Part shown: positions 1 to 41,175 of the stretch, piece after piece
Numbering within the stretch: the first letter of the stretch is position 1
Layout of the letters: each line of letters opens with the position of its first letter
Source of the DNA: a virus
Length of the DNA: 41,175 nucleotides
Reading direction: 5' to 3' (one strand)
IMG/VR virus record: IMGVR_UViG_3300022707_000755
Position numbers and translations under genes: made by a program
The notes under the pieces: model-generated
Told to the model about the DNA's origin: nothing
The model's input: only the letters and a program-made list of their open reading frames with translations
Database searches by the model: none

Positions 1-144
1 AACTACAGGCTGAAGTTCGCTCGTTTCCATGAATATTACAATATGCAAAAAGGACAACATAACCTCAATTGAATAGGTTATACCGATTACAAGGGGTAGC
101 AAAATCTTGGTTTTATTGAAGTGTGAGTAAGCAATTGCAGAAGA
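1..144. repeat. Terminal duplication: 1-144 is identical to 41032-41175 (closure overlap of a circular or circularly permuted genome; unique length 41,031 bp)
   Basis: Direct comparison of both window ends; an ORF reads through the junction without a stop. Confidence 0.95.
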
Positions 145-324
145 TATTAGATTTGCTCCACAGAAGAATAGAAGACTTTGCCAGATATTCGCATCAGAGA
201 AGGCTACAAGAGCCCCGGAAACTGAAACTATCGCTAACCATACCGCCATATCTTTTCTGACATAAAGCGCAGCCAGGATGCATAGAATGGGTAAGATTGT
301 GAATGTTATGGCTAAGTATTCCAT
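1..324 (-). CDS. Multi-pass membrane protein, N-terminal part (ATG at 324; continues in frame into 40891-41031; about 154 aa in the closed molecule)
   Basis: Hand translation MEYLAITFTILPILCILAALYV...; same frame as track ORF 40891..41133; about five hydrophobic segments. Confidence 0.6.
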   Translation of the reverse strand, partial: MEYLAITFTILPILCILAALYVRKDMAVWLAIVSVSGALVAFSDANIWQSLLFFCGANLISSAIAYSHFNKTKILLPLVIGITYSIEVMLSFLHIVIFMETSELQPVV

Positions 325-387
325 TATGCTATTCGTGTCTTCTTTTTTGATTTAGGTTTAGGCTTTGTTTTAGCAACTTTCCGCTTC

Positions 388-576
388 TTAGGTGTAGTTT
401 TCTTTTGGTCTTTTTTGGGTTGTGTCCCGAATCCCGCGCCTGCGCCCATGAGTGTGAAGCCTCTGTAGTTCTAAGTTAGTGGTATTTACTTTAGCAGCTA
501 GTATACCCATTTCCTCATGTACGGACAAATCACTGGGTTTGGAGGTCATTATTTCCATAAATTTAGACTCGAACAT
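388..576 (-). CDS. Hypothetical protein (62 aa from the ATG that overlaps the upstream stop as TAATG; track gives 388..591)
   Basis: ORF track; start/stop coupling with the lipoprotein gene. Confidence 0.4.
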   Translation of the reverse strand: MFESKFMEIMTSKPSDLSVHEEMGILAAKVNTTNLELQRLHTHGRRRGIRDTTQKRPKENYT

Positions 577-887
577 TAAATCACCCTGCATCTGTTTAGA
601 TTGTCATCTGGATTAATCCAGCACTGAATTTTCACATTTTCACCCAGCATGAACGGGGGCCGAATGCTCCACACATCATCACTGAAATTAGACTTTATAC
701 GAACCTTGCACACTGCCAAATCGGCACCATTTGGAATGCCAAGAACACTTGTAATGCTAATGCCACCTCCACCAGTGCAAGTGCCAACCTCAGTTATGAC
801 ACCATTATGGTAAGTCCAAACCTTCTCCGGTTCTCCACATCCAGACAATACCAATCCCGATAACAGTAACGCGCTAAATTTTGACAT
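576..887 (-). CDS. Phage lipoprotein
   Basis: MSKFSALLLSGLVLSGC: signal peptide plus lipobox L-S-G-C; the track ORF starts 3 nt upstream at a TTG. Confidence 0.65.
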   Translation of the reverse strand: MSKFSALLLSGLVLSGCGEPEKVWTYHNGVITEVGTCTGGGGISITSVLGIPNGADLAVCKVRIKSNFSDDVWSIRPPFMLGENVKIQCWINPDDNLNRCRVI

Positions 888-919
888 CAATGTATATCCC
901 CTTACGGTCTATGTAGTAT

Positions 920-1081
920 TTAATCTCCATTACCTACCCACTCTGTAACTATTACATAAGTGCCCGCAGCAATAGACAGGACGACCGCCATTTGCTCACC
1001 TTCTATTCCCACATACTTGTTAGCGTAGAAACTAACAAACACTGTAAACACCAAACCTAAAACCCTAAACATCTCACTCAT
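920..1081 (-). CDS. Small membrane protein (53 aa, two hydrophobic segments)
   Basis: Hand translation MSEMFRVLGLVFTVFVSFYANKYVG...; fills a gap in the minus-strand operon. Confidence 0.45.
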   Translation of the reverse strand: MSEMFRVLGLVFTVFVSFYANKYVGIEGEQMAVVLSIAAGTYVIVTEWVGNGD

Positions 1082-1092
1082 ACCCTACCCCT

Positions 1093-1590
1093 CTATGTTA
1101 GTTCTTCATGTCCAAGTAATTTATTATTCTTTATACGGAACTCTGATGGTGACATATCATGACTATCTTTAAACCAACGATAAAATGATTGTACATCGGA
1201 ATACCCCATAAGATATGATATTTCCTTCGTGCTTTTTCCGGTTGTTATTAGAAGCTCTTTTACTAAGTCCATCCGAATTACGTTTATCAATGTTGCGAAT
1301 TTCTTATAGCTAGTCTCTGCTATCCTGCGTCTTACTGTCTGTTCATTCATGCCAATTTCATCACAGTACTTGCTTAATGTTGGCAGCCCAAGCATATAGT
1401 AAGGAGCGCAAACTCTGGCCCTAATATCGTCTACAATAAACTGTCCGCTTGTGCTTTCGTATTCATCAATTTCTTTTATTGCTACTTTTAACTGGCTAAC
1501 CGCATTTATTAAATCAGCCTTTGTTGCAGTCCTGGCCGTTAACGCTATAAGCATCATCTTTCTAGACAAATCATTCCTACTAAATAACAT
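1093..1590 (-). CDS. AraC/XylS-family transcriptional regulator (double HTH domain with a short N-terminal region)
   Basis: C-terminal 100 aa fit the AraC HTH pattern: ...CDEIGMNEQTVRRRI...INVIRMDLVKELL...KEISYLMGYSDVQSFYRWFKDSHDMSPSEFR. Confidence 0.8.
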   Translation of the reverse strand: MLFSRNDLSRKMMLIALTARTATKADLINAVSQLKVAIKEIDEYESTSGQFIVDDIRARVCAPYYMLGLPTLSKYCDEIGMNEQTVRRRIAETSYKKFATLINVIRMDLVKELLITTGKSTKEISYLMGYSDVQSFYRWFKDSHDMSPSEFRIKNNKLLGHEELT

Positions 1591-1780
1591 TCCCCACCCC
1601 TTTATATTTCTGATTGTTCGTGTGGTTTTCGGCCAACTGCAAAGCCTCTTTTACTCTATCCTGCCTTAGGCAATCCGCTATATGCTTAACCAGATCGTCG
1701 GTCTTGTTCTTATGTATAGCGTATTCCTTTATTGCCGCGTCATAAAATTTGTATTTTGGATCGTCTGGATCGTGTGTCAT
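1580..1780 (-). CDS. Hypothetical protein
   Basis: ORF track; overlaps its neighbours in operon fashion. Confidence 0.55.
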   Translation of the reverse strand: MTHDPDDPKYKFYDAAIKEYAIHKNKTDDLVKHIADCLRQDRVKEALQLAENHTNNQKYKGVGNVI

Positions 1781-2145
1781 GCCTTTACCATTTTATATAG
1801 AGGCTTAACATTGCTACCCTCAATCCTGAACGAATCATGGCCGTCATACCAAGTTGCACATTTACCATCAGAAGCTTCTGTATACTTATGGCAGATACCG
1901 CCAACCTGATTAGTTCCGCAAAAGTACCACTCACCATCTTCTAGATCTATTGGTGCGTCAGTTATGGTTCCGGATTTTAATGATATCTCTTCGCAATTAT
2001 GGGCAGTGCCTTCATCTGCTGGGCTATGTCCATATTCAAATAGACCACCTTTAACTCCAAGTAATGGATAAATACCAGAACTTCCAAACCAATAAAGCGC
2101 ACCAATCTGATAAACCTTACCGTTAACCGTTACTGTTTCCATCAC
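1777..2145 (-). CDS. Hypothetical protein
   Basis: ORF track; ATGA-type overlaps on both sides. Confidence 0.6.
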   Translation of the reverse strand: MMETVTVNGKVYQIGALYWFGSSGIYPLLGVKGGLFEYGHSPADEGTAHNCEEISLKSGTITDAPIDLEDGEWYFCGTNQVGGICHKYTEASDGKCATWYDGHDSFRIEGSNVKPLYKMVKA

Positions 2146-2414
2146 CCCTTACCCTCTGCTATCTCTTTGTTAATATCATGCTGGTACTCATAAAAAATAC
2201 CGGTCAGCTCAATTGAATCCTTGTGACTGATCTTTAGTTCAATCTTGCCTATCCATGCCCCTGATACGTCACCATCCTCATTGATGCCTATCTTTACATC
2301 AAGGCTATCATCACCCGAACAATAGTCCTGTGGTACTTGGTGCCACATATCAACAGGGGCTTCTTCAATATCAATTATGAAGTATTCAGGTGTTATCTCT
2401 TTAATTTTCGTCAT
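2142..2414 (-). CDS. Hypothetical acidic protein
   Basis: ORF track; SD AGGGGATAGG upstream. Confidence 0.6.
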   Translation of the reverse strand: MTKIKEITPEYFIIDIEEAPVDMWHQVPQDYCSGDDSLDVKIGINEDGDVSGAWIGKIELKISHKDSIELTGIFYEYQHDINKEIAEGKG

Positions 2415-2428
2415 GCTTTACCTATCCC

Positions 2429-2824
2429 CTAATCAAAAGCAAGATATTGGCGAACCAGATCTTGTGTTTCAGGCACGCTAAATACTTGAGAGGCGTTATA
2501 TTCATTTTCAAGTTTGTCCGATTTAGAGAGGAAGCTATCAATAAATGCCTTTTCTCGCTCCATATGCATTAACTGCCTACGCTTGATTAGCTTAAGGTGA
2601 TCTATAGCTTTTTCTATAGACTCTTGAGCAAATCGGCTGCCAGCTTTATATATCTTCTTTTGTTTCGCTTTTATACCAAGGTAACTACCTCCAATATCAT
2701 GTTTTTGTACGCAAAAATGAAGGCACTCAGTTTCTTTTATTGAGTGCCACTCCTCAATAAATACCTGAAGTCCGTACGCTTCAGCGTATAACTTTGCCTT
2801 ATAAAAAACCTTACCTTCAGCCAT
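2429..2824 (-). CDS. Hypothetical protein
   Basis: ORF track; SD TAAGGGGAT upstream. Confidence 0.6.
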   Translation of the reverse strand: MAEGKVFYKAKLYAEAYGLQVFIEEWHSIKETECLHFCVQKHDIGGSYLGIKAKQKKIYKAGSRFAQESIEKAIDHLKLIKRRQLMHMEREKAFIDSFLSKSDKLENEYNASQVFSVPETQDLVRQYLAFD

Positions 2825-2884
2825 TCGTTTATCCCCTTAGTGATGAATCAATAATAGGCCACTCTATATGTTTTAGCAGTGACC

Positions 2885-3325
2885 TTAACTTTCAGTGTCG
2901 GTAGCCATTTCAATCAAATCATGGTTTTCGTAAATATTACCGATAACAGCTATCTGGCCATGGGGTCCGGTAAAAATCGAGTCTGTATACCCATCATCAT
3001 TGAATTGAATGCAAAATCCACAACCGGAAAATATAACTTTCCCAATATTTGATATAGAGTCCTTATACTCATCTAATTCCATTGAGTGCCGACCTTCACT
3101 GTTTAACGATTGAGATGGCCAATCTGTATACAAAATACGTACAATGTCCCCCTCGTATATCTCTTTTCCGTTCTTATCCTTTAGCCCTGTGTATTGCATG
3201 AAAATATACTCATCCACATCAGCCATCCTCCGGCCTTCATATGAATATATCTCCTGAATTGTCGCTGTAACATTACCCATCTTTTTGTGTGGCGCTATCC
3301 ATGTCCTAAACTTAATTTCTCGCAT
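2885..3325 (-). CDS. YopX-family phage protein
   Basis: MREIKFRTW..., MQYTGLKDKNGKEIYEGDIV and VIGNIYENHDL blocks are typical of YopX. Confidence 0.85.
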   Translation of the reverse strand: MREIKFRTWIAPHKKMGNVTATIQEIYSYEGRRMADVDEYIFMQYTGLKDKNGKEIYEGDIVRILYTDWPSQSLNSEGRHSMELDEYKDSISNIGKVIFSGCGFCIQFNDDGYTDSIFTGPHGQIAVIGNIYENHDLIEMATDTES

Positions 3326-3336
3326 AACCTACCCCC

Positions 3337-3510
3337 TTAATTACCCGCTATCTCTTCGACTTTAGGACCCCAATACCACTTGTGGCCACCCTCATGCTTT
3401 GCGACATTAATTCTATCTAGCTCGTCTTGTGCTGACATCTCATGGCTAATTCCAACCAATACAGTAATGAGAGCACCCCCGATCAATCCCAATACAAAAG
3501 ACCTACCCAT
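3337..3510 (-). CDS. Small membrane-anchored protein (57 aa)
   Basis: Hand translation MGRSFVLGLIGGALITVLVGI...; overlaps the upstream gene by 8 nt. Confidence 0.5.
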   Translation of the reverse strand: MGRSFVLGLIGGALITVLVGISHEMSAQDELDRINVAKHEGGHKWYWGPKVEEIAGN

Positions 3511-3682
3511 TATCAATAATCCCTTTTTCGGTCAGCTTATCCTGAAGATCATCACTCAGCTTATTAATAGCTATGATTTCATCATGAATGTCCTCGAAGT
3601 CTAAAAGTGCTGCTGCCGAACCAAGTATCTCAAGATCATTTGCCAGCTTTAATACCTTATGGATACCTACTAATCTCTGCAT
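3503..3682 (-). CDS. Hypothetical protein (59 aa)
   Basis: Hand translation MQRLVGIHKVLKLANDLEILG...; one codon below the track cutoff. Confidence 0.5.
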   Translation of the reverse strand: MQRLVGIHKVLKLANDLEILGSAAALLDFEDIHDEIIAINKLSDDLQDKLTEKGIIDNG

Positions 3683-3744
3683 GGGTAAATCCTTTTATAT
3701 TATTATGGTTTTACTGCCGTTAAATTAGATCTAGCCTCATTATT

Positions 3745-3915
3745 TCAGTGCTTGCACGCATTTTTCTTTACATGCCGCTTTAGTGACACGGGATATTTGC
3801 TTGAAAAGTCACAATCATTACATGAGTACATCTTCTCACCCGTGTACTGCTTAGCCTTCCTGCTCACTATTGTCTTTGCGTGCAGTTTAGTTGTCTCAAT
3901 TGTTGTAAATATCAT
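3745..3915 (-). CDS. Small C2H2 (C2HC) zinc-finger protein (56 aa)
   Basis: Hand translation ...QYTGEKMYSCNDCDFSSKYPVSLKRHVKKNACKH; C-x2-C-x12-H-x5-C spacing; ATGA overlap with the upstream gene. Confidence 0.55.
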   Translation of the reverse strand: MIFTTIETTKLHAKTIVSRKAKQYTGEKMYSCNDCDFSSKYPVSLKRHVKKNACKH

Positions 3916-4400
3916 TTGTCAGACTCCGGAATTACCAAGCAGCCTAAATCTAGCATCTTGTTTATCATTATGGCCTGATCCATCTGAAAGTCCTCTGTGC
4001 AGTCGATCTTGGATTCTACCCACTCCTTTATCTTTTCACGCTTTGTTTTGATGGGGCGGAAGTCAGCTGACCACTTCAAGCAATCACCAAAGTCAAAAGC
4101 TATTGCACCGCTACTGGCATGATGTTTTAGTGCTTCTGCATAAAGCCATTCACCCTCAAGCAATGCTTCACACTCTTCACCCACTACAGGGATGTATTGC
4201 TCTGGCTCTTGCGGCTCTTGTGGTAACTCCTCAATTGGCCCGTTTGTTTCAGGGCTTTCATCAGCTTTCCAGGCAAAGCTATCGGTACGAACAAAAAAAC
4301 CATCCTTGACAAATAATGATATTTTCAAGCCCGTGCCAGCAATAAACCCAGTAGCCCCTTCTGGTACATCATGTCCCTGATACGTTTTTACTGTGCTCAT
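3912..4400 (-). CDS. Hypothetical protein
   Basis: ORF track; SD TTAAGGGGATAG upstream. Confidence 0.6.
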   Translation of the reverse strand: MSTVKTYQGHDVPEGATGFIAGTGLKISLFVKDGFFVRTDSFAWKADESPETNGPIEELPQEPQEPEQYIPVVGEECEALLEGEWLYAEALKHHASSGAIAFDFGDCLKWSADFRPIKTKREKIKEWVESKIDCTEDFQMDQAIMINKMLDLGCLVIPESDK

Positions 4401-4419
4401 GTTCTATCCCCTTAATCGA

Positions 4420-4722
4420 CTAATCTTCAAATCTAACTTTCTTAGCAATTAGCAACTTCATTGCCTCGCTATAAGCATCGTCATCAAACGCTATTCCAGC
4501 GCCACGCTCTGAAGGCTCATAAGCACACTCGCCGAATACCTGTGAAAGCTCCTGAATAAGATCATTAAGGCTTTCCTTTAGCTCATTCTCAGCATTCCAC
4601 TCTGTTAATGAGTCGCCATAAAACTCCCAATTATCAACACCTCCAGCCTCAAGCGCGTTTAGTTTTGACTCGGCGAGTTCTAACTGCTCAAGTCTGACTT
4701 TTGAAATTTCTTCTTGTTTCAT
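4420..4722 (-). CDS. Hypothetical acidic protein
   Basis: ORF track; Glu/Asp-rich. Confidence 0.6.
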   Translation of the reverse strand: MKQEEISKVRLEQLELAESKLNALEAGGVDNWEFYGDSLTEWNAENELKESLNDLIQELSQVFGECAYEPSERGAGIAFDDDAYSEAMKLLIAKKVRFED

Positions 4723-4792
4723 TCTTTCTATCCCCTGTGATTTGGTTTTATACTACTACGCTACTGGCTGTGAAATACTTCCAATATCAATG

Positions 4793-4975
4793 TTATATTC
4801 TTACTTTCATCATGTTTTCTATGGCTGTGTTTGCAATAATATAACAATGCAACCCTTTAGGCTGTTGTGCCGTTATTCCGTATGGGTAGCGCTCCTTAAA
4901 AGTCTTTTCCGAGAACTGAAAGTCTAACAATCGACCGTTATCCCATGGGCCGCTCTTATCCCTTCTATCTGTCAT
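4793..4975 (-). CDS. Hypothetical protein
   Basis: ORF track; ATGA overlap with the upstream gene. Confidence 0.45.
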   Translation of the reverse strand: MTDRRDKSGPWDNGRLLDFQFSEKTFKERYPYGITAQQPKGLHCYIIANTAIENMMKVRI

Positions 4976-5325
4976 AATCCATCCGCCCAGGTAAGATCAA
5001 GCATCTTACCGGCCAATACCTCTTGCTGGCTCATATGCTCTGCAAACCCCTCAAGCTTGACCCCATCACGGCAAATCAACTCAATATCGTTGAATGGCTT
5101 ATTCCGGTTGTTATCGCCCATATAGAATGGTGATTTACGGCAGCCATCGATAGCGGCCTTGAAGTCTTCCCACTCATAGCCTTCTTTCATGCGGTCAATA
5201 ATCGCCTTCTTGCGCTTGGCGTTCATCCTGGCGCGCGGTTTGTTCATGACCTGCTTCCAGTAATCAAATACCTGATCTTGCAGGGGTGTTACTTGCTGGG
5301 ATTCATTATCGATTACTAGTTTCAT
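4972..5325 (-). CDS. Phage protein with a DnaD / conserved-phage-C-terminus-like domain (possible replication-initiation accessory)
   Basis: Pattern VFDYWKQVMNKP....KRKKAIIDRMKEGYEWEDFKAAIDGC..SPFYMG resembles the DnaD-like phage replication domain; recognised by eye only. Confidence 0.45.
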   Translation of the reverse strand: MKLVIDNESQQVTPLQDQVFDYWKQVMNKPRARMNAKRKKAIIDRMKEGYEWEDFKAAIDGCRKSPFYMGDNNRNKPFNDIELICRDGVKLEGFAEHMSQQEVLAGKMLDLTWADGL

Positions 5326-5327
5326 GG

Positions 5328-5624
5328 TTACCCTCTCAGTAGCAATAGTTTTTGAGTGATATTCTTTGCCAAGTCTTTTCCACCATGCTTATCAGGGTGG
5401 CACAATGACAATAACTGCTTTATTTCCTTACCATTAAACTGTTGAGGCGGGCCAAGTAAGGCATTATCAAGAAATTCCCTTCCGCCTTTTTCATTTATTT
5501 TATCAACTAAATTATCCCATTTTTCAGTTAACTCATTTTTAGCCTTTATCAGCCTGGAAACCTCAGACCAAGCCCTATCGAGATCTGCTAGGGTTTTATT
5601 GTGAGTTGAATCCATTACAAACAT
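5328..5624 (-). CDS. J-domain-like protein (HPD motif)
   Basis: C-terminus KEIKQLLSLCHPDKHGGKDLAKNITQKLLLL matches J-domain helix II, the HPD loop and helix III. Confidence 0.5.
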   Translation of the reverse strand: MFVMDSTHNKTLADLDRAWSEVSRLIKAKNELTEKWDNLVDKINEKGGREFLDNALLGPPQQFNGKEIKQLLSLCHPDKHGGKDLAKNITQKLLLLRG

Positions 5625-5626
5625 AC

Positions 5627-5986
5627 TTACCCCTTAGCCTTTTTAAGCACTCTATCTGCCTGCTTGTAAGTCCAAGAATCCTCTCTATCTACACATATCA
5701 GTTCGCTCATTACAGCCTCTAAAGCCTCTACTAACTCCTTGTTGGCTTCCTTTAGCTTGTCGTTTTTTTCTCCATAATCAAAGCTTATGGATAGCGCTTT
5801 CTCCCACCCGACTTGCAGCCGAGCATTTTCCTCTACTAGCTCATCATGGCAGTTATACCGCTTCACAACCTCAACAGTCAGGGCTATAGCATCGTCATTC
5901 CTGGCGCCGCAACTAAGCGAAAACCCACTTAAGGTGGCATCTTGGCCATTGTTTAGTTTTACATTTCCGTATTCATCTATTTTCAT
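5627..5986 (-). CDS. Hypothetical protein
   Basis: ORF track. Confidence 0.6.
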   Translation of the reverse strand: MKIDEYGNVKLNNGQDATLSGFSLSCGARNDDAIALTVEVVKRYNCHDELVEENARLQVGWEKALSISFDYGEKNDKLKEANKELVEALEAVMSELICVDREDSWTYKQADRVLKKAKG

Positions 5987-6004
5987 TGTTCTTATCCCTA
6001 TAGG

Positions 6005-6367
6005 TTATTTATTCGGCTTCATTGTTGGCATGCCGAAATAACGTCTTGATTTCAGATTGCTGATTTCTTCCTTTAACCGCTCATTCTCTGCCTTTAGATC
6101 GGCTATCTGCGCATCTTTACCCACGTTTTCTTTTGTTGATATAGAATTATAAGGCGGGTAAAGGGCCGCTTTTCTACCTGACCACCAAGCCGCCTGTTGT
6201 TCATCGGTAGCTATACCGTGAGGTCGGTTTTTATATCCGAGATATCTATAATCTGGATGGTTATTACCTGCATTATGGTGAATGTCTAAGTTGTGATCCA
6301 TTAAGCATTCATCTGAATGACCTACACCATCTACAGCTTTACAGTTAAGTCCTTTGCATTTACTCAT
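6005..6367 (-). CDS. Hypothetical protein (Cys/His-rich N-terminus, coiled-coil C-terminus)
   Basis: ORF track. Confidence 0.6.
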   Translation of the reverse strand: MSKCKGLNCKAVDGVGHSDECLMDHNLDIHHNAGNNHPDYRYLGYKNRPHGIATDEQQAAWWSGRKAALYPPYNSISTKENVGKDAQIADLKAENERLKEEISNLKSRRYFGMPTMKPNK

Positions 6368-6371
6368 TGTC

Positions 6372-6536
6372 TTATTCCCCTTGTGGCTGGTTTAGTGCGG
6401 CTTCAATCATTCTTTTAACGCTCTCATAATGATGTATGTAGGTATCCATATCCGCGTGAGTTGGTAGTATTTTATCCTTCACCGCTTGTTTTACAGCAGC
6501 ATGGACCATTTCATCTGTTACTTCTGCGTTATTCAT
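6372..6536 (-). CDS. Hypothetical protein (54 aa)
   Basis: Hand translation MNNAEVTDEMVHAAVKQAVKDKILPTHADMDTY...; fills an operon gap. Confidence 0.5.
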   Translation of the reverse strand: MNNAEVTDEMVHAAVKQAVKDKILPTHADMDTYIHHYESVKRMIEAALNQPQGE

Positions 6537-6558
6537 TGTCTATCCCTTATGTGGTTAA

Positions 6559-6729
6559 TTACTTGTTATCCAGTAGCTCTAGAAGCTCTACAGATGCTGC
6601 TGATAGCTTACTTGCTAGACTTATAATGTGATCACCCGAAAGCCATCCAAGATCATGCTCAGAGCTGTCCAGTTTAATCTTAACTTCAACATATTCTGTT
6701 TGCGGTATATCTCTAATATCTATTTCCAT
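6559..6729 (-). CDS. Hypothetical protein (56 aa)
   Basis: Hand translation MEIDIRDIPQTEYVEVKIKLDSSEHDLGWL... Confidence 0.5.
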   Translation of the reverse strand: MEIDIRDIPQTEYVEVKIKLDSSEHDLGWLSGDHIISLASKLSAASVELLELLDNK

Positions 6730-6813
6730 ACTCTTCTCCCTCGGTTTATTTAATCTTAGGCTTTACTCTGGCTTTATCATTAACCATTTATTTAATATTT
6801 AATGATGATTTCG

Positions 6814-6978
6814 TTAATAAACCTCCCAATACTTGCCATTACTGCGCAGTATCATTTCTCCCAAGTCGCCGGTTATCACCTTTAAATCCGGTTCGCCTTC
6901 GTTTATATAGTCAATCAAACTTTGAAGCCCCTCTTCAGTTATAGGCTCTTTGTGGATTTCGCCTTTTTCATCTATCAC
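6814..6978 (-). CDS. Hypothetical protein (54 aa from a GTG coupled to the upstream stop as GTGA; track gives a TTG start at 7038)
   Basis: SD AAAGGAGGA lies 7 nt before the GTG; the longer track ORF would overlap the Cys-rich gene by 64 nt. Confidence 0.5.
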   Translation of the reverse strand: MIDEKGEIHKEPITEEGLQSLIDYINEGEPDLKVITGDLGEMILRSNGKYWEVY

Positions 6979-7142
6979 TTGCCATCCTCCTTTATTTCCA
7001 AACTGTACATAGCTGGCCTGTATTTGCAGTACTGGCAATCACCATCATTGCACCTGTCTTCTTGCCATTCACCGCACTTAGAGCAGTAATAAGAATCATA
7101 ATTAATGCATCGCTCTAACTTCCTGTCTTTACATTTGCACAT
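6975..7142 (-). CDS. Small Cys-rich (zinc-binding?) protein (55 aa, 9 Cys)
   Basis: Hand translation MCKCKDRKLERCINYDSYYCSKCGEWQEDRCNDGDCQYCKY...; SD AAAGGGA upstream. Confidence 0.5.
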   Translation of the reverse strand: MCKCKDRKLERCINYDSYYCSKCGEWQEDRCNDGDCQYCKYRPAMYSLEIKEDGK

Positions 7143-7145
7143 GAT

Positions 7146-7373
7146 TTATCCCTTTAAACCGGTTTCATTAATTACATATTCAAACCCTTCAAAATCATCT
7201 ATAGCCCTAACGAATCGACCAGTCCTGCCAAAATACAAAACTCCATGTTGCCATTTCCCATTGATTTTAATATCGAGTATTTCCTTAATGTAATAATTTC
7301 CATCGGTTTTAATATGCCTAATTACTGGCATTCCACCAAATTCTAGAGTTTCTTTTATTAATTCAGGTGTCAT
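7146..7373 (-). CDS. Hypothetical protein
   Basis: ORF track. Confidence 0.6.
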   Translation of the reverse strand: MTPELIKETLEFGGMPVIRHIKTDGNYYIKEILDIKINGKWQHGVLYFGRTGRFVRAIDDFEGFEYVINETGLKG

Positions 7374-7578
7374 TTTGCTTTCCTTTGGTTAATTTAATTG
7401 AACCCAACCATTCACATAAAGCTATGAATAAACCTGCTACGATTATCACCGGCAGACAAGGCCAAAAGTAGCATAGAACAAACCCACAAGCCCTGACCTC
7501 CTCATGTTCATCGCTTAGCATCCAGCTAACCAGTAAATGGCCAGCCAGTGCGATTAATACGTATATTTGTAGTTCCAT
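7363..7578 (-). CDS. Small membrane protein (71 aa from ATG; the track start is an upstream GTG at 7611)
   Basis: MELQIYVLIALAGHLLVSWML... two TM segments; SD AGAGGA before the ATG. Confidence 0.55.
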   Translation of the reverse strand: MELQIYVLIALAGHLLVSWMLSDEHEEVRACGFVLCYFWPCLPVIIVAGLFIALCEWLGSIKLTKGKQNDT

Positions 7579-7624
7579 ATCTTTTCCTCTTGGTTTATAC
7601 CCACAGTACACTCATGGGTTATTT

Positions 7625-7834
7625 TTAGTCTAATTTGTCAGGTATTGCGTTCCCCTTCATTCCATCTATATCTCTCTGGCATCTAATCCTGGCCCTAAAA
7701 TAGATCCCGAATAATCTTTGATAATACAGATAATCCTCAGACCCAGTTTTATGAGTATCCCTAAGATCTAAATGTATATCCTCCTGAAATGTCAGATATT
7801 CAAGGTCATCATGCTTTTGCTTTAGATTGTTCAT
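7625..7834 (-). CDS. Hypothetical protein
   Basis: ORF track. Confidence 0.55.
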   Translation of the reverse strand: MNNLKQKHDDLEYLTFQEDIHLDLRDTHKTGSEDYLYYQRLFGIYFRARIRCQRDIDGMKGNAIPDKLD

Positions 7835-8010
7835 CTTTCTATCCTCATCCAGTGTGTTGGGTTTAATTTCTTGCCAGTCTCATAATTAAAGTACATACCA
7901 TCAACGGTCTTTGTTTTGCACCACTGCCATCGCCCTGTAAGCAGCCCATTATCCCATCCAGTTAGGAATGAACCATCTTTAGGTGCGGTTTCAATGTCTA
8001 GCCATTTCAT
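7831..8010 (-). CDS. DUF551-like phage protein, first gene of the leftward operon (59 aa from ATG; the track start is a TTG at 8079)
   Basis: MKWLDIETAPKDGSFLTGW... resembles the DUF551 N-terminal pattern; SD AAGGATAGAG before the ATG. Confidence 0.5.
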   Translation of the reverse strand: MKWLDIETAPKDGSFLTGWDNGLLTGRWQWCKTKTVDGMYFNYETGKKLNPTHWMRIER

Positions 8011-8594
8011 ATCTCTATCCTTATATCTATTCAGGATGGTGGATTTGGGGAGTCTCAGACATAAGAAACCCAAACCCAAAAAAATGAGTTTAGTTCTTAT
8101 GGCTCGTCATACATTCAGGCTTGGAGCCATCCGGTACAGCACGAGACAGTCAATAATTGTTAAGGTTATATTGACTCGACATCTTTCCCACCCTTAAGCA
8201 GTCCAGCCCCTGTAATGTCTTTAGAACTCAGTTGCACCATGGGCTATCTTTCAGTGCTTTAAACCTAGGGCGGTGAGTGGGCCGGTGTACTGGCTGACAT
8301 ATCCTTCTAGGTCGTATTGGGCTATCTGCTTGGAGAAGATAATTAATCGCTCTGGCTGCGAACCGGAGGCTTCTGGGAAGGGTCTAGATAGGAAAATTAG
8401 GCATGAAAAAAGGCTTATGTTTGAACAGATAAGGCAAAGTTAATAACCGCTAAGTTAAAGACCCTACCTATCCAAACATAAACCTTCTTCTAACTTATTT
8501 AACTTTCTAGGCCTTAGCGGAAGCCCGTTAACGAAATGGATTATAACAAACCGTCATAATAAACCCAATCCCTAATTTCGATTTATTCCTACAC

Positions 8595-8626
8595 TGCCCG
8601 AAATATAGGCTAGCTGTGGTATAATT
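8595..8626 (+). promoter_or_regulatory. Candidate rightward early promoter with an extended -10 (TGgTATAAT, -10 at 8620-8625)
   Basis: Sequence ctgTGgTATAATtcggg lies 24 nt upstream of the first + strand gene; weak -35. Confidence 0.5.
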
Positions 8627-8648
8627 CGGGCTCAAATAAGGGGTAAAT

Positions 8649-8834
8649 ATGAAGAATGCGTTCGCAGAGAAACTAGCCGAGTTAATAACCCAAGAATTCG
8701 AGAAGGAAGCTGAGTTTTGCGCCACGTCTACCGGCGATAACGAGTGGGCTCTGATATCAGATGACGGGGAAGGTAATTTGATGGAAGTTAAAATTAAGCT
8801 ACGGCCTGATCTTAAAACCTGGGTGGAGGTATAA
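8649..8834 (+). CDS. Small acidic protein, first gene of the rightward early operon
   Basis: ORF track; SD TAAGGGGTA; Glu/Asp-rich. Confidence 0.6.
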   Translation: MKNAFAEKLAELITQEFEKEAEFCATSTGDNEWALISDDGEGNLMEVKIKLRPDLKTWVEV

Positions 8835-8836
8835 TC

Positions 8837-9106
8837 ATGGGTAATATAATCCAGTTTCCATGTATAAACTCCGAGAACATCGGCTATGATATATCTAATG
8901 GCAATGGCGATGCTGTCATGGATAAAGGGCTTGATCTTATCGTAGGCTTTGATGAGGGCAGCGTAGAAAGCGTTTTCATAGCTGTTAATGGCGAAGGTAT
9001 CCATACAGACAGAAAGCGCCTAGCAGAGTTCCTGTGGTGTGCTGCGTACATGGTGGATAGTGAGCAGCGGTTTGCAGAGGGAGAATACCCAGCAAGGAAC
9101 TATTAA
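8837..9106 (+). CDS. Hypothetical acidic protein
   Basis: ORF track. Confidence 0.6.
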   Translation: MGNIIQFPCINSENIGYDISNGNGDAVMDKGLDLIVGFDEGSVESVFIAVNGEGIHTDRKRLAEFLWCAAYMVDSEQRFAEGEYPARNY

Positions 9107-9108
9107 TA

Positions 9109-9276
9109 ATGACTGAACCACAACTAGGCAACCTAATGGTCTACATCACTGCAACGGCACGGCTTGAGGCTTTGTCAGCTGTTAACGAGCACCCAGCATC
9201 AAAGAAGTACAGGGACGCTTTAAATGTTGCAGCCGAGTATGCCGATAAGTTAAGGGAGTCCGTTAAAAATGGATAA
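9109..9276 (+). CDS. Hypothetical protein (55 aa)
   Basis: Hand translation MTEPQLGNLMVYITATARLEALSAV... Confidence 0.5.
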   Translation: MTEPQLGNLMVYITATARLEALSAVNEHPASKKYRDALNVAAEYADKLRESVKNG

Positions 9277-9433
9277 CGTAACAGCGATTAAAACCGTAGA
9301 CCGGCCTCACACTGTTGCCTTGATTACGGCGATTGAAGAGGCTATTGAAGAGGTAGCTCTTGGTAATATGACTGCCGTAGAAATCATTGGGTGCCTGCAC
9401 ATGGTGGCCGCTAACTACCTACCTAAAGATTAA
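9269..9433 (+). CDS. Hypothetical protein (54 aa)
   Basis: Hand translation MDNVTAIKTVDRPHTVALITAIEEAIEEV...; ATG overlaps the upstream gene end. Confidence 0.5.
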   Translation: MDNVTAIKTVDRPHTVALITAIEEAIEEVALGNMTAVEIIGCLHMVAANYLPKD

Positions 9434-9443
9434 CCAACCCTTT

Positions 9444-9496
9444 AAAGCCCTTACCGTGTCACGCCTTAATTGGTTATTTCAGGGTAGGGGCTTTTT
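9444..9496 (+). terminator. Intrinsic terminator (12-bp stem AAAGCCCTTACC / GGTAGGGGCTTT, then a T-run)
   Basis: Hand-folded; followed by TTTTTAATGCCT, the same 12-mer that follows the terminator at 12441-12477. Confidence 0.7.
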
Positions 9497-9534
9497 AATG
9501 CCTGTTGAACCTGTAAGTATTTCTTACAAGTTGC

Positions 9535-9562
9535 TTGATTGTGGCCACAGATGGGTTATAGT
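9535..9562 (+). promoter_or_regulatory. Candidate sigma70-type promoter (TTGATT - 16 nt - TATAGT)
   Basis: Hexamers read directly; just downstream of a terminator and upstream of the gene at 9588. Confidence 0.5.
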
Positions 9563-9587
9563 GTGGGCACACATAAGGGAGAAGATA

Positions 9588-9740
9588 ATGAAGACAGCAA
9601 CACACGCCACAAGATCATGGCCTAGAGATCTATTTAAAATGATAGATGGTAAATGGCACACATGGTCGCAAAATAATAAATGGGTAAGGTGCCACAATGG
9701 TTTCAATACATCTAATTTAGTAAGACTAGGTGGCGGGTAG
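9588..9740 (+). CDS. Hypothetical protein (50 aa; track ORF 9387..9740 extends upstream across the terminator)
   Basis: ATG at 9588 is preceded by SD AAGGGAGA. Confidence 0.5.
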   Translation: MKTATHATRSWPRDLFKMIDGKWHTWSQNNKWVRCHNGFNTSNLVRLGGG

Positions 9741-9786
9741 GTTAGTACAGTACTAATTAACTAATAACCATTAATAAGGGGATTAC

Positions 9787-9975
9787 ATGAAAAAACTAGG
9801 TGTTAGATTTGATACTGAAAAGGTTAATAGCGATCTTGGCAGGATCGGCAAGCATACGGGCAAATCTAAGTCTGAGGTAGCTAGAACTGCTATGCAAATT
9901 GGACTGGACTGCCTTGACGGTTATTTATTAAATAGGCGTGAGATTGCCATTCAGCTTATAGAGGAGTTTAAATAA
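9787..9975 (+). CDS. Ribbon-helix-helix (Arc/CopG-like) DNA-binding protein
   Basis: N-terminal beta strand LGVRFD followed by ...SKSEVARTAMQIGLD helices; recognised by eye. Confidence 0.45.
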   Translation: MKKLGVRFDTEKVNSDLGRIGKHTGKSKSEVARTAMQIGLDCLDGYLLNRREIAIQLIEEFK

Positions 9976-10259
9976 TGCCTGACCATATCAAGCGGGACAA
10001 GATAATAGTGAGCGAATTAAAGCCATGCCCATTCTGCGGCGATACACCAAAACTTCCAAGTGGTGACGGCACTGAATACGAAATAGAATGTAATTGTGGT
10101 ATGGCCATGTCATCAGTGCAGATATGCGACCTAATGACAATTAACGAGCGGCAGTCTGATGAGTTTATTGACCATCGCTATCAAGAGGTTTTTGTCGCGA
10201 GGGCAAGAGATCAAGCTATTATCAATTGGAATAAGCGGGACAAGGAGGCGGGGAAGTAA
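9975..10259 (+). CDS. Lar-family (restriction-alleviation-like) zinc-ribbon protein
   Basis: SELKPCPFCG..(x)..YEIECNCG matches the Lar-family N-terminal zinc-ribbon pattern. Confidence 0.55.
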   Translation: MPDHIKRDKIIVSELKPCPFCGDTPKLPSGDGTEYEIECNCGMAMSSVQICDLMTINERQSDEFIDHRYQEVFVARARDQAIINWNKRDKEAGK

Positions 10260-10462
10260 TGGAATACCAAGAAGCGTGTGAAAAATTAGCCCTGATGATT
10301 ATTAAGGATAATCACGCCAGGGTGAGCTATGGCTGGCCAATTGAATACTTTCATAAGTTAATTGGTGATGGCGAAACGAATGCGATGGCCTTATCAATAG
10401 TGAAGGCAGAGGGCGGTTTTGAAGGTTACGAAGCTACGCACGATGAGAGATTCGAAGCTTAA
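10259..10462 (+). CDS. Hypothetical protein
   Basis: ORF track; TAATG coupling. Confidence 0.6.
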   Translation: MEYQEACEKLALMIIKDNHARVSYGWPIEYFHKLIGDGETNAMALSIVKAEGGFEGYEATHDERFEA

Positions 10463-10500
10463 ATATCAACCCATAGACTATAACTAATAAGGTGATGAAT

Positions 10501-10782
10501 ATGATTGTAACGAAAGAGCTTAAGAGTTTAGAAGATTTTCAAGGACTAAAGAAAGGTGATGTTGTTGCGGTAGAGTGGCGTCGAGATGTACCTGTGAACA
10601 AGAGAGGCACAAAAAAAACTCGTTTTGCCAGTTATGAAATTGCGGATAATCTAGAGCGCACAACAGAGATAATCCTACATAAGCCGATGAATATTTATTT
10701 CAATTACTCAATGTTTCTAAACCCAGAAGAAATGGGTGTAAGCAATGTTCGTACGATTACGCTATTAATCGCTGAAGTTTAA
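10501..10782 (+). CDS. Hypothetical protein (start moved to the ATG best spaced from SD TAAGGTG; track start 10492 is a GTG)
   Basis: ORF track plus SD spacing. Confidence 0.6.
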   Translation: MIVTKELKSLEDFQGLKKGDVVAVEWRRDVPVNKRGTKKTRFASYEIADNLERTTEIILHKPMNIYFNYSMFLNPEEMGVSNVRTITLLIAEV

Positions 10783-10813
10783 TAACCGCCCTATGGGCAT
10801 AAGGGATAGACAA

Positions 10814-11098
10814 ATGAATAAGCACAGCAAGTACCGCAAGTTATTAGACGATGTAAAGGATCAAGTATGCAATGCTGAAATAGGCGTAACTGGCGTTTAC
10901 CAGTTAATGCTTGAAACCCTGCATAAGGCTGAGAAAGAAGAAGAGGCGCTACAGGCTCATATAGTTTCGTTAAGAAACGCTATTGCAGGCCCTAGTGCAT
11001 ACCTTGACAGCAATAAAATGAATACCCTGGGGCGTGATTGTGTTTACCACCAGATAATGAAGGAAGCATTAGAGAATACCGAACCACCAACCCTATAG
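10814..11098 (+). CDS. Hypothetical coiled-coil protein (start at the ATG after SD TAAGGGATAG; track start 10793)
   Basis: ORF track plus the genome-wide SD motif. Confidence 0.55.
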   Translation: MNKHSKYRKLLDDVKDQVCNAEIGVTGVYQLMLETLHKAEKEEEALQAHIVSLRNAIAGPSAYLDSNKMNTLGRDCVYHQIMKEALENTEPPTL

Positions 11099-11144
11099 CA
11101 CTTAATATGCTATATAAGGCCATTACATTTTAAAGGGGTAGGAT

Positions 11145-11327
11145 ATGTATAAGTATATTTTAACCGTGTGGTTCAAGTTTAAATACCGGCATATTTCTTA
11201 TAATGAAGTTTGTTGTTGTGGCGAGGGCATGGAAAGCCACAGTGCTTATTCCAATCATAGCCCCGTTTGCGAGAAGGAATGGGCAATAGAAAGCGCAGTT
11301 GATCGGATTATTAAGGGGGGTAAGTAA
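11145..11327 (+). CDS. Small Cys-rich protein
   Basis: ORF track; ...EVCCCGEGMESHSAYSNHSPVC... Confidence 0.55.
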   Translation: MYKYILTVWFKFKYRHISYNEVCCCGEGMESHSAYSNHSPVCEKEWAIESAVDRIIKGGK

Positions 11328-11677
11328 TGGATATATCTACACTAAGCGATGAAGAGCTTAACAGGGCTATGATATGGATTAATCCTCCAGCTCATGGAGT
11401 TTTTACGGATGATGAATGTGGCGTGTATTCAAACTCTGTTCGTGGCCATGGTTGCAATAAGATTGACTATTTAGAAGACTGGTCATTAACTGGGCCTCTT
11501 ATGGTTAAGTATATGGGCAGTCACAGGTATGAGATTGATTTTTATCGCGACAAGGACGATGACGAATACAAAGTGGAATCACTTATCGATGATTGCTGCT
11601 ATATATTTGCAAATATAAACCCACTACGCGCCATATGTGAAGTAATTATTATGATTGAAATGGCTAATAAATCTTAA
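11327..11677 (+). CDS. DUF2591-like phage protein
   Basis: LSDEELNRAMIWI..., DYLEDWSLTGPLMVKY and NPLRAICEVI fit the DUF2591 pattern. Confidence 0.55.
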   Translation: MDISTLSDEELNRAMIWINPPAHGVFTDDECGVYSNSVRGHGCNKIDYLEDWSLTGPLMVKYMGSHRYEIDFYRDKDDDEYKVESLIDDCCYIFANINPLRAICEVIIMIEMANKS

Positions 11678-11894
11678 AGTAAATATCAGTGATATTAATC
11701 TAATAAGGTTTATTATGTAGTTGTGGTCGCGGTGGGATGCCCTATGAAATGAAGCTTAGTGCACTGAGTGGATACCCTGGCAGTCTCGGGCTATGACTGT
11801 CCGCCACAAACCTCCGTTATCACTATTCTATAGGTGTTAGAAATGTGGACTGAAACTGGGCAGTATATCCCGGTGCCAAATTAAGGGGGATTGA

Positions 11895-12017
11895 ATGCTA
11901 TTATTTCTTATTCAGTTGTCCGCATGTATCGCAGAGAAAAGTCCAGCGCCTAGAGAAGATTTACCTAGCTGGCACACCTCAAGAACCAGCCGACCCCTAC
12001 AGGTAGGCTATGGCTGA
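11895..12017 (+). CDS. Possible 40-aa lipobox peptide inside the ORF-poor locus (doubtful)
   Basis: Strong SD TTAAGGGGGAT 4 nt before the ATG; MLLFLIQLSAC has an L-S-A-C lipobox but no basic n-region; overlaps predicted RNA helices. Confidence 0.25.
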   Translation: MLLFLIQLSACIAEKSPAPREDLPSWHTSRTSRPLQVGYG

Positions 12018-12146
12018 GACAGCTTTAGGTGCAACTGCGATACTGTCGGCACCGGTAACAAATGGCAGAATGATTTATGATTCGACTGAGACAACAGTAA
12101 ATCCGTGTTCTCGTGCCGTACCACGGGAACCAATAGAGTTTATTTG

Positions 12147-12253
12147 GTAGCTATCTTACTTGGTGACGTGTGTTCTGAAAGGTTCGATTCCTTAATTTGC
12201 CTTGGTGGCCGGATAATGCTGGAGGGTTCGATTCCCCGGAGATAGCTACACCA
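12147..12253 (+). ncRNA. Non-canonical tRNA-like module: a 10-bp acceptor-like helix ending in A-CCA that encloses two T-arm-like hairpins and a D-arm-like hairpin
   Basis: GTAGCTATCT (12147-12156) pairs perfectly with AGATAGCTAC (12240-12249), followed by ACCA; T-loop hairpins at 12179-12193 and 12222-12237 each carry GGTTCGATTCC; GCC-TTGGT-GGC hairpin at 12199-12209. No cloverleaf or anticodon arm could be drawn. Confidence 0.55.
12159..12235 (+). repeat. Tandem duplication of a CTTGGTG - 15 to 17 nt - GGTTCGATTCC unit
   Basis: CTTGGTG at 12159 and 12201; GGTTCGATTCC at 12181 and 12225 (period 42-44 nt). Confidence 0.8.
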
Positions 12254-12346
12254 ATAGGCTTTAAGTCTATTAAACCATATCAATCACTTAGGAGGTGTCC
12301 GAGATTAGAAGTGTAGTACTTGAATTTGGATATTCACAAAACCTTT

Positions 12347-12378
12347 AGGCCCTTTTCATTATGACTAGGGCTTTTTTT
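12347..12378 (+). terminator. Intrinsic terminator (AGGCCC / GGGCTT stem, 15-nt loop, T7 run)
   Basis: Hand-folded. Confidence 0.6.
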
Positions 12379-12440
12379 ATATCTGGGTTATACTCAGCGC
12401 AGGTGTTTGAGATATAGTGTTTCTTTCGTCTATCCCTTAA

Positions 12441-12477
12441 AACCCTAATCTAGCTAATCACTGGATTGGGGTTTTTT
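12441..12477 (+). terminator. Intrinsic terminator (10-bp stem AACCCTAATC / GATTGGGGTT, T-run)
   Basis: Hand-folded; followed by TTTTTAATGCCT as at 9492-9503. Confidence 0.75.
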
Positions 12478-12491
12478 AATGCCTATCTATA

Positions 12492-12520
12492 TTGACTTAG
12501 TACCTATAACCATATATATT
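12492..12520 (+). promoter_or_regulatory. Candidate sigma70-type promoter (TTGACT - 17 nt - TATATT)
   Basis: Hexamers read directly; 35 nt upstream of the gene at 12555. Confidence 0.6.
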
Positions 12521-12554
12521 CAATACACATTCAGCCAATACAGGAAATAAACAA

Positions 12555-12716
12555 ATGGCACAAGATGGAAGAGTTACAGTTGTACTTGGCCCTAAGCACG
12601 ACAAGAGTTTAATCTCTGAACTAGAGGCTTATGCGCTTAAACACACAGCTGGCAATGTCACACAGGCAGCTCGCGAATTAATGGCCAAAGGTTTGGTTAA
12701 GGGGTTAAATAAATAA
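12555..12716 (+). CDS. Ribbon-helix-helix DNA-binding protein (53 aa)
   Basis: Hand translation MAQDGRVTVVLGPKHDKSLISELEAYALKHTAGNVTQAARELMAKGL...: a beta strand followed by two helices. Confidence 0.45.
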   Translation: MAQDGRVTVVLGPKHDKSLISELEAYALKHTAGNVTQAARELMAKGLVKGLNK

Positions 12717-12724
12717 GCGATTCA

Positions 12725-12934
12725 ATGAATGAGCTAAAGGAGAGAATGAAGCACGTTAATAGTTCCATCAAAGCAATACATGAGAAGCATGGCAGTGGAA
12801 AGCCTGAATCTCAAATTTTCGATTCCATTGAATGCCCGCAGTGTAAAGGCGTTCTTGAATATACAGTTTCAAGCTATAACGGACACATTCATGGCAGATG
12901 CAAAACAGATGATTGCTTAAGCTGGATGCAGTAA
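12725..12934 (+). CDS. Small zinc-ribbon protein
   Basis: ORF track; CPQC ... H.H.RC....C. Confidence 0.55.
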   Translation: MNELKERMKHVNSSIKAIHEKHGSGKPESQIFDSIECPQCKGVLEYTVSSYNGHIHGRCKTDDCLSWMQ

Positions 12935-12955
12935 TTAACTAATAAGGGGATAGAT

Positions 12956-13474
12956 ATGACAGACGAAGCTAATAAAACGCATTACAGGAAGGCTTTCAAA
13001 TCACCGTATTTGAGTAGCGCTGATATTGTCGGGCCAACAATCCTAACAATTAAGCGCGTGAACCTTGTTGGCGATCAAACCAAGAAAACTAAAGACTCAT
13101 TTAATACTGCCTATTTTGTCGAGTCTCACATTCGACAAGGTGAGCCATTAAAGCCAATGATCTTAAACGCCCATAACTCTAAGATTCTCAAGGACTTGAC
13201 CGGATCACACTTCCTAGAGGACTGGGTTAACGTACCAGTGACTATCTACGTTGATAGCAATGTAAGGTTTGGCCGGGACACCGTAGAGGGTTTGCGAATT
13301 AGCCCGCAGCCACCCGCATTAAGGAAGCCGGTAATCACACCAGAAAATACAAAGATGTGGAATAACGCCAAGAATGCATTTAATCGTGATGGAAATCTAA
13401 ATGCAGTTTTAGAAAGGGCTGATATGTCACCTGAACATCAGAGCGCCTTGGCTGCTGAGTGTAGCAATGTTTGA
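12956..13474 (+). CDS. Hypothetical protein of the recombination module (possible ssDNA-binding or annealing partner of the exonuclease)
   Basis: ORF track; 8-nt overlap with the YqaJ gene; function inferred from position only. Confidence 0.3.
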   Translation: MTDEANKTHYRKAFKSPYLSSADIVGPTILTIKRVNLVGDQTKKTKDSFNTAYFVESHIRQGEPLKPMILNAHNSKILKDLTGSHFLEDWVNVPVTIYVDSNVRFGRDTVEGLRISPQPPALRKPVITPENTKMWNNAKNAFNRDGNLNAVLERADMSPEHQSALAAECSNV

Positions 13475-14102
13475 GTTCCATGACATAGAGCAAAACACTG
13501 ATGAGTGGCTGTCTATGCGTGGCGGCAGGCTTACTAGTTCTAAGCTTGCCGTTATCATGGCTAACTATGGTAAAGCCTTTGGTGAGCCTGCCAAGAAGTA
13601 CGCGGTTAATATTGCAATAGAGCAGATCACCGGTAATGCCATAGCTAGTACTTATTCTAACGAGCACATGGAGCGGGGGCACGAACAGGAACCAATAGCC
13701 CGCATGATGTATGAAGGTGAAACGTTCTCAGTAGTTGAGAATGGCGGATTCTTCTGCACTGACTTTATAGGCTGCTCACCTGATGGACTGCCAAGTGGTG
13801 GAGTAATTGAGATCAAGTCGGTTATCGCCAGCGTTCACTATTCAAACATTAAGCGCCAGGGCGTTGATCCCGCTTACCGGTGGCAGTGCATTGGCAATCT
13901 AAAGTTCACCGGTCGTGATTGGTTGGACTTTGTTAGCTACTGTTCTGAGTTCCCACTAGATAAGCAGCTATTTGTTCACCGCATAAAGAAAGAAGACTTA
14001 GAAAAAGAGTTTAAAATGATAGACGATAGGGTGGCTGAATTTAAAGAGCTTGTTCAATCGTCCAAGAAATTAATTTTAGAAAGCAGTTATTCAAACCACT
14101 AG
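13467..14102 (+). CDS. YqaJ-type (lambda Exo-like, PD-(D/E)XK) recombination exonuclease
   Basis: QNTDEWLSMRGGRLTSSKLAVI, ERGHEQEPIAR, CSPDGL....IEIKS and RWQCIGNLKFTG fit the YqaJ pattern. Confidence 0.85.
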   Translation: MFEFHDIEQNTDEWLSMRGGRLTSSKLAVIMANYGKAFGEPAKKYAVNIAIEQITGNAIASTYSNEHMERGHEQEPIARMMYEGETFSVVENGGFFCTDFIGCSPDGLPSGGVIEIKSVIASVHYSNIKRQGVDPAYRWQCIGNLKFTGRDWLDFVSYCSEFPLDKQLFVHRIKKEDLEKEFKMIDDRVAEFKELVQSSKKLILESSYSNH

Positions 14103-14111
14103 GGGTAAAAC

Positions 14112-14408
14112 ATGCCACAAGTACTACGACGTGAAAATATAACCATCTCAATCGGCACATACGAGAAAGATGGCGCGACTAAACAGCGATACAAAACAAT
14201 TGGCGAGCTAGTAACCATGCAAGGTGATGACGGTTCTGTTTACCAGTTTGGTGAGATGTGGGGGCCGACCGGCAGCACGAAGTTCAATGTTTATGAGCAG
14301 CAAGATAAGAATGCAGCGGCTCCACAGCAGCAATATGCCCAACCTCAACAGCAGGCACCGGCAGCACCTTATGGCCAGCCACAGCAACAAGCTTACCAGA
14401 AGAAGTAA
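14112..14408 (+). CDS. Small OB-fold-like protein with a Gln/Pro/Ala-rich tail (possible ssDNA-binding protein)
   Basis: ORF track; low-complexity C-terminus AAAPQQQYAQPQQQAPAAPYGQPQQQAYQKK; position next to the exonuclease. Confidence 0.35.
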   Translation: MPQVLRRENITISIGTYEKDGATKQRYKTIGELVTMQGDDGSVYQFGEMWGPTGSTKFNVYEQQDKNAAAPQQQYAQPQQQAPAAPYGQPQQQAYQKK

Positions 14409-14448
14409 TAACACTAACAACGCCCTTAGGGGCTATAGGGATAGGATA

Positions 14449-14646
14449 ATGAATACTATTTGGCAGGATTTTAATAGCCCAATACCCAAGATTAAGCGCG
14501 TCTGGATTCGACTCCCAATTGCCTTAATAGAGATTTGTATTGGATCGCCAATTATTATTGTTGCGGGCGTTGCTGGCGGCATTCTTGATGGGGTCATAGA
14601 GTCTTACAAGCTGTCAATAATCCTTATTTTTGGTGATGGGGGATGA
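14449..14646 (+). CDS. Small membrane protein (65 aa; track ORF 14224..14646 extends upstream into the preceding gene)
   Basis: ATG after SD GGGATAGGA; hydrophobic IALIEICIGSPIIIVAGVAGGIL. Confidence 0.5.
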   Translation: MNTIWQDFNSPIPKIKRVWIRLPIALIEICIGSPIIIVAGVAGGILDGVIESYKLSIILIFGDGG

Positions 14647-15059
14647 GTGACAAGTGGACAGTCAATTCAGTTCAAACCAAAGATGACCTAATCAAGCATA
14701 TTGAAATGATGTTTGAACAAAAGAAATACCTAACGATTGATATTAAGGCTGGAAAGCCTCGTACATCATTGCAGAACAACGCTTTGCACTTGTATCTTAG
14801 TCGGTTATCGGTCGCCATGAATGAGGCTGGCCTGGATATGCCAACGGTACTCAGTCATCATGATTTAATACCATGGGATGTAAAGGGACTTAATGCCAAG
14901 GAAAGGCTATGGAAGCCCATTCAAGAGGCGTTAACCGGCAAGGAAAGCACAACTAAACCAAAGTCTAGCCAGTATGCCGAGATATACGACACGCTTAATA
15001 GCTTTATGTCTTCCAAGTATGGTATTTCGATTCAGTGGCCAGTGAAAAGTGATAAATAA
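14643..15059 (+). CDS. NinB/Orf-like recombination mediator
   Basis: KPRTSLQNNALHLYL and GKESTTK...F...YGI blocks resemble lambda NinB (RSLDQNRKLWA...STS...). Confidence 0.45.
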   Translation: MSDKWTVNSVQTKDDLIKHIEMMFEQKKYLTIDIKAGKPRTSLQNNALHLYLSRLSVAMNEAGLDMPTVLSHHDLIPWDVKGLNAKERLWKPIQEALTGKESTTKPKSSQYAEIYDTLNSFMSSKYGISIQWPVKSDK

Positions 15060-15265
15060 TGGAATTCTTACACGTTAGTTTTAGCAAGGTTTATGAGTTC
15101 AAATCAATTCTATTTGAATGGCATAGTTATTGTGGCCCTCTATTTCTTAGGTTTAAAGATTGCGAGCCAAAGAAGGAACAACAAAGACCGCTGCGTGATT
15201 ATGGCGTTCTGAATCAGTGGTGTAGATTGAGCGACGATCAAAAAGAACAATATAGGGTTTACTAA
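15059..15265 (+). CDS. Hypothetical protein
   Basis: ORF track; TAATG coupling on both sides. Confidence 0.55.
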   Translation: MEFLHVSFSKVYEFKSILFEWHSYCGPLFLRFKDCEPKKEQQRPLRDYGVLNQWCRLSDDQKEQYRVY

Positions 15266-15669
15266 TGGGAATTAAGATAAAACCAGCGGACAAGGCATTT
15301 AGTGATGTTGTCCATGCCGCATACAATCATACCTGCGCTCGATGTGGCCGTGTTGGCCGTGTTGAAAATTCACATATACATACGCGTGCACACAGGACAA
15401 TAAGGTGGTGTAAGGAGAATGGTGTAGCCAAGTGCCATACCTGTCATCGATGGTGGCATGGGAACCCGACAGAAGCTGGTTTGTGGTTTATCGCTACGTT
15501 TGGCCAGGGTGTTGAGGATCTATTGATTGAAAAGCGTAACCAGAAAGTAAAGATTCCTAAGTCTGAAGAGAAGGAAATAGCTAAACACTATAGGGAGCAA
15601 CTTAAGCTCATTCAGGAAAAGAGGGCTAATGGAGCAGAGGGATTCATTGATTATGTAAGTTGGCAGTAA
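15265..15669 (+). CDS. NinG/Rap-like Cys/His-rich putative structure-specific endonuclease
   Basis: CARCG...ENSHIHTRAH...KCHTCHRWWHGN resembles the NinG zinc/His core; recognised by eye. Confidence 0.4.
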   Translation: MGIKIKPADKAFSDVVHAAYNHTCARCGRVGRVENSHIHTRAHRTIRWCKENGVAKCHTCHRWWHGNPTEAGLWFIATFGQGVEDLLIEKRNQKVKIPKSEEKEIAKHYREQLKLIQEKRANGAEGFIDYVSWQ

Positions 15670-15761
15670 TTATCAATGATGTTGAAAGTTAATCCCCTAC
15701 ACATAACCAGGGATGGAGCTATAGTTAATTTGTAGTTAACAAACATTAAGGGATAACGATC

Positions 15762-16061
15762 ATGTTTAAGACTTTCACTTTTAATACTAATGACGCTTCA
15801 AAGGCCTGCCGGTACTACCTCGACATCCATACTCCAATGCATGCCAATACAGAGACCTTAAAGGTTTCCGTTAGCTTTCACCGCCTACGAACGAAAGAGC
15901 CTATTTCAATGTCCTACATGGGTGGCGTGATAATCAAGAAAGGATTGCCACACTGGGATGAGTTTAAAGTTATGCTAATGGAATGTATTGCAAGACAAGA
16001 AGCTGATCAAAGATTAGACGATGAATGCCTTGAGATAATCCCACAGTTGAGGGCTATGTAA
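15762..16061 (+). CDS. Hypothetical protein
   Basis: ORF track; SD TAAGGGATA. Confidence 0.6.
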   Translation: MFKTFTFNTNDASKACRYYLDIHTPMHANTETLKVSVSFHRLRTKEPISMSYMGGVIIKKGLPHWDEFKVMLMECIARQEADQRLDDECLEIIPQLRAM

Positions 16062-16420
16062 TGTGCGAAATTGATCAGTTTTTAAATGATCACCGGTTTG
16101 AAATAAACAATGGGATTGTAACCATAAAGCCAACACTAGATAAGATTGTAAGGGATGGTATGAAAGCTATAAGTAATGCAGTTGTAGAAGTAATTGAGCG
16201 CCATGAAAAGGCTATTGAGGGTGAGTTTATACCGGCTGGTGAAATTTCAGAATCCGAAAAATATGATATATTAAGAAATTCTCTCCACCTTCAAAGTCAA
16301 CAAGCTGGGTTACAGGCTTATTATCAACAACAACAAGGGATTTCAAATCAATTAAGTGGGCTGTGCGGGTTTTCAGCTGATACCGGTCAAGCTGTATTTA
16401 ATCCATTTAGGGATTTCTAA
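16061..16420 (+). CDS. Hypothetical protein
   Basis: ORF track. Confidence 0.6.
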   Translation: MCEIDQFLNDHRFEINNGIVTIKPTLDKIVRDGMKAISNAVVEVIERHEKAIEGEFIPAGEISESEKYDILRNSLHLQSQQAGLQAYYQQQQGISNQLSGLCGFSADTGQAVFNPFRDF

Positions 16421-16542
16421 TGAAAGCTTATTTTAAAGATGGTGTTTGTTATTTAAACGATAAGCCCACCGCTGAATCTAGCGTATGGGCTGCACTTAAA
16501 TCTGAATATATCAAAAGGCTTAAGCATGATAACAGAAACTAA
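16420..16542 (+). CDS. Hypothetical peptide (40 aa)
   Basis: Hand translation MKAYFKDGVCYLNDKPTAESSVWAALK...; TAATG coupling. Confidence 0.35.
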   Translation: MKAYFKDGVCYLNDKPTAESSVWAALKSEYIKRLKHDNRN

Positions 16543-16732
16543 AGGCGCTCAAGAGTGGCTGGATACCATGAAGATAAAGCATTTCGGAAAGGATACAGAG
16601 TGCCGCCCAGAGGGAAGCTTCATTCATATATTCTTAAAGACTGGAAATGACGATCCGGTTACCGTAATCCTTGGCCTGTATTGTAAGGATACAGGCCAGG
16701 GCAAGGTGTTTAGCGGGCCTCCTTCCGTATAA
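16526..16732 (+). CDS. Hypothetical protein, last gene of the rightward operon
   Basis: ORF track; its 3' end overlaps the convergent minus-strand gene by 23 nt. Confidence 0.55.
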   Translation: MITETKGAQEWLDTMKIKHFGKDTECRPEGSFIHIFLKTGNDDPVTVILGLYCKDTGQGKVFSGPPSV

Positions 16733-16877
16733 GCTCAATAGCTCCATATATCACACCAAGGCTAGTTCCGATCTCCATTAGGAGGTCTGGAGCTATCATC
16801 AATCCAAGTGCACCAAGCGCCAAGCTAATTCCCTTATAGGTCGACGGCTCTTTTAGTCTTTCTAATATCCATTTCAT
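16710..16877 (-). CDS. Small membrane protein downstream of the endolysin (holin or lysis-accessory candidate; 55 aa from ATG)
   Basis: MKWILERLKEPSTYKGISLALGALGLMIAP...; SD AGGAG overlaps the endolysin stop. Confidence 0.5.
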   Translation of the reverse strand: MKWILERLKEPSTYKGISLALGALGLMIAPDLLMEIGTSLGVIYGAIELIRKEAR

Positions 16878-16887
16878 ATGAAGGCTC

Positions 16888-17274
16888 CTAATAGTTCCAA
16901 GTTGGTACGTCTTTTCGTTCTGTTTCAGTCCATGCCATGTGTATAAAACCACAATAAGTACCGCCAGCTACTCTAGTTGCTCCGTGACGGCCAGCAAGAA
17001 CCTTAAGTTTAGTTTCCATTACTGAGTTATCACATCGTACGTCAACGGCTTTACGTAGCTGATGATCACCCGCTTTCTCCTTTTTAACTTCATTAGGATG
17101 ATTGGGGCACCGGCCACCTGAAGTGATGACCATTGGTAAATTAAGATCATCACGGATAAGCTGAATTTTATCTAACGTCTCTTGGTCCACACTCCTTCGG
17201 TCACAATCATTATGGCCGCAAGTGCATAGTAGTTTTTTGTCAGACTCAGGATTAAAATTATTTGTTTTAATCAT
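16888..17274 (-). CDS. Endolysin, peptidase M15 family (zinc D,D- or L,D-peptidase)
   Basis: SGGRCPNHPNEV...GDHQLRKAVDV ... GFIHMAW gives the H-x6-D ... H zinc triad of M15. Confidence 0.8.
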   Translation of the reverse strand: MIKTNNFNPESDKKLLCTCGHNDCDRRSVDQETLDKIQLIRDDLNLPMVITSGGRCPNHPNEVKKEKAGDHQLRKAVDVRCDNSVMETKLKVLAGRHGATRVAGGTYCGFIHMAWTETERKDVPTWNY

Positions 17275-17303
17275 GGTTTCTCCGTGAAGGTTAAGTTGTG
17301 TTA

Positions 17304-17344
17304 TCTTATCTTAAAACTTCGCACTAATTTTATTCAAGATAAGA
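17304..17344. repeat. 9-bp inverted repeat TCTTATCTT / AAGATAAGA between the tailspike and endolysin genes
   Basis: Read directly; no U-run follows on the minus strand, so it is not called a terminator. Confidence 0.5.
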
Positions 17345-17354
17345 CTCTCTATGT

Positions 17355-19892
17355 TTATATTATAATACCTCTAACCGTAGTTGTTATAGTGCCGGTATAG
17401 TTACCCGATGGCGTAATGCTTAAATCTCTGTTAGTGCCATCATGATTCCGTTTTGCTAATGTGTAATCGCTAAAGCCATTTATTACCGCCGCCGCTGATA
17501 CCCAATAATCCGCCGCTGATCCATCACCATAAGTCACGTTAGCGCCTGCCGCTGTACCTACGTTTGATATGCTAGTTATTCTGACATTGCTAGCCGATAG
17601 AATAGGCGTGTCAACATCACCTAAATACTGAAGTTCGCTAGTGCCTGCCCAGGTATTAGCCCAACTGATTTCAAACTCTCGCATAGGTCTTGCTAGTGTT
17701 GAAAGTGATGTAGGGTGTCTGCCGTGGTTGTTGTTTGTGGATGAATCCAACCATAAGCCAGGAGGTGGCTGTATTCCTTCAGGCTCTAAAGCAAATGTAC
17801 AATTAGACCATTTGTCTGTTTCTGCTATACCGTCCCTGTACAGGTCTATGTGCTGTTGTGGAATTAGTACGCTTGAGAAGGTAGCCATGGTTTTCAAGGC
17901 TATTTCTTGTTGTGATGTAGTGCTACGCCCTCCAATATGTAAATTACCTGTATTGGTTAGCGTTACAACTGCCGCCGCATCAATAGAAACGGATTCAGAT
18001 AAAACGCCGTTAATGTAAAAGCTAACACCACCCGCTGTACCTGCGACCTCTCTTAATACACTTACACCAATTGAGTTAATAGTGTCGTTAGCAAAATAAT
18101 TACCCGCTACTGTGGTGAAAGTTGTGCCATCATCATTTCTATATAAATAAAGCCTAATTTGACCTGTTGGGGTAATAGCTAGCAATACCCCTGTAATATT
18201 TGGTGATACTCCTGAAGTTTTCCAGTATAAATAAGTCTCTGATGCGGGGGTCCAATCGCCCTGACCGACTTGGCAGAAAATCGTGAAGTCAGCAGTACCA
18301 AAGTTAATAGCGCTATCATCTAGAACCTTAACACCTGTCACAACTCCACTTGCAGCCAGCATCACGGCCTGTGTTCTTTCGTTAATATTAATGGCATTGC
18401 TAATTGATAGTGTTGGTAACTGCCCCGTTGAATTACTATCTACAAGACAAGTTTCTGTACCCCACACAAGCAAATCTGAACTAGTATTACCGTATGAAAC
18501 GTTATCGTTCACTTGGCTAAAAAAGCAATTATGCGCAACTATGCCGAAAAGGTTATTACGGGTTGTATTATGATGGAATTTTAGGTTTGTGATCGTACCT
18601 GCACCATCAGCAACAATTCCCTGTGTGCCGTTGCTATTAGCTATAGCCCCAGTTACCTCAAAGTCAGCAACTATCGCCGCCTCTCCATCTGGTTTAATCG
18701 CATTTGGCTCAATATCTATTCCTGCTTGTGGTGGTGCGCCTGTATTATTTGACCAGTTACCACCCTGAATTGATCCACCTATACACCCTATAACCGCACC
18801 GCCGTTTCTTTGGTTAGCTGTGCCGCTACAGTTTATAAGCTGAACATTTGTTGACTCTGGTGAAGGTGAGTTCAAGTGATCGTATAGGATGCCAAAACCG
18901 TCTGTATAACCTTCAATACATTTTAGATCATATATAAATATATCGTTTGACGCTTCAATCCTGAATTCTGTAGATTGAAATGTTGTCCCTTCTCTTGTTC
19001 CTGTGAAGGTTATAAGGTCGCCGCGCACCGTTGCGCCGTTACCCTTTACTACTACATTTGTAGCCAAATAAGTATGGAATACACTGGCCCTAATGTCTGG
19101 GCTAGGAATATGCATCCAGATTGTACCAGCGTGAAATTCTAAATATGAATCGCTTGGTATCCTTACGCCCTCTAATGAGTTACCCGCTCTTACCAGCCCC
19201 GCATCAATACCATATGTTTTAGGTGATGATGTGCACTTAGCTATGCCTGCGCAAGCAATAAACGCCCTTTCAACTGCTGCTGTAGAATCTGCAACTATGG
19301 CAATATCATCAGCACCGAAAGCATCAACGTTAACACTAAACCCTATTCTAAGAACTAGTGACAGCGTGCCAACACCAGTTCCTTGGACTATATCATAGGT
19401 GTTCTCTGTGACTGTAGAGCTTAGAACTACATCCCACATAGCCCCACCACCGTTTCCAGTGGTTCGCTCTTTAATATTCAAGGCTTGGCCGTCTACAAGG
19501 GTTGTACTTATTACAGCATCATTAAGGGTGTCGTAATTAAATACAACGGTATTACTTTCTAGTGTAATTGGTACGCCATCATTAACATCAGCCTGCTTTA
19601 GAGCTAGATTTCCCTGGGAGTCATTAACCTGAATTGCATAGTTTCCATCCACCAATAGAACAACAATATTCCCGCTAGCATCAACAGCATAGCCGCCCGA
19701 GTTGGTGGATATAGGCTGTGAAATAGGAACCTTTGTGCCGTCTTCTTGTTTAGCTGTTACCTCTAACTGATTGGCCACAATGGTCGGATCAAGATCGGGC
19801 TTGCCAATAAAGATCTCCCCATTGAATATAGGCTTACCTTTGTTCCGTGCGTTATAATAAGAATATGGGTTGCTTACAAAGTTAAGGGCCAT
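17355..19892 (-). CDS. Tailspike: P22-type head-binding N-terminal domain, beta-helix-like centre, LamG/ConA-like C-terminal part
   Basis: KPIFNGEIFIGKPDLDPTIVANQLEV..EDGTKVPISQPISTNSGG parallels the P22 gp9 N-terminus; the central Gly/Asn/Thr-rich repeats include GIDIEPN. Confidence 0.8.
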   Translation of the reverse strand: MALNFVSNPYSYYNARNKGKPIFNGEIFIGKPDLDPTIVANQLEVTAKQEDGTKVPISQPISTNSGGYAVDASGNIVVLLVDGNYAIQVNDSQGNLALKQADVNDGVPITLESNTVVFNYDTLNDAVISTTLVDGQALNIKERTTGNGGGAMWDVVLSSTVTENTYDIVQGTGVGTLSLVLRIGFSVNVDAFGADDIAIVADSTAAVERAFIACAGIAKCTSSPKTYGIDAGLVRAGNSLEGVRIPSDSYLEFHAGTIWMHIPSPDIRASVFHTYLATNVVVKGNGATVRGDLITFTGTREGTTFQSTEFRIEASNDIFIYDLKCIEGYTDGFGILYDHLNSPSPESTNVQLINCSGTANQRNGGAVIGCIGGSIQGGNWSNNTGAPPQAGIDIEPNAIKPDGEAAIVADFEVTGAIANSNGTQGIVADGAGTITNLKFHHNTTRNNLFGIVAHNCFFSQVNDNVSYGNTSSDLLVWGTETCLVDSNSTGQLPTLSISNAININERTQAVMLAASGVVTGVKVLDDSAINFGTADFTIFCQVGQGDWTPASETYLYWKTSGVSPNITGVLLAITPTGQIRLYLYRNDDGTTFTTVAGNYFANDTINSIGVSVLREVAGTAGGVSFYINGVLSESVSIDAAAVVTLTNTGNLHIGGRSTTSQQEIALKTMATFSSVLIPQQHIDLYRDGIAETDKWSNCTFALEPEGIQPPPGLWLDSSTNNNHGRHPTSLSTLARPMREFEISWANTWAGTSELQYLGDVDTPILSASNVRITSISNVGTAAGANVTYGDGSAADYWVSAAAVINGFSDYTLAKRNHDGTNRDLSITPSGNYTGTITTTVRGIII

Positions 19893-19924
19893 TTTTTACA
19901 CCTTTTGATTTTGATTTATGGTGA

Positions 19925-21790
19925 TTATTGTTCTTTAAGTAATTCTTTTATTGCTCTGAATGCGCCAGATTCATTTATTCCACGGGCCTTCTCGACACCT
20001 TTTGCCACACCTTTTATTGCAAGATCACCCATGCCTGTTGGAGTTGCCGCTCTTGCTGCGCCTTCAATTGCTTGCCCTATTTGACCTTGAAATGAAGTTC
20101 TGGCAGTTGCACCAAACATACGATCCAGCTCATCAAAAAACAAAGTTTGAGACATTAAATTATCATCAAATTTACCGCCATATTTTGCAGCAACGCCCTC
20201 AATTTCATCTATTGAATCAAGCAATCTAACCCTGGACTGCGAATTACTCATAACCCGTCTTAATAATGTTCCTGTGGCTTTATCGGCCCTACCTCCTGAC
20301 AAGTCCATCTTACGACCCGCTACGTCCTGAATGTCATCTAGTGCTGATATTGTGTCCGCGTATTTTGTATTTGCAGCGTCATAATCTTTAAACTCATCAT
20401 CAAGAATACCGTCAATATTCCGCCTTAAGTTTTTTAGGATTGATTCAGTCTTACCACCAAGACCCTCACCTTGCTTTCCATAGGTTACATTCTCATCAAT
20501 GTACTTTTTCACCCTATGTAATTCGTAAGCATTTGGGGCTTTGTCTTTAGCAAGCCTAGCTACCATTCGTTTAATGGCTGATTCAGGCGCTGCTAGATCT
20601 TCAATATCCGACCCTCTAAAGTCAGGTGATATTTTTCCGTCCTTGTTTCGTGTAAGGCGAATTCCCATATTATCCAGGTCATCCATAAATCTACTAATAG
20701 CCGATGAGCTATCAACATCCTTACCTTTCAGGGACTGGGCGGCGATCTCCAATTCCTTGCCCGCCTTCTTATTTGTACTTCTTATATAATCAATTCGATC
20801 AACAAGGGATTGCCCGGCAACATCAGCAGGCCTATTTTTCAGAGCATACTCTTGATTTTTCTTGCCCCTCTCCATGATATTGACCATCTTTGCCATCTTG
20901 GATCTATCTTCTTTAGACGACCCTTTAACAGATGCTATTACACCCTCATCAAACCCCTGTTTAATAGATTCAATTGCTGCCTTGTCTTTAACTATTTTTG
21001 GGCCTCCGACATCTAAAGCCTTCTTGAATTTACTGGTCGCGGTTTCTGGCCCCTCAAGTAATGCTTGGCCCTCTACTGCACCAGTTCTGGGTTCTTTTAA
21101 TTTGAACTTGGCTGTTTCAACATCAGTCTCACCGGCTTCCAGTAATCGCCCTATGCGCTGCTTGGTTGGGCTTTGATACTGGAATACGCCCTTGGCCACT
21201 TCCGCCGCTGGCTTGGCTGCCTGAGTTGCTGCCTGAGCAGCGGTTTTAGCCGCCCGGGCTATTTGTGGGCGTGCTGCCTTACCAAGTTGACCTATCTGCT
21301 GAGCTGCACCACCAAGACCTGCCAATGGGGCTAGTGCCTCACCAGCCTCTCCTATGGCTTGAACATATTCTTGACCGGTTTCGGTTCTTGGTGCATAGGT
21401 AAATTCAGCCATGGCCGCTTCTGCACGGTCAGCTATTCTATTCGCCGCCTCGTTACTGCCAAACTCGCCTGATCTAAGTTCGGAAATAATCCCCTGTAAA
21501 GTACCGCCAAGCAATCCAATTGTTCCACCTGTAGCGCCTGTGGCCGCTGTTAATGCAGCCTCGGCGCCACCTATTACTTGCTCACCTATCGTGGGTTCTG
21601 ACTCTGGCGCTGGTGCTTGGGGAATTATCTCCCCATATATGTCAGGGATATCGCCACTTCGGGCGGAAAACTCTTCCGCCGTCAATGATTGAGGTACAGG
21701 TTGCCCGGCAACTTCTGGCTGATCAAACTGATCAAATACATTACCGGTTTGCTGAGCCGGCTCGTCAAACTGATCGAATACATTGGCCAT
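19925..21790 (-). CDS. Internal virion / ejection protein (slot and size of P22 gp16)
   Basis: 621 aa; N-terminal tandem motif NVFDQFD(E/Q)P x2; Ala-rich segments; synteny only. Confidence 0.5.
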   Translation of the reverse strand: MANVFDQFDEPAQQTGNVFDQFDQPEVAGQPVPQSLTAEEFSARSGDIPDIYGEIIPQAPAPESEPTIGEQVIGGAEAALTAATGATGGTIGLLGGTLQGIISELRSGEFGSNEAANRIADRAEAAMAEFTYAPRTETGQEYVQAIGEAGEALAPLAGLGGAAQQIGQLGKAARPQIARAAKTAAQAATQAAKPAAEVAKGVFQYQSPTKQRIGRLLEAGETDVETAKFKLKEPRTGAVEGQALLEGPETATSKFKKALDVGGPKIVKDKAAIESIKQGFDEGVIASVKGSSKEDRSKMAKMVNIMERGKKNQEYALKNRPADVAGQSLVDRIDYIRSTNKKAGKELEIAAQSLKGKDVDSSSAISRFMDDLDNMGIRLTRNKDGKISPDFRGSDIEDLAAPESAIKRMVARLAKDKAPNAYELHRVKKYIDENVTYGKQGEGLGGKTESILKNLRRNIDGILDDEFKDYDAANTKYADTISALDDIQDVAGRKMDLSGGRADKATGTLLRRVMSNSQSRVRLLDSIDEIEGVAAKYGGKFDDNLMSQTLFFDELDRMFGATARTSFQGQIGQAIEGAARAATPTGMGDLAIKGVAKGVEKARGINESGAFRAIKELLKEQ

Positions 21791-23055
21791 TATAAGCCCT
21801 CTGGTAAGTAACCAAACTTAGCCTTAAATTGTTCCGCTGCCTGAGGGTTAGCCAGAAGGTAGTCAATGGCACCCTGTGGCGCTTTATTTTGTTCTTGCGC
21901 CTGTTTCGCCTGCCTACGATCTATCTTCTTCTTCTTTAGCCATCCCACTTTTGTATTGCCAGGGGTTCCTAGGTAGATAGCAGCAGACTCTAGGTAATCA
22001 GCTAGCTTCTGTTGCACATCTCGCTTTTCAATCATCCATTCTTTTAGCTCTGGGCCATCTAATGACGTTGGTAGTGCGGTCGACATTGCCATAGCTAACT
22101 CACCGGCTGATAAAGCTCCGAATGTAGTGTTTGAAACCACATCTAAGCCCAATCTATTTGCCAAGTTATCAAGTTTTATACTGGCAGTTTTGAAGCTTGG
22201 GAACATCTTTTCTATTCGGCCCGTTCCTGCGCCCTCGTCTATAAGTCTGATTCCCTCATCATAAAGCCCTATCTTTTCATTGATGGCCTCTATTTTATCA
22301 AAGGCAGCTATCGATGCATTGGCCGCTTCTTTCTGGCTTATAATCCCAGCCTGAACTTCACCTTCTAATTCATTTTGAGCTTCAAGGGTTGCAAGTTTCT
22401 TTTCGCCTGCTGCCTTTCGAAGATTTGATACCTTTTCAGCTCTGGCCGTTCTAATGGTATCGGCAGCGGCTTGCCCTGTTACTAGCTCACCAGTTGGGCT
22501 AAACACTTTAACGCCCTTTCCTGTAGACTGAATTACAGTGCCATCTTCAAGAATTTCCTGAGCGCCAACCTTTGTTTCTTTTGTGACGCCAGCCAAGCCA
22601 AGATCACTAACCGCCTTAATCTGCTCGGGCGTACCATACTGGGCAAGCATGATCCTGGCTGATTGCATGGTTTCCTCTGGCGTATCATCCAATCCCTCTA
22701 ATGTTTGCGCCGGGCTGCCACCGGATTGAGATACAAAGGCCGCTCGGTCACGAATTACCGTGTCTTTGTCTTCACCTTGTAGGATACGAAAAGCACTGTC
22801 GGCCATATTCTTTCGTGTGGCGTCATCCTTAAATTGGAACGATGCCTCTAATCCTTTAGCCATTTGGGGGTTGGCCGCCATGAAGCTAGCCATCAATGAC
22901 ACGTCACCGCTAGCTAGAACGTCTTGGGCTTCTTGTTGCTTGGCTTGCTGGGCTTGCAATTGCTTTTCCTGCTGCTGCTTCTGGCCATAGGCCTGGGCAA
23001 TGTTACCCAATCCTTGAAGTGGATTACCAACATCTATTGCAAACGGATTAGGCAT
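21790..23055 (-). CDS. Internal virion / ejection protein (slot of P22 gp20)
   Basis: 421 aa; Gln-rich and coiled-coil regions; synteny only. Confidence 0.45.
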   Translation of the reverse strand: MPNPFAIDVGNPLQGLGNIAQAYGQKQQQEKQLQAQQAKQQEAQDVLASGDVSLMASFMAANPQMAKGLEASFQFKDDATRKNMADSAFRILQGEDKDTVIRDRAAFVSQSGGSPAQTLEGLDDTPEETMQSARIMLAQYGTPEQIKAVSDLGLAGVTKETKVGAQEILEDGTVIQSTGKGVKVFSPTGELVTGQAAADTIRTARAEKVSNLRKAAGEKKLATLEAQNELEGEVQAGIISQKEAANASIAAFDKIEAINEKIGLYDEGIRLIDEGAGTGRIEKMFPSFKTASIKLDNLANRLGLDVVSNTTFGALSAGELAMAMSTALPTSLDGPELKEWMIEKRDVQQKLADYLESAAIYLGTPGNTKVGWLKKKKIDRRQAKQAQEQNKAPQGAIDYLLANPQAAEQFKAKFGYLPEGL

Positions 23056-23971
23056 TTAAACGCTCCTCAATTTTATCTTTGTAAATTCGCTTATATCCGT
23101 CATCAAGAGTTATAACTAAATCAGGATAAACCTTCTCGACCTCTTGAGCCAAGAATCCCTCTTCTGATCCAGTCTTGCCAGATTCTGGTTTCCAATCCCA
23201 CTTGTATCTCTGTATTCCTGGGTTAGAGGTTGATCCTATTTTTACAATATTGTCTTTAAGGTTTACATCAGATATAGCCGCCACTCCAACTTGGCCACCA
23301 AGATTCATGATATTACCAAAAGCCTGTTGCTTGGCTTGAACTGCTGCAATCTGACCCTGTGCTTGAGTCTGGCCTATCTGCCCATACTGCTGAGATATTT
23401 GAGGTGCTGCGCTTTGCAATCCTGCTAAACCCTGAATTCCACCTAATTGCTGATTATAGGATTCAAGCAAAGCCTCTTGCTGTAGATTCTGATTGTAGTT
23501 GGCCAACTGTGAAGCAGTTCCACCACCTCGAAGACCCCCTGTGGCCGAAGCTGTGCGGGCTAAAGCTTCCTCACCTGCCGCGCCGGTTCCTAGGATTGAT
23601 TGATATAGTGGCGATAGCTGAGCCTGATCAATTAACTGCTGCTGCCCTCCGTACTGCTCAAATCCAGCAAGTCCAGCAATGCCGCCAAGCTGCTGCAATC
23701 CAGCCTGCCTAAGCTCCTGTGGGATAGCCTCTGTCTCTTTTAGGTAGTCTAGACCCTGCTGCTGGTATCCGGCCTGTATGGCTGCGGCTTCTAGCGCTGC
23801 GTCTGCTGCCTCTTCACCACTTAGTTTTGCACCAAGTTTATCAGCACCCTCAGATAACTTGCCATATGGGTCGGTCGCCCCGCCACCAATAATACCGCCC
23901 AAGGCTACATTTCCAAGGCCTTGAGATGTCGAAGGATCTATATTCCTTCCAAATTGTCTAACTGCGCCCAT
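23048..23971 (-). CDS. Gly/Gln/Ala-rich fibrous protein with a C-terminal peptidase-S74 intramolecular chaperone domain (in the slot of P22 gp7)
   Basis: C-terminus ISDVNLKDNIVKIG....GFLAQEVEKVYPDLV...YKRIYKDKI matches the S74 pattern SD.rLK.NI ... G.iAQEve...P. Confidence 0.7.
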   Translation of the reverse strand: MGAVRQFGRNIDPSTSQGLGNVALGGIIGGGATDPYGKLSEGADKLGAKLSGEEAADAALEAAAIQAGYQQQGLDYLKETEAIPQELRQAGLQQLGGIAGLAGFEQYGGQQQLIDQAQLSPLYQSILGTGAAGEEALARTASATGGLRGGGTASQLANYNQNLQQEALLESYNQQLGGIQGLAGLQSAAPQISQQYGQIGQTQAQGQIAAVQAKQQAFGNIMNLGGQVGVAAISDVNLKDNIVKIGSTSNPGIQRYKWDWKPESGKTGSEEGFLAQEVEKVYPDLVITLDDGYKRIYKDKIEERLNA

Positions 23972-24425
23972 TTTTTATTTCCTCTCGAAGAATGCCCAAT
24001 AAGTGTTGATCCACTAATTCTCCACCCTTCATAATAGATTTACGGTCAATACCTTCATCTTTAAATCCAAATTTCTTGGTGAAATTATACACATCTTTAT
24101 AAACGACCGGAATCTTGCAGTTTATCTTCTTGATATTGCTAGAGAAGTTATCATATACGTGATACAGAAAGTGCCAGCCAGCCTCTACACCATACTCACG
24201 ATATGGCTTTAATATATTGCAATGAATCTCAATGGTCGTGCTGTTTTCAGGGTGAATCCACCAGAACCCAATCATTAAATCATCTTTAACAATACCCAGA
24301 TAAATATGATCATCAGGCGGATAATAGTCACTATAACGAATTCCATCCTCTGCTATTCGCTCAAATAGCTCTTTGTCGGCCAAGAAATCCATTACCTTGT
24401 CTTGTGTGATTTTAACTAATTCCAT
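23958..24425 (-). CDS. GNAT-fold (acetyltransferase-like) protein in the slot of P22 gene 14
   Basis: ...IEIHCNILKPYREYG...VYNFTKKFGFKDEGIDRKSIMKGGELVDQHLLGI resembles the GNAT C-terminal core. Confidence 0.45.
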   Translation of the reverse strand: MELVKITQDKVMDFLADKELFERIAEDGIRYSDYYPPDDHIYLGIVKDDLMIGFWWIHPENSTTIEIHCNILKPYREYGVEAGWHFLYHVYDNFSSNIKKINCKIPVVYKDVYNFTKKFGFKDEGIDRKSIMKGGELVDQHLLGILREEIKNGRS

Positions 24426-25075
24426 TATGGGGCCATCTGCTTAGCGGCTTGGTTAGCTGCAAGGAATGCATTGAATTTTGTTACTAAATTATTAAAATCT
24501 GTAACCAATTGATTTACATCGGCTTTTGTTTCATTGGCCAGGGTTATTACTGATGGTAAGTCAGTGGCATCAGGGCTTGTTACATCTACGGTTGAGGCAG
24601 CAGCATTGGTAATATTAGCCGCCAGCAGCACAACGCCGCCAAGCAAAGCTGTTGCGAAGTTTCCAGTGCCTACGACATCACCAGCCGTACCATGGGCCGA
24701 ATCTGCATTAACGTGATCAGTAAGATCGCTGTCAACCTCATCTATAGCGCCCTGAACATCTGTAGCAGCTAACCCACCTGAATTATCAAAGGATATTGCT
24801 GAGGCGTCATGGGCGTCATCCGTATCATCAATATGATTGGTTAAGTTTTGGGCGTTATCAGAAATTCCTTGGGCATTAGTGATTATGTCTGCGGTATTCT
24901 GAATTACCTGATCTTCAGCACTTCCGCTAACCTGGGCTAGGTCGTTGATATTGCTCTGCTTGTTAAACAGATCTTTAATCAAGTATGCAGGGGCCTCAGG
25001 GAGGGCCTTCTGAATATCGTTATAGCTTAAGTTTATGGACTGCCTAAGTACCAATTCAGCTGCTGTTTGAGCCAT
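24425..25075 (-). CDS. Tail needle / fibre-like coiled-coil protein (slot of P22 gp26)
   Basis: 216 aa; heptad-like Asn/Asp/Gln-rich helix; HDASAISFDNSGGLAATDVQGAIDEVD fibre motif. Confidence 0.5.
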   Translation of the reverse strand: MAQTAAELVLRQSINLSYNDIQKALPEAPAYLIKDLFNKQSNINDLAQVSGSAEDQVIQNTADIITNAQGISDNAQNLTNHIDDTDDAHDASAISFDNSGGLAATDVQGAIDEVDSDLTDHVNADSAHGTAGDVVGTGNFATALLGGVVLLAANITNAAASTVDVTSPDATDLPSVITLANETKADVNQLVTDFNNLVTKFNAFLAANQAAKQMAP

Positions 25076-26493
25076 TAGCTAGCCTCCACATTCAGTAATC
25101 CAAAGGCCATTCTAGACCTCGATGCACCTCTAAACTTAAAACCCGTCCAGTGACGTACATAGCCCATTCTTACCGGTCTAAATCTTCTGTTGTATTCAAA
25201 TTCCCCGCCGTAAAGAATAGTCGCCTCTTGTCCATAGGTTCTTCCATTCTCAGTCCTACTTACGAACACCGTTGCGTCTTTAGTTGCATCCACGATACCG
25301 GGAATCGTTTGCAGCTCAATGTTATTTATTGATAGAGTTTCAAGATTAAGAAATGGCGTAAACAGGAGCCACTCGGCTATATCACCATATTGAGTTGCCA
25401 CGGTCTTATCGAATACACCTAGTCTGGAATCCAGCTTATCACCCACCAGCCATTTACCGTTTCGAGGATCACGAACAAACCCTTTTCCTCGGTAATCAGC
25501 ATCACCAGTACCAGCCTTAACCAATGACCATGCATTATCAACACCTTGTGACTCTGCAATAGAAGCGTTAAACAAATATGTGACAGTTGGGAAGTGATAA
25601 AAAACAAGGTTAACTTTATCCAAAGTTATACAATCAACGGTAGTTGTTGATAATTCATCATCTGTGAAATCTTCCAAAACCTTCTCTATCTCTCTAGAAG
25701 CTATCTTTCTGCCTGATCCAGCCGAATACATGTAGCATGATGGAGCTGTCTCCTCACGGCGCCCTAGGGTGTACCACATACCCTCAAGCTCATCGATTGT
25801 GTTGATACCAGATAAGCCAAGCTTAGATGCCTTTCTATCGAGGGGAGTAAATGCAAAGCCAGAAGGAGCGGCATTAAATATGAAGTGCTCGGTTGAAAAT
25901 TCACCCAGGGCTAGCAACTCGTTGTCTTCATTCTTCTTAAGCGTTAGGGTAATGTCAGGCTCAAACTCTGCCACAGCCTCGTTGGCAAGGGGGAATGACT
26001 CTTCGTCCAGTATCTGGGAATGATAAATTCTAGTGCCGTCAGTCAGAACCACGAATTGAGCAACAAAGACAACGCTAATAGGGCTACCTACATTGGTGCC
26101 ATCAGTTATCTGCCTAAAGCCGTCAGTAGGATTGAAATAGAATAGTTTCTTGTCAGCCACCAAGATCACGTTATTAAACGTAAACGTCATGGGACATTCC
26201 TCAGTGCCGGGTACCGTACCAAGAATAGTTACCACTCCAAACTCATCAACAGAGATTAAATTGGTACCCGACACACGATAATGATTTTCAAAACCTTCTG
26301 CGCTGCACCATATTCCGCCACGATCTTTACCCGAACCAGTTCCGTAATCGGTTAACCCAGGCATCTGATACATATAGCCCGCACTTTGAAGCTCTGGGCG
26401 CAATACACCGTACATATTGACCGGTATGGCATCCCTGTAGTCAACGCCATCCTGCTCCATCTTGGAGCCTTTTATTAATGAAACAGCAGGCAT
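25075..26493 (-). CDS. Tail hub protein, P22 gp10-like
   Basis: 472 aa (same length as I recall for P22 gp10); MP..L.KG....DY.D.IPVNM N-terminus and an LLFTPF block. Confidence 0.7.
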   Translation of the reverse strand: MPAVSLIKGSKMEQDGVDYRDAIPVNMYGVLRPELQSAGYMYQMPGLTDYGTGSGKDRGGIWCSAEGFENHYRVSGTNLISVDEFGVVTILGTVPGTEECPMTFTFNNVILVADKKLFYFNPTDGFRQITDGTNVGSPISVVFVAQFVVLTDGTRIYHSQILDEESFPLANEAVAEFEPDITLTLKKNEDNELLALGEFSTEHFIFNAAPSGFAFTPLDRKASKLGLSGINTIDELEGMWYTLGRREETAPSCYMYSAGSGRKIASREIEKVLEDFTDDELSTTTVDCITLDKVNLVFYHFPTVTYLFNASIAESQGVDNAWSLVKAGTGDADYRGKGFVRDPRNGKWLVGDKLDSRLGVFDKTVATQYGDIAEWLLFTPFLNLETLSINNIELQTIPGIVDATKDATVFVSRTENGRTYGQEATILYGGEFEYNRRFRPVRMGYVRHWTGFKFRGASRSRMAFGLLNVEAS

Positions 26494-26533
26494 AAAAAAA
26501 CCATGTTAGTTTGTTTTTCACATTCTAACATGG
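26494..26533 (-). terminator. Intrinsic terminator or attenuator on the minus strand (9-bp stem CCATGTTAG / CTAACATGG, U7), directly abutting the gp10-like start codon
   Basis: Hand-folded. Confidence 0.65.
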
Positions 26534-26557
26534 CTTAGGGCTTGATTATAGTTTGAG

Positions 26558-26662
26558 CTAATAACCCGTCCCGCGTGACTTACTGGGCTTCTTAGCTGGC
26601 TTACGTTTAGCCGGTTTCTTCTTCATCGGCTTCTTCTTTGGGTATCCGCTTATTGCTGGCAT
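26558..26662 (-). CDS. 34-aa Lys/Pro-rich highly basic peptide
   Basis: Hand translation MPAISGYPKKKPMKKKPAKRKPAKKPSKSRGTGY; SD GGAG 6 nt upstream. Confidence 0.45.
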   Translation of the reverse strand: MPAISGYPKKKPMKKKPAKRKPAKKPSKSRGTGY

Positions 26663-26730
26663 GTCGTTCTCCTGTTTGAAGCTTAATTATATGGCTGTAG
26701 TTTGATCAATACAAATAAAGTCTTACGTAT

Positions 26731-29700
26731 TTAATCACCTATCCTAACAATATTCATTATTATAGATGGGGTAAGCGGTATGTCATTAGGAGCTGTCCCG
26801 CTTGCTGGGAATGCATCTAATATAAGGTTTGCATCTTCAACTTGGATCATGAACCGTATCTTATCACCTGAATTTACTCTAAAAGTAGATGTTAAGGGCG
26901 AAACAGTGGTGGCTCCTGCTGTATTTACGGTAAATTTTACATTTGTGCCCGGTACATTTACAAATCCTGATCCTGTATCTATTGCCAGGAACATGTTTAA
27001 TACATCAGTGCCACCGCCTGTTGTTCTAGTATATTGAGGCTCTGCTGTTGATTGATACACGCCCCCACTAGTAAATGTGAATTCATCATTATTTACAGTT
27101 TCAGAATGCTCTATTCCTGAGAACTGCTCGTTTTTATTGAATTGTATGGGTGCAGATACATTTGCGGTAAATGATTGATCCAAAGAATGTGAGAATCCGC
27201 CAAAGATGCTTTTTTCTAACGCCCTTATTTCAACCTGAATAAATCCTATCGATGCATCTATTTTACCTATATGTCCCATTTGTATTGGAATTGCAGGCCT
27301 TGTTGAAGTTAAATCGCCTGCGCTAGTATCTGATAAGTAAACAAGCTCACCAGCAGAAAAGCCCGTAGTATCTAAATCGTTAACGCGTCCAAATACAGTA
27401 ACTAATCCAACAGCTCCGTTTACCATTGTAGTAGTGGTTAAGCCTAATACCTCTGTGTTTTCAACTGTATCAGCTAATGCCAATATTATTTCCATGGCAT
27501 CATTTGTACCATCATATCCGCTTACATTAACGACTTTTCCATCAGGAATTGTAGCCCCTGAATTATTGACAACGAACACAACGCTCTCTTGTCCAACCTG
27601 TATAGACGATCCGGGGAAAATGTTTCGAACATTCATTGTTCCTTTTTCTGGGTCGTAGTTTGTTGATCCAGGCGTTGATCCTAGTGGGTCCTGGTTTAAA
27701 ACTTCAGAACCTTCAATATAAATATTACTAGCTTCAATATTATTAGTCAGGCATATCTCACTAACTGAGATAATTTCCTTCTCGAGTTCTCTCAACCCAT
27801 TGAATATCGATTGCGGTGCCGCTAGATTTTCTGTACGTAATGTTAGTTTTCCACCTACATTTTTTAGAAATAAATCTAACTTATCACCCAGCCCCCTCGG
27901 GTTTCCGTCCGGTAAAATAACGGTGTAATCCCGCTTTCCTTCAGGTACAAATATCTGGGCAATATTAGCTTGCATTGTCGAAACAGATAATGTTTTAGTT
28001 GATGACTCTTCGTAAATAGTAACGCCAAAGTTATCATGGTAGGTTACGCGGTTAGAACCACCAGTTGAGCCTGAACTGATTAGAACTCTAGTTCCTAATC
28101 CGCCGCCATTGGTAAAAAATGTTGGGATAAATGTTGTCAATACCCCATTTATAAACACTTGTGCTGCACCCAAACCCGCCGGAACATTTACTTGTCTTGA
28201 AAAGTACTTATCGAATGTGACTAAAGGATTTCCTCCAGTTCCGTTCATTGTTACATTGTTGCCGGTATTATCTGCTTCAATCAGGCGCAAATTACCCGAG
28301 TTATTATCAAAAATAACCCCGTAACGGCGATTTCCTGTAGCTAGCGGATTTTCAGCAGCATCAGCTTGTAACCCTGAGAAAAAACCACTAGAGCCGTCGA
28401 CTGAATCTAATCTATGAACGCCACTAAAAGACGCGCCGAAATCGTTAATATCTATCCAATTTTGAGCCGTTAGTGATATCTGAGATGTTGTACTGCCATC
28501 GGCAACATCGTCATTATGTCGGACAACCTGTTTTGACGTACCAAATACGTCTTCAGTTGCTAAGTCAATAGTCGCCGAGCCAGTAGCGATATCTACCCAG
28601 GTTTGTTGTCCCGCAGGCAGGCCTAGCTCACCGAAAAACCTATTGTTAGTGTTGGCGAACTCTTCTGTTGCCACAATCGGTACATCAGAAGCGTGAGCAA
28701 GTTGATGGAATGTAATGGGCGTAACACTACCTTCGCCATGCTCGGGCGTACCGGTTAACGATGTTCTCCACACGGACACATTAACTTTAGTAACAGTCCC
28801 CGTTTCAACGGCTGTTACAACTTGATCCCTTGTAAAATCTTCTACATTTGCAGTGCCACCGATGCCTCTTGCGAAAATAACAAATCCAAGTTGTACATCA
28901 ACCTCATAAAGTCCTTTTGTCCGTAATGTATCAACAAATATAATATCATTTGGAGAAAATACACTAAGTGTATCAATTCCGATTAGCGGAGGCGTGCCAT
29001 TGCCCGCCGTGAATTGCTTGGCGGTGACAGTTGCACCGGTGGACGTCGCTTGATAAACGTGTGTAGATCCTACGGTTTCAGCAGTAGTTGAAGTCTGATC
29101 CACGTTTTGAGTTATATAATTTACATCAAGTAGAAATTTCTCTCCGTCGTTTACCAGAGTGTCAACCGGCACGCCTTCCTGGATCAATTGGGTCAGGAAC
29201 GGGATATCCGTAGCGGTTCCCTTAAGGCTCATCGAGTCCGCCTTTATTTCAACATCTAGTTGTTGGCCTTGCTCTAATTGAAATGTCGATAATCCTATAT
29301 TGAAGATACCCGGGGTGTCATCAGCAACGCTGACAAAATCGACAACGTTATCCCCAGCTATGAAAGATAAGCCTGGGTTGGCAACTTTCTCTGCCGGCGT
29401 AACGGCGTTGAAAGCGGCCTCGCTGGGTATGTGTCGGATAACTATGCCAGTGGCATTGTCTATAATTTCCGCCACAACGTTGGCCATGGGCGCGTCCGCG
29501 CGGAAGGTTACCTGGTTGGTCTGGCGCACCTTTGGGGCAGTAACGCCACCGATGATGACGAAGGACAGTGGGTTGGTCGTTATTACACTGGTATCGATCC
29601 CCTGCAACTCGTTAAAGAACTGAGTTTTTAGGTCGAGATTCCTAGACGCGAGAGACCCAGTTTCATCGAACTCTGTGGTCATAGCGTAGCCGTGCGTGCC

Positions 29701-30156
29701 ATCCACGTTATTGCTTATGGCCAATTGTTTGGCGGCTTCTGACGCTGTTACCACGGGGCCAAATTTTGCCGAGCCAGCAGGTAAATTTATTGCTTTATCA
29801 AAGGTCCATTCTTCTGTAGTGGGGTCGACCGTAGCCCCTGCATAAATAAGCTTACCCAATGAATCCGATTTCGGTACTTGACCTTCTGTAAGCGTGGTGA
29901 ATGAAGGATCTGAAGCAGGCGGGTTAGGAGTAACTGTACCGCCTGATGTTATCTCGCCAGTATAAGAACCATCAGAACATTTACAGGTAATAAAAGATCC
30001 AAACCAGTCAGGGTCAAGATCTGAAAATCGAGATTGAACAAAATAACCCACTGCCTGAGTTTCTACAATCGTGTCTGTAGTTTCATAAACATACTGATTA
30101 AATATGCCGCGTGATTGTTCGGTAGCTATATCTAGTTTGAATTGTGTAAAGGCCAT
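26731..30156 (-). CDS. Large tail fibre / receptor-binding protein (1141 aa), inserted between the gp4-like and gp10-like genes
   Basis: ORF track; Thr/Gly/Asn/Val-rich beta-type composition; no P22 counterpart at this position. Confidence 0.6.
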   Translation of the reverse strand: MAFTQFKLDIATEQSRGIFNQYVYETTDTIVETQAVGYFVQSRFSDLDPDWFGSFITCKCSDGSYTGEITSGGTVTPNPPASDPSFTTLTEGQVPKSDSLGKLIYAGATVDPTTEEWTFDKAINLPAGSAKFGPVVTASEAAKQLAISNNVDGTHGYAMTTEFDETGSLASRNLDLKTQFFNELQGIDTSVITTNPLSFVIIGGVTAPKVRQTNQVTFRADAPMANVVAEIIDNATGIVIRHIPSEAAFNAVTPAEKVANPGLSFIAGDNVVDFVSVADDTPGIFNIGLSTFQLEQGQQLDVEIKADSMSLKGTATDIPFLTQLIQEGVPVDTLVNDGEKFLLDVNYITQNVDQTSTTAETVGSTHVYQATSTGATVTAKQFTAGNGTPPLIGIDTLSVFSPNDIIFVDTLRTKGLYEVDVQLGFVIFARGIGGTANVEDFTRDQVVTAVETGTVTKVNVSVWRTSLTGTPEHGEGSVTPITFHQLAHASDVPIVATEEFANTNNRFFGELGLPAGQQTWVDIATGSATIDLATEDVFGTSKQVVRHNDDVADGSTTSQISLTAQNWIDINDFGASFSGVHRLDSVDGSSGFFSGLQADAAENPLATGNRRYGVIFDNNSGNLRLIEADNTGNNVTMNGTGGNPLVTFDKYFSRQVNVPAGLGAAQVFINGVLTTFIPTFFTNGGGLGTRVLISSGSTGGSNRVTYHDNFGVTIYEESSTKTLSVSTMQANIAQIFVPEGKRDYTVILPDGNPRGLGDKLDLFLKNVGGKLTLRTENLAAPQSIFNGLRELEKEIISVSEICLTNNIEASNIYIEGSEVLNQDPLGSTPGSTNYDPEKGTMNVRNIFPGSSIQVGQESVVFVVNNSGATIPDGKVVNVSGYDGTNDAMEIILALADTVENTEVLGLTTTTMVNGAVGLVTVFGRVNDLDTTGFSAGELVYLSDTSAGDLTSTRPAIPIQMGHIGKIDASIGFIQVEIRALEKSIFGGFSHSLDQSFTANVSAPIQFNKNEQFSGIEHSETVNNDEFTFTSGGVYQSTAEPQYTRTTGGGTDVLNMFLAIDTGSGFVNVPGTNVKFTVNTAGATTVSPLTSTFRVNSGDKIRFMIQVEDANLILDAFPASGTAPNDIPLTPSIIMNIVRIGD

Positions 30157-30160
30157 TAAC

Positions 30161-30275
30161 CAACTCCATCATGAATTCGTGTGAAGGAGTTGTTAAAAAG
30201 CCCCGAAGGGCATGAAGTGAAGGTTTGTGAAGGTTAGTTATGGGTGGCTGATCAGCCTATGCCGGCAGCCTTCAC
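30161..30275 (-). promoter_or_regulatory. Structured leader of the fibre gene: SD-sequestering hairpin, GTGAAGG repeats and a 12-bp palindrome
   Basis: CAACTCC (30161-30167) pairs with GGAGTTG (30186-30192), which covers the SD. GTGAAGG occurs at 30181, 30217 and 30227, and inverted (CCTTCAC) at 30269. GGCTGATCAGCC at 30246-30257. Confidence 0.4.
30195..30211 (-). terminator. Small minus-strand terminator-like hairpin (GCCC-UUCG-GGGC followed by U5)
   Basis: Hand-folded; only 4 bp, so weak. Confidence 0.35.
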
Positions 30276-30323
30276 CCTGCCAGCCCCTTTATTTTAAATT
30301 AAAACAATATCAAATAATACCAA

Positions 30324-31073
30324 TTAAGTGATGTTGCCCACTGTTTGGCTGTCTTGTATGTTGAAATCCACCAAGCGACTGTTAACCCGACCTGAAACGG
30401 TGGTGATTACAATCTTAACCTGCCTGAATGACTGGGTATCTTTTGTGTCATCTGCTGTAATTCTAAAGCTAACAGACGTGTCATCATTTGAAGATGAAAC
30501 TAATGTTAATCCTGTATCGGCCTGGATGGTAAAGGATGCAATCGTGTCATCGTTAATTAGATAGGCCGTGAAGAACTCTTGATAATCTTGAGTGTCTCCG
30601 CGCAATATAATATTAGAATCTGATGGTGGTGTTTGCTCTTGGCTGTAATAACGGAACAAGTAATTCCACCGTACTGTGTTGCCTGAACCACGCGCCATAC
30701 GATCAGGGTAGCGTACCTCAGTAATTTGAGCAGCCGCCACAATAGAATTAGAATTAGATAGGGATTGATTAGCCTGCCTGTCTAGACTCACCGGTATCTC
30801 TTTACCAAAGTAAGATACAACCCTAGTGGCTAAATTAGCGGACATCATTTGTTTATGCTCTAACCTTACCCCTGTGTCTGTGTTGGGGTCTGGCTCTTCC
30901 TCGAACTGATAGTTCAAGTTCATGCTGGTAGCCTCAAACTCAGCCATCATACTTTCAAGCTGGCCAAGGGCTATTGTTGTGTCTTCTGTTGTAGGGTCGA
31001 CGGTTAGGCCAGATATACGAATCTTGGCATAAGCATCACCAATTACATCAATCTTTTTTATCGCCATGACCAA
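30324..31073 (-). CDS. Head-to-tail adaptor, P22 gp4-like, with a C-terminal extension of about 100 aa
   Basis: LESMMAEF and YPDRMARGSGN blocks parallel P22 gp4 (LEAMMAEW, YPSRMPTGSGN as I recall them). Confidence 0.65.
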   Translation of the reverse strand: MVMAIKKIDVIGDAYAKIRISGLTVDPTTEDTTIALGQLESMMAEFEATSMNLNYQFEEEPDPNTDTGVRLEHKQMMSANLATRVVSYFGKEIPVSLDRQANQSLSNSNSIVAAAQITEVRYPDRMARGSGNTVRWNYLFRYYSQEQTPPSDSNIILRGDTQDYQEFFTAYLINDDTIASFTIQADTGLTLVSSSNDDTSVSFRITADDTKDTQSFRQVKIVITTVSGRVNSRLVDFNIQDSQTVGNIT

Positions 31074-31311
31074 GCTCTTTCAGTAGGGTTTTCATCCGCT
31101 TCTTTTCCCAGTCTACAATGCCAGCCTTTTGAGCAGCGCTGCGTATTTCTTCTGTGGAAAGCTTGCCAGATTGGTTGGTGTCGATATCTTCAACTGAAAC
31201 CGGTTCAATCACCTTCTCTTTAGTCAGTGACCAGCCAGCGTTCAAATGATCTTGAAGTGTGGCAGGCTCTACATTAGTCGGAGTGCCGTTTTTGTAAATA
31301 GTTACAGCCAT
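31048..31311 (-). CDS. Small head-associated protein with a HeH/SAP-like (Rho-N-like) motif
   Basis: KLSTEEIRSAAQKAGIVDWEKKRMKTLLKEL. Confidence 0.5.
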   Translation of the reverse strand: MAVTIYKNGTPTNVEPATLQDHLNAGWSLTKEKVIEPVSVEDIDTNQSGKLSTEEIRSAAQKAGIVDWEKKRMKTLLKELGHGDKKD

Positions 31312-31327
31312 TATTATTCCTTAAGGA

Positions 31328-31347
31328 AAGGGGCCGTTAAGCCCCTT
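31328..31347 (-). terminator. GC-rich hairpin just after the coat gene (7-bp stem AAGGGGC / GCCCCTT); attenuator candidate
   Basis: Hand-folded; the U-tract on the minus strand is short and interrupted. Confidence 0.45.
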
Positions 31348-31352
31348 ATGTT

Positions 31353-32636
31353 TTAGAAGGTTAAGGATACGCCGACACGGGAAGGATCTTTAATCGTGAT
31401 GCCGTACCAAGTGAAGATACGGAAGCGGAATTGAAGATCGATCATGTTCGCATCATAGATCATGTACATCTCTTGACCATTCGACATACGCTCAGTGATC
31501 ACCTTCATACCGTCAAACTCTTTGAACAAGTTGGCCGGAATGGTTCCACCTAGAACCTCTACAGCGTCCTTATCCCAGAACAAGTTGGTGCGGTTGATTG
31601 CATCAATGTTTAGACGATCCATTGTCGCAAGGTTTAAAATCTGCGTGTCAATGTTCGCATAAGCCTGTTCAGTCACGGTCAAGCCCGGGTCATCAACCGC
31701 GATAGGCTTAGGAGAAACCTTCACGCTTGTGGCTGATGGTTTGGATATGATGGTGAATGTCATAGGCTGAAGGGTATCGGTCTTATCTGATACGCCAAGA
31801 GCATTAACAACGCCACCCGGGTTGGTGAATGTAACCTTATCGCCTATGTTATAAGCCGCGCTCGCGGCCACTGCGATGGTTGCGGAACGGTAATCGATGT
31901 TGGTTACAACACCTGATGCCGTGTCTACGCTACCCGCTTCAGGCTTAAAGCTTTGATCACCTGTTACCGTAGTGCCAGGATCTGCACCGCCTACAAGGTT
32001 TTGCAAGAATGATCCGGTATAAACATTAAAACCCGCAGTATTCTGAGATACTTGACCAGTTTTCCATACAGTTTCTGGACGACCTTGTAGGGTTTGACGT
32101 GCTGCTAAGTCCTGACCAAACAACTGATTATCTCGGTCATTTAAGAGGAACACACGCTCGCCTGAATTGTAGCCTTGGCGCTCGTTCATAAGGGTCTGTG
32201 ATTCACTAATGAAATCCCAGCCGCTGGTTACATTAGAGCGGTTAAACAAGGAGCCCTGGAGAAACATAGCTTCAGCAATAGAACGGTTAAGCTCTGTTAC
32301 CTGCTGCTTAGCGGAAGCCTGACCACGGCGGCGCCAGAATTGCTCGTCACGCAAATCATCTGCGCGCTGAGATACCAGGTCGTTCTTGGGAGTACCAAGG
32401 ATTGCCGGATAAGTTTCTTCGATGATCTCTTGCTCTTGGCCCGTTAAGTCAAAACCAGACAAGATCGGCGCGTGCTGCTCAACAGTTCGCCAAATAAAGT
32501 TGCCCGAGTTCTGCATATCAGAAGCATTGGGTTCAAAGAAGGTGGTTAGATCCACAAGCTTGTCTTGTTTCTCGTAGGTCATAAGGTAATCTTCAAACAT
32601 TACCTCCGCGATTTTACCGGAATTTAAAGCTGCCAT
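31353..32636 (-). CDS. Major capsid (coat) protein, P22 gp5-like
   Basis: 427 aa; blocks RADDLRDE, QSFKP, SPKPIAVDD, AYANI and IPAN match my recollection of the P22 coat protein. Confidence 0.88.
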   Translation of the reverse strand: MAALNSGKIAEVMFEDYLMTYEKQDKLVDLTTFFEPNASDMQNSGNFIWRTVEQHAPILSGFDLTGQEQEIIEETYPAILGTPKNDLVSQRADDLRDEQFWRRRGQASAKQQVTELNRSIAEAMFLQGSLFNRSNVTSGWDFISESQTLMNERQGYNSGERVFLLNDRDNQLFGQDLAARQTLQGRPETVWKTGQVSQNTAGFNVYTGSFLQNLVGGADPGTTVTGDQSFKPEAGSVDTASGVVTNIDYRSATIAVAASAAYNIGDKVTFTNPGGVVNALGVSDKTDTLQPMTFTIISKPSATSVKVSPKPIAVDDPGLTVTEQAYANIDTQILNLATMDRLNIDAINRTNLFWDKDAVEVLGGTIPANLFKEFDGMKVITERMSNGQEMYMIYDANMIDLQFRFRIFTWYGITIKDPSRVGVSLTF

Positions 32637-32637
32637 T

Positions 32638-33660
32638 TTATAAGTCCTGTGTATTTATACCGGCTCTACGCATTTCCATCCTGGCTGCAAACGATCCTTG
32701 AATGTCACCCTTCTTCTTAGCGTCCTTATAACGCCTTGTAAGATTCTTGGTGTCATCTTTAGAACCTGAACCAGAAATCTGTCGCGCCGGTTTGGGTGCA
32801 TTTGATTTCTTTTTCGCAGGCATTGAGAACTCAGCATTTTTCTGGCCTAAATAAACTGCAAGTGTTAGCCCCGTTGGGTCGCTAATTAACTTAGCTCTAA
32901 CCTTGTCCAGCTCTGACTCGCTTCGACCAATGGCATACAGTACCTTTTCGCTACCTTCACCAATGATTGAAATAAGTCGATCGGTCGTGGTGTCACCTTG
33001 ATTCGGCAGTACCTGCTCAATAGCTTCACGAACTTTACGATCCGCCTGGCCATATACTTCCGGGTTAATACCATGCTTTGTTACAAGTTCCTGCGCTCTT
33101 CGATAATGCTCATCAGACTTCTGCTGTATGTCATTGGCCTGCTTCTGCACCTCTGCTGCCTGGACGTTGCTCTGTTGAGTCTGATTCATACGAGCGTCAA
33201 TCATGCCGTTGTAATGATTACTCACGGCCTGATGATACTTGTCTTCATCGTACTCAAAGTCTTCAAGCTTAGGCATCACTGTGGACGCTGCTTGCGTGAC
33301 TTGAGGCTGTTGCACTTGCGTCATCTGTGCTTTTAGCTGGTCAATCTCACTGCGTAGATCTGAGTTTTCACCCTTCAGCTCGTTATTTTTGCCTTTCAGC
33401 TTACTGCGAACTGCCTGAAGTGCCGATAATGGAACCTCTTTAGGTGCTGCGTTATCTGTCTCATCTTCCATCCAAGCTTCTGTTTCTGCTGGAGCTGGTT
33501 CACCTTCAGGGGTTTCCGCTTCCTCTTCTGGTTCTTCAGTTTCAACTTCTACCGCTTCTTCCTCTTCAGCTTCCTCAACCTCTTGCGGAGTGGCTGCCTC
33601 TTCTGCTTCAGGTTCTGCGTTTTCTGCCTTTAGGTCGGCTAGACTTTGGTGTGCTGACAT
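32638..33660 (-). CDS. Scaffolding protein
   Basis: 340 aa from ATG; very acidic N-terminus, long coiled coil, basic C-terminus; sits directly upstream of the coat gene. Confidence 0.65.
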   Translation of the reverse strand: MSAHQSLADLKAENAEPEAEEAATPQEVEEAEEEEAVEVETEEPEEEAETPEGEPAPAETEAWMEDETDNAAPKEVPLSALQAVRSKLKGKNNELKGENSDLRSEIDQLKAQMTQVQQPQVTQAASTVMPKLEDFEYDEDKYHQAVSNHYNGMIDARMNQTQQSNVQAAEVQKQANDIQQKSDEHYRRAQELVTKHGINPEVYGQADRKVREAIEQVLPNQGDTTTDRLISIIGEGSEKVLYAIGRSESELDKVRAKLISDPTGLTLAVYLGQKNAEFSMPAKKKSNAPKPARQISGSGSKDDTKNLTRRYKDAKKKGDIQGSFAARMEMRRAGINTQDL

Positions 33661-33819
33661 CAATTTTTCCCGTGCTGATACACTGATAACCGGCGTTAAG
33701 TACGCTGGAGGACTATTCGTATGTTTACCTCCACGACTGGAGTGGCCCCATTTTAACCTAATAGGCGTTAGCTTACAAATTAGAGGGAGTTGATAGGTTT
33801 TATCTATGATGCGGGCAAT

Positions 33820-33851
33820 AAAAAACCCTGCTAACCGGCCAGTTAATAGGG
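33820..33851 (-). terminator. Intrinsic terminator on the minus strand closing the small-gene cassette (10-bp imperfect stem, U6)
   Basis: Hand-folded CCCUAUUAAC-UGGCCG-GUUAGCAGGG followed by UUUUUU. Confidence 0.6.
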
Positions 33852-33889
33852 CTTTAAATGTTCAACTTCGGTGACAGAGTTATTTTAGC

Positions 33890-34087
33890 CTAATCCTTGC
33901 AGTTGTGGCTATACTTATCATAAGCCCTATCCCAGAACTTAAGCTTCTTGCCAGCTCTGGTGTTTCTTGAGGTGTCATCAGCAGCCCTAAACAACCACTG
34001 AAGCGACATGCCCTTGCAGAACCCATCGAACTCAACCTTGGTTAAGTTCATGGATATTCGATGCATGTTATGGCTAGTCTCGTCCAT
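33890..34087 (-). CDS. Hypothetical protein (cassette gene 6)
   Basis: ORF track; TAATG coupling. Confidence 0.5.
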   Translation of the reverse strand: MDETSHNMHRISMNLTKVEFDGFCKGMSLQWLFRAADDTSRNTRAGKKLKFWDRAYDKYSHNCKD

Positions 34088-34221
34088 TAAAATTTCCTTA
34101 TTGAATAATGCTCAACCACTAAAATCTGGCCGGTTGGTATCTTCATCTCTGGAATATGCTCAAGATATAGGCCGTGCTTACCAAGTAGCATAAATAATCT
34201 CCATCCATAATTTTCGCTCAT
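34087..34221 (-). CDS. Hypothetical peptide (44 aa, cassette gene 5)
   Basis: Hand translation MSENYGWRLFMLLGKHGLYLEHIPEMK...; ATGA and TAATG coupling to both neighbours. Confidence 0.4.
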   Translation of the reverse strand: MSENYGWRLFMLLGKHGLYLEHIPEMKIPTGQILVVEHYSIRKF

Positions 34222-34418
34222 CTCGTCTCCACAGGGTTTAGAACATCATCTCGATATAAATGCATTATTGCTTGGCTGTCTTTGCTGATCATTACAAACT
34301 CATCCAAAGGCTTACCATTAGTCCCCCTCTTCTGAATGATAACCCCCTCCTCCTTGGCTGCTTCGAATACTTCTGTTCTCTTGTGTGATCCTAGGTCACT
34401 TGCGCTATAGGTTTTCAT
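34218..34418 (-). CDS. Small protein with a Phd/YefM-antitoxin-like N-terminus (weak; cassette gene 4)
   Basis: MKTYSASDLGSHKRTEVFEAAKEEGVIIQKRG resembles the YefM/Phd N-terminal pattern. Confidence 0.3.
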   Translation of the reverse strand: MKTYSASDLGSHKRTEVFEAAKEEGVIIQKRGTNGKPLDEFVMISKDSQAIMHLYRDDVLNPVETR

Positions 34419-34666
34419 TTTAGTACCTCATAAGCCTTGACTACAAAATCGGGCTGACCATTAAATTGAACATCGTCAAACCCAGCAGGAATATATAGAT
34501 ACAGGAGCACTCCATCTGAATTGAAACGGGCCTTTATCTTCTCAATGTTAGCTATGTAGTGCTTGCCATCATCACCAATCCATACCCACTTAAACCAGCG
34601 ATAACCACAACGATAATACCTTGACGAATAGACTGGCGTAGGCAGCCAGCAGAATTTACGCTTCAT
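34415..34666 (-). CDS. Hypothetical protein (cassette gene 3)
   Basis: ORF track. Confidence 0.55.
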   Translation of the reverse strand: MKRKFCWLPTPVYSSRYYRCGYRWFKWVWIGDDGKHYIANIEKIKARFNSDGVLLYLYIPAGFDDVQFNGQPDFVVKAYEVLK

Positions 34667-34906
34667 TTAACTATCCTCCTCATAAATAAACATAATAAAC
34701 TCCCAGATAACCCAAATAAAAAATGCAGCAGCTAAGTGGCCAATAAACCATGTTAGTGTAAAAACACTGAAAACCTCATGAAATGGAGCGCCGTTATCAA
34801 ATGCTCTAATATGATTATCCATTCCATATTTCACAATAAATAAAGGAACTAATGTAAAGTAAATACTAGGTACTGCTATCCACATTGATTTCTTTAGTGC
34901 TCTCAT
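34667..34906 (-). CDS. Small membrane protein (cassette gene 2)
   Basis: ORF track; two to three hydrophobic segments. Confidence 0.55.
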   Translation of the reverse strand: MRALKKSMWIAVPSIYFTLVPLFIVKYGMDNHIRAFDNGAPFHEVFSVFTLTWFIGHLAAAFFIWVIWEFIMFIYEEDS

Positions 34907-34917
34907 ATGTTTAGTTA

Positions 34918-35289
34918 TTATCCCTCTCCCTTGTTATCCATTTTTAGTTTGTCGTAATGACGCTCTATATCCGAAACCATTACATGAGTTCTATCATTAT
35001 AAAGCGGGACATTATCAAGCATATCCATAACAGCCTTAGCCTTTACATCAGATAGGGATTGGGCTGGGGTGCAGAATAATAGATTTTCTAACCTTACATT
35101 CCCACCTGTTTTCCTAATATCGGTTTCAATAGTTTTCCTCATATCCTCTGTATGAGCTTTATACTCATCAAGTTCGGCCTGTAGTGATTCTACATCACTG
35201 TAAAATACTAATTCTCCAGACTCGCATTCTTGCAAATATGTGCAGTCATCTTCATCGAAAAGGTGTGTAATTGTGTTATATCGTTTCAT
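34918..35289 (-). CDS. Coiled-coil protein, Ea22-like flavour (cassette gene 1)
   Basis: ORF track; SD TTAAGGGGTAT. Confidence 0.55.
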   Translation of the reverse strand: MKRYNTITHLFDEDDCTYLQECESGELVFYSDVESLQAELDEYKAHTEDMRKTIETDIRKTGGNVRLENLLFCTPAQSLSDVKAKAVMDMLDNVPLYNDRTHVMVSDIERHYDKLKMDNKGEG

Positions 35290-35320
35290 ATATACCCCTT
35301 AACTTGTTAGATTTAATCTA

Positions 35321-35348
35321 AGTATATGCTATAGTCTAATTAAATCAA
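35321..35348 (-). promoter_or_regulatory. Candidate minus-strand promoter of the cassette (TTGATT - 16 nt - TATACT)
   Basis: Hexamers read on the reverse complement, 32 nt upstream of the ATG at 35289. Confidence 0.5.
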
Positions 35349-35359
35349 TAGGAGGATTT

Positions 35360-35521
35360 ATGAAGTTTATCAATGAGAAAGAGATTAAGAAGTGTATTTA
35401 TATGATTAAGCTGGGTGATAAGCTTAAGGTGGACCCTACTGCTTACATAGCTGAAGCAGTAGAGCTATTGAATAATAAGAAAGTGCCAACAAAGGACAGA
35501 GTAGTTAAGCCTGCTGTCTAA
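35360..35521 (+). CDS. Hypothetical 53-aa protein on the opposite strand; its 3' end overlaps the portal gene end by 17 nt
   Basis: Strong SD TAGGAGGA 5 nt before the ATG; hand translation MKFINEKEIKKCIYMIKLGDKLKVDPTAY... Confidence 0.45.
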   Translation: MKFINEKEIKKCIYMIKLGDKLKVDPTAYIAEAVELLNNKKVPTKDRVVKPAV

Positions 35522-37625
35522 TCGGTTGCCTTAAGCTGCCCTTGAGTATGTTGTCAATCTTCTGACCCATAGCCTGGGAGCGCTTGTAATCAATGTTGGC
35601 GCCGGCCTCTTGCGCCTTGACCTGTACCTCGGCACGGTCCGTCTCAGCCTTGAACATTTCAACCTGTACTTTCTGTTGATCGTTCTGGGCTTTGGCCATA
35701 CCAATCTGTGCCTTGGTATCTGCTTCCTTGTTAGCCGCTTGACCTTTTAGAATTTCTGCTTGAGCTGCCATTGCCATAGGATCTGGCTTCTGCTGTTGCT
35801 GTGATTGCTCCGCTAGCATCTGCTCTTCTTCAGGTGTTTCAGGATCTTTAGCGCCGCTCAGAATTAGCTTCTTACGTGCCATCTTGCGAAGGGAATCCAT
35901 ACCAACACCATCCATCATAGACACCTGTGTTAGCATGATCTCTGTGGCCATCTGCGGATCATATGGCGCTATGTTAGACGCCATGTCCTTGAGCTCTTCC
36001 ATGGTCTTATCGCGCATACTCGAATAAGCAGGGCCGATGTCAGCGTATACGTTCCATTCCATATTGGAAATATCGTTGATCACCTTTACTTGGCCGGTCT
36101 CTTTATCAATGATCTGCTCCATGACTTGAGACCTCTTGCGCGTACCGTCCGGCATTGTAAGCGTTACTTGACGTGGCGTGTCGTAGATAACACTGCCTAT
36201 CTCAGCATATACCTTGGCATCGTATCGCTTGGCATGTTTGTTGTGGGTCTGATAAACCATTGACTGCTGGTCAAGCCTTGCTTGTAATGCCAGGACAGCC
36301 TTACCACTTACATCAGGGTCGGCTATGTCTTGAGGTAGGCCAGGGTTGGCAACATCCTCTATAGCCTCCCGGGTCATTGCGCTCAGCTGTAGAAGTGCTG
36401 TTGGTGCTGGTTGTTCCGGCATCATTGCTACCGGTCCAGCAGGAAGCTCTACCCCGTTAGCTGTGGTTCTATTCTGTAAGTTGTAAGGGAAGTTATTATC
36501 TGAACCACCATCCTCATACTGGAACTCAAACCCTCTAATCTGCTCAGGGAAGAAGATAGGCTTGGGTCGAGGACTACGGCTAACAATGTCAGCAAGGTAA
36601 GACATCTGAAAGTTGCGCAGGCGCTGAGGGTCTTTGGCTAGTCGAGTAATACCCTCGTAATGGATCTCTCCTTCAATGTAAGCGAACTCACCGTATATCG
36701 GTATGATTGGCAGGCATTCACCTGGGATAACCTCTTCTGACAGGATGGCTGAGCCTGACGCAATGACTTTCGTAACTTCCCATCGTTCAATCTCTCGATC
36801 GCCTGAGATCTCAAACCCGTTGTCTAATAGGTCATCTTCCATTTCCACTAGCTGAGACTCATAAATTGTGGTGTCTTCACCTAGTGGATTGGTCAGGGTG
36901 ACAAGCTTGTCCTTGATCTTCTCCTTATAGTAGAACTCAGTAACATAGATTTTCTTGTCTGTGCCGCCGGATGTCCAGGGAAATACATAGCTTTGCTCTG
37001 GTTCACCAAAGCTGACAGGGTTGAATTTCTTAGCATCTTCACCCTTTGCATCGTCTTTTTCTTCGCCGGTCAACTCTTCCACTAACTCGTCATAGCCATC
37101 TTCACTGTATGCGCTCAGAACCGATACATAGTGGGCATCTGACCTATCTAGAAGATATGAGTTTGGATCATAGAATACTGTGTTGTTAGCTTCACGAATG
37201 GGTAATCGTTTAATGACCTGGCGATCTAGTCCGGCCTTGGTGGTTTCATACTCTGTGTACATCTTCCAGGCACCAAACCCACACACCACACATTCATTCA
37301 GTGCATTCTCGTAGGCTTGTATCGTTGCGTTGTCTTGTTCATCCGTAAGATATAGTCCTTGGGCAAAGTCACCCGAGTCTTCACGCTCTGCGTCAACTGG
37401 TTCAAAGTCTATCTGAATAGGGTTGGCGGACAGGTCGGCCATGATCTGACGGCCTGCCTTTCGCAACATATCAAACTGGCCACGATAGGCTAGGTTAACT
37501 CCTACTAGCGTGTCGTCCCATTGGGTAATGTGATAAAAGATAAGGTCATCACTCGCCTTCTCTCGGGTAACCTGCCCAGCAATATAGGCTGCATCATGTT
37601 TTTCTTTTAGATCATTTAAATCCAT
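35505..37625 (-). CDS. Portal protein, P22 gp1-like
   Basis: 706 aa; blocks ITQWDD, YRGQFD, GFGAWK, LAKDPQRLRN and PETPEEEQ, plus a long Gln/Ala-rich C-terminal helix as in P22. Confidence 0.88.
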   Translation of the reverse strand: MDLNDLKEKHDAAYIAGQVTREKASDDLIFYHITQWDDTLVGVNLAYRGQFDMLRKAGRQIMADLSANPIQIDFEPVDAEREDSGDFAQGLYLTDEQDNATIQAYENALNECVVCGFGAWKMYTEYETTKAGLDRQVIKRLPIREANNTVFYDPNSYLLDRSDAHYVSVLSAYSEDGYDELVEELTGEEKDDAKGEDAKKFNPVSFGEPEQSYVFPWTSGGTDKKIYVTEFYYKEKIKDKLVTLTNPLGEDTTIYESQLVEMEDDLLDNGFEISGDREIERWEVTKVIASGSAILSEEVIPGECLPIIPIYGEFAYIEGEIHYEGITRLAKDPQRLRNFQMSYLADIVSRSPRPKPIFFPEQIRGFEFQYEDGGSDNNFPYNLQNRTTANGVELPAGPVAMMPEQPAPTALLQLSAMTREAIEDVANPGLPQDIADPDVSGKAVLALQARLDQQSMVYQTHNKHAKRYDAKVYAEIGSVIYDTPRQVTLTMPDGTRKRSQVMEQIIDKETGQVKVINDISNMEWNVYADIGPAYSSMRDKTMEELKDMASNIAPYDPQMATEIMLTQVSMMDGVGMDSLRKMARKKLILSGAKDPETPEEEQMLAEQSQQQQKPDPMAMAAQAEILKGQAANKEADTKAQIGMAKAQNDQQKVQVEMFKAETDRAEVQVKAQEAGANIDYKRSQAMGQKIDNILKGSLRQPIRQQA

Positions 37626-39324
37626 GGCTGGACCCTATAGTATTGATTGGACGCGGAATGTACGCCTGTTCTTGGGTGGTTATTATACTAGCATTGTCAA
37701 ATGATAACACGCAGGCGTCTAGAAGGTTAGGCGATGGTATAACCACCCTGTGGCCATCCGGCATCATGATCCCTCTTCGCATCTCATCCTTAGTGTAGAA
37801 CCTGATCTCACTCCCAGGTCTTAGAGGTAACTTGCAAGCCTCTGCCCTGAGCTTCTGCATCATGTCTGCATCTATACCGGTGCGTGTATCAGGGTTATAC
37901 GTTGCGAAAGATATTAAATCCTTAGGGTCGTGATACTTACCTAATACCACCGCCTCATACGTCTTGAACACTCGGTCGGCAAACGAGATTATGTTCTGGG
38001 CCTTCTTGTTAGCGAACACATCCTTATTGCGCTTCTGGCCACTTAGGTTAATAGCCGTATTGTCTGATTTATACATGGCCTCTGGAAAGTGTACGCTCTC
38101 ACTGCCCTTATACATGAAGGTCTGCACATTCTTGCCGGTGAAGTTGGCAACAGCCTGGTCACGTAGTAGTGCACCCATACCGTCACAGTCCCAACCGAAT
38201 ACATCCGAACCATACTCGTTAGCCATCCTACACGCCACGTCAAACGATCTATTGCCGTTCTCTGCGTCTATCTCTGTGACCTTGTTAAAGATCACGCCCT
38301 GTCTCTCTGAGTAGCCTGTCGCGTCCTTTCCTACGTCTGAGGGATCACATGTAGCAACCTTGCCACCAACCACATCAATCCCAAGTTTAACATGAGCATC
38401 AATACAAGCATCAAACCAATCAGATTGAATAACTGACGTGTCAATATCGTCATTAAAAGCACCGTGCCAGATATGATTAAATCGGCTCTTCGACATACGG
38501 CCATCAGCCAATTTCTCCCGGTCTTTAGACAACTCAGCCTGTAACGACTCATCGTGCTCAAACCAAGGGTTGTCTTCATAGCCTACCTTTATAATTAAGT
38601 GGTATTCATCTTCGTAGTAGCTGCATTTATCAAGATCAGCTTGATAGGGGATTATGTATTCTTTGGACATTGGGTCTTGTGAGCTTTCAGGGTTCCATAA
38701 CCACCATAACTCAGCGCCTTCAACATCTCTCAAGGTTGGACCTAATGTGTCGATGGTGTGCAGTTTGGTCCTGGCGGCCTCTTCCATTAAGAATATCTTG
38801 AAGTTACTGGCGCCCTTCATATCAATTACATTTTGAAGACCTCCGAACTGAAGTAAACCACCGGTCTTATGTTTGATCCGCCACTTACTGGGTACGGATA
38901 GGAATCCCGATGCCGACATATCCTTAATGGCTTTCTCTATGCCTGAATAGATTGACTGTTCCAATGACTTCATACGCTCTCGCATTACAAAGACCTTAGA
39001 GCCACATGAGTTAACATCTCCCACCACGACATCCTGGGCCATGCGTGACTTAGTGCCACCTCGACCGCCAAATACAGCTTTATGCTTCTTGTGGATTAGG
39101 ATTAAGGGTTCAAGCTTCTCGATTAGGCAGATGGTGGGCTCTTCTTCGGTAGGATTCATATTGCCTATGGTGCCCTTCCACTTTCTTAAGAAGTGAGGAA
39201 CTATCACACCATCGATCTTATCTACCCTATCAACAATGCCATATACTGAAGGCTCTAATTTGCCTGCCTGGGCTAATGCCATTTCTGAAAATCGCTCAAC
39301 CTCTTTAGTCATTGGACGGGGCAA
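37612..39324 (-). CDS. terL: Terminase large subunit
   Basis: 570 aa; Walker-A-like GGRGGTKS; sits between the small terminase and the portal. Confidence 0.88.
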   Translation of the reverse strand: MPRPMTKEVERFSEMALAQAGKLEPSVYGIVDRVDKIDGVIVPHFLRKWKGTIGNMNPTEEEPTICLIEKLEPLILIHKKHKAVFGGRGGTKSRMAQDVVVGDVNSCGSKVFVMRERMKSLEQSIYSGIEKAIKDMSASGFLSVPSKWRIKHKTGGLLQFGGLQNVIDMKGASNFKIFLMEEAARTKLHTIDTLGPTLRDVEGAELWWLWNPESSQDPMSKEYIIPYQADLDKCSYYEDEYHLIIKVGYEDNPWFEHDESLQAELSKDREKLADGRMSKSRFNHIWHGAFNDDIDTSVIQSDWFDACIDAHVKLGIDVVGGKVATCDPSDVGKDATGYSERQGVIFNKVTEIDAENGNRSFDVACRMANEYGSDVFGWDCDGMGALLRDQAVANFTGKNVQTFMYKGSESVHFPEAMYKSDNTAINLSGQKRNKDVFANKKAQNIISFADRVFKTYEAVVLGKYHDPKDLISFATYNPDTRTGIDADMMQKLRAEACKLPLRPGSEIRFYTKDEMRRGIMMPDGHRVVIPSPNLLDACVLSFDNASIITTQEQAYIPRPINTIGSSHGFK

Positions 39325-39783
39325 TTAATTCATCTCCAGTACTTTTCGTATTTCTTCTAGCTGCTCTTTCAATACAGTGGATTCTTCTATTATGATAGCG
39401 TCCTTCACTATCCCCACAATCATACTTCCTACATCAGGCGTTAGTGAGCCATTGGATATTGCCTCAACTACTGCGAATGCTCTCTCTGCCGGAGTCCCGT
39501 CCATTGGGAAATCAAACTTAACGGCTGACATAGTAGGCTTAACATTAGACCAGCCCTTATCCCCTAGGAACTTAAGCAACATAGCGGAGTCTTTATCCTC
39601 TGAATTCTTTGCCCGTTTAACAACGCATCGAAAGTAAGCTACCTCAGCCTCATCGTTTGTACTGTCCTCGTTAAGCATCTCAAATGACTCTGCACGCATA
39701 GCATCAATAATGATCCCTTTGGTGCCCCTGCCCCTATTGGGGAGCTTGTCGCCTGATTTGAGTGTTGTCTTGCTCTTGGCCAT
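39325..39783 (-). CDS. terS: Terminase small subunit (candidate)
   Basis: 152 aa immediately upstream of terL; N-terminal basic motif GDKLPNRGRGTKG. Confidence 0.55.
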   Translation of the reverse strand: MAKSKTTLKSGDKLPNRGRGTKGIIIDAMRAESFEMLNEDSTNDEAEVAYFRCVVKRAKNSEDKDSAMLLKFLGDKGWSNVKPTMSAVKFDFPMDGTPAERAFAVVEAISNGSLTPDVGSMIVGIVKDAIIIEESTVLKEQLEEIRKVLEMN

Positions 39784-39788
39784 GCCAG

Positions 39789-39810
39789 CCCTTTAATAAC
39801 CCTTTAATAA
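39789..39810. repeat. Perfect tandem 11-bp repeat CCCTTTAATAA x2 (on the minus strand TTATTAAAGGG x2, duplicating the terS SD)
   Basis: Read directly. Confidence 0.9.
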
Positions 39811-39814
39811 CGTA

Positions 39815-39823
39815 ATTATAACA
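39815..39823 (-). promoter_or_regulatory. Candidate late promoter with an extended -10 element (TGtTATAAT on the minus strand)
   Basis: Reverse complement of ATTATAACA; 32 nt upstream of the terS ATG; no good -35. Confidence 0.45.
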
Positions 39824-39825
39824 CA

Positions 39826-39850
39826 CAAAAAAGCCCCTTGATTGGGGCCT
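39826..39850 (-). terminator. Minus-strand intrinsic terminator (GCCCC-AAUCAA-GGGGC followed by U6) abutting the late -10 element
   Basis: Hand-folded. Confidence 0.55.
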
Positions 39851-39878
39851 GTTTATAGAAGGTTAATTATTGGTCGAG

Positions 39879-39909
39879 TTTATCACGTTTAGGCTTTATC
39901 ACGTATCAC
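39879..39909. promoter_or_regulatory. Direct repeats TTTATCACGT x2 (16-bp period) plus a third TATCAC; candidate activator or terminase recognition sites
   Basis: Copies at 39879-39888 and 39895-39904, TATCAC again at 39904-39909; 60-90 bp upstream of the late -10. Confidence 0.4.
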
Positions 39910-40000
39910 CTGTTTCCTTATAAGCAATCGATATTACACATTTCCATAATCCCAACTAGTCTTATTAATGTAGTACTTAATCATTAAAGGGATAAATGAA

Positions 40001-40411
40001 ATGCAATTCTTAACAATGCTCGCCATCGTTGCTCTGCTTGTAGTTCCTGACTTTTCTGAAGCCGATGAGATGTACCTTGGTCTCCGAACTTACCACTTCG
40101 ACAGGGGTGGGCGTGACTGTATTAATGAGACCCATGACCTTGTTGCTTACAGTAAGCATGGCTATTACGGCGGAACATATGTTAATAGCCAGTGTCGCCG
40201 GTCTTATCTAGTTGGCACTAGCCATAAAATAAAAGGCGGGTTCGGTTATGACGTCTCAATTGTCACGGGGTACCCAAGTTCCATGCATTTAGTCGAGGGT
40301 GTTGTTCTTATACCTACCGTGACATATAAATATTATGTAGACAGTATTGGTGTGAAGATAATTTACGTTCCTACCGTACTTGTGGGCATAGGTATGGCCA
40401 TTATAATCTAG
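40001..40411 (+). CDS. Secreted beta-rich protein, possibly a small outer-membrane beta-barrel (moron)
   Basis: Signal-like MQFLTMLAIVALLVVPDFSEA; alternating Gly/Tyr/Val-rich segments; lone + strand gene between two minus-strand units. Confidence 0.45.
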   Translation: MQFLTMLAIVALLVVPDFSEADEMYLGLRTYHFDRGGRDCINETHDLVAYSKHGYYGGTYVNSQCRRSYLVGTSHKIKGGFGYDVSIVTGYPSSMHLVEGVVLIPTVTYKYYVDSIGVKIIYVPTVLVGIGMAIII

Positions 40412-40416
40412 TCATT

Positions 40417-40440
40417 AAAAAAGCCCCGGTTAAGGGGCTA
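40417..40440. terminator. Bidirectional terminator hairpin (AGCCCC-GGTTAA-GGGGCT) with an A-run on + (a U-run on the minus strand)
   Basis: Hand-folded; lies between the convergent gene ends at 40411 and 40519. Confidence 0.7.
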
Positions 40441-40518
40441 AGCACATCCTTGTGGTCGCTATCCTAATCACACTCCTTGCCGGTTGGTGTAATCGTTAAA
40501 TGCTTGGTTGAATACCAT

Positions 40519-40674
40519 TCATTTCTTGTTCTTCTTTGTTTTCTTCTTTTTATTAGACTTTCCTGCCTTGGATAGGGCGATGGCCACAGCTTGTTTGGGT
40601 TTTTTACCTGACTTTATCTCTTCCTTAATGTTGGAAGAAATGACTTTACGGCTTGATCCTTTCTTAAGTGGCAT
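40519..40674 (-). CDS. Small Lys-rich basic protein (51 aa), last gene of the leftward operon
   Basis: Hand translation [51 protein letters not shown]; its ATG overlaps the end of the upstream gene. Confidence 0.5.
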
Positions 40675-40873
40675 GCTCTTTTCCTCGTTGGCCTTCTTTA
40701 TACTTTCGTTCTTTCGTTACTGCGAGATGATTCCTAATGGCAATGAAGCAGTGTACAGCCCCAAATACCACAAAGAATATTGTAGACCAGTTATTTACGA
40801 CGAATCCGGTCAGTGCTGTCACCAAGTAAACGGCGAAGTTTGCGGACCCGCTTCCTGTCTCTAATGTATTCAT
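40664..40873 (-). CDS. Small two-TM protein with a charged C-terminus (holin-like architecture)
   Basis: ORF track; [14 protein letters not shown] and [15 protein letters not shown] segments, then [14 protein letters not shown]. Confidence 0.4.
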
Positions 40874-40890
40874 CTATCGCAGCCTTAGTC

Positions 40891-41175
40891 TTAACTATTG
40901 CCAGTATCGTGAAGGTCGCGCACAAAAAGATTGCGCATGCTTGAAAAAAGTCCAACTAAAGCCCCTTTCCTGTCATCCATAAATAGCACCAGAAACAGCT
41001 GAAATATACCTATCAGACCAGTAGATACACCAACTACAGGCTGAAGTTCGCTCGTTTCCATGAATATTACAATATGCAAAAAGGACAACATAACCTCAAT
41101 TGAATAGGTTATACCGATTACAAGGGGTAGCAAAATCTTGGTTTTATTGAAGTGTGAGTAAGCAATTGCAGAAGA
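40891..41175 (-). CDS. Multi-pass membrane protein, C-terminal part (same gene as 1..324; bases 41032-41175 duplicate 1-144)
   Basis: Track ORF 40891..41133 is in frame with the hand-translated N-terminal part. Confidence 0.6.
   Translation of the reverse strand, partial: SSAIAYSHFNKTKILLPLVIGITYSIEVMLSFLHIVIFMETSELQPVVGVSTGLIGIFQLFLVLFMDDRKGALVGLFSSMRNLFVRDLHDTGNS
41032..41175. repeat. Second copy of the 144-bp terminal duplication
   Basis: Identical to 1-144. Confidence 0.95.

Follow-up and report, generated by a model that had tools for sequence, protein, structure and literature searches.

A putative accessory transcription unit of a P22-like phage carries a probable tRNA-derived RNA with two T-arms

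The window analysed here is the whole 41,175-nt IMG/VR contig of a P22-like phage. At the end of its rightward early genes lies a putative transcription unit that fills an 877-base gap (11678-12554, read on the + strand); the genes upstream include one for a Lar-like restriction alleviation protein, and the first gene downstream begins at 12555. As an earlier reading of the sequence alone (the sequence-only reading) had noted, the gap is poor in open reading frames. None of at least 60 aa lies on either strand, and the largest on the + strand are only 40-46 aa long. Its GC content is 0.46, against about 0.40 in the flanks. The features that we recognized are collected in Table 1.

Table 1. Features of the gap and its borders in window coordinates; L159 is the only syntenic relative found
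Feature	Position	Strand	Evidence or remark
Promoter-like site, GTGATA, 16 nt, TATTAT	11689-11716	+	Promoter scan; inside block 11640-11718
Leader, about 175 nt, window-specific	11719-11894	+	Helices 11721-11809, 11755-11768, 11781-11799, 11856-11873
40-codon ORF, MLLFLIQLSACIAEKSPAPREDLPSWHTSRTSRPLQVGYG	11895-12017	+	Homologue P0141; pN/pS
Spacer, window-specific	12018-12084	+	Hairpin 12018-12047, 5-bp stem confirmed; no L159 counterpart
Conserved block: 4-bp hairpin and 9-bp hairpin GTTCTCGTG-CCGTAC-CACGGGAAC	12085-12130	+	
Double T-arm tRNA-like RNA, about 105 nt	12147-12249	+	Direct sequence reading; model R1
 Closing helix P1, 10-11 bp	12147-12157 with 12239-12249	+	
 D-like stem-loop, loop UUGGUGAC	12158-12169	+	
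 T-arm 1	12179-12193	+	
 Hairpin P3, loop UUGGU	12199-12209	+	
 Hairpin P4, weak	12210-12221	+	
 T-arm 2	12224-12236	+	
7-bp hairpin AATAGGC-TTTAA-GTCTATT	12253-12271	+	23 nt identical in L159
3' segment, window-specific, holds TAGGAGGTGT	12272-12346	+	L159 has 13 nt here
Intrinsic terminator 1: 7-bp stem and inner 3-bp stem, then seven T	12347-12378	+	Sequence and fold; identical in L159
Inter-terminator segment, opens with ATATCTGGGTTATACTCA	12379-12439	+	ATATCTGGGTTATACTCA identical in L159
Intrinsic terminator 2: 11-bp stem, then six T	12440-12478	+	z -3.2; conserved in L159
Promoter-like site of the next operon, TTGACT, 17 nt, TATATT	12492-12520	+	Promoter scan; 10/12 consensus matches

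The 5' promoter-like site of the unit, predicted from sequence to be active, lies in a block in which only 3 of 78 aligned positions differ from L159 up to TATTATG, and the likeness to L159 stops immediately past the -10 element. At the 3' end, both + strand intrinsic terminators proposed in the sequence-only reading were found and are kept in L159, and the fresh promoter that it placed after them was recovered by the promoter scan. A simple terminator scan missed both terminators because their loops are longer than 8 nt. In terminator 2, which the Rfam scan (E <= 10) aligned with the NsiR1 terminator, CT is replaced by TC in L159 with the stem pairing intact, and the segment between the two terminators could give rise to a further short transcript.

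All the helices that had been listed by hand are indeed complementary, including the hairpin at 12107-12130 (9 bp) and the helix 12147-12156/12240-12249 (10 bp), and the latter does enclose two T-loop hairpins, both with the sequence GGTTCGATTCC. Folding energy nevertheless does not set the gap apart: in 150-nt windows the mean + strand folding z-score is -0.34 in the gap vs -0.26 in the flanking genes, and the only outliers are 11900-12049 (z -2.8) and the terminators (z -3.2). The leader, with z-scores of +0.9 to -1.2, folds at background level; it has no homologue in L159, in the phage contig L169 or in any collection searched, and its 3' end carries a Shine-Dalgarno-like AAGGGGGA at 11884-11891. 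A second Shine-Dalgarno-like sequence, in the 3' segment 12272-12346, has no ORF downstream.

The 40-codon ORF that follows the leader is probably a real small protein gene, because it has a homologue beside tRNA genes, P0141 (56 aa), to which it is 68% identical (E 1.1e-5), and a pN/pS of 0.27. The P0141 gene lies in L169, just upstream of tRNA-Met, and this contig is 78% identical to the window in DNA over 11879-11982. The pN/pS value covers the first 30 codons and derives from 21 differences in a single pairwise comparison, distributed 5/3/13 over the three codon positions; both alternative frames are interrupted by stops, and their values are 1.2 and 5.6. No family in Pfam or PHROG matched the ORF, whose product would have a hydrophobic N-terminus. 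We considered a lipoprotein (lipobox LSAC, Cys11) and rejected it, since Cys11 is Val in P0141.

Comparison with L159 revealed which parts of the unit are kept. This contig was reached through a protein database match to the 116-aa gene upstream of the gap; the same synteny search in IMG/VR gave no relative, and synteny through the 172-aa downstream gene showed the locus to be absent from 36 IMG/VR loci and from the contigs of three closer proteins. The gap is not a decayed gene, an alternative that the sequence-only reading had raised: relatives have no such locus at all or, in the case of L159, show a different gene-free region at that position. BLASTN of the region found no match among cultured phages, plasmids and E. 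coli genomes; three of the conserved blocks, searched for as exact sequence in metagenomes and genomes, gave 0 matches each, a scan of IMG/VR with the hairpin block gave 0 matches, and one with AATAGGCTTTAAGTCTATT gave two chance matches in unrelated sequence.

About 350 of the 877 bases are common to the window and L159. They form five blocks: the promoter, the hairpin block 12085-12130 (95% identical to L159 10139-10182), the double T-arm element, the hairpin 12253-12271 and both terminators. Identity reaches 95-100% in the flanking hairpins and terminators, as compared to 79% in the upstream gene. In the 9-bp hairpin the two outer pairs, G-C and U-A, are G-U and U-G in L159, so that pairing is preserved; the hairpin 12253-12271 shows zero variation and hence can give no covariation signal. 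In place of 365 bases of the 5' part, which include the 40-codon ORF, L159 has 77 unrelated bases, and a tRNA (Rfam tRNA, 36.4 bits) is inserted between its hairpin block and its double T-arm element. The 5' part therefore appears to be dispensable cargo.

The double T-arm element resembles a tRNA in its loops and departs from one in its plan. The sequence GGTTCGATTCC occurs twice (12181-12191 and 12225-12235), both times inside the 10-bp helix, and TTGGTG also occurs twice (12160-12165 and 12202-12207). Two sequence hallmarks of tRNAs, the T-loop GTTCRANYC and the D-loop GG, are both present: each T-arm has the canonical T-loop UUCGAUU and two further loops contain UUGG, while the anticodon arm is absent. 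The arms follow one another as D-like, T, D-like, hairpin and T. The T-arm stems in the window are just 3-4 bp long, and the folding z-score of the element is -0.5. ARAGORN called 0 tRNA genes and 0 tmRNA in the window, the Rfam tRNA family (RF00005) did not match, and the best member of its clan, tRNA-Sec, reached 18 bits against a threshold of 47. The ACCA past the closing helix was considered as a tRNA-like 3' end and rejected, being absent from L159. Judged by its sequence, the element is probably an RNA derived from tRNA, a non-canonical tRNA mimic.

The pairing of the element is maintained in L159. A covariance model (R1), built on the hand-drawn structure, aligns L159 10303-10406 over its full length with 25.3 bits (E 3e-6 in 1.1 kb); an alignment of the two elements by MAFFT/RNAalifold misaligned the closing helices. 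Between window and L159, six pairs show compensatory double changes (three in P1, two in the D-like stem and one in P3) and no aligned pair is broken, a covariation that for this exact RNA comes from one pair of sequences. The corresponding loop sequences in L159 are GGTTCAATTCC and GGTTCGAATCC, and the loop of the T-arm that takes the position of the anticodon arm reads UUCGAUU in the window and UUCAAUU in L159.

A search by covariance model recovered the same architecture from about 25 phage contigs of IMG/VR; in many, the element lies in or beside tRNA arrays. We define the proposed class by the models R1 and R2, as a long closing helix (10 to 24 bp across the class) that encloses a D-like loop, T-arm 1, a hairpin with a GG loop, a variable hairpin and T-arm 2. 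With R2 the score is 84.7 bits for the window and 41.0 bits for L159; 27 members score at least 38.7 bits, and tandem tRNAs also receive 22-35 bits from this model. In the alignment of the 27 sequences (A6), 91.6% of the cells are paired vs 55% after shuffling and 43-50% with the partners slid, a fraction inflated by the way in which the IMG/VR members were chosen, first for two exact T-loops and then by fit to the model. Changes on both sides were seen in 11/11 pairs of P1 and 3/3 pairs of P3. Closing helices of at least 10 bp were found in 10 of 113 double T-loop matches, where 0.8 are expected from swapped flanks, an enrichment of about 12-fold. In about 400 kb of phage loci chosen without a T-loop criterion, no sequence except L159 matched the model. 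ARAGORN takes the first T-loop of some members for an anticodon loop and so reports them as 'tRNA-Ser(cga)'. One contig (L054) also contains a true GOLLD match (198.6 bits), with a double T-arm element on the same strand, 420 nt to its 5' side. The double T-arm RNA is in no RNA catalogue that we searched and is seen in other uncultured phages; RNAs with two T-arms were not described in the literature searched.

Among known RNAs, the nearest are those of phage tRNA genes and tRNA islands, among them the type II tRNAs, whose variable arm is long. They share with the element the canonical T-loop, the D-loop-like GG and a terminal helix, and in L159 and many IMG/VR contigs the element adjoins real tRNAs. 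It differs from a canonical tRNA in that the 7-bp acceptor stem is replaced by a closing helix of at least 10 bp, in that a second T-arm stands where the anticodon arm would be and no anticodon is kept, and in lacking a conserved CCA and falling below the tRNA thresholds of Rfam and ARAGORN. The tRNA cluster of phage T4 encodes small stable tRNA-like RNAs (species 1 and 2, or RNA C and D) that are processed by tRNA enzymes; as small phage RNAs encoded with tRNAs these may be comparable. With tmRNA the element shares a T-arm and a terminal helix, followed in the window by ACCA, but it has no tag reading frame, pseudoknots or G3:U70 pair, and the ACCA is missing in L159. Bacterial Y RNAs of the YrlA type combine one T-arm and one D-arm with an acceptor-like stem-loop between them, and also have a Ro60-binding helix and a gene that adjoins Ro60 (Chen et al. 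2014, PMC4201824). These too are non-coding, carry a tRNA T-arm and D-arm on a long helix without a decoding function and occur in phages, whereas the window element has two T-arms; no Y RNA family of Rfam matched 11500-12700 at E <= 10, and no Ro60 (TROVE domain) was found among the window ORFs of at least 400 aa.

We favor, with slightly better than even confidence, a reading of the region as a composite accessory transcription unit that holds a real tRNA-derived small RNA, and not as one large RNA. A first alternative is that the element is non-functional debris: a tRNA gene, rearranged or duplicated in part, that recombination in a tRNA island would have left behind and whose T-loops persist because it is young. 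Degenerate tRNAs are many in phage tRNA islands, and many of 119 double T-loop matches combine a real tRNA, which supplies the first loop, with a fragment that carries the second; the short inner stems, the weakness of P4 in the window and the blindness of ARAGORN and Rfam to the element point the same way. Yet the pairing of P1, the D-like stem and P3 survives the double changes relative to L159 while the intervening sequence diverges. Contigs that are unrelated and differ in sequence show the architecture again, with closing helices enriched, and the flanking hairpins and terminators are conserved beyond the level of the upstream gene. We therefore regard debris as unlikely.

A second possibility is that the element acts in cis, as tRNA-like punctuation for host RNase P, RNase Z or exonucleases, which would use it to cut the early-operon message and that of the small ORF at the 3' end, or to protect that end, with no trans-acting RNA involved. 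In both phages it is the last element of the operon ahead of the terminators, a position that would suit such a role. No terminator separates the unit from the upstream gene, and a run of T directly follows the closing helix in several other phages. But many members of the class lie within tRNA arrays and not at operon ends, and a conserved promoter block stands directly upstream of the unit. RNase P substrates obey a fixed 12-bp ruler, which a closing helix of such variable length does not match. A cis role seems to us rather improbable.

The sequence-only reading had proposed a single structured RNA of about 877 nt, in a setting of the kind named for the ornate RNAs GOLLD and ROOL. That setting is confirmed, being phage-borne and associated with tRNAs, and a discrete + strand unit with two terminators and a tRNA-like structured RNA is indeed present; the single giant RNA did not hold. 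A new class of ornate RNA spanning about 11720-12378, with the tRNA-like domain embedded in it, could account for the paucity of ORFs, the raised GC content and the placement of terminators on one strand; when 703 nt are folded whole, the z-score is -1.75 on the + strand vs -0.28 on the - strand (20 shuffles), and a member of the class does lie just 5' of GOLLD in L054. However, cmscan of the whole window at the Rfam gathering thresholds gave 0 matches, and in 11500-12700 none of GOLLD, ROOL, OLE, raiA, tmRNA, RNase P and group I introns appeared at E <= 10; the same library does detect GOLLD in L054. The windowed z-scores equal the background, L159 has exchanged or interrupted much of the supposed molecule, and the 5' ORF looks coding. 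A long-range pairing that had been suggested, ACACCTC with GAGGTGT (11974-11980/12292-12298), was dropped, because two such 7-mers are seen where 1.5 are expected (P = 0.39). GOLLD and ROOL, which occur in phages or prophages and are associated with tRNA islands, are conserved RNAs of 580-800 nt that covary along their length and have a multi-pseudoknot core. The conserved core here is about 105 nt (about 190 nt with the flanking hairpins), and the remainder of the region is variable or coding. One large RNA is thus very improbable.

Segments of tRNA 3' ends are frequent in the attP sites of temperate phages, and the phage is P22-like, but we give almost no credence to the T-loop copies marking an attP for integration into a host tRNA gene: the large ORFs scanned in the 41-kb contig contain no integrase domain, both T-loops sit inside a covarying helix with D-like loops that an attP does not need, the ACCA is unconserved, and, weakly against it, two blocks tested had 0 matches in 185,579 species genomes.

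Under the composite reading, the unit resembles a miniature phage tRNA island. Along the + strand it would comprise a promoter-like site, a leader with the 40-codon gene, the 9-bp hairpin, the tRNA-derived RNA, a further hairpin and the two terminators. Each UUGG loop may dock onto a T-loop as in the elbow of a tRNA, giving a compact RNA with two elbows that host tRNA enzymes might recognize. Working in trans, such an RNA could mimic tRNA. It might, for instance, be a decoy for host factors that bind the elbow, defence nucleases directed at tRNA among them; this decoy mechanism is conjecture, and we give it low confidence. Equally doubtful, though conceivable, is a broader reading in which the element is one of a class of phage RNAs that is widespread but uncatalogued. 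These would carry two elbows on one long helix and serve as trans-acting tRNA mimics; their targets might be an enzyme that processes tRNA, or a nuclease or toxin with which the host defends itself by attacking tRNA. A mimic acting in trans would suit the neighbourhood of the element, with its anti-restriction genes and tRNA islands.

Phage tRNAs have recently been linked to escape from host nucleases that cut tRNAs. For annotation, our results indicate that where a gap is long, gene-free and rich in helices, a small gene, a small RNA and terminators can together account for it as a mosaic, with no single large RNA. Since double T-arm RNAs escape both tRNA finders and Rfam, they are probably under-counted. 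A recurrent tRNA-derived RNA in which decoding is lost, and in which the elbow-forming T and GG loops are kept and doubled, would point to a different use of the tRNA shape by phages.

Read from the sequence alone, 11678-12554 had appeared ORF-poor and helix-rich, a candidate large structured RNA in a GOLLD- or ROOL-like setting; the observation itself could be partly confirmed. The region indeed holds no ORF of at least 60 aa, and every helix listed in that reading is complementary. Folding did not set the region apart, the + strand mean z-score being −0.34 versus −0.26 in flanking genes (150-nt windows); by the same measure only 11900-12049 and the terminators exceeded background, and GC content rises to 0.46. 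A match such as the proposed 7-bp long-range pair is predicted by chance alone. ARAGORN found no genes in the region, Rfam gave no matches at gathering thresholds, and the top relevant Rfam match at E ≤ 10 was tRNA-Sec (18 bits, 12150-12246). The results do not support a giant ornate RNA; they support instead a smaller, unusual tRNA mimic, a variant form of the tRNA-like phage RNAs.

This double T-arm element, whose structure was drawn by hand, consists of a perfect 10-bp helix (11 bp counting one G-U) around two copies of GGTTCGATTCC, the canonical tRNA T-arm sequence, each preceded 5' by a D-loop-like TTGGTG. It is a tRNA-derived fold in which the T-loop and GG-loop elements of the tRNA elbow are kept and doubled, and differs from tRNA in having neither an anticodon arm nor a 7-bp acceptor stem. 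Searching proteins with the product of the 116-aa upstream gene pointed to L159, a syntenic 42-kb contig. A covariance model built on the window sequence only (R1) aligned over its full length to L159 10303-10406, with 25.3 bits and E 3e-6 in 1.1 kb. Between the two sequences, two-sided changes affect three pairs of P1, both pairs of the D-like stem and one pair of P3, and none of the aligned pairs is broken. The T-arm 1 loop reads UUCGAUU in the window but UUCAAUU in L159; each fits the T-loop consensus, with no anticodon kept. An ACCA 3' of P1 is not conserved.

Features of the region and their counterparts in the relative L159
Feature	Window	L159
Upstream gene end and promoter-like site	to ~11718	near-identical through TATTATG; resemblance stops directly 3' of the −10 element
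5' part	11719-12084 (365 nt)	77 nt, unrelated
Hairpin block	12085-12128	95% identical
Intervening tRNA, before the element	none	type II-like; Rfam 36.4 bits, ARAGORN-negative
Double T-arm element	12147-12249	sequence-diverged
P1 (closing helix)	12147-12157 with 12239-12249	
D-like stem	2 bp, loop UUGGUGAC	
T-arm 1	12179-12193	
P3 hairpin	GCC-UUGGU-GGC	
P4 hairpin	weak	clean 5-bp stem
T-arm 2	12224-12236	6 bp
Hairpin AATAGGCTTTAAGTCTATT	12253-12271	identical
3' segment	12272-12346 (~75 nt)	13 nt only, remainder absent
Both terminators	present	conserved

The pattern GGTTCGATTCC-N20-50-GGTTCGATTCC recurs in at least 119 IMG/VR contigs. Many among the matches listed combine a tRNA with a trailing fragment, and the element may likewise be tRNA debris without function. 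In about one-fifth among the matches listed a closing helix abuts T-arm 2, and closing helices of at least 10 bp occur in 10/113 among the matches listed, versus 0.8 expected with swapped flanks. R1 and its derivative R2, with which tandem tRNAs also reach 22-35 bits, fitted 27 elements to one architecture. In this model-fitted alignment, whose IMG/VR members were pre-selected, standard pairs fill 91.6% of the pair cells, as against 55% in shuffles and 43-50% with partners slid, and every P1 and P3 pair shows two-sided changes. Besides L159, no match was found in ~400 kb of phage loci not selected for T-loops. No Rfam family covers the element in the loci tested, and a literature search found no account of RNAs of this kind.

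Contig L054 carries a double T-arm element with a long closing helix in a tRNA island (10302-10398, −). A true GOLLD match (9422-9892, −; 198.6 bits) follows about 420 nt downstream on the same strand, and the element may be part of this GOLLD RNA, in its variable 5' half. In contig L156 (2848-2934, −, and flanks), three tandem TTGGTR plus T-arm units within one closing helix (tgctaatg/cattagca) make a three-armed form of the theme. A separate, well-conserved phage RNA family has two GGTTCGATTCC loops ~35 nt apart (consensus ...CTCGnTnGnCGAGGTCTGGTGAGAnGGGAG...), often with a third T-arm upstream, and no Rfam family at gathering thresholds; it includes contigs L005-L007, L012, L027, L037, L063, L066, L070, L076, L081, L093, L095, L107, L108, L116 and others. 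Two cultured Pseudomonas phages, Ebordelon and Holyagarpour, match this related family, the RNA being unannotated in both.

The phage from which the window derives is P22-like, the contig encoding a P22-type coat protein, portal, terminase, injectosome protein and tailspike head-binding domain. Rightward early genes (9387-11677) precede the region, among them a Lar-like restriction alleviation protein (9975-10259; Pfam PF14354, E 2.6e-9), whose place in the same early operon suggests an anti-defence neighbourhood. On the 3' side a new promoter-like site precedes NinG and genes for recombination, one of them coding for a YqaJ exonuclease. At the end of the early operon the element may alternatively be a cis-acting signal for processing or stabilising.

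A BLAST-type DNA search of cultured phages, plasmids and E. coli genomes retrieved no relatives of the region, and the locus was absent wherever the 172-aa downstream gene was followed, in 36 loci of IMG/VR and in the contigs that encode three closer proteins. In L159 a 904-nt stretch without genes occupies the same position and shares ~350 of the 877 nt, in five blocks. The locus is thus modular, the rest being exchangeable cargo, which argues against a single large RNA and leaves that reading less likely. An attP reading has little support, and no integrase was found among the window ORFs scanned, nor was a Ro60 homologue. The type II-like tRNA of L159 (10188-10287) has an apparent 8-nt anticodon loop, ATTAAACA. 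Between the window's terminators, 12379-12439 starts with ATATCTGGGTTATACTCA (identical in L159), contains a TATACT hexamer and might be another short transcript, with its end at terminator 2. In another relative (L123, 3012-3910), 899 nt without an ORF of at least 60 aa, a tRNA or an Rfam match lie upstream of the 172-aa gene homologue.

Within the 5' cargo, a 40-codon ORF (11895-12017), preceded by AAGGGGGA, has a 56-aa homologue (68% identity, E 1.1e-5, full HMMER search) on a third phage contig, L169, which is 78% identical in DNA to 11879-11982. Over the first 30 codons, differences by codon position are 5/3/13 and pN/pS is 0.27, as compared to 1.2 and 5.6, with stops, in the remaining frames. 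The ORF probably encodes a small protein whose N-terminus is hydrophobic, a reading held with moderate confidence since the basis is one pairwise comparison; its lipobox-like Cys is not kept in the homologue, and its product has no family matches. In L169 the homologue sits immediately upstream of a tRNA-Met and a second tRNA-like gene. A tRNA-like gene at L169 5444-5559 (Rfam 34.2 bits) has a ~54-nt insertion in the anticodon region, which could be an intron, or the gene a degenerate tRNA. Two sequencing runs yielded four Logan contigs that match the window at 100% identity, and each starts or stops within 11908-11937, inside the ORF, suggesting a branch in the assembly graph and population variation.

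In the tRNA elbow, G18/G19 dock on pseudouridine 55 and C56. By analogy, each GG loop of the double T-arm element would dock on a T-loop, yielding a compact two-elbow RNA that elbow-binding proteins or RNAs might recognise. Since the element adjoins anti-restriction genes and tRNAs, a putative role as a decoy against tRNA-targeting host factors is attractive.

Follow-up and report, generated by a model that had tools for sequence, protein, structure and literature searches.

An anticodon-less, two-T-arm tRNA-like element in the nin region of a marine P22-like phage

Results

A non-coding unit in the nin region

We analyzed a viral DNA stretch of 41,175 nucleotides (IMG/VR record IMGVR_UViG_3300022707_000755; hereafter, the window), which represents a marine P22-like phage without an integrase; none was found in the window. 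The element studied here sits in the nin region, in an 880-nt non-coding gap between + strand genes, and a possible small ORF (11895-12017) is located upstream of it. The landmarks of the gap surrounding the element are the following:

11678-11718, + strand: conserved 41-nt block directly 3' of a ninX-like gene, presumed start of the non-coding unit
12105-12131, + strand: hairpin just 5' of the element, with a stem of about 10 bp and the loop CCGUAC (MFE fold)
12347-12378, + strand: terminator-like hairpin and U-run, probably the unit's first 3' end (sequence)
12443-12477, + strand: second terminator-like hairpin and U-run (sequence and Rfam alignment)

These landmarks are shared with a sister phage contig, L161. 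The 41-nt block is identical at 41/41 positions and contains a sigma-70-like promoter match (GTGATA-16-TATTAT, 11689-11716; a consensus match only). The hairpin at 12105-12131 has the identical sequence in L161, and its core is also present in L165, a related TARA scaffold. The terminator-like hairpins are identical at 53/57 and 54/60 bases, respectively. The first of them aligned weakly in Rfam to the terminator of an sRNA family and was not flagged by the terminator scan, its loop being longer than 8 nt.

Two T-arms are enclosed by a single helix

The element itself comprises the following features:

12147-12157, + strand: closing helix, 5' strand; GTAGCTATCT plus T12157, pairing with 12240-12249
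12159-12165, + strand: first CTTGGTG copy, an unpaired D-loop-like GG motif 5' of T-arm 1 (sequence)
12179-12193, + strand: T-arm 1, AAGG / UUCGAUU / CCUU, with a 4-bp stem and a canonical T-loop
12199-12209, + strand: D-arm-like hairpin GCC-UUGGU-GGC, holding the second CTTGGTG copy (12201-12207)
12210-12221, + strand: stub hairpin CGG-AUAAUG-CUG in the anticodon-arm position (a sequence reading, weak taken alone)
12219-12239, + strand: T-arm 2, with its T-loop at 12227-12233, adjoining the closing helix
12239-12249, + strand: closing helix, 3' strand; G plus AGATAGCTAC

Both T-arms are enclosed by one helix of 10-11 bp, in which GTAGCTATCT (12147-12156) is exactly complementary to AGATAGCTAC (12240-12249) and T12157-G12239 forms the 11th pair. 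The T-arm sequence GGTTCGATTCC is present at 12181-12191 and 12225-12235, with a spacing of 44 nt. These are its only two exact copies when both strands of the 41,175 bases are searched; in 100 dinucleotide-preserving shuffles it occurred at a mean of 0.01 per window, and never twice. Each copy is preceded by CTTGGTG, the second of which lies within GCC-TTGGT-GGC. The sequence ACCA occupies 12250-12253, 17 nt separating the second T-loop from the CCA (12234-12250). The sequence statements of a preliminary description, made from the sequence alone, all proved exact at the coordinates given there. The sequence features are real and non-random.

The tRNA T-arm invariants G53, U54, U55, C56, R57, A58 and C61 are present in both arms, and the only 7-nt loops in the element are the UUCGAUU T-loops. 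The T-stems are imperfect: that of T-arm 1 has 4 bp, and that of T-arm 2 has three regular pairs (G12224-26 with C12234-36) followed by an irregular, bulged extension (CUGG/CCGG), one of the three outer stem pairs being regular. The element thus carries two bona fide T-arms of the tRNA type, and a D-loop-like partner containing GG accompanies each of them.

The element caps a longer stem-loop

When a long transcript is folded, the element becomes the tip of a stem-loop covering 12134-12263, in which 12134-12144 pairs with 12253-12263 and G12146 pairs with C12251 (MFE). The following features belong to this fold or compete with it:

12134-12146, + strand: outer helix, 5' strand; UAGAGUUUAUU, then U, then G12146, with partner 12251-12263 (MFE)
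12251-12263, + strand: outer helix, 3' strand; C12251, then AAUAGGCUUUA at 12253-12263
12250-12253, + strand: ACCA, an internal loop in the long transcript fold
12253-12271, + strand: alternative hairpin AAUAGGCU-UUA-AGUCUAUU, mutually exclusive with the outer helix (sequence reading)

The flanks pair further in the window, in L161 and in a third element, L105, giving a composite helix of more than 20 bp (20-24 bp). The ACCA had been described as single-stranded; in the fold it is partly paired within the internal loop of the extended helix, with A12250 and C12252 bulged and with C12251-G12146 and A12253-U12144 paired. According to this fold, the ACCA would be free only after the RNA is cut there, or if the alternative hairpin forms. 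That hairpin is identical in L161 (23/23 bases over 12253-12275) and therefore carries no covariation information. The position of the ACCA inside the internal loop makes its reading as a CCA end a weak one. The proposal of an acceptor stem with discriminator and CCA is not supported: ACC is missing in L161, the flanks pair onward, and comparable closing helices range from 7 to 22 bp. The folding energy is unremarkable compared with shuffles (z = -1.2), so support comes from the motifs and the comparisons rather than from thermodynamics.

The element matches none of the known RNA families tested

ARAGORN found no tRNA or tmRNA gene anywhere in the window (0 genes), as the preliminary description had expected of a tRNA finder, and Rfam gave no match at the gathering score; the tRNA model RF00005 gave none at E<=10 either. 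Both negatives agree with the earlier view that this is not a decoding tRNA. An alignment to tRNA-Sec (RF01852) was obtained at E<=10 with 18 bits and E = 1.3, against a 47-bit threshold, which is chance level. A canonical tRNA was rejected, there being no cloverleaf in which a 5-bp stem carries a 7-nt anticodon loop. So was the tRNA arrangement of a 7-bp acceptor, a 5-bp T stem and CCA: the helix has 11 bp and extends outward, and the CCA lies at 17 nt instead of 13.

A tmRNA was rejected since there was neither an ARAGORN tmRNA call nor an Rfam tmRNA match, and YrlA since RF02553, a model that did match elsewhere, had no match at E<=10 in 11600-12600. No TROVE/Ro60 domain was found in the scanned ORFs of at least 150 aa (Pfam or PHROGs) or in the genes flanking the element; four of these ORFs were compared with PHROGs only. 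tmRNA and YrlA, which the preliminary description had offered as comparators, are thus analogies and not memberships. GOLLD (RF02032) and ROOL had no match in the window, GOLLD matching only in an unrelated locus (L054). A two-T-arm, anticodon-less domain was not found in Rfam 15, and we found no description of a two-T-arm tRNA-like RNA in the literature searched.

A sister phage conserves the element as a structure

L161 carries a colinear homologue of the element. Its flanking blocks are 85-100% identical to those of the window, and identity falls to 61% across the element (55% outside the T-loops). What stands on either side of the element differs between the two. Both T-loops of L161 keep G53, U54, U55, C56, R57, A58 and C61; the two copies, GGTTCAATTCC and GGTTCGAATCC, differ from each other, and each fits the RNA consensus. 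The homologue of T-arm 1 is AGG/UUCAAUU/CCU, and the first CTTGGTG copy corresponds to a GGUU-GGAU-AGCC hairpin. The D-arm-like hairpin has a colinear counterpart with compensatory change (GCAG-UGGU-CUGC), and the stub hairpin has a 5-bp one (GAAUG-GAUA-CAUUC).

The inner 9 bp of the closing helix are all paired, with differing sequences, in the window, L161 and L105, the helices of L105 and of the wider set described below having been chosen by complementarity. T-arm 2 has a regular stem of 5-6 bp in L161 and L105, and L105 keeps the T-arm invariants in both arms. The outer helix of L161 has the same sequence as in the window and lies within a continuous 20-bp helix, while that of L105 has 10 bp. 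As judged from these sequences, the element is conserved as a structure in the sister phage, its closing helix, D-arm and stub hairpin changing by compensation; with two or three homologues only, the covariation is thin. A GTTTATT motif 5' of the helix was rejected as a shared signal, as it is the 5' strand of the outer helix (window and L161). A scan anchored on it returned mostly unrelated tRNA D-arms and also pointed to the cyanophage family described below.

Neither ACCA nor ACC is found at the corresponding place in L161, where a tRNA gene (36.4 bits on RF00005) lies 15 nt upstream of the element in the same unit. In L165 this site holds a plain hairpin; the tRNA-like head is hence dispensable for the locus. 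With 11800-12500 and the L105 element as queries, BLASTN gave no matches among 50,697 phage records. The 36 viral loci found through the downstream 172-aa protein had no double T-loop near the gene; the upstream protein had no relatives among viral contigs, and its more distant homologues lacked the non-coding gap. A downstream 69-aa protein came from the window and L161 only. No close relative was returned by exact-pattern scans for TTGGTG...T-loop...TTGGTG, for the conserved 3' hairpin or for the conserved upstream hairpin, and a single scan of metagenomes gave one true relative (L165) and one chance match. The arms were misaligned when three sequences were passed through MAFFT and RNAalifold, and this alignment was left out.

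The two-T-arm design recurs in viral contigs

The preliminary description had proposed a search for the doubled T-loop architecture in other phages, and two arms closed by a helix do recur in many viral contigs. The design is defined here and is not a curated family: two canonical T-arms separated by at most 50 nt, a linker containing a GG motif, and a closing helix beginning within 5 nt of T-arm 2. In the window, the linker has 33 nt and contains UUGGU, the 11-bp helix starts 3 nt after the second 11-mer, and there is no co-oriented tRNA gene within 300 nt.

We compared viral contigs carrying two such 11-mers 20-50 nt apart with controls. Both arms were true 5-bp hairpins in 77% of the viral pairs versus 8.5% of the controls, TGG[TA] was enriched in the linker (57% versus 23%), and closing helices scoring at least 9 (roughly, at least 9 pairs) were found in 7.5% versus 0.5%. 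A tRNA gene was present within 300 nt in 73 of the 123 viral hits, in all 73 on the same strand. The cultured cyanophage S-CREM1 has a 93-nt two-T-arm element in an unannotated slot of its tRNA array; this element family shows 100% pairing and three compensatory pairs.

A covariance model (R1) built from the alignment of the S-CREM1-type element (A4) had no hit in the window at E<=10. It scored its family members at 114-120 bits and other elements at 10-30 bits, like ordinary tRNAs. Because R1 misses the window and scores the others like ordinary tRNAs, the class is a shared design and not one homologous family, and the sequences suggest that the design was probably derived several times. MAFFT could not align the variable linkers of the wider set, so a class-wide covariance model was not built. 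Protein clustering around 41 such elements revealed no recurrent partner. Homing endonucleases and a phosphoesterase were seen near these elements, in 3-4 loci only.

Discussion

tRNA mimicry is a known theme, represented by tmRNA, Y RNAs, mascRNA and T4 species 1 RNA. New here, compared with Rfam 15 and the literature searched, is a domain with two complete T-arms and no anticodon. We tentatively favor the reading that the element is a tRNA-derived, non-decoding RNA that displays two elbows and acts in trans as an elbow mimic. The motifs and their significance, the conserved context, the compensatory homologue and the recurrence beside phage tRNA genes were all observed; transcription, processing, elbow formation and the partner are what we infer.

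In this model, a stem-loop of about 130 nt (12134-12263) would lie within a dedicated non-coding early transcription unit of the nin region, with 12147-12249 as its head. T-arm 2 would stack on the closing helix, as in the acceptor/T minihelix of tRNA, the 3-bp D-arm (GCC-UUGGU-GGC) and the stub hairpin would occupy the D-arm and anticodon-arm positions, and a second T-arm with its own UUGGUG partner would be inserted after the 5' strand, ahead of the D-arm. Such an RNA would present two T-loop/D-loop elbows without an anticodon. We hypothesize that it is made early and that host dsRNA- or tRNA-processing enzymes cut the head from the long helix. The freed head may be a stable elbow mimic, titrating or recruiting an elbow-reading host factor, for which RNase P, the CCA-adding enzyme, TruB/TrmA and an elbow- or acceptor-directed defence nuclease are candidates. 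Counting against the model, the known defence nucleases that target tRNA act mostly on anticodon loops, which the element lacks. So do the thin covariation, the imperfect T-stems, the unremarkable folding energy, the missing R1 hit in the window, the lack of a recurrent protein partner and the plain hairpin of L165.

The wider proposal, that phages of very different hosts encode two-elbow RNAs that are matured with phage tRNAs and act in trans on elbow-reading machinery as a convergent class, seems to us possible and rather doubtful. The phages concerned would be a marine P22-like phage, T4-like cyanophages including S-CREM1, and many uncultured contigs; tRNA-directed defence (with the RNAs as decoys) and processing or modification enzymes are example targets. 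If true, this would be a recurrent, convergently evolved class of phage small RNA, skipped by tRNA finders and lying outside Rfam.

An unlikely explanation is that the element is a cis-acting processing or stability element whose excised head has no function of its own. RNase III would act in the helix of more than 20 bp, or RNase P or RNase Z/BN at the acceptor-like helix, to set the ends of the early transcript or to shield it from exonucleases; analogues would be mascRNA, plant mitochondrial t-elements and the RNase III sites in T7/lambda early RNAs. The composite helix flanking the head in three elements favors this, as do the location of the window element between the possible small ORF and the terminators and that of the L161 element behind a tRNA within one unit. 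The alternative hairpin at 12253-12271, if it formed, would expose a helix with 3' ACC(A), much like the hairpins that serve RNase P as substrates. In L105 and L091, too, the long closing helices are followed by ACC, and in a post hoc count it followed 3 of 32 closing helices versus about 0.5 expected. However, a processing signal needs at most one T-arm and two are conserved, the closest homologue (L161) lacks ACC, and helix lengths from 7 to 22 bp do not match the 12-bp ruler that RNase P or the CCA-adding enzyme applies. The differing flanks of the element in the window and in L161 leave no constant cargo RNA apparent. MALAT1 mascRNA and the t-elements resemble the element, by analogy, as acceptor/T-arm mimics able to recruit RNase P or RNase Z; they differ in being eukaryotic or organellar, with a single T-arm and a 12-bp acceptor/T stack that the helix lengths of the element do not match.

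That the element is non-functional tRNA-gene debris (a relic of duplication, deletion or recombination within what was once a tRNA cluster, an integration scar or an attP core with tRNA 3' fragments) we consider improbable. Most double-T-loop hits in bacterial genomes consisted of a complete tRNA with a duplicated 3' fragment behind it. This is the pattern known from integration scars (PMC9897764), in which additional T-arm and acceptor 3' sequences likewise lie beside tRNA genes. The imperfect T-stems of the window, the missing head in L165 and the faster divergence of the element than of its flanks point the same way. In contrast to such scars, the window has neither an integrase nor a parent tRNA gene, and a 3' fragment would not supply a perfectly complementary 5' strand. 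Moreover, the helices change by compensation, and chance retention of the 14 invariant T-loop positions in L161 would have a probability of about 0.6^14, roughly 1e-3, at an identity of about 55-60%.

A chargeable tRNA or tRNA-like acceptor with the ACCA as its true 3' end, that is, a substrate of the CCA enzyme or a synthetase resembling the tmRNA domain or an extreme allo-tRNA, is very unlikely. ACCA does follow the helix directly, a 7-bp acceptor can be drawn (C12151-T12157 with G12239-G12245) together with a paired G-1:C73, and there is the weak tRNA-Sec-like alignment. Against these stand the missing calls from ARAGORN and Rfam, the lack of an anticodon loop (all 7-nt loops present are T-loops, in which position 37 is U), the lack of G3-U70, and the ACCA itself, which pairs in the long fold, has no counterpart in L161 and stands at a distance from the T-loop that is 4 nt too long. 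The element shares with canonical and phage tRNAs (RF00005) the T-arm sequence and invariants, the D-loop-like UUGGU, the acceptor-like stacking on T-arm 2 and the company they keep, since a tRNA precedes the L161 element within one unit and tRNA slots of phage arrays hold similar elements. It differs in lacking an anticodon arm and a correctly placed CCA, in having two T-arms and an 11-bp closing helix (more than 20 bp with the outer helix), and in being missed by ARAGORN and the Rfam tRNA model. With the tRNA-like domain of tmRNA it has in common an acceptor-like helix with a T-arm, a reduced D region and no anticodon, but it lacks a tag reading frame, pseudoknots and G3-U70 and measures about 105 nt versus about 360.

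Hardly credible is an elbow-docking module, in which interlocked head-to-tail T-loops bind the elbow of a real tRNA, or a Y RNA of the YrlA type that partners Ro60. In their favor, a single small domain connected with the tRNA elbow contains two T-loops, and the rod with its tRNA-like head is superficially similar to a Y RNA (PMC4201824; PMC3664808). Interlocked T-loop docking is known from RNase P, from T-box stem I and from the L1 stalk and requires AG..A and UG..A pentaloops, with G second (PMC3664808), whereas both window loops are UUCGA; the docking module binds the elbow, and the element, with UUCGA hairpin loops that each have a GG partner, would imitate elbows. YrlA likewise has a rod formed from its 5' and 3' ends and capped by a domain mimicking T- and D-arms; it is modified by TruB and DusA, i.e. 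it works as an elbow mimic, and some copies are phage-encoded (PMC4201824). However, the element has no RF02553 match (E<=10), no TROVE/Ro60 gene nearby or among the scanned ORFs of at least 150 aa, and no visible GNCGAA motif, and it has two T-arms versus one in YrlA, whose order (T, acceptor-like loop, D) is not that of the window.

The least probable reading is a DNA-level repeat, with iterons or protein-binding sites four helical turns apart: two identical 11-mers and two identical 7-mers do lie 42-44 bp apart, but the repeats exactly match the tRNA T-loop consensus, the L161 copies differ mutually yet fit the RNA consensus (as expected of T-loops and not of co-evolving binding sites), and neighboring tRNA genes in the wider set are all co-oriented. 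On this evidence, we rejected the readings of the element as an attP, an iteron, a Y RNA, a tmRNA or an elbow-docking module.

If the element is functional, it would point to a set of genes, so far unannotated, concealed where phage tRNA arrays have gaps, and it would bear on tRNA-targeting defence and phage counter-defence, a growing field. As a practical point, tRNA finders silently skip such loci. A functional element would also provide a testable handle on the old question of the purpose of non-decoding tRNA-like RNAs in phage clusters. To our knowledge, the function of the T4 stable RNAs species 1 and 2 (rnaC and rnaD) is still unknown. Like the element, they are small, non-decoding and encoded with phage tRNAs; unlike it, they have one T-arm and lie inside a real tRNA cluster, and beyond the T-arm no resemblance is seen by eye. 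T4 rnaC ends in a canonical T-arm (CCGGGTTCGAATCCCGG).

A conserved two-T-arm domain in an early phage locus

The 41 kb of the window look like the complete genome of a P22-like podovirus, with genes for a P22-type coat protein, a portal, a tail accessory factor and an injection protein. Its terminase shares 64% identity with Vibrio lentus phage terminases, and our search of the window for an integrase found none. The element sits in an 880-nt gap (11678-12554) flanked by + strand early genes, which encode a protein whose relatives give weak NinX matches on the 5' side, and YqaJ exonuclease and NinG on the 3' side. It is a conserved, tRNA-derived domain with two T-arms that caps a long helix within its own non-coding unit.

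Features of the gap
11689-11716, start of the gap: promoter-like sequence match
12147-12156 and 12240-12249: closing helix arms, exact complements of 10 nt each
T12157-G12239: extra closing helix pair, read from the sequence
12159-12165 and 12201-12207: CTTGGTG, one copy ahead of each GGTTCGATTCC copy
12181-12191 and 12225-12235: GGTTCGATTCC, T-arms 1 and 2
12199-12209: GCC-TTGGT-GGC, D-arm-like hairpin
12250-12253: ACCA, directly 3' of the closing helix
about 12347-12378, end of the gap: first terminator-like hairpin with U-run
about 12443-12477, end of the gap: second terminator-like hairpin with U-run

The preliminary description of 12147-12253 was correct in all its sequence statements, and ARAGORN, as it had anticipated, made no call (0 tRNA and 0 tmRNA in the window). 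Counting both strands, GGTTCGATTCC occurs just twice in the whole window; shuffled windows averaged 0.01 copies and never reached two. A relaxed T-loop pattern was not enriched elsewhere in the window. The folding energy of the element was no better than that of shuffles (z about -1.2). Our case therefore draws on the motifs and on comparative evidence from relatives.

Within the "non-coding" unit, a 40-codon ORF (11895-12017, +) has a Shine-Dalgarno-like AAGGGGG 6 nt upstream and an N-terminus resembling a lipoprotein signal peptide (MLLFLIQLSAC, lipobox LSAC). L161, the sister contig, lacks this ORF, which may be a moron encoding a small lipoprotein. About 2 kb upstream of the element, the shared early operon encodes a Lar-like restriction-alleviation protein (PF14354; 9975-10259, +); thus, the region carries anti-defence cargo.

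The T-loops persist in a diverged relative

Using the upstream protein we obtained one close relative, the 42-kb Logan contig L161, which has the gene order of the window and a gap of 905 nt. The two are identical across the promoter block (41/41), across 12096-12129 of the hairpin block 12086-12131 and over the 23 nt directly 3' of the element (23/23), and both terminator blocks share 87-89% identity over aligned columns. Identity falls to 61% in the element itself (55% when the T-loops are left out), but its parts remain colinear.

Parts of the element in the window and in L161
T-arm 1: window AAGG/UUCGAUU/CCUU; L161 AGG/UUCAAUU/CCU
D-arm: window GCC-UUGGU-GGC; L161 GCAG-UGGU-CUGC
Stub hairpin: window CGG-AUAAUG-CUG; L161 GAAUG-GAUA-CAUUC
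T-arm 2: window GGG/UUCGAUU/CCC; L161 CUUGGG/UUCGAAU/CCCGAG
Closing helix: window GUAGCUAUCUU/GAGAUAGCUAC; L161 GUAAGUAGU/GCUACUUAC

G53, U54, U55, C56, R57, A58 and C61 are kept in 4/4 T-loops of the two contigs, and the L161 copies, unlike each other, each satisfy the RNA consensus. These patterns argue for the repeats being RNA T-loops rather than DNA iterons or freely decaying sequence.

A tRNA (6528-6627, +) precedes the L161 element by 15 nt; it scores 36.4 bits with RF00005, is not called by ARAGORN and has no counterpart in the window. Its anticodon loop has 8 nt (AUUAAACA) and its variable region 27 nt, and it could be of the frameshift type, or simply defective. The TARA scaffold L165 (region about 7640-7830, reverse strand) shares the conserved hairpin and has, at the element's position, a plain hairpin (GGGUAGUUAU...AUAAUUACCC) whose arms resemble the closing helix of the window, an "empty site". 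Further upstream in L165 lies a different, non-canonical tRNA-like sequence of 108 nt, called by neither ARAGORN nor Rfam, in which a 7-bp helix resembles an acceptor stem and there is a single T-loop. Thus, between kept flanks the locus holds exchangeable tRNA-like cassettes. The hairpin at 12105-12131 (+; loop CCGUAC) is identical in all three, with neighbouring proteins only about 63% identical, and may be where a protein binds or processing occurs.

The ACCA lies within a composite helix

The preliminary description had proposed an elbow mimic with a CCA acceptor end. The elbow reading holds; a functional CCA end is unlikely, because in context the ACCA falls inside a longer helix and L161 lacks the ACC. 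In the window, 12134-12144 pairs with 12253-12263 and G12146 with C12251, so that a composite helix of about 22 bp forms with ACCA as a small internal loop; the L161 equivalent is 20 bp uninterrupted. The viral contig L105 carries a similarly built element of 106 nt, whose helix consists of 10 bp, an internal loop (UUG/ACCU) and 14 bp. Alternatively, the conserved 12253-12271 of the window could fold on itself into an 8-bp hairpin and so leave ACC free. A 7-bp acceptor is equally drawable (12151-12157 with 12239-12245, leader and trailer paired beyond); in the window element, 17 nt separate the second T-loop from the CCA start. In the wider set, ACC follows 3/32 closing helices (window, L105 and L091) against about 0.5 expected, a post hoc count.

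The element differs from known RNA kinds

Rfam returned nothing for the window at gathering score; at E<=10 the element region gave only a chance-level tRNA-Sec match (18 bits against a 47-bit threshold) that takes T-arm 1 for the anticodon arm. We rejected tRNA, tRNA-Sec, tmRNA, YrlA, GOLLD and ROOL identities, as the available models give no supported match, and found no Ro60 gene among ORFs of >=150 aa or the genes flanking the element. Thus, of the comparators first suggested, tmRNA and YrlA fail as memberships, and YrlA likeness survives as an analogy. The nearest analogies are the YrlA Y RNAs, with a tRNA-like head atop a long stem (PMC4201824), and T4 species 1 RNA, from the T4 tRNA cluster, with a canonical T-arm at its end.

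In the elbow-docking double T-loop module, the loops must be AG..A and UG..A (PMC3664808). We rejected it, since both window loops are UUCGA, each with a GG partner; therefore, the RNA imitates elbows rather than docking them. A tRNA followed by a duplicated 3' fragment is a known integration scar (PMC9897764). In bacterial genomes and MAG contigs (L167-L286), the double-T-loop pattern is mostly a complete tRNA followed 20-50 nt on by a duplicated T-arm and acceptor 3' fragment, frequently in Patescibacteria and Actinomycetota. This explanation does not suit the window, because neither integrase nor parent tRNA was found there and the complementary 5' strand is present.

A model for the two-T-arm domain

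Our model suggests that the domain would be transcribed early and that RNase III, tRNA-processing enzymes or both would excise it from the long helix. Each T-loop would dock its own UUGGU, creating two elbows, and the stable product would titrate or recruit a factor that reads the tRNA elbow. We propose this whole reading tentatively, at slightly under an even chance; any particular partner is much less probable, and the element's neighbours indicate no partner protein. The main alternative, an element acting purely in cis in processing or stability, seems unlikely to us. Non-functional debris comes next and is quite improbable.

The design recurs in phage tRNA arrays

In our scan, at least 119 loci of viral contigs had two GGTTCGATTCC copies separated by 20-50 nt. 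Among the matches listed, all three outer pairs were present in both arms (5-bp hairpins) in 77% (controls, 8.5%) and TGG[TA] occurred in the linker in 57% (controls, 23%). Closing helices starting <=5 nt from T-arm 2 scored >=7 in 20% (controls, 4.9%) and >=9, roughly >=9 pairs, in 7.5% (controls, 0.5%) of these matches. ARAGORN placed a tRNA within 300 nt in 73/123 matches listed (control, 25%), co-oriented in 73/73. Rfam has no family for the viral elements, and phage tRNA arrays repeatedly contain the two-T-arm design without annotation.

T4-like cyanophages, among them the cultured Synechococcus phage S-CREM1, harbour one subfamily. In S-CREM1, a 93-nt element (locus L305, 727-819; OP535465.1, 44482-44574) fills the unannotated tRNA-Phe/tRNA-Ile gap with tRNA-like spacing, in the order 7-bp acceptor, D-arm, stub hairpin, T-arm 1, UUUGGCAAU and T-arm 2. 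In the five distinct sequences of the subfamily, 125/125 cells are paired, with three compensatory pairs; only 7/500 shuffles matched this pairing and compensation. The covariance model of this subfamily found no match in the window and scored other two-T-arm elements no better than ordinary tRNAs. Consequently, what is shared is a design, not one homologous family, and it probably derived from tRNA genes several times. The S-CREM1 array has a further unannotated gap of 175 nt (tRNA-Asp/tRNA-Glu).

In L050 (4691-4795, -), a unit of D-arm (GCCC-AGUGGUA-GGGC), 9-nt linker and T-arm is cleanly duplicated in tandem and one 9-bp helix encloses both copies, which shows a route by which two-elbow RNAs can arise. 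Another large family of phage RNAs, present in L066 (4541-4760) and also in L095, L107, L012, L063, L070, L076, L081, L223, L210, L254 and others, begins 8 nt past a tRNA gene; the Pseudomonas phages Ebordelon and Holyagarpour carry it without annotation, and no Rfam family matches at gathering score. Its core comprises a T-arm, a CUCG-GUGGU-CGAG hairpin, GUCUGGUGAGAAGAGAG and a T-arm, followed by conserved blocks such as AACUCUGGUGAGCAAA and CCGGGAAAGACCGG. In L054, a closed double-T-loop element (10316-10373, -) lies ~430 nt upstream of a same-strand GOLLD match (9422-9892, -) and may be part of the GOLLD RNA's variable 5' half.
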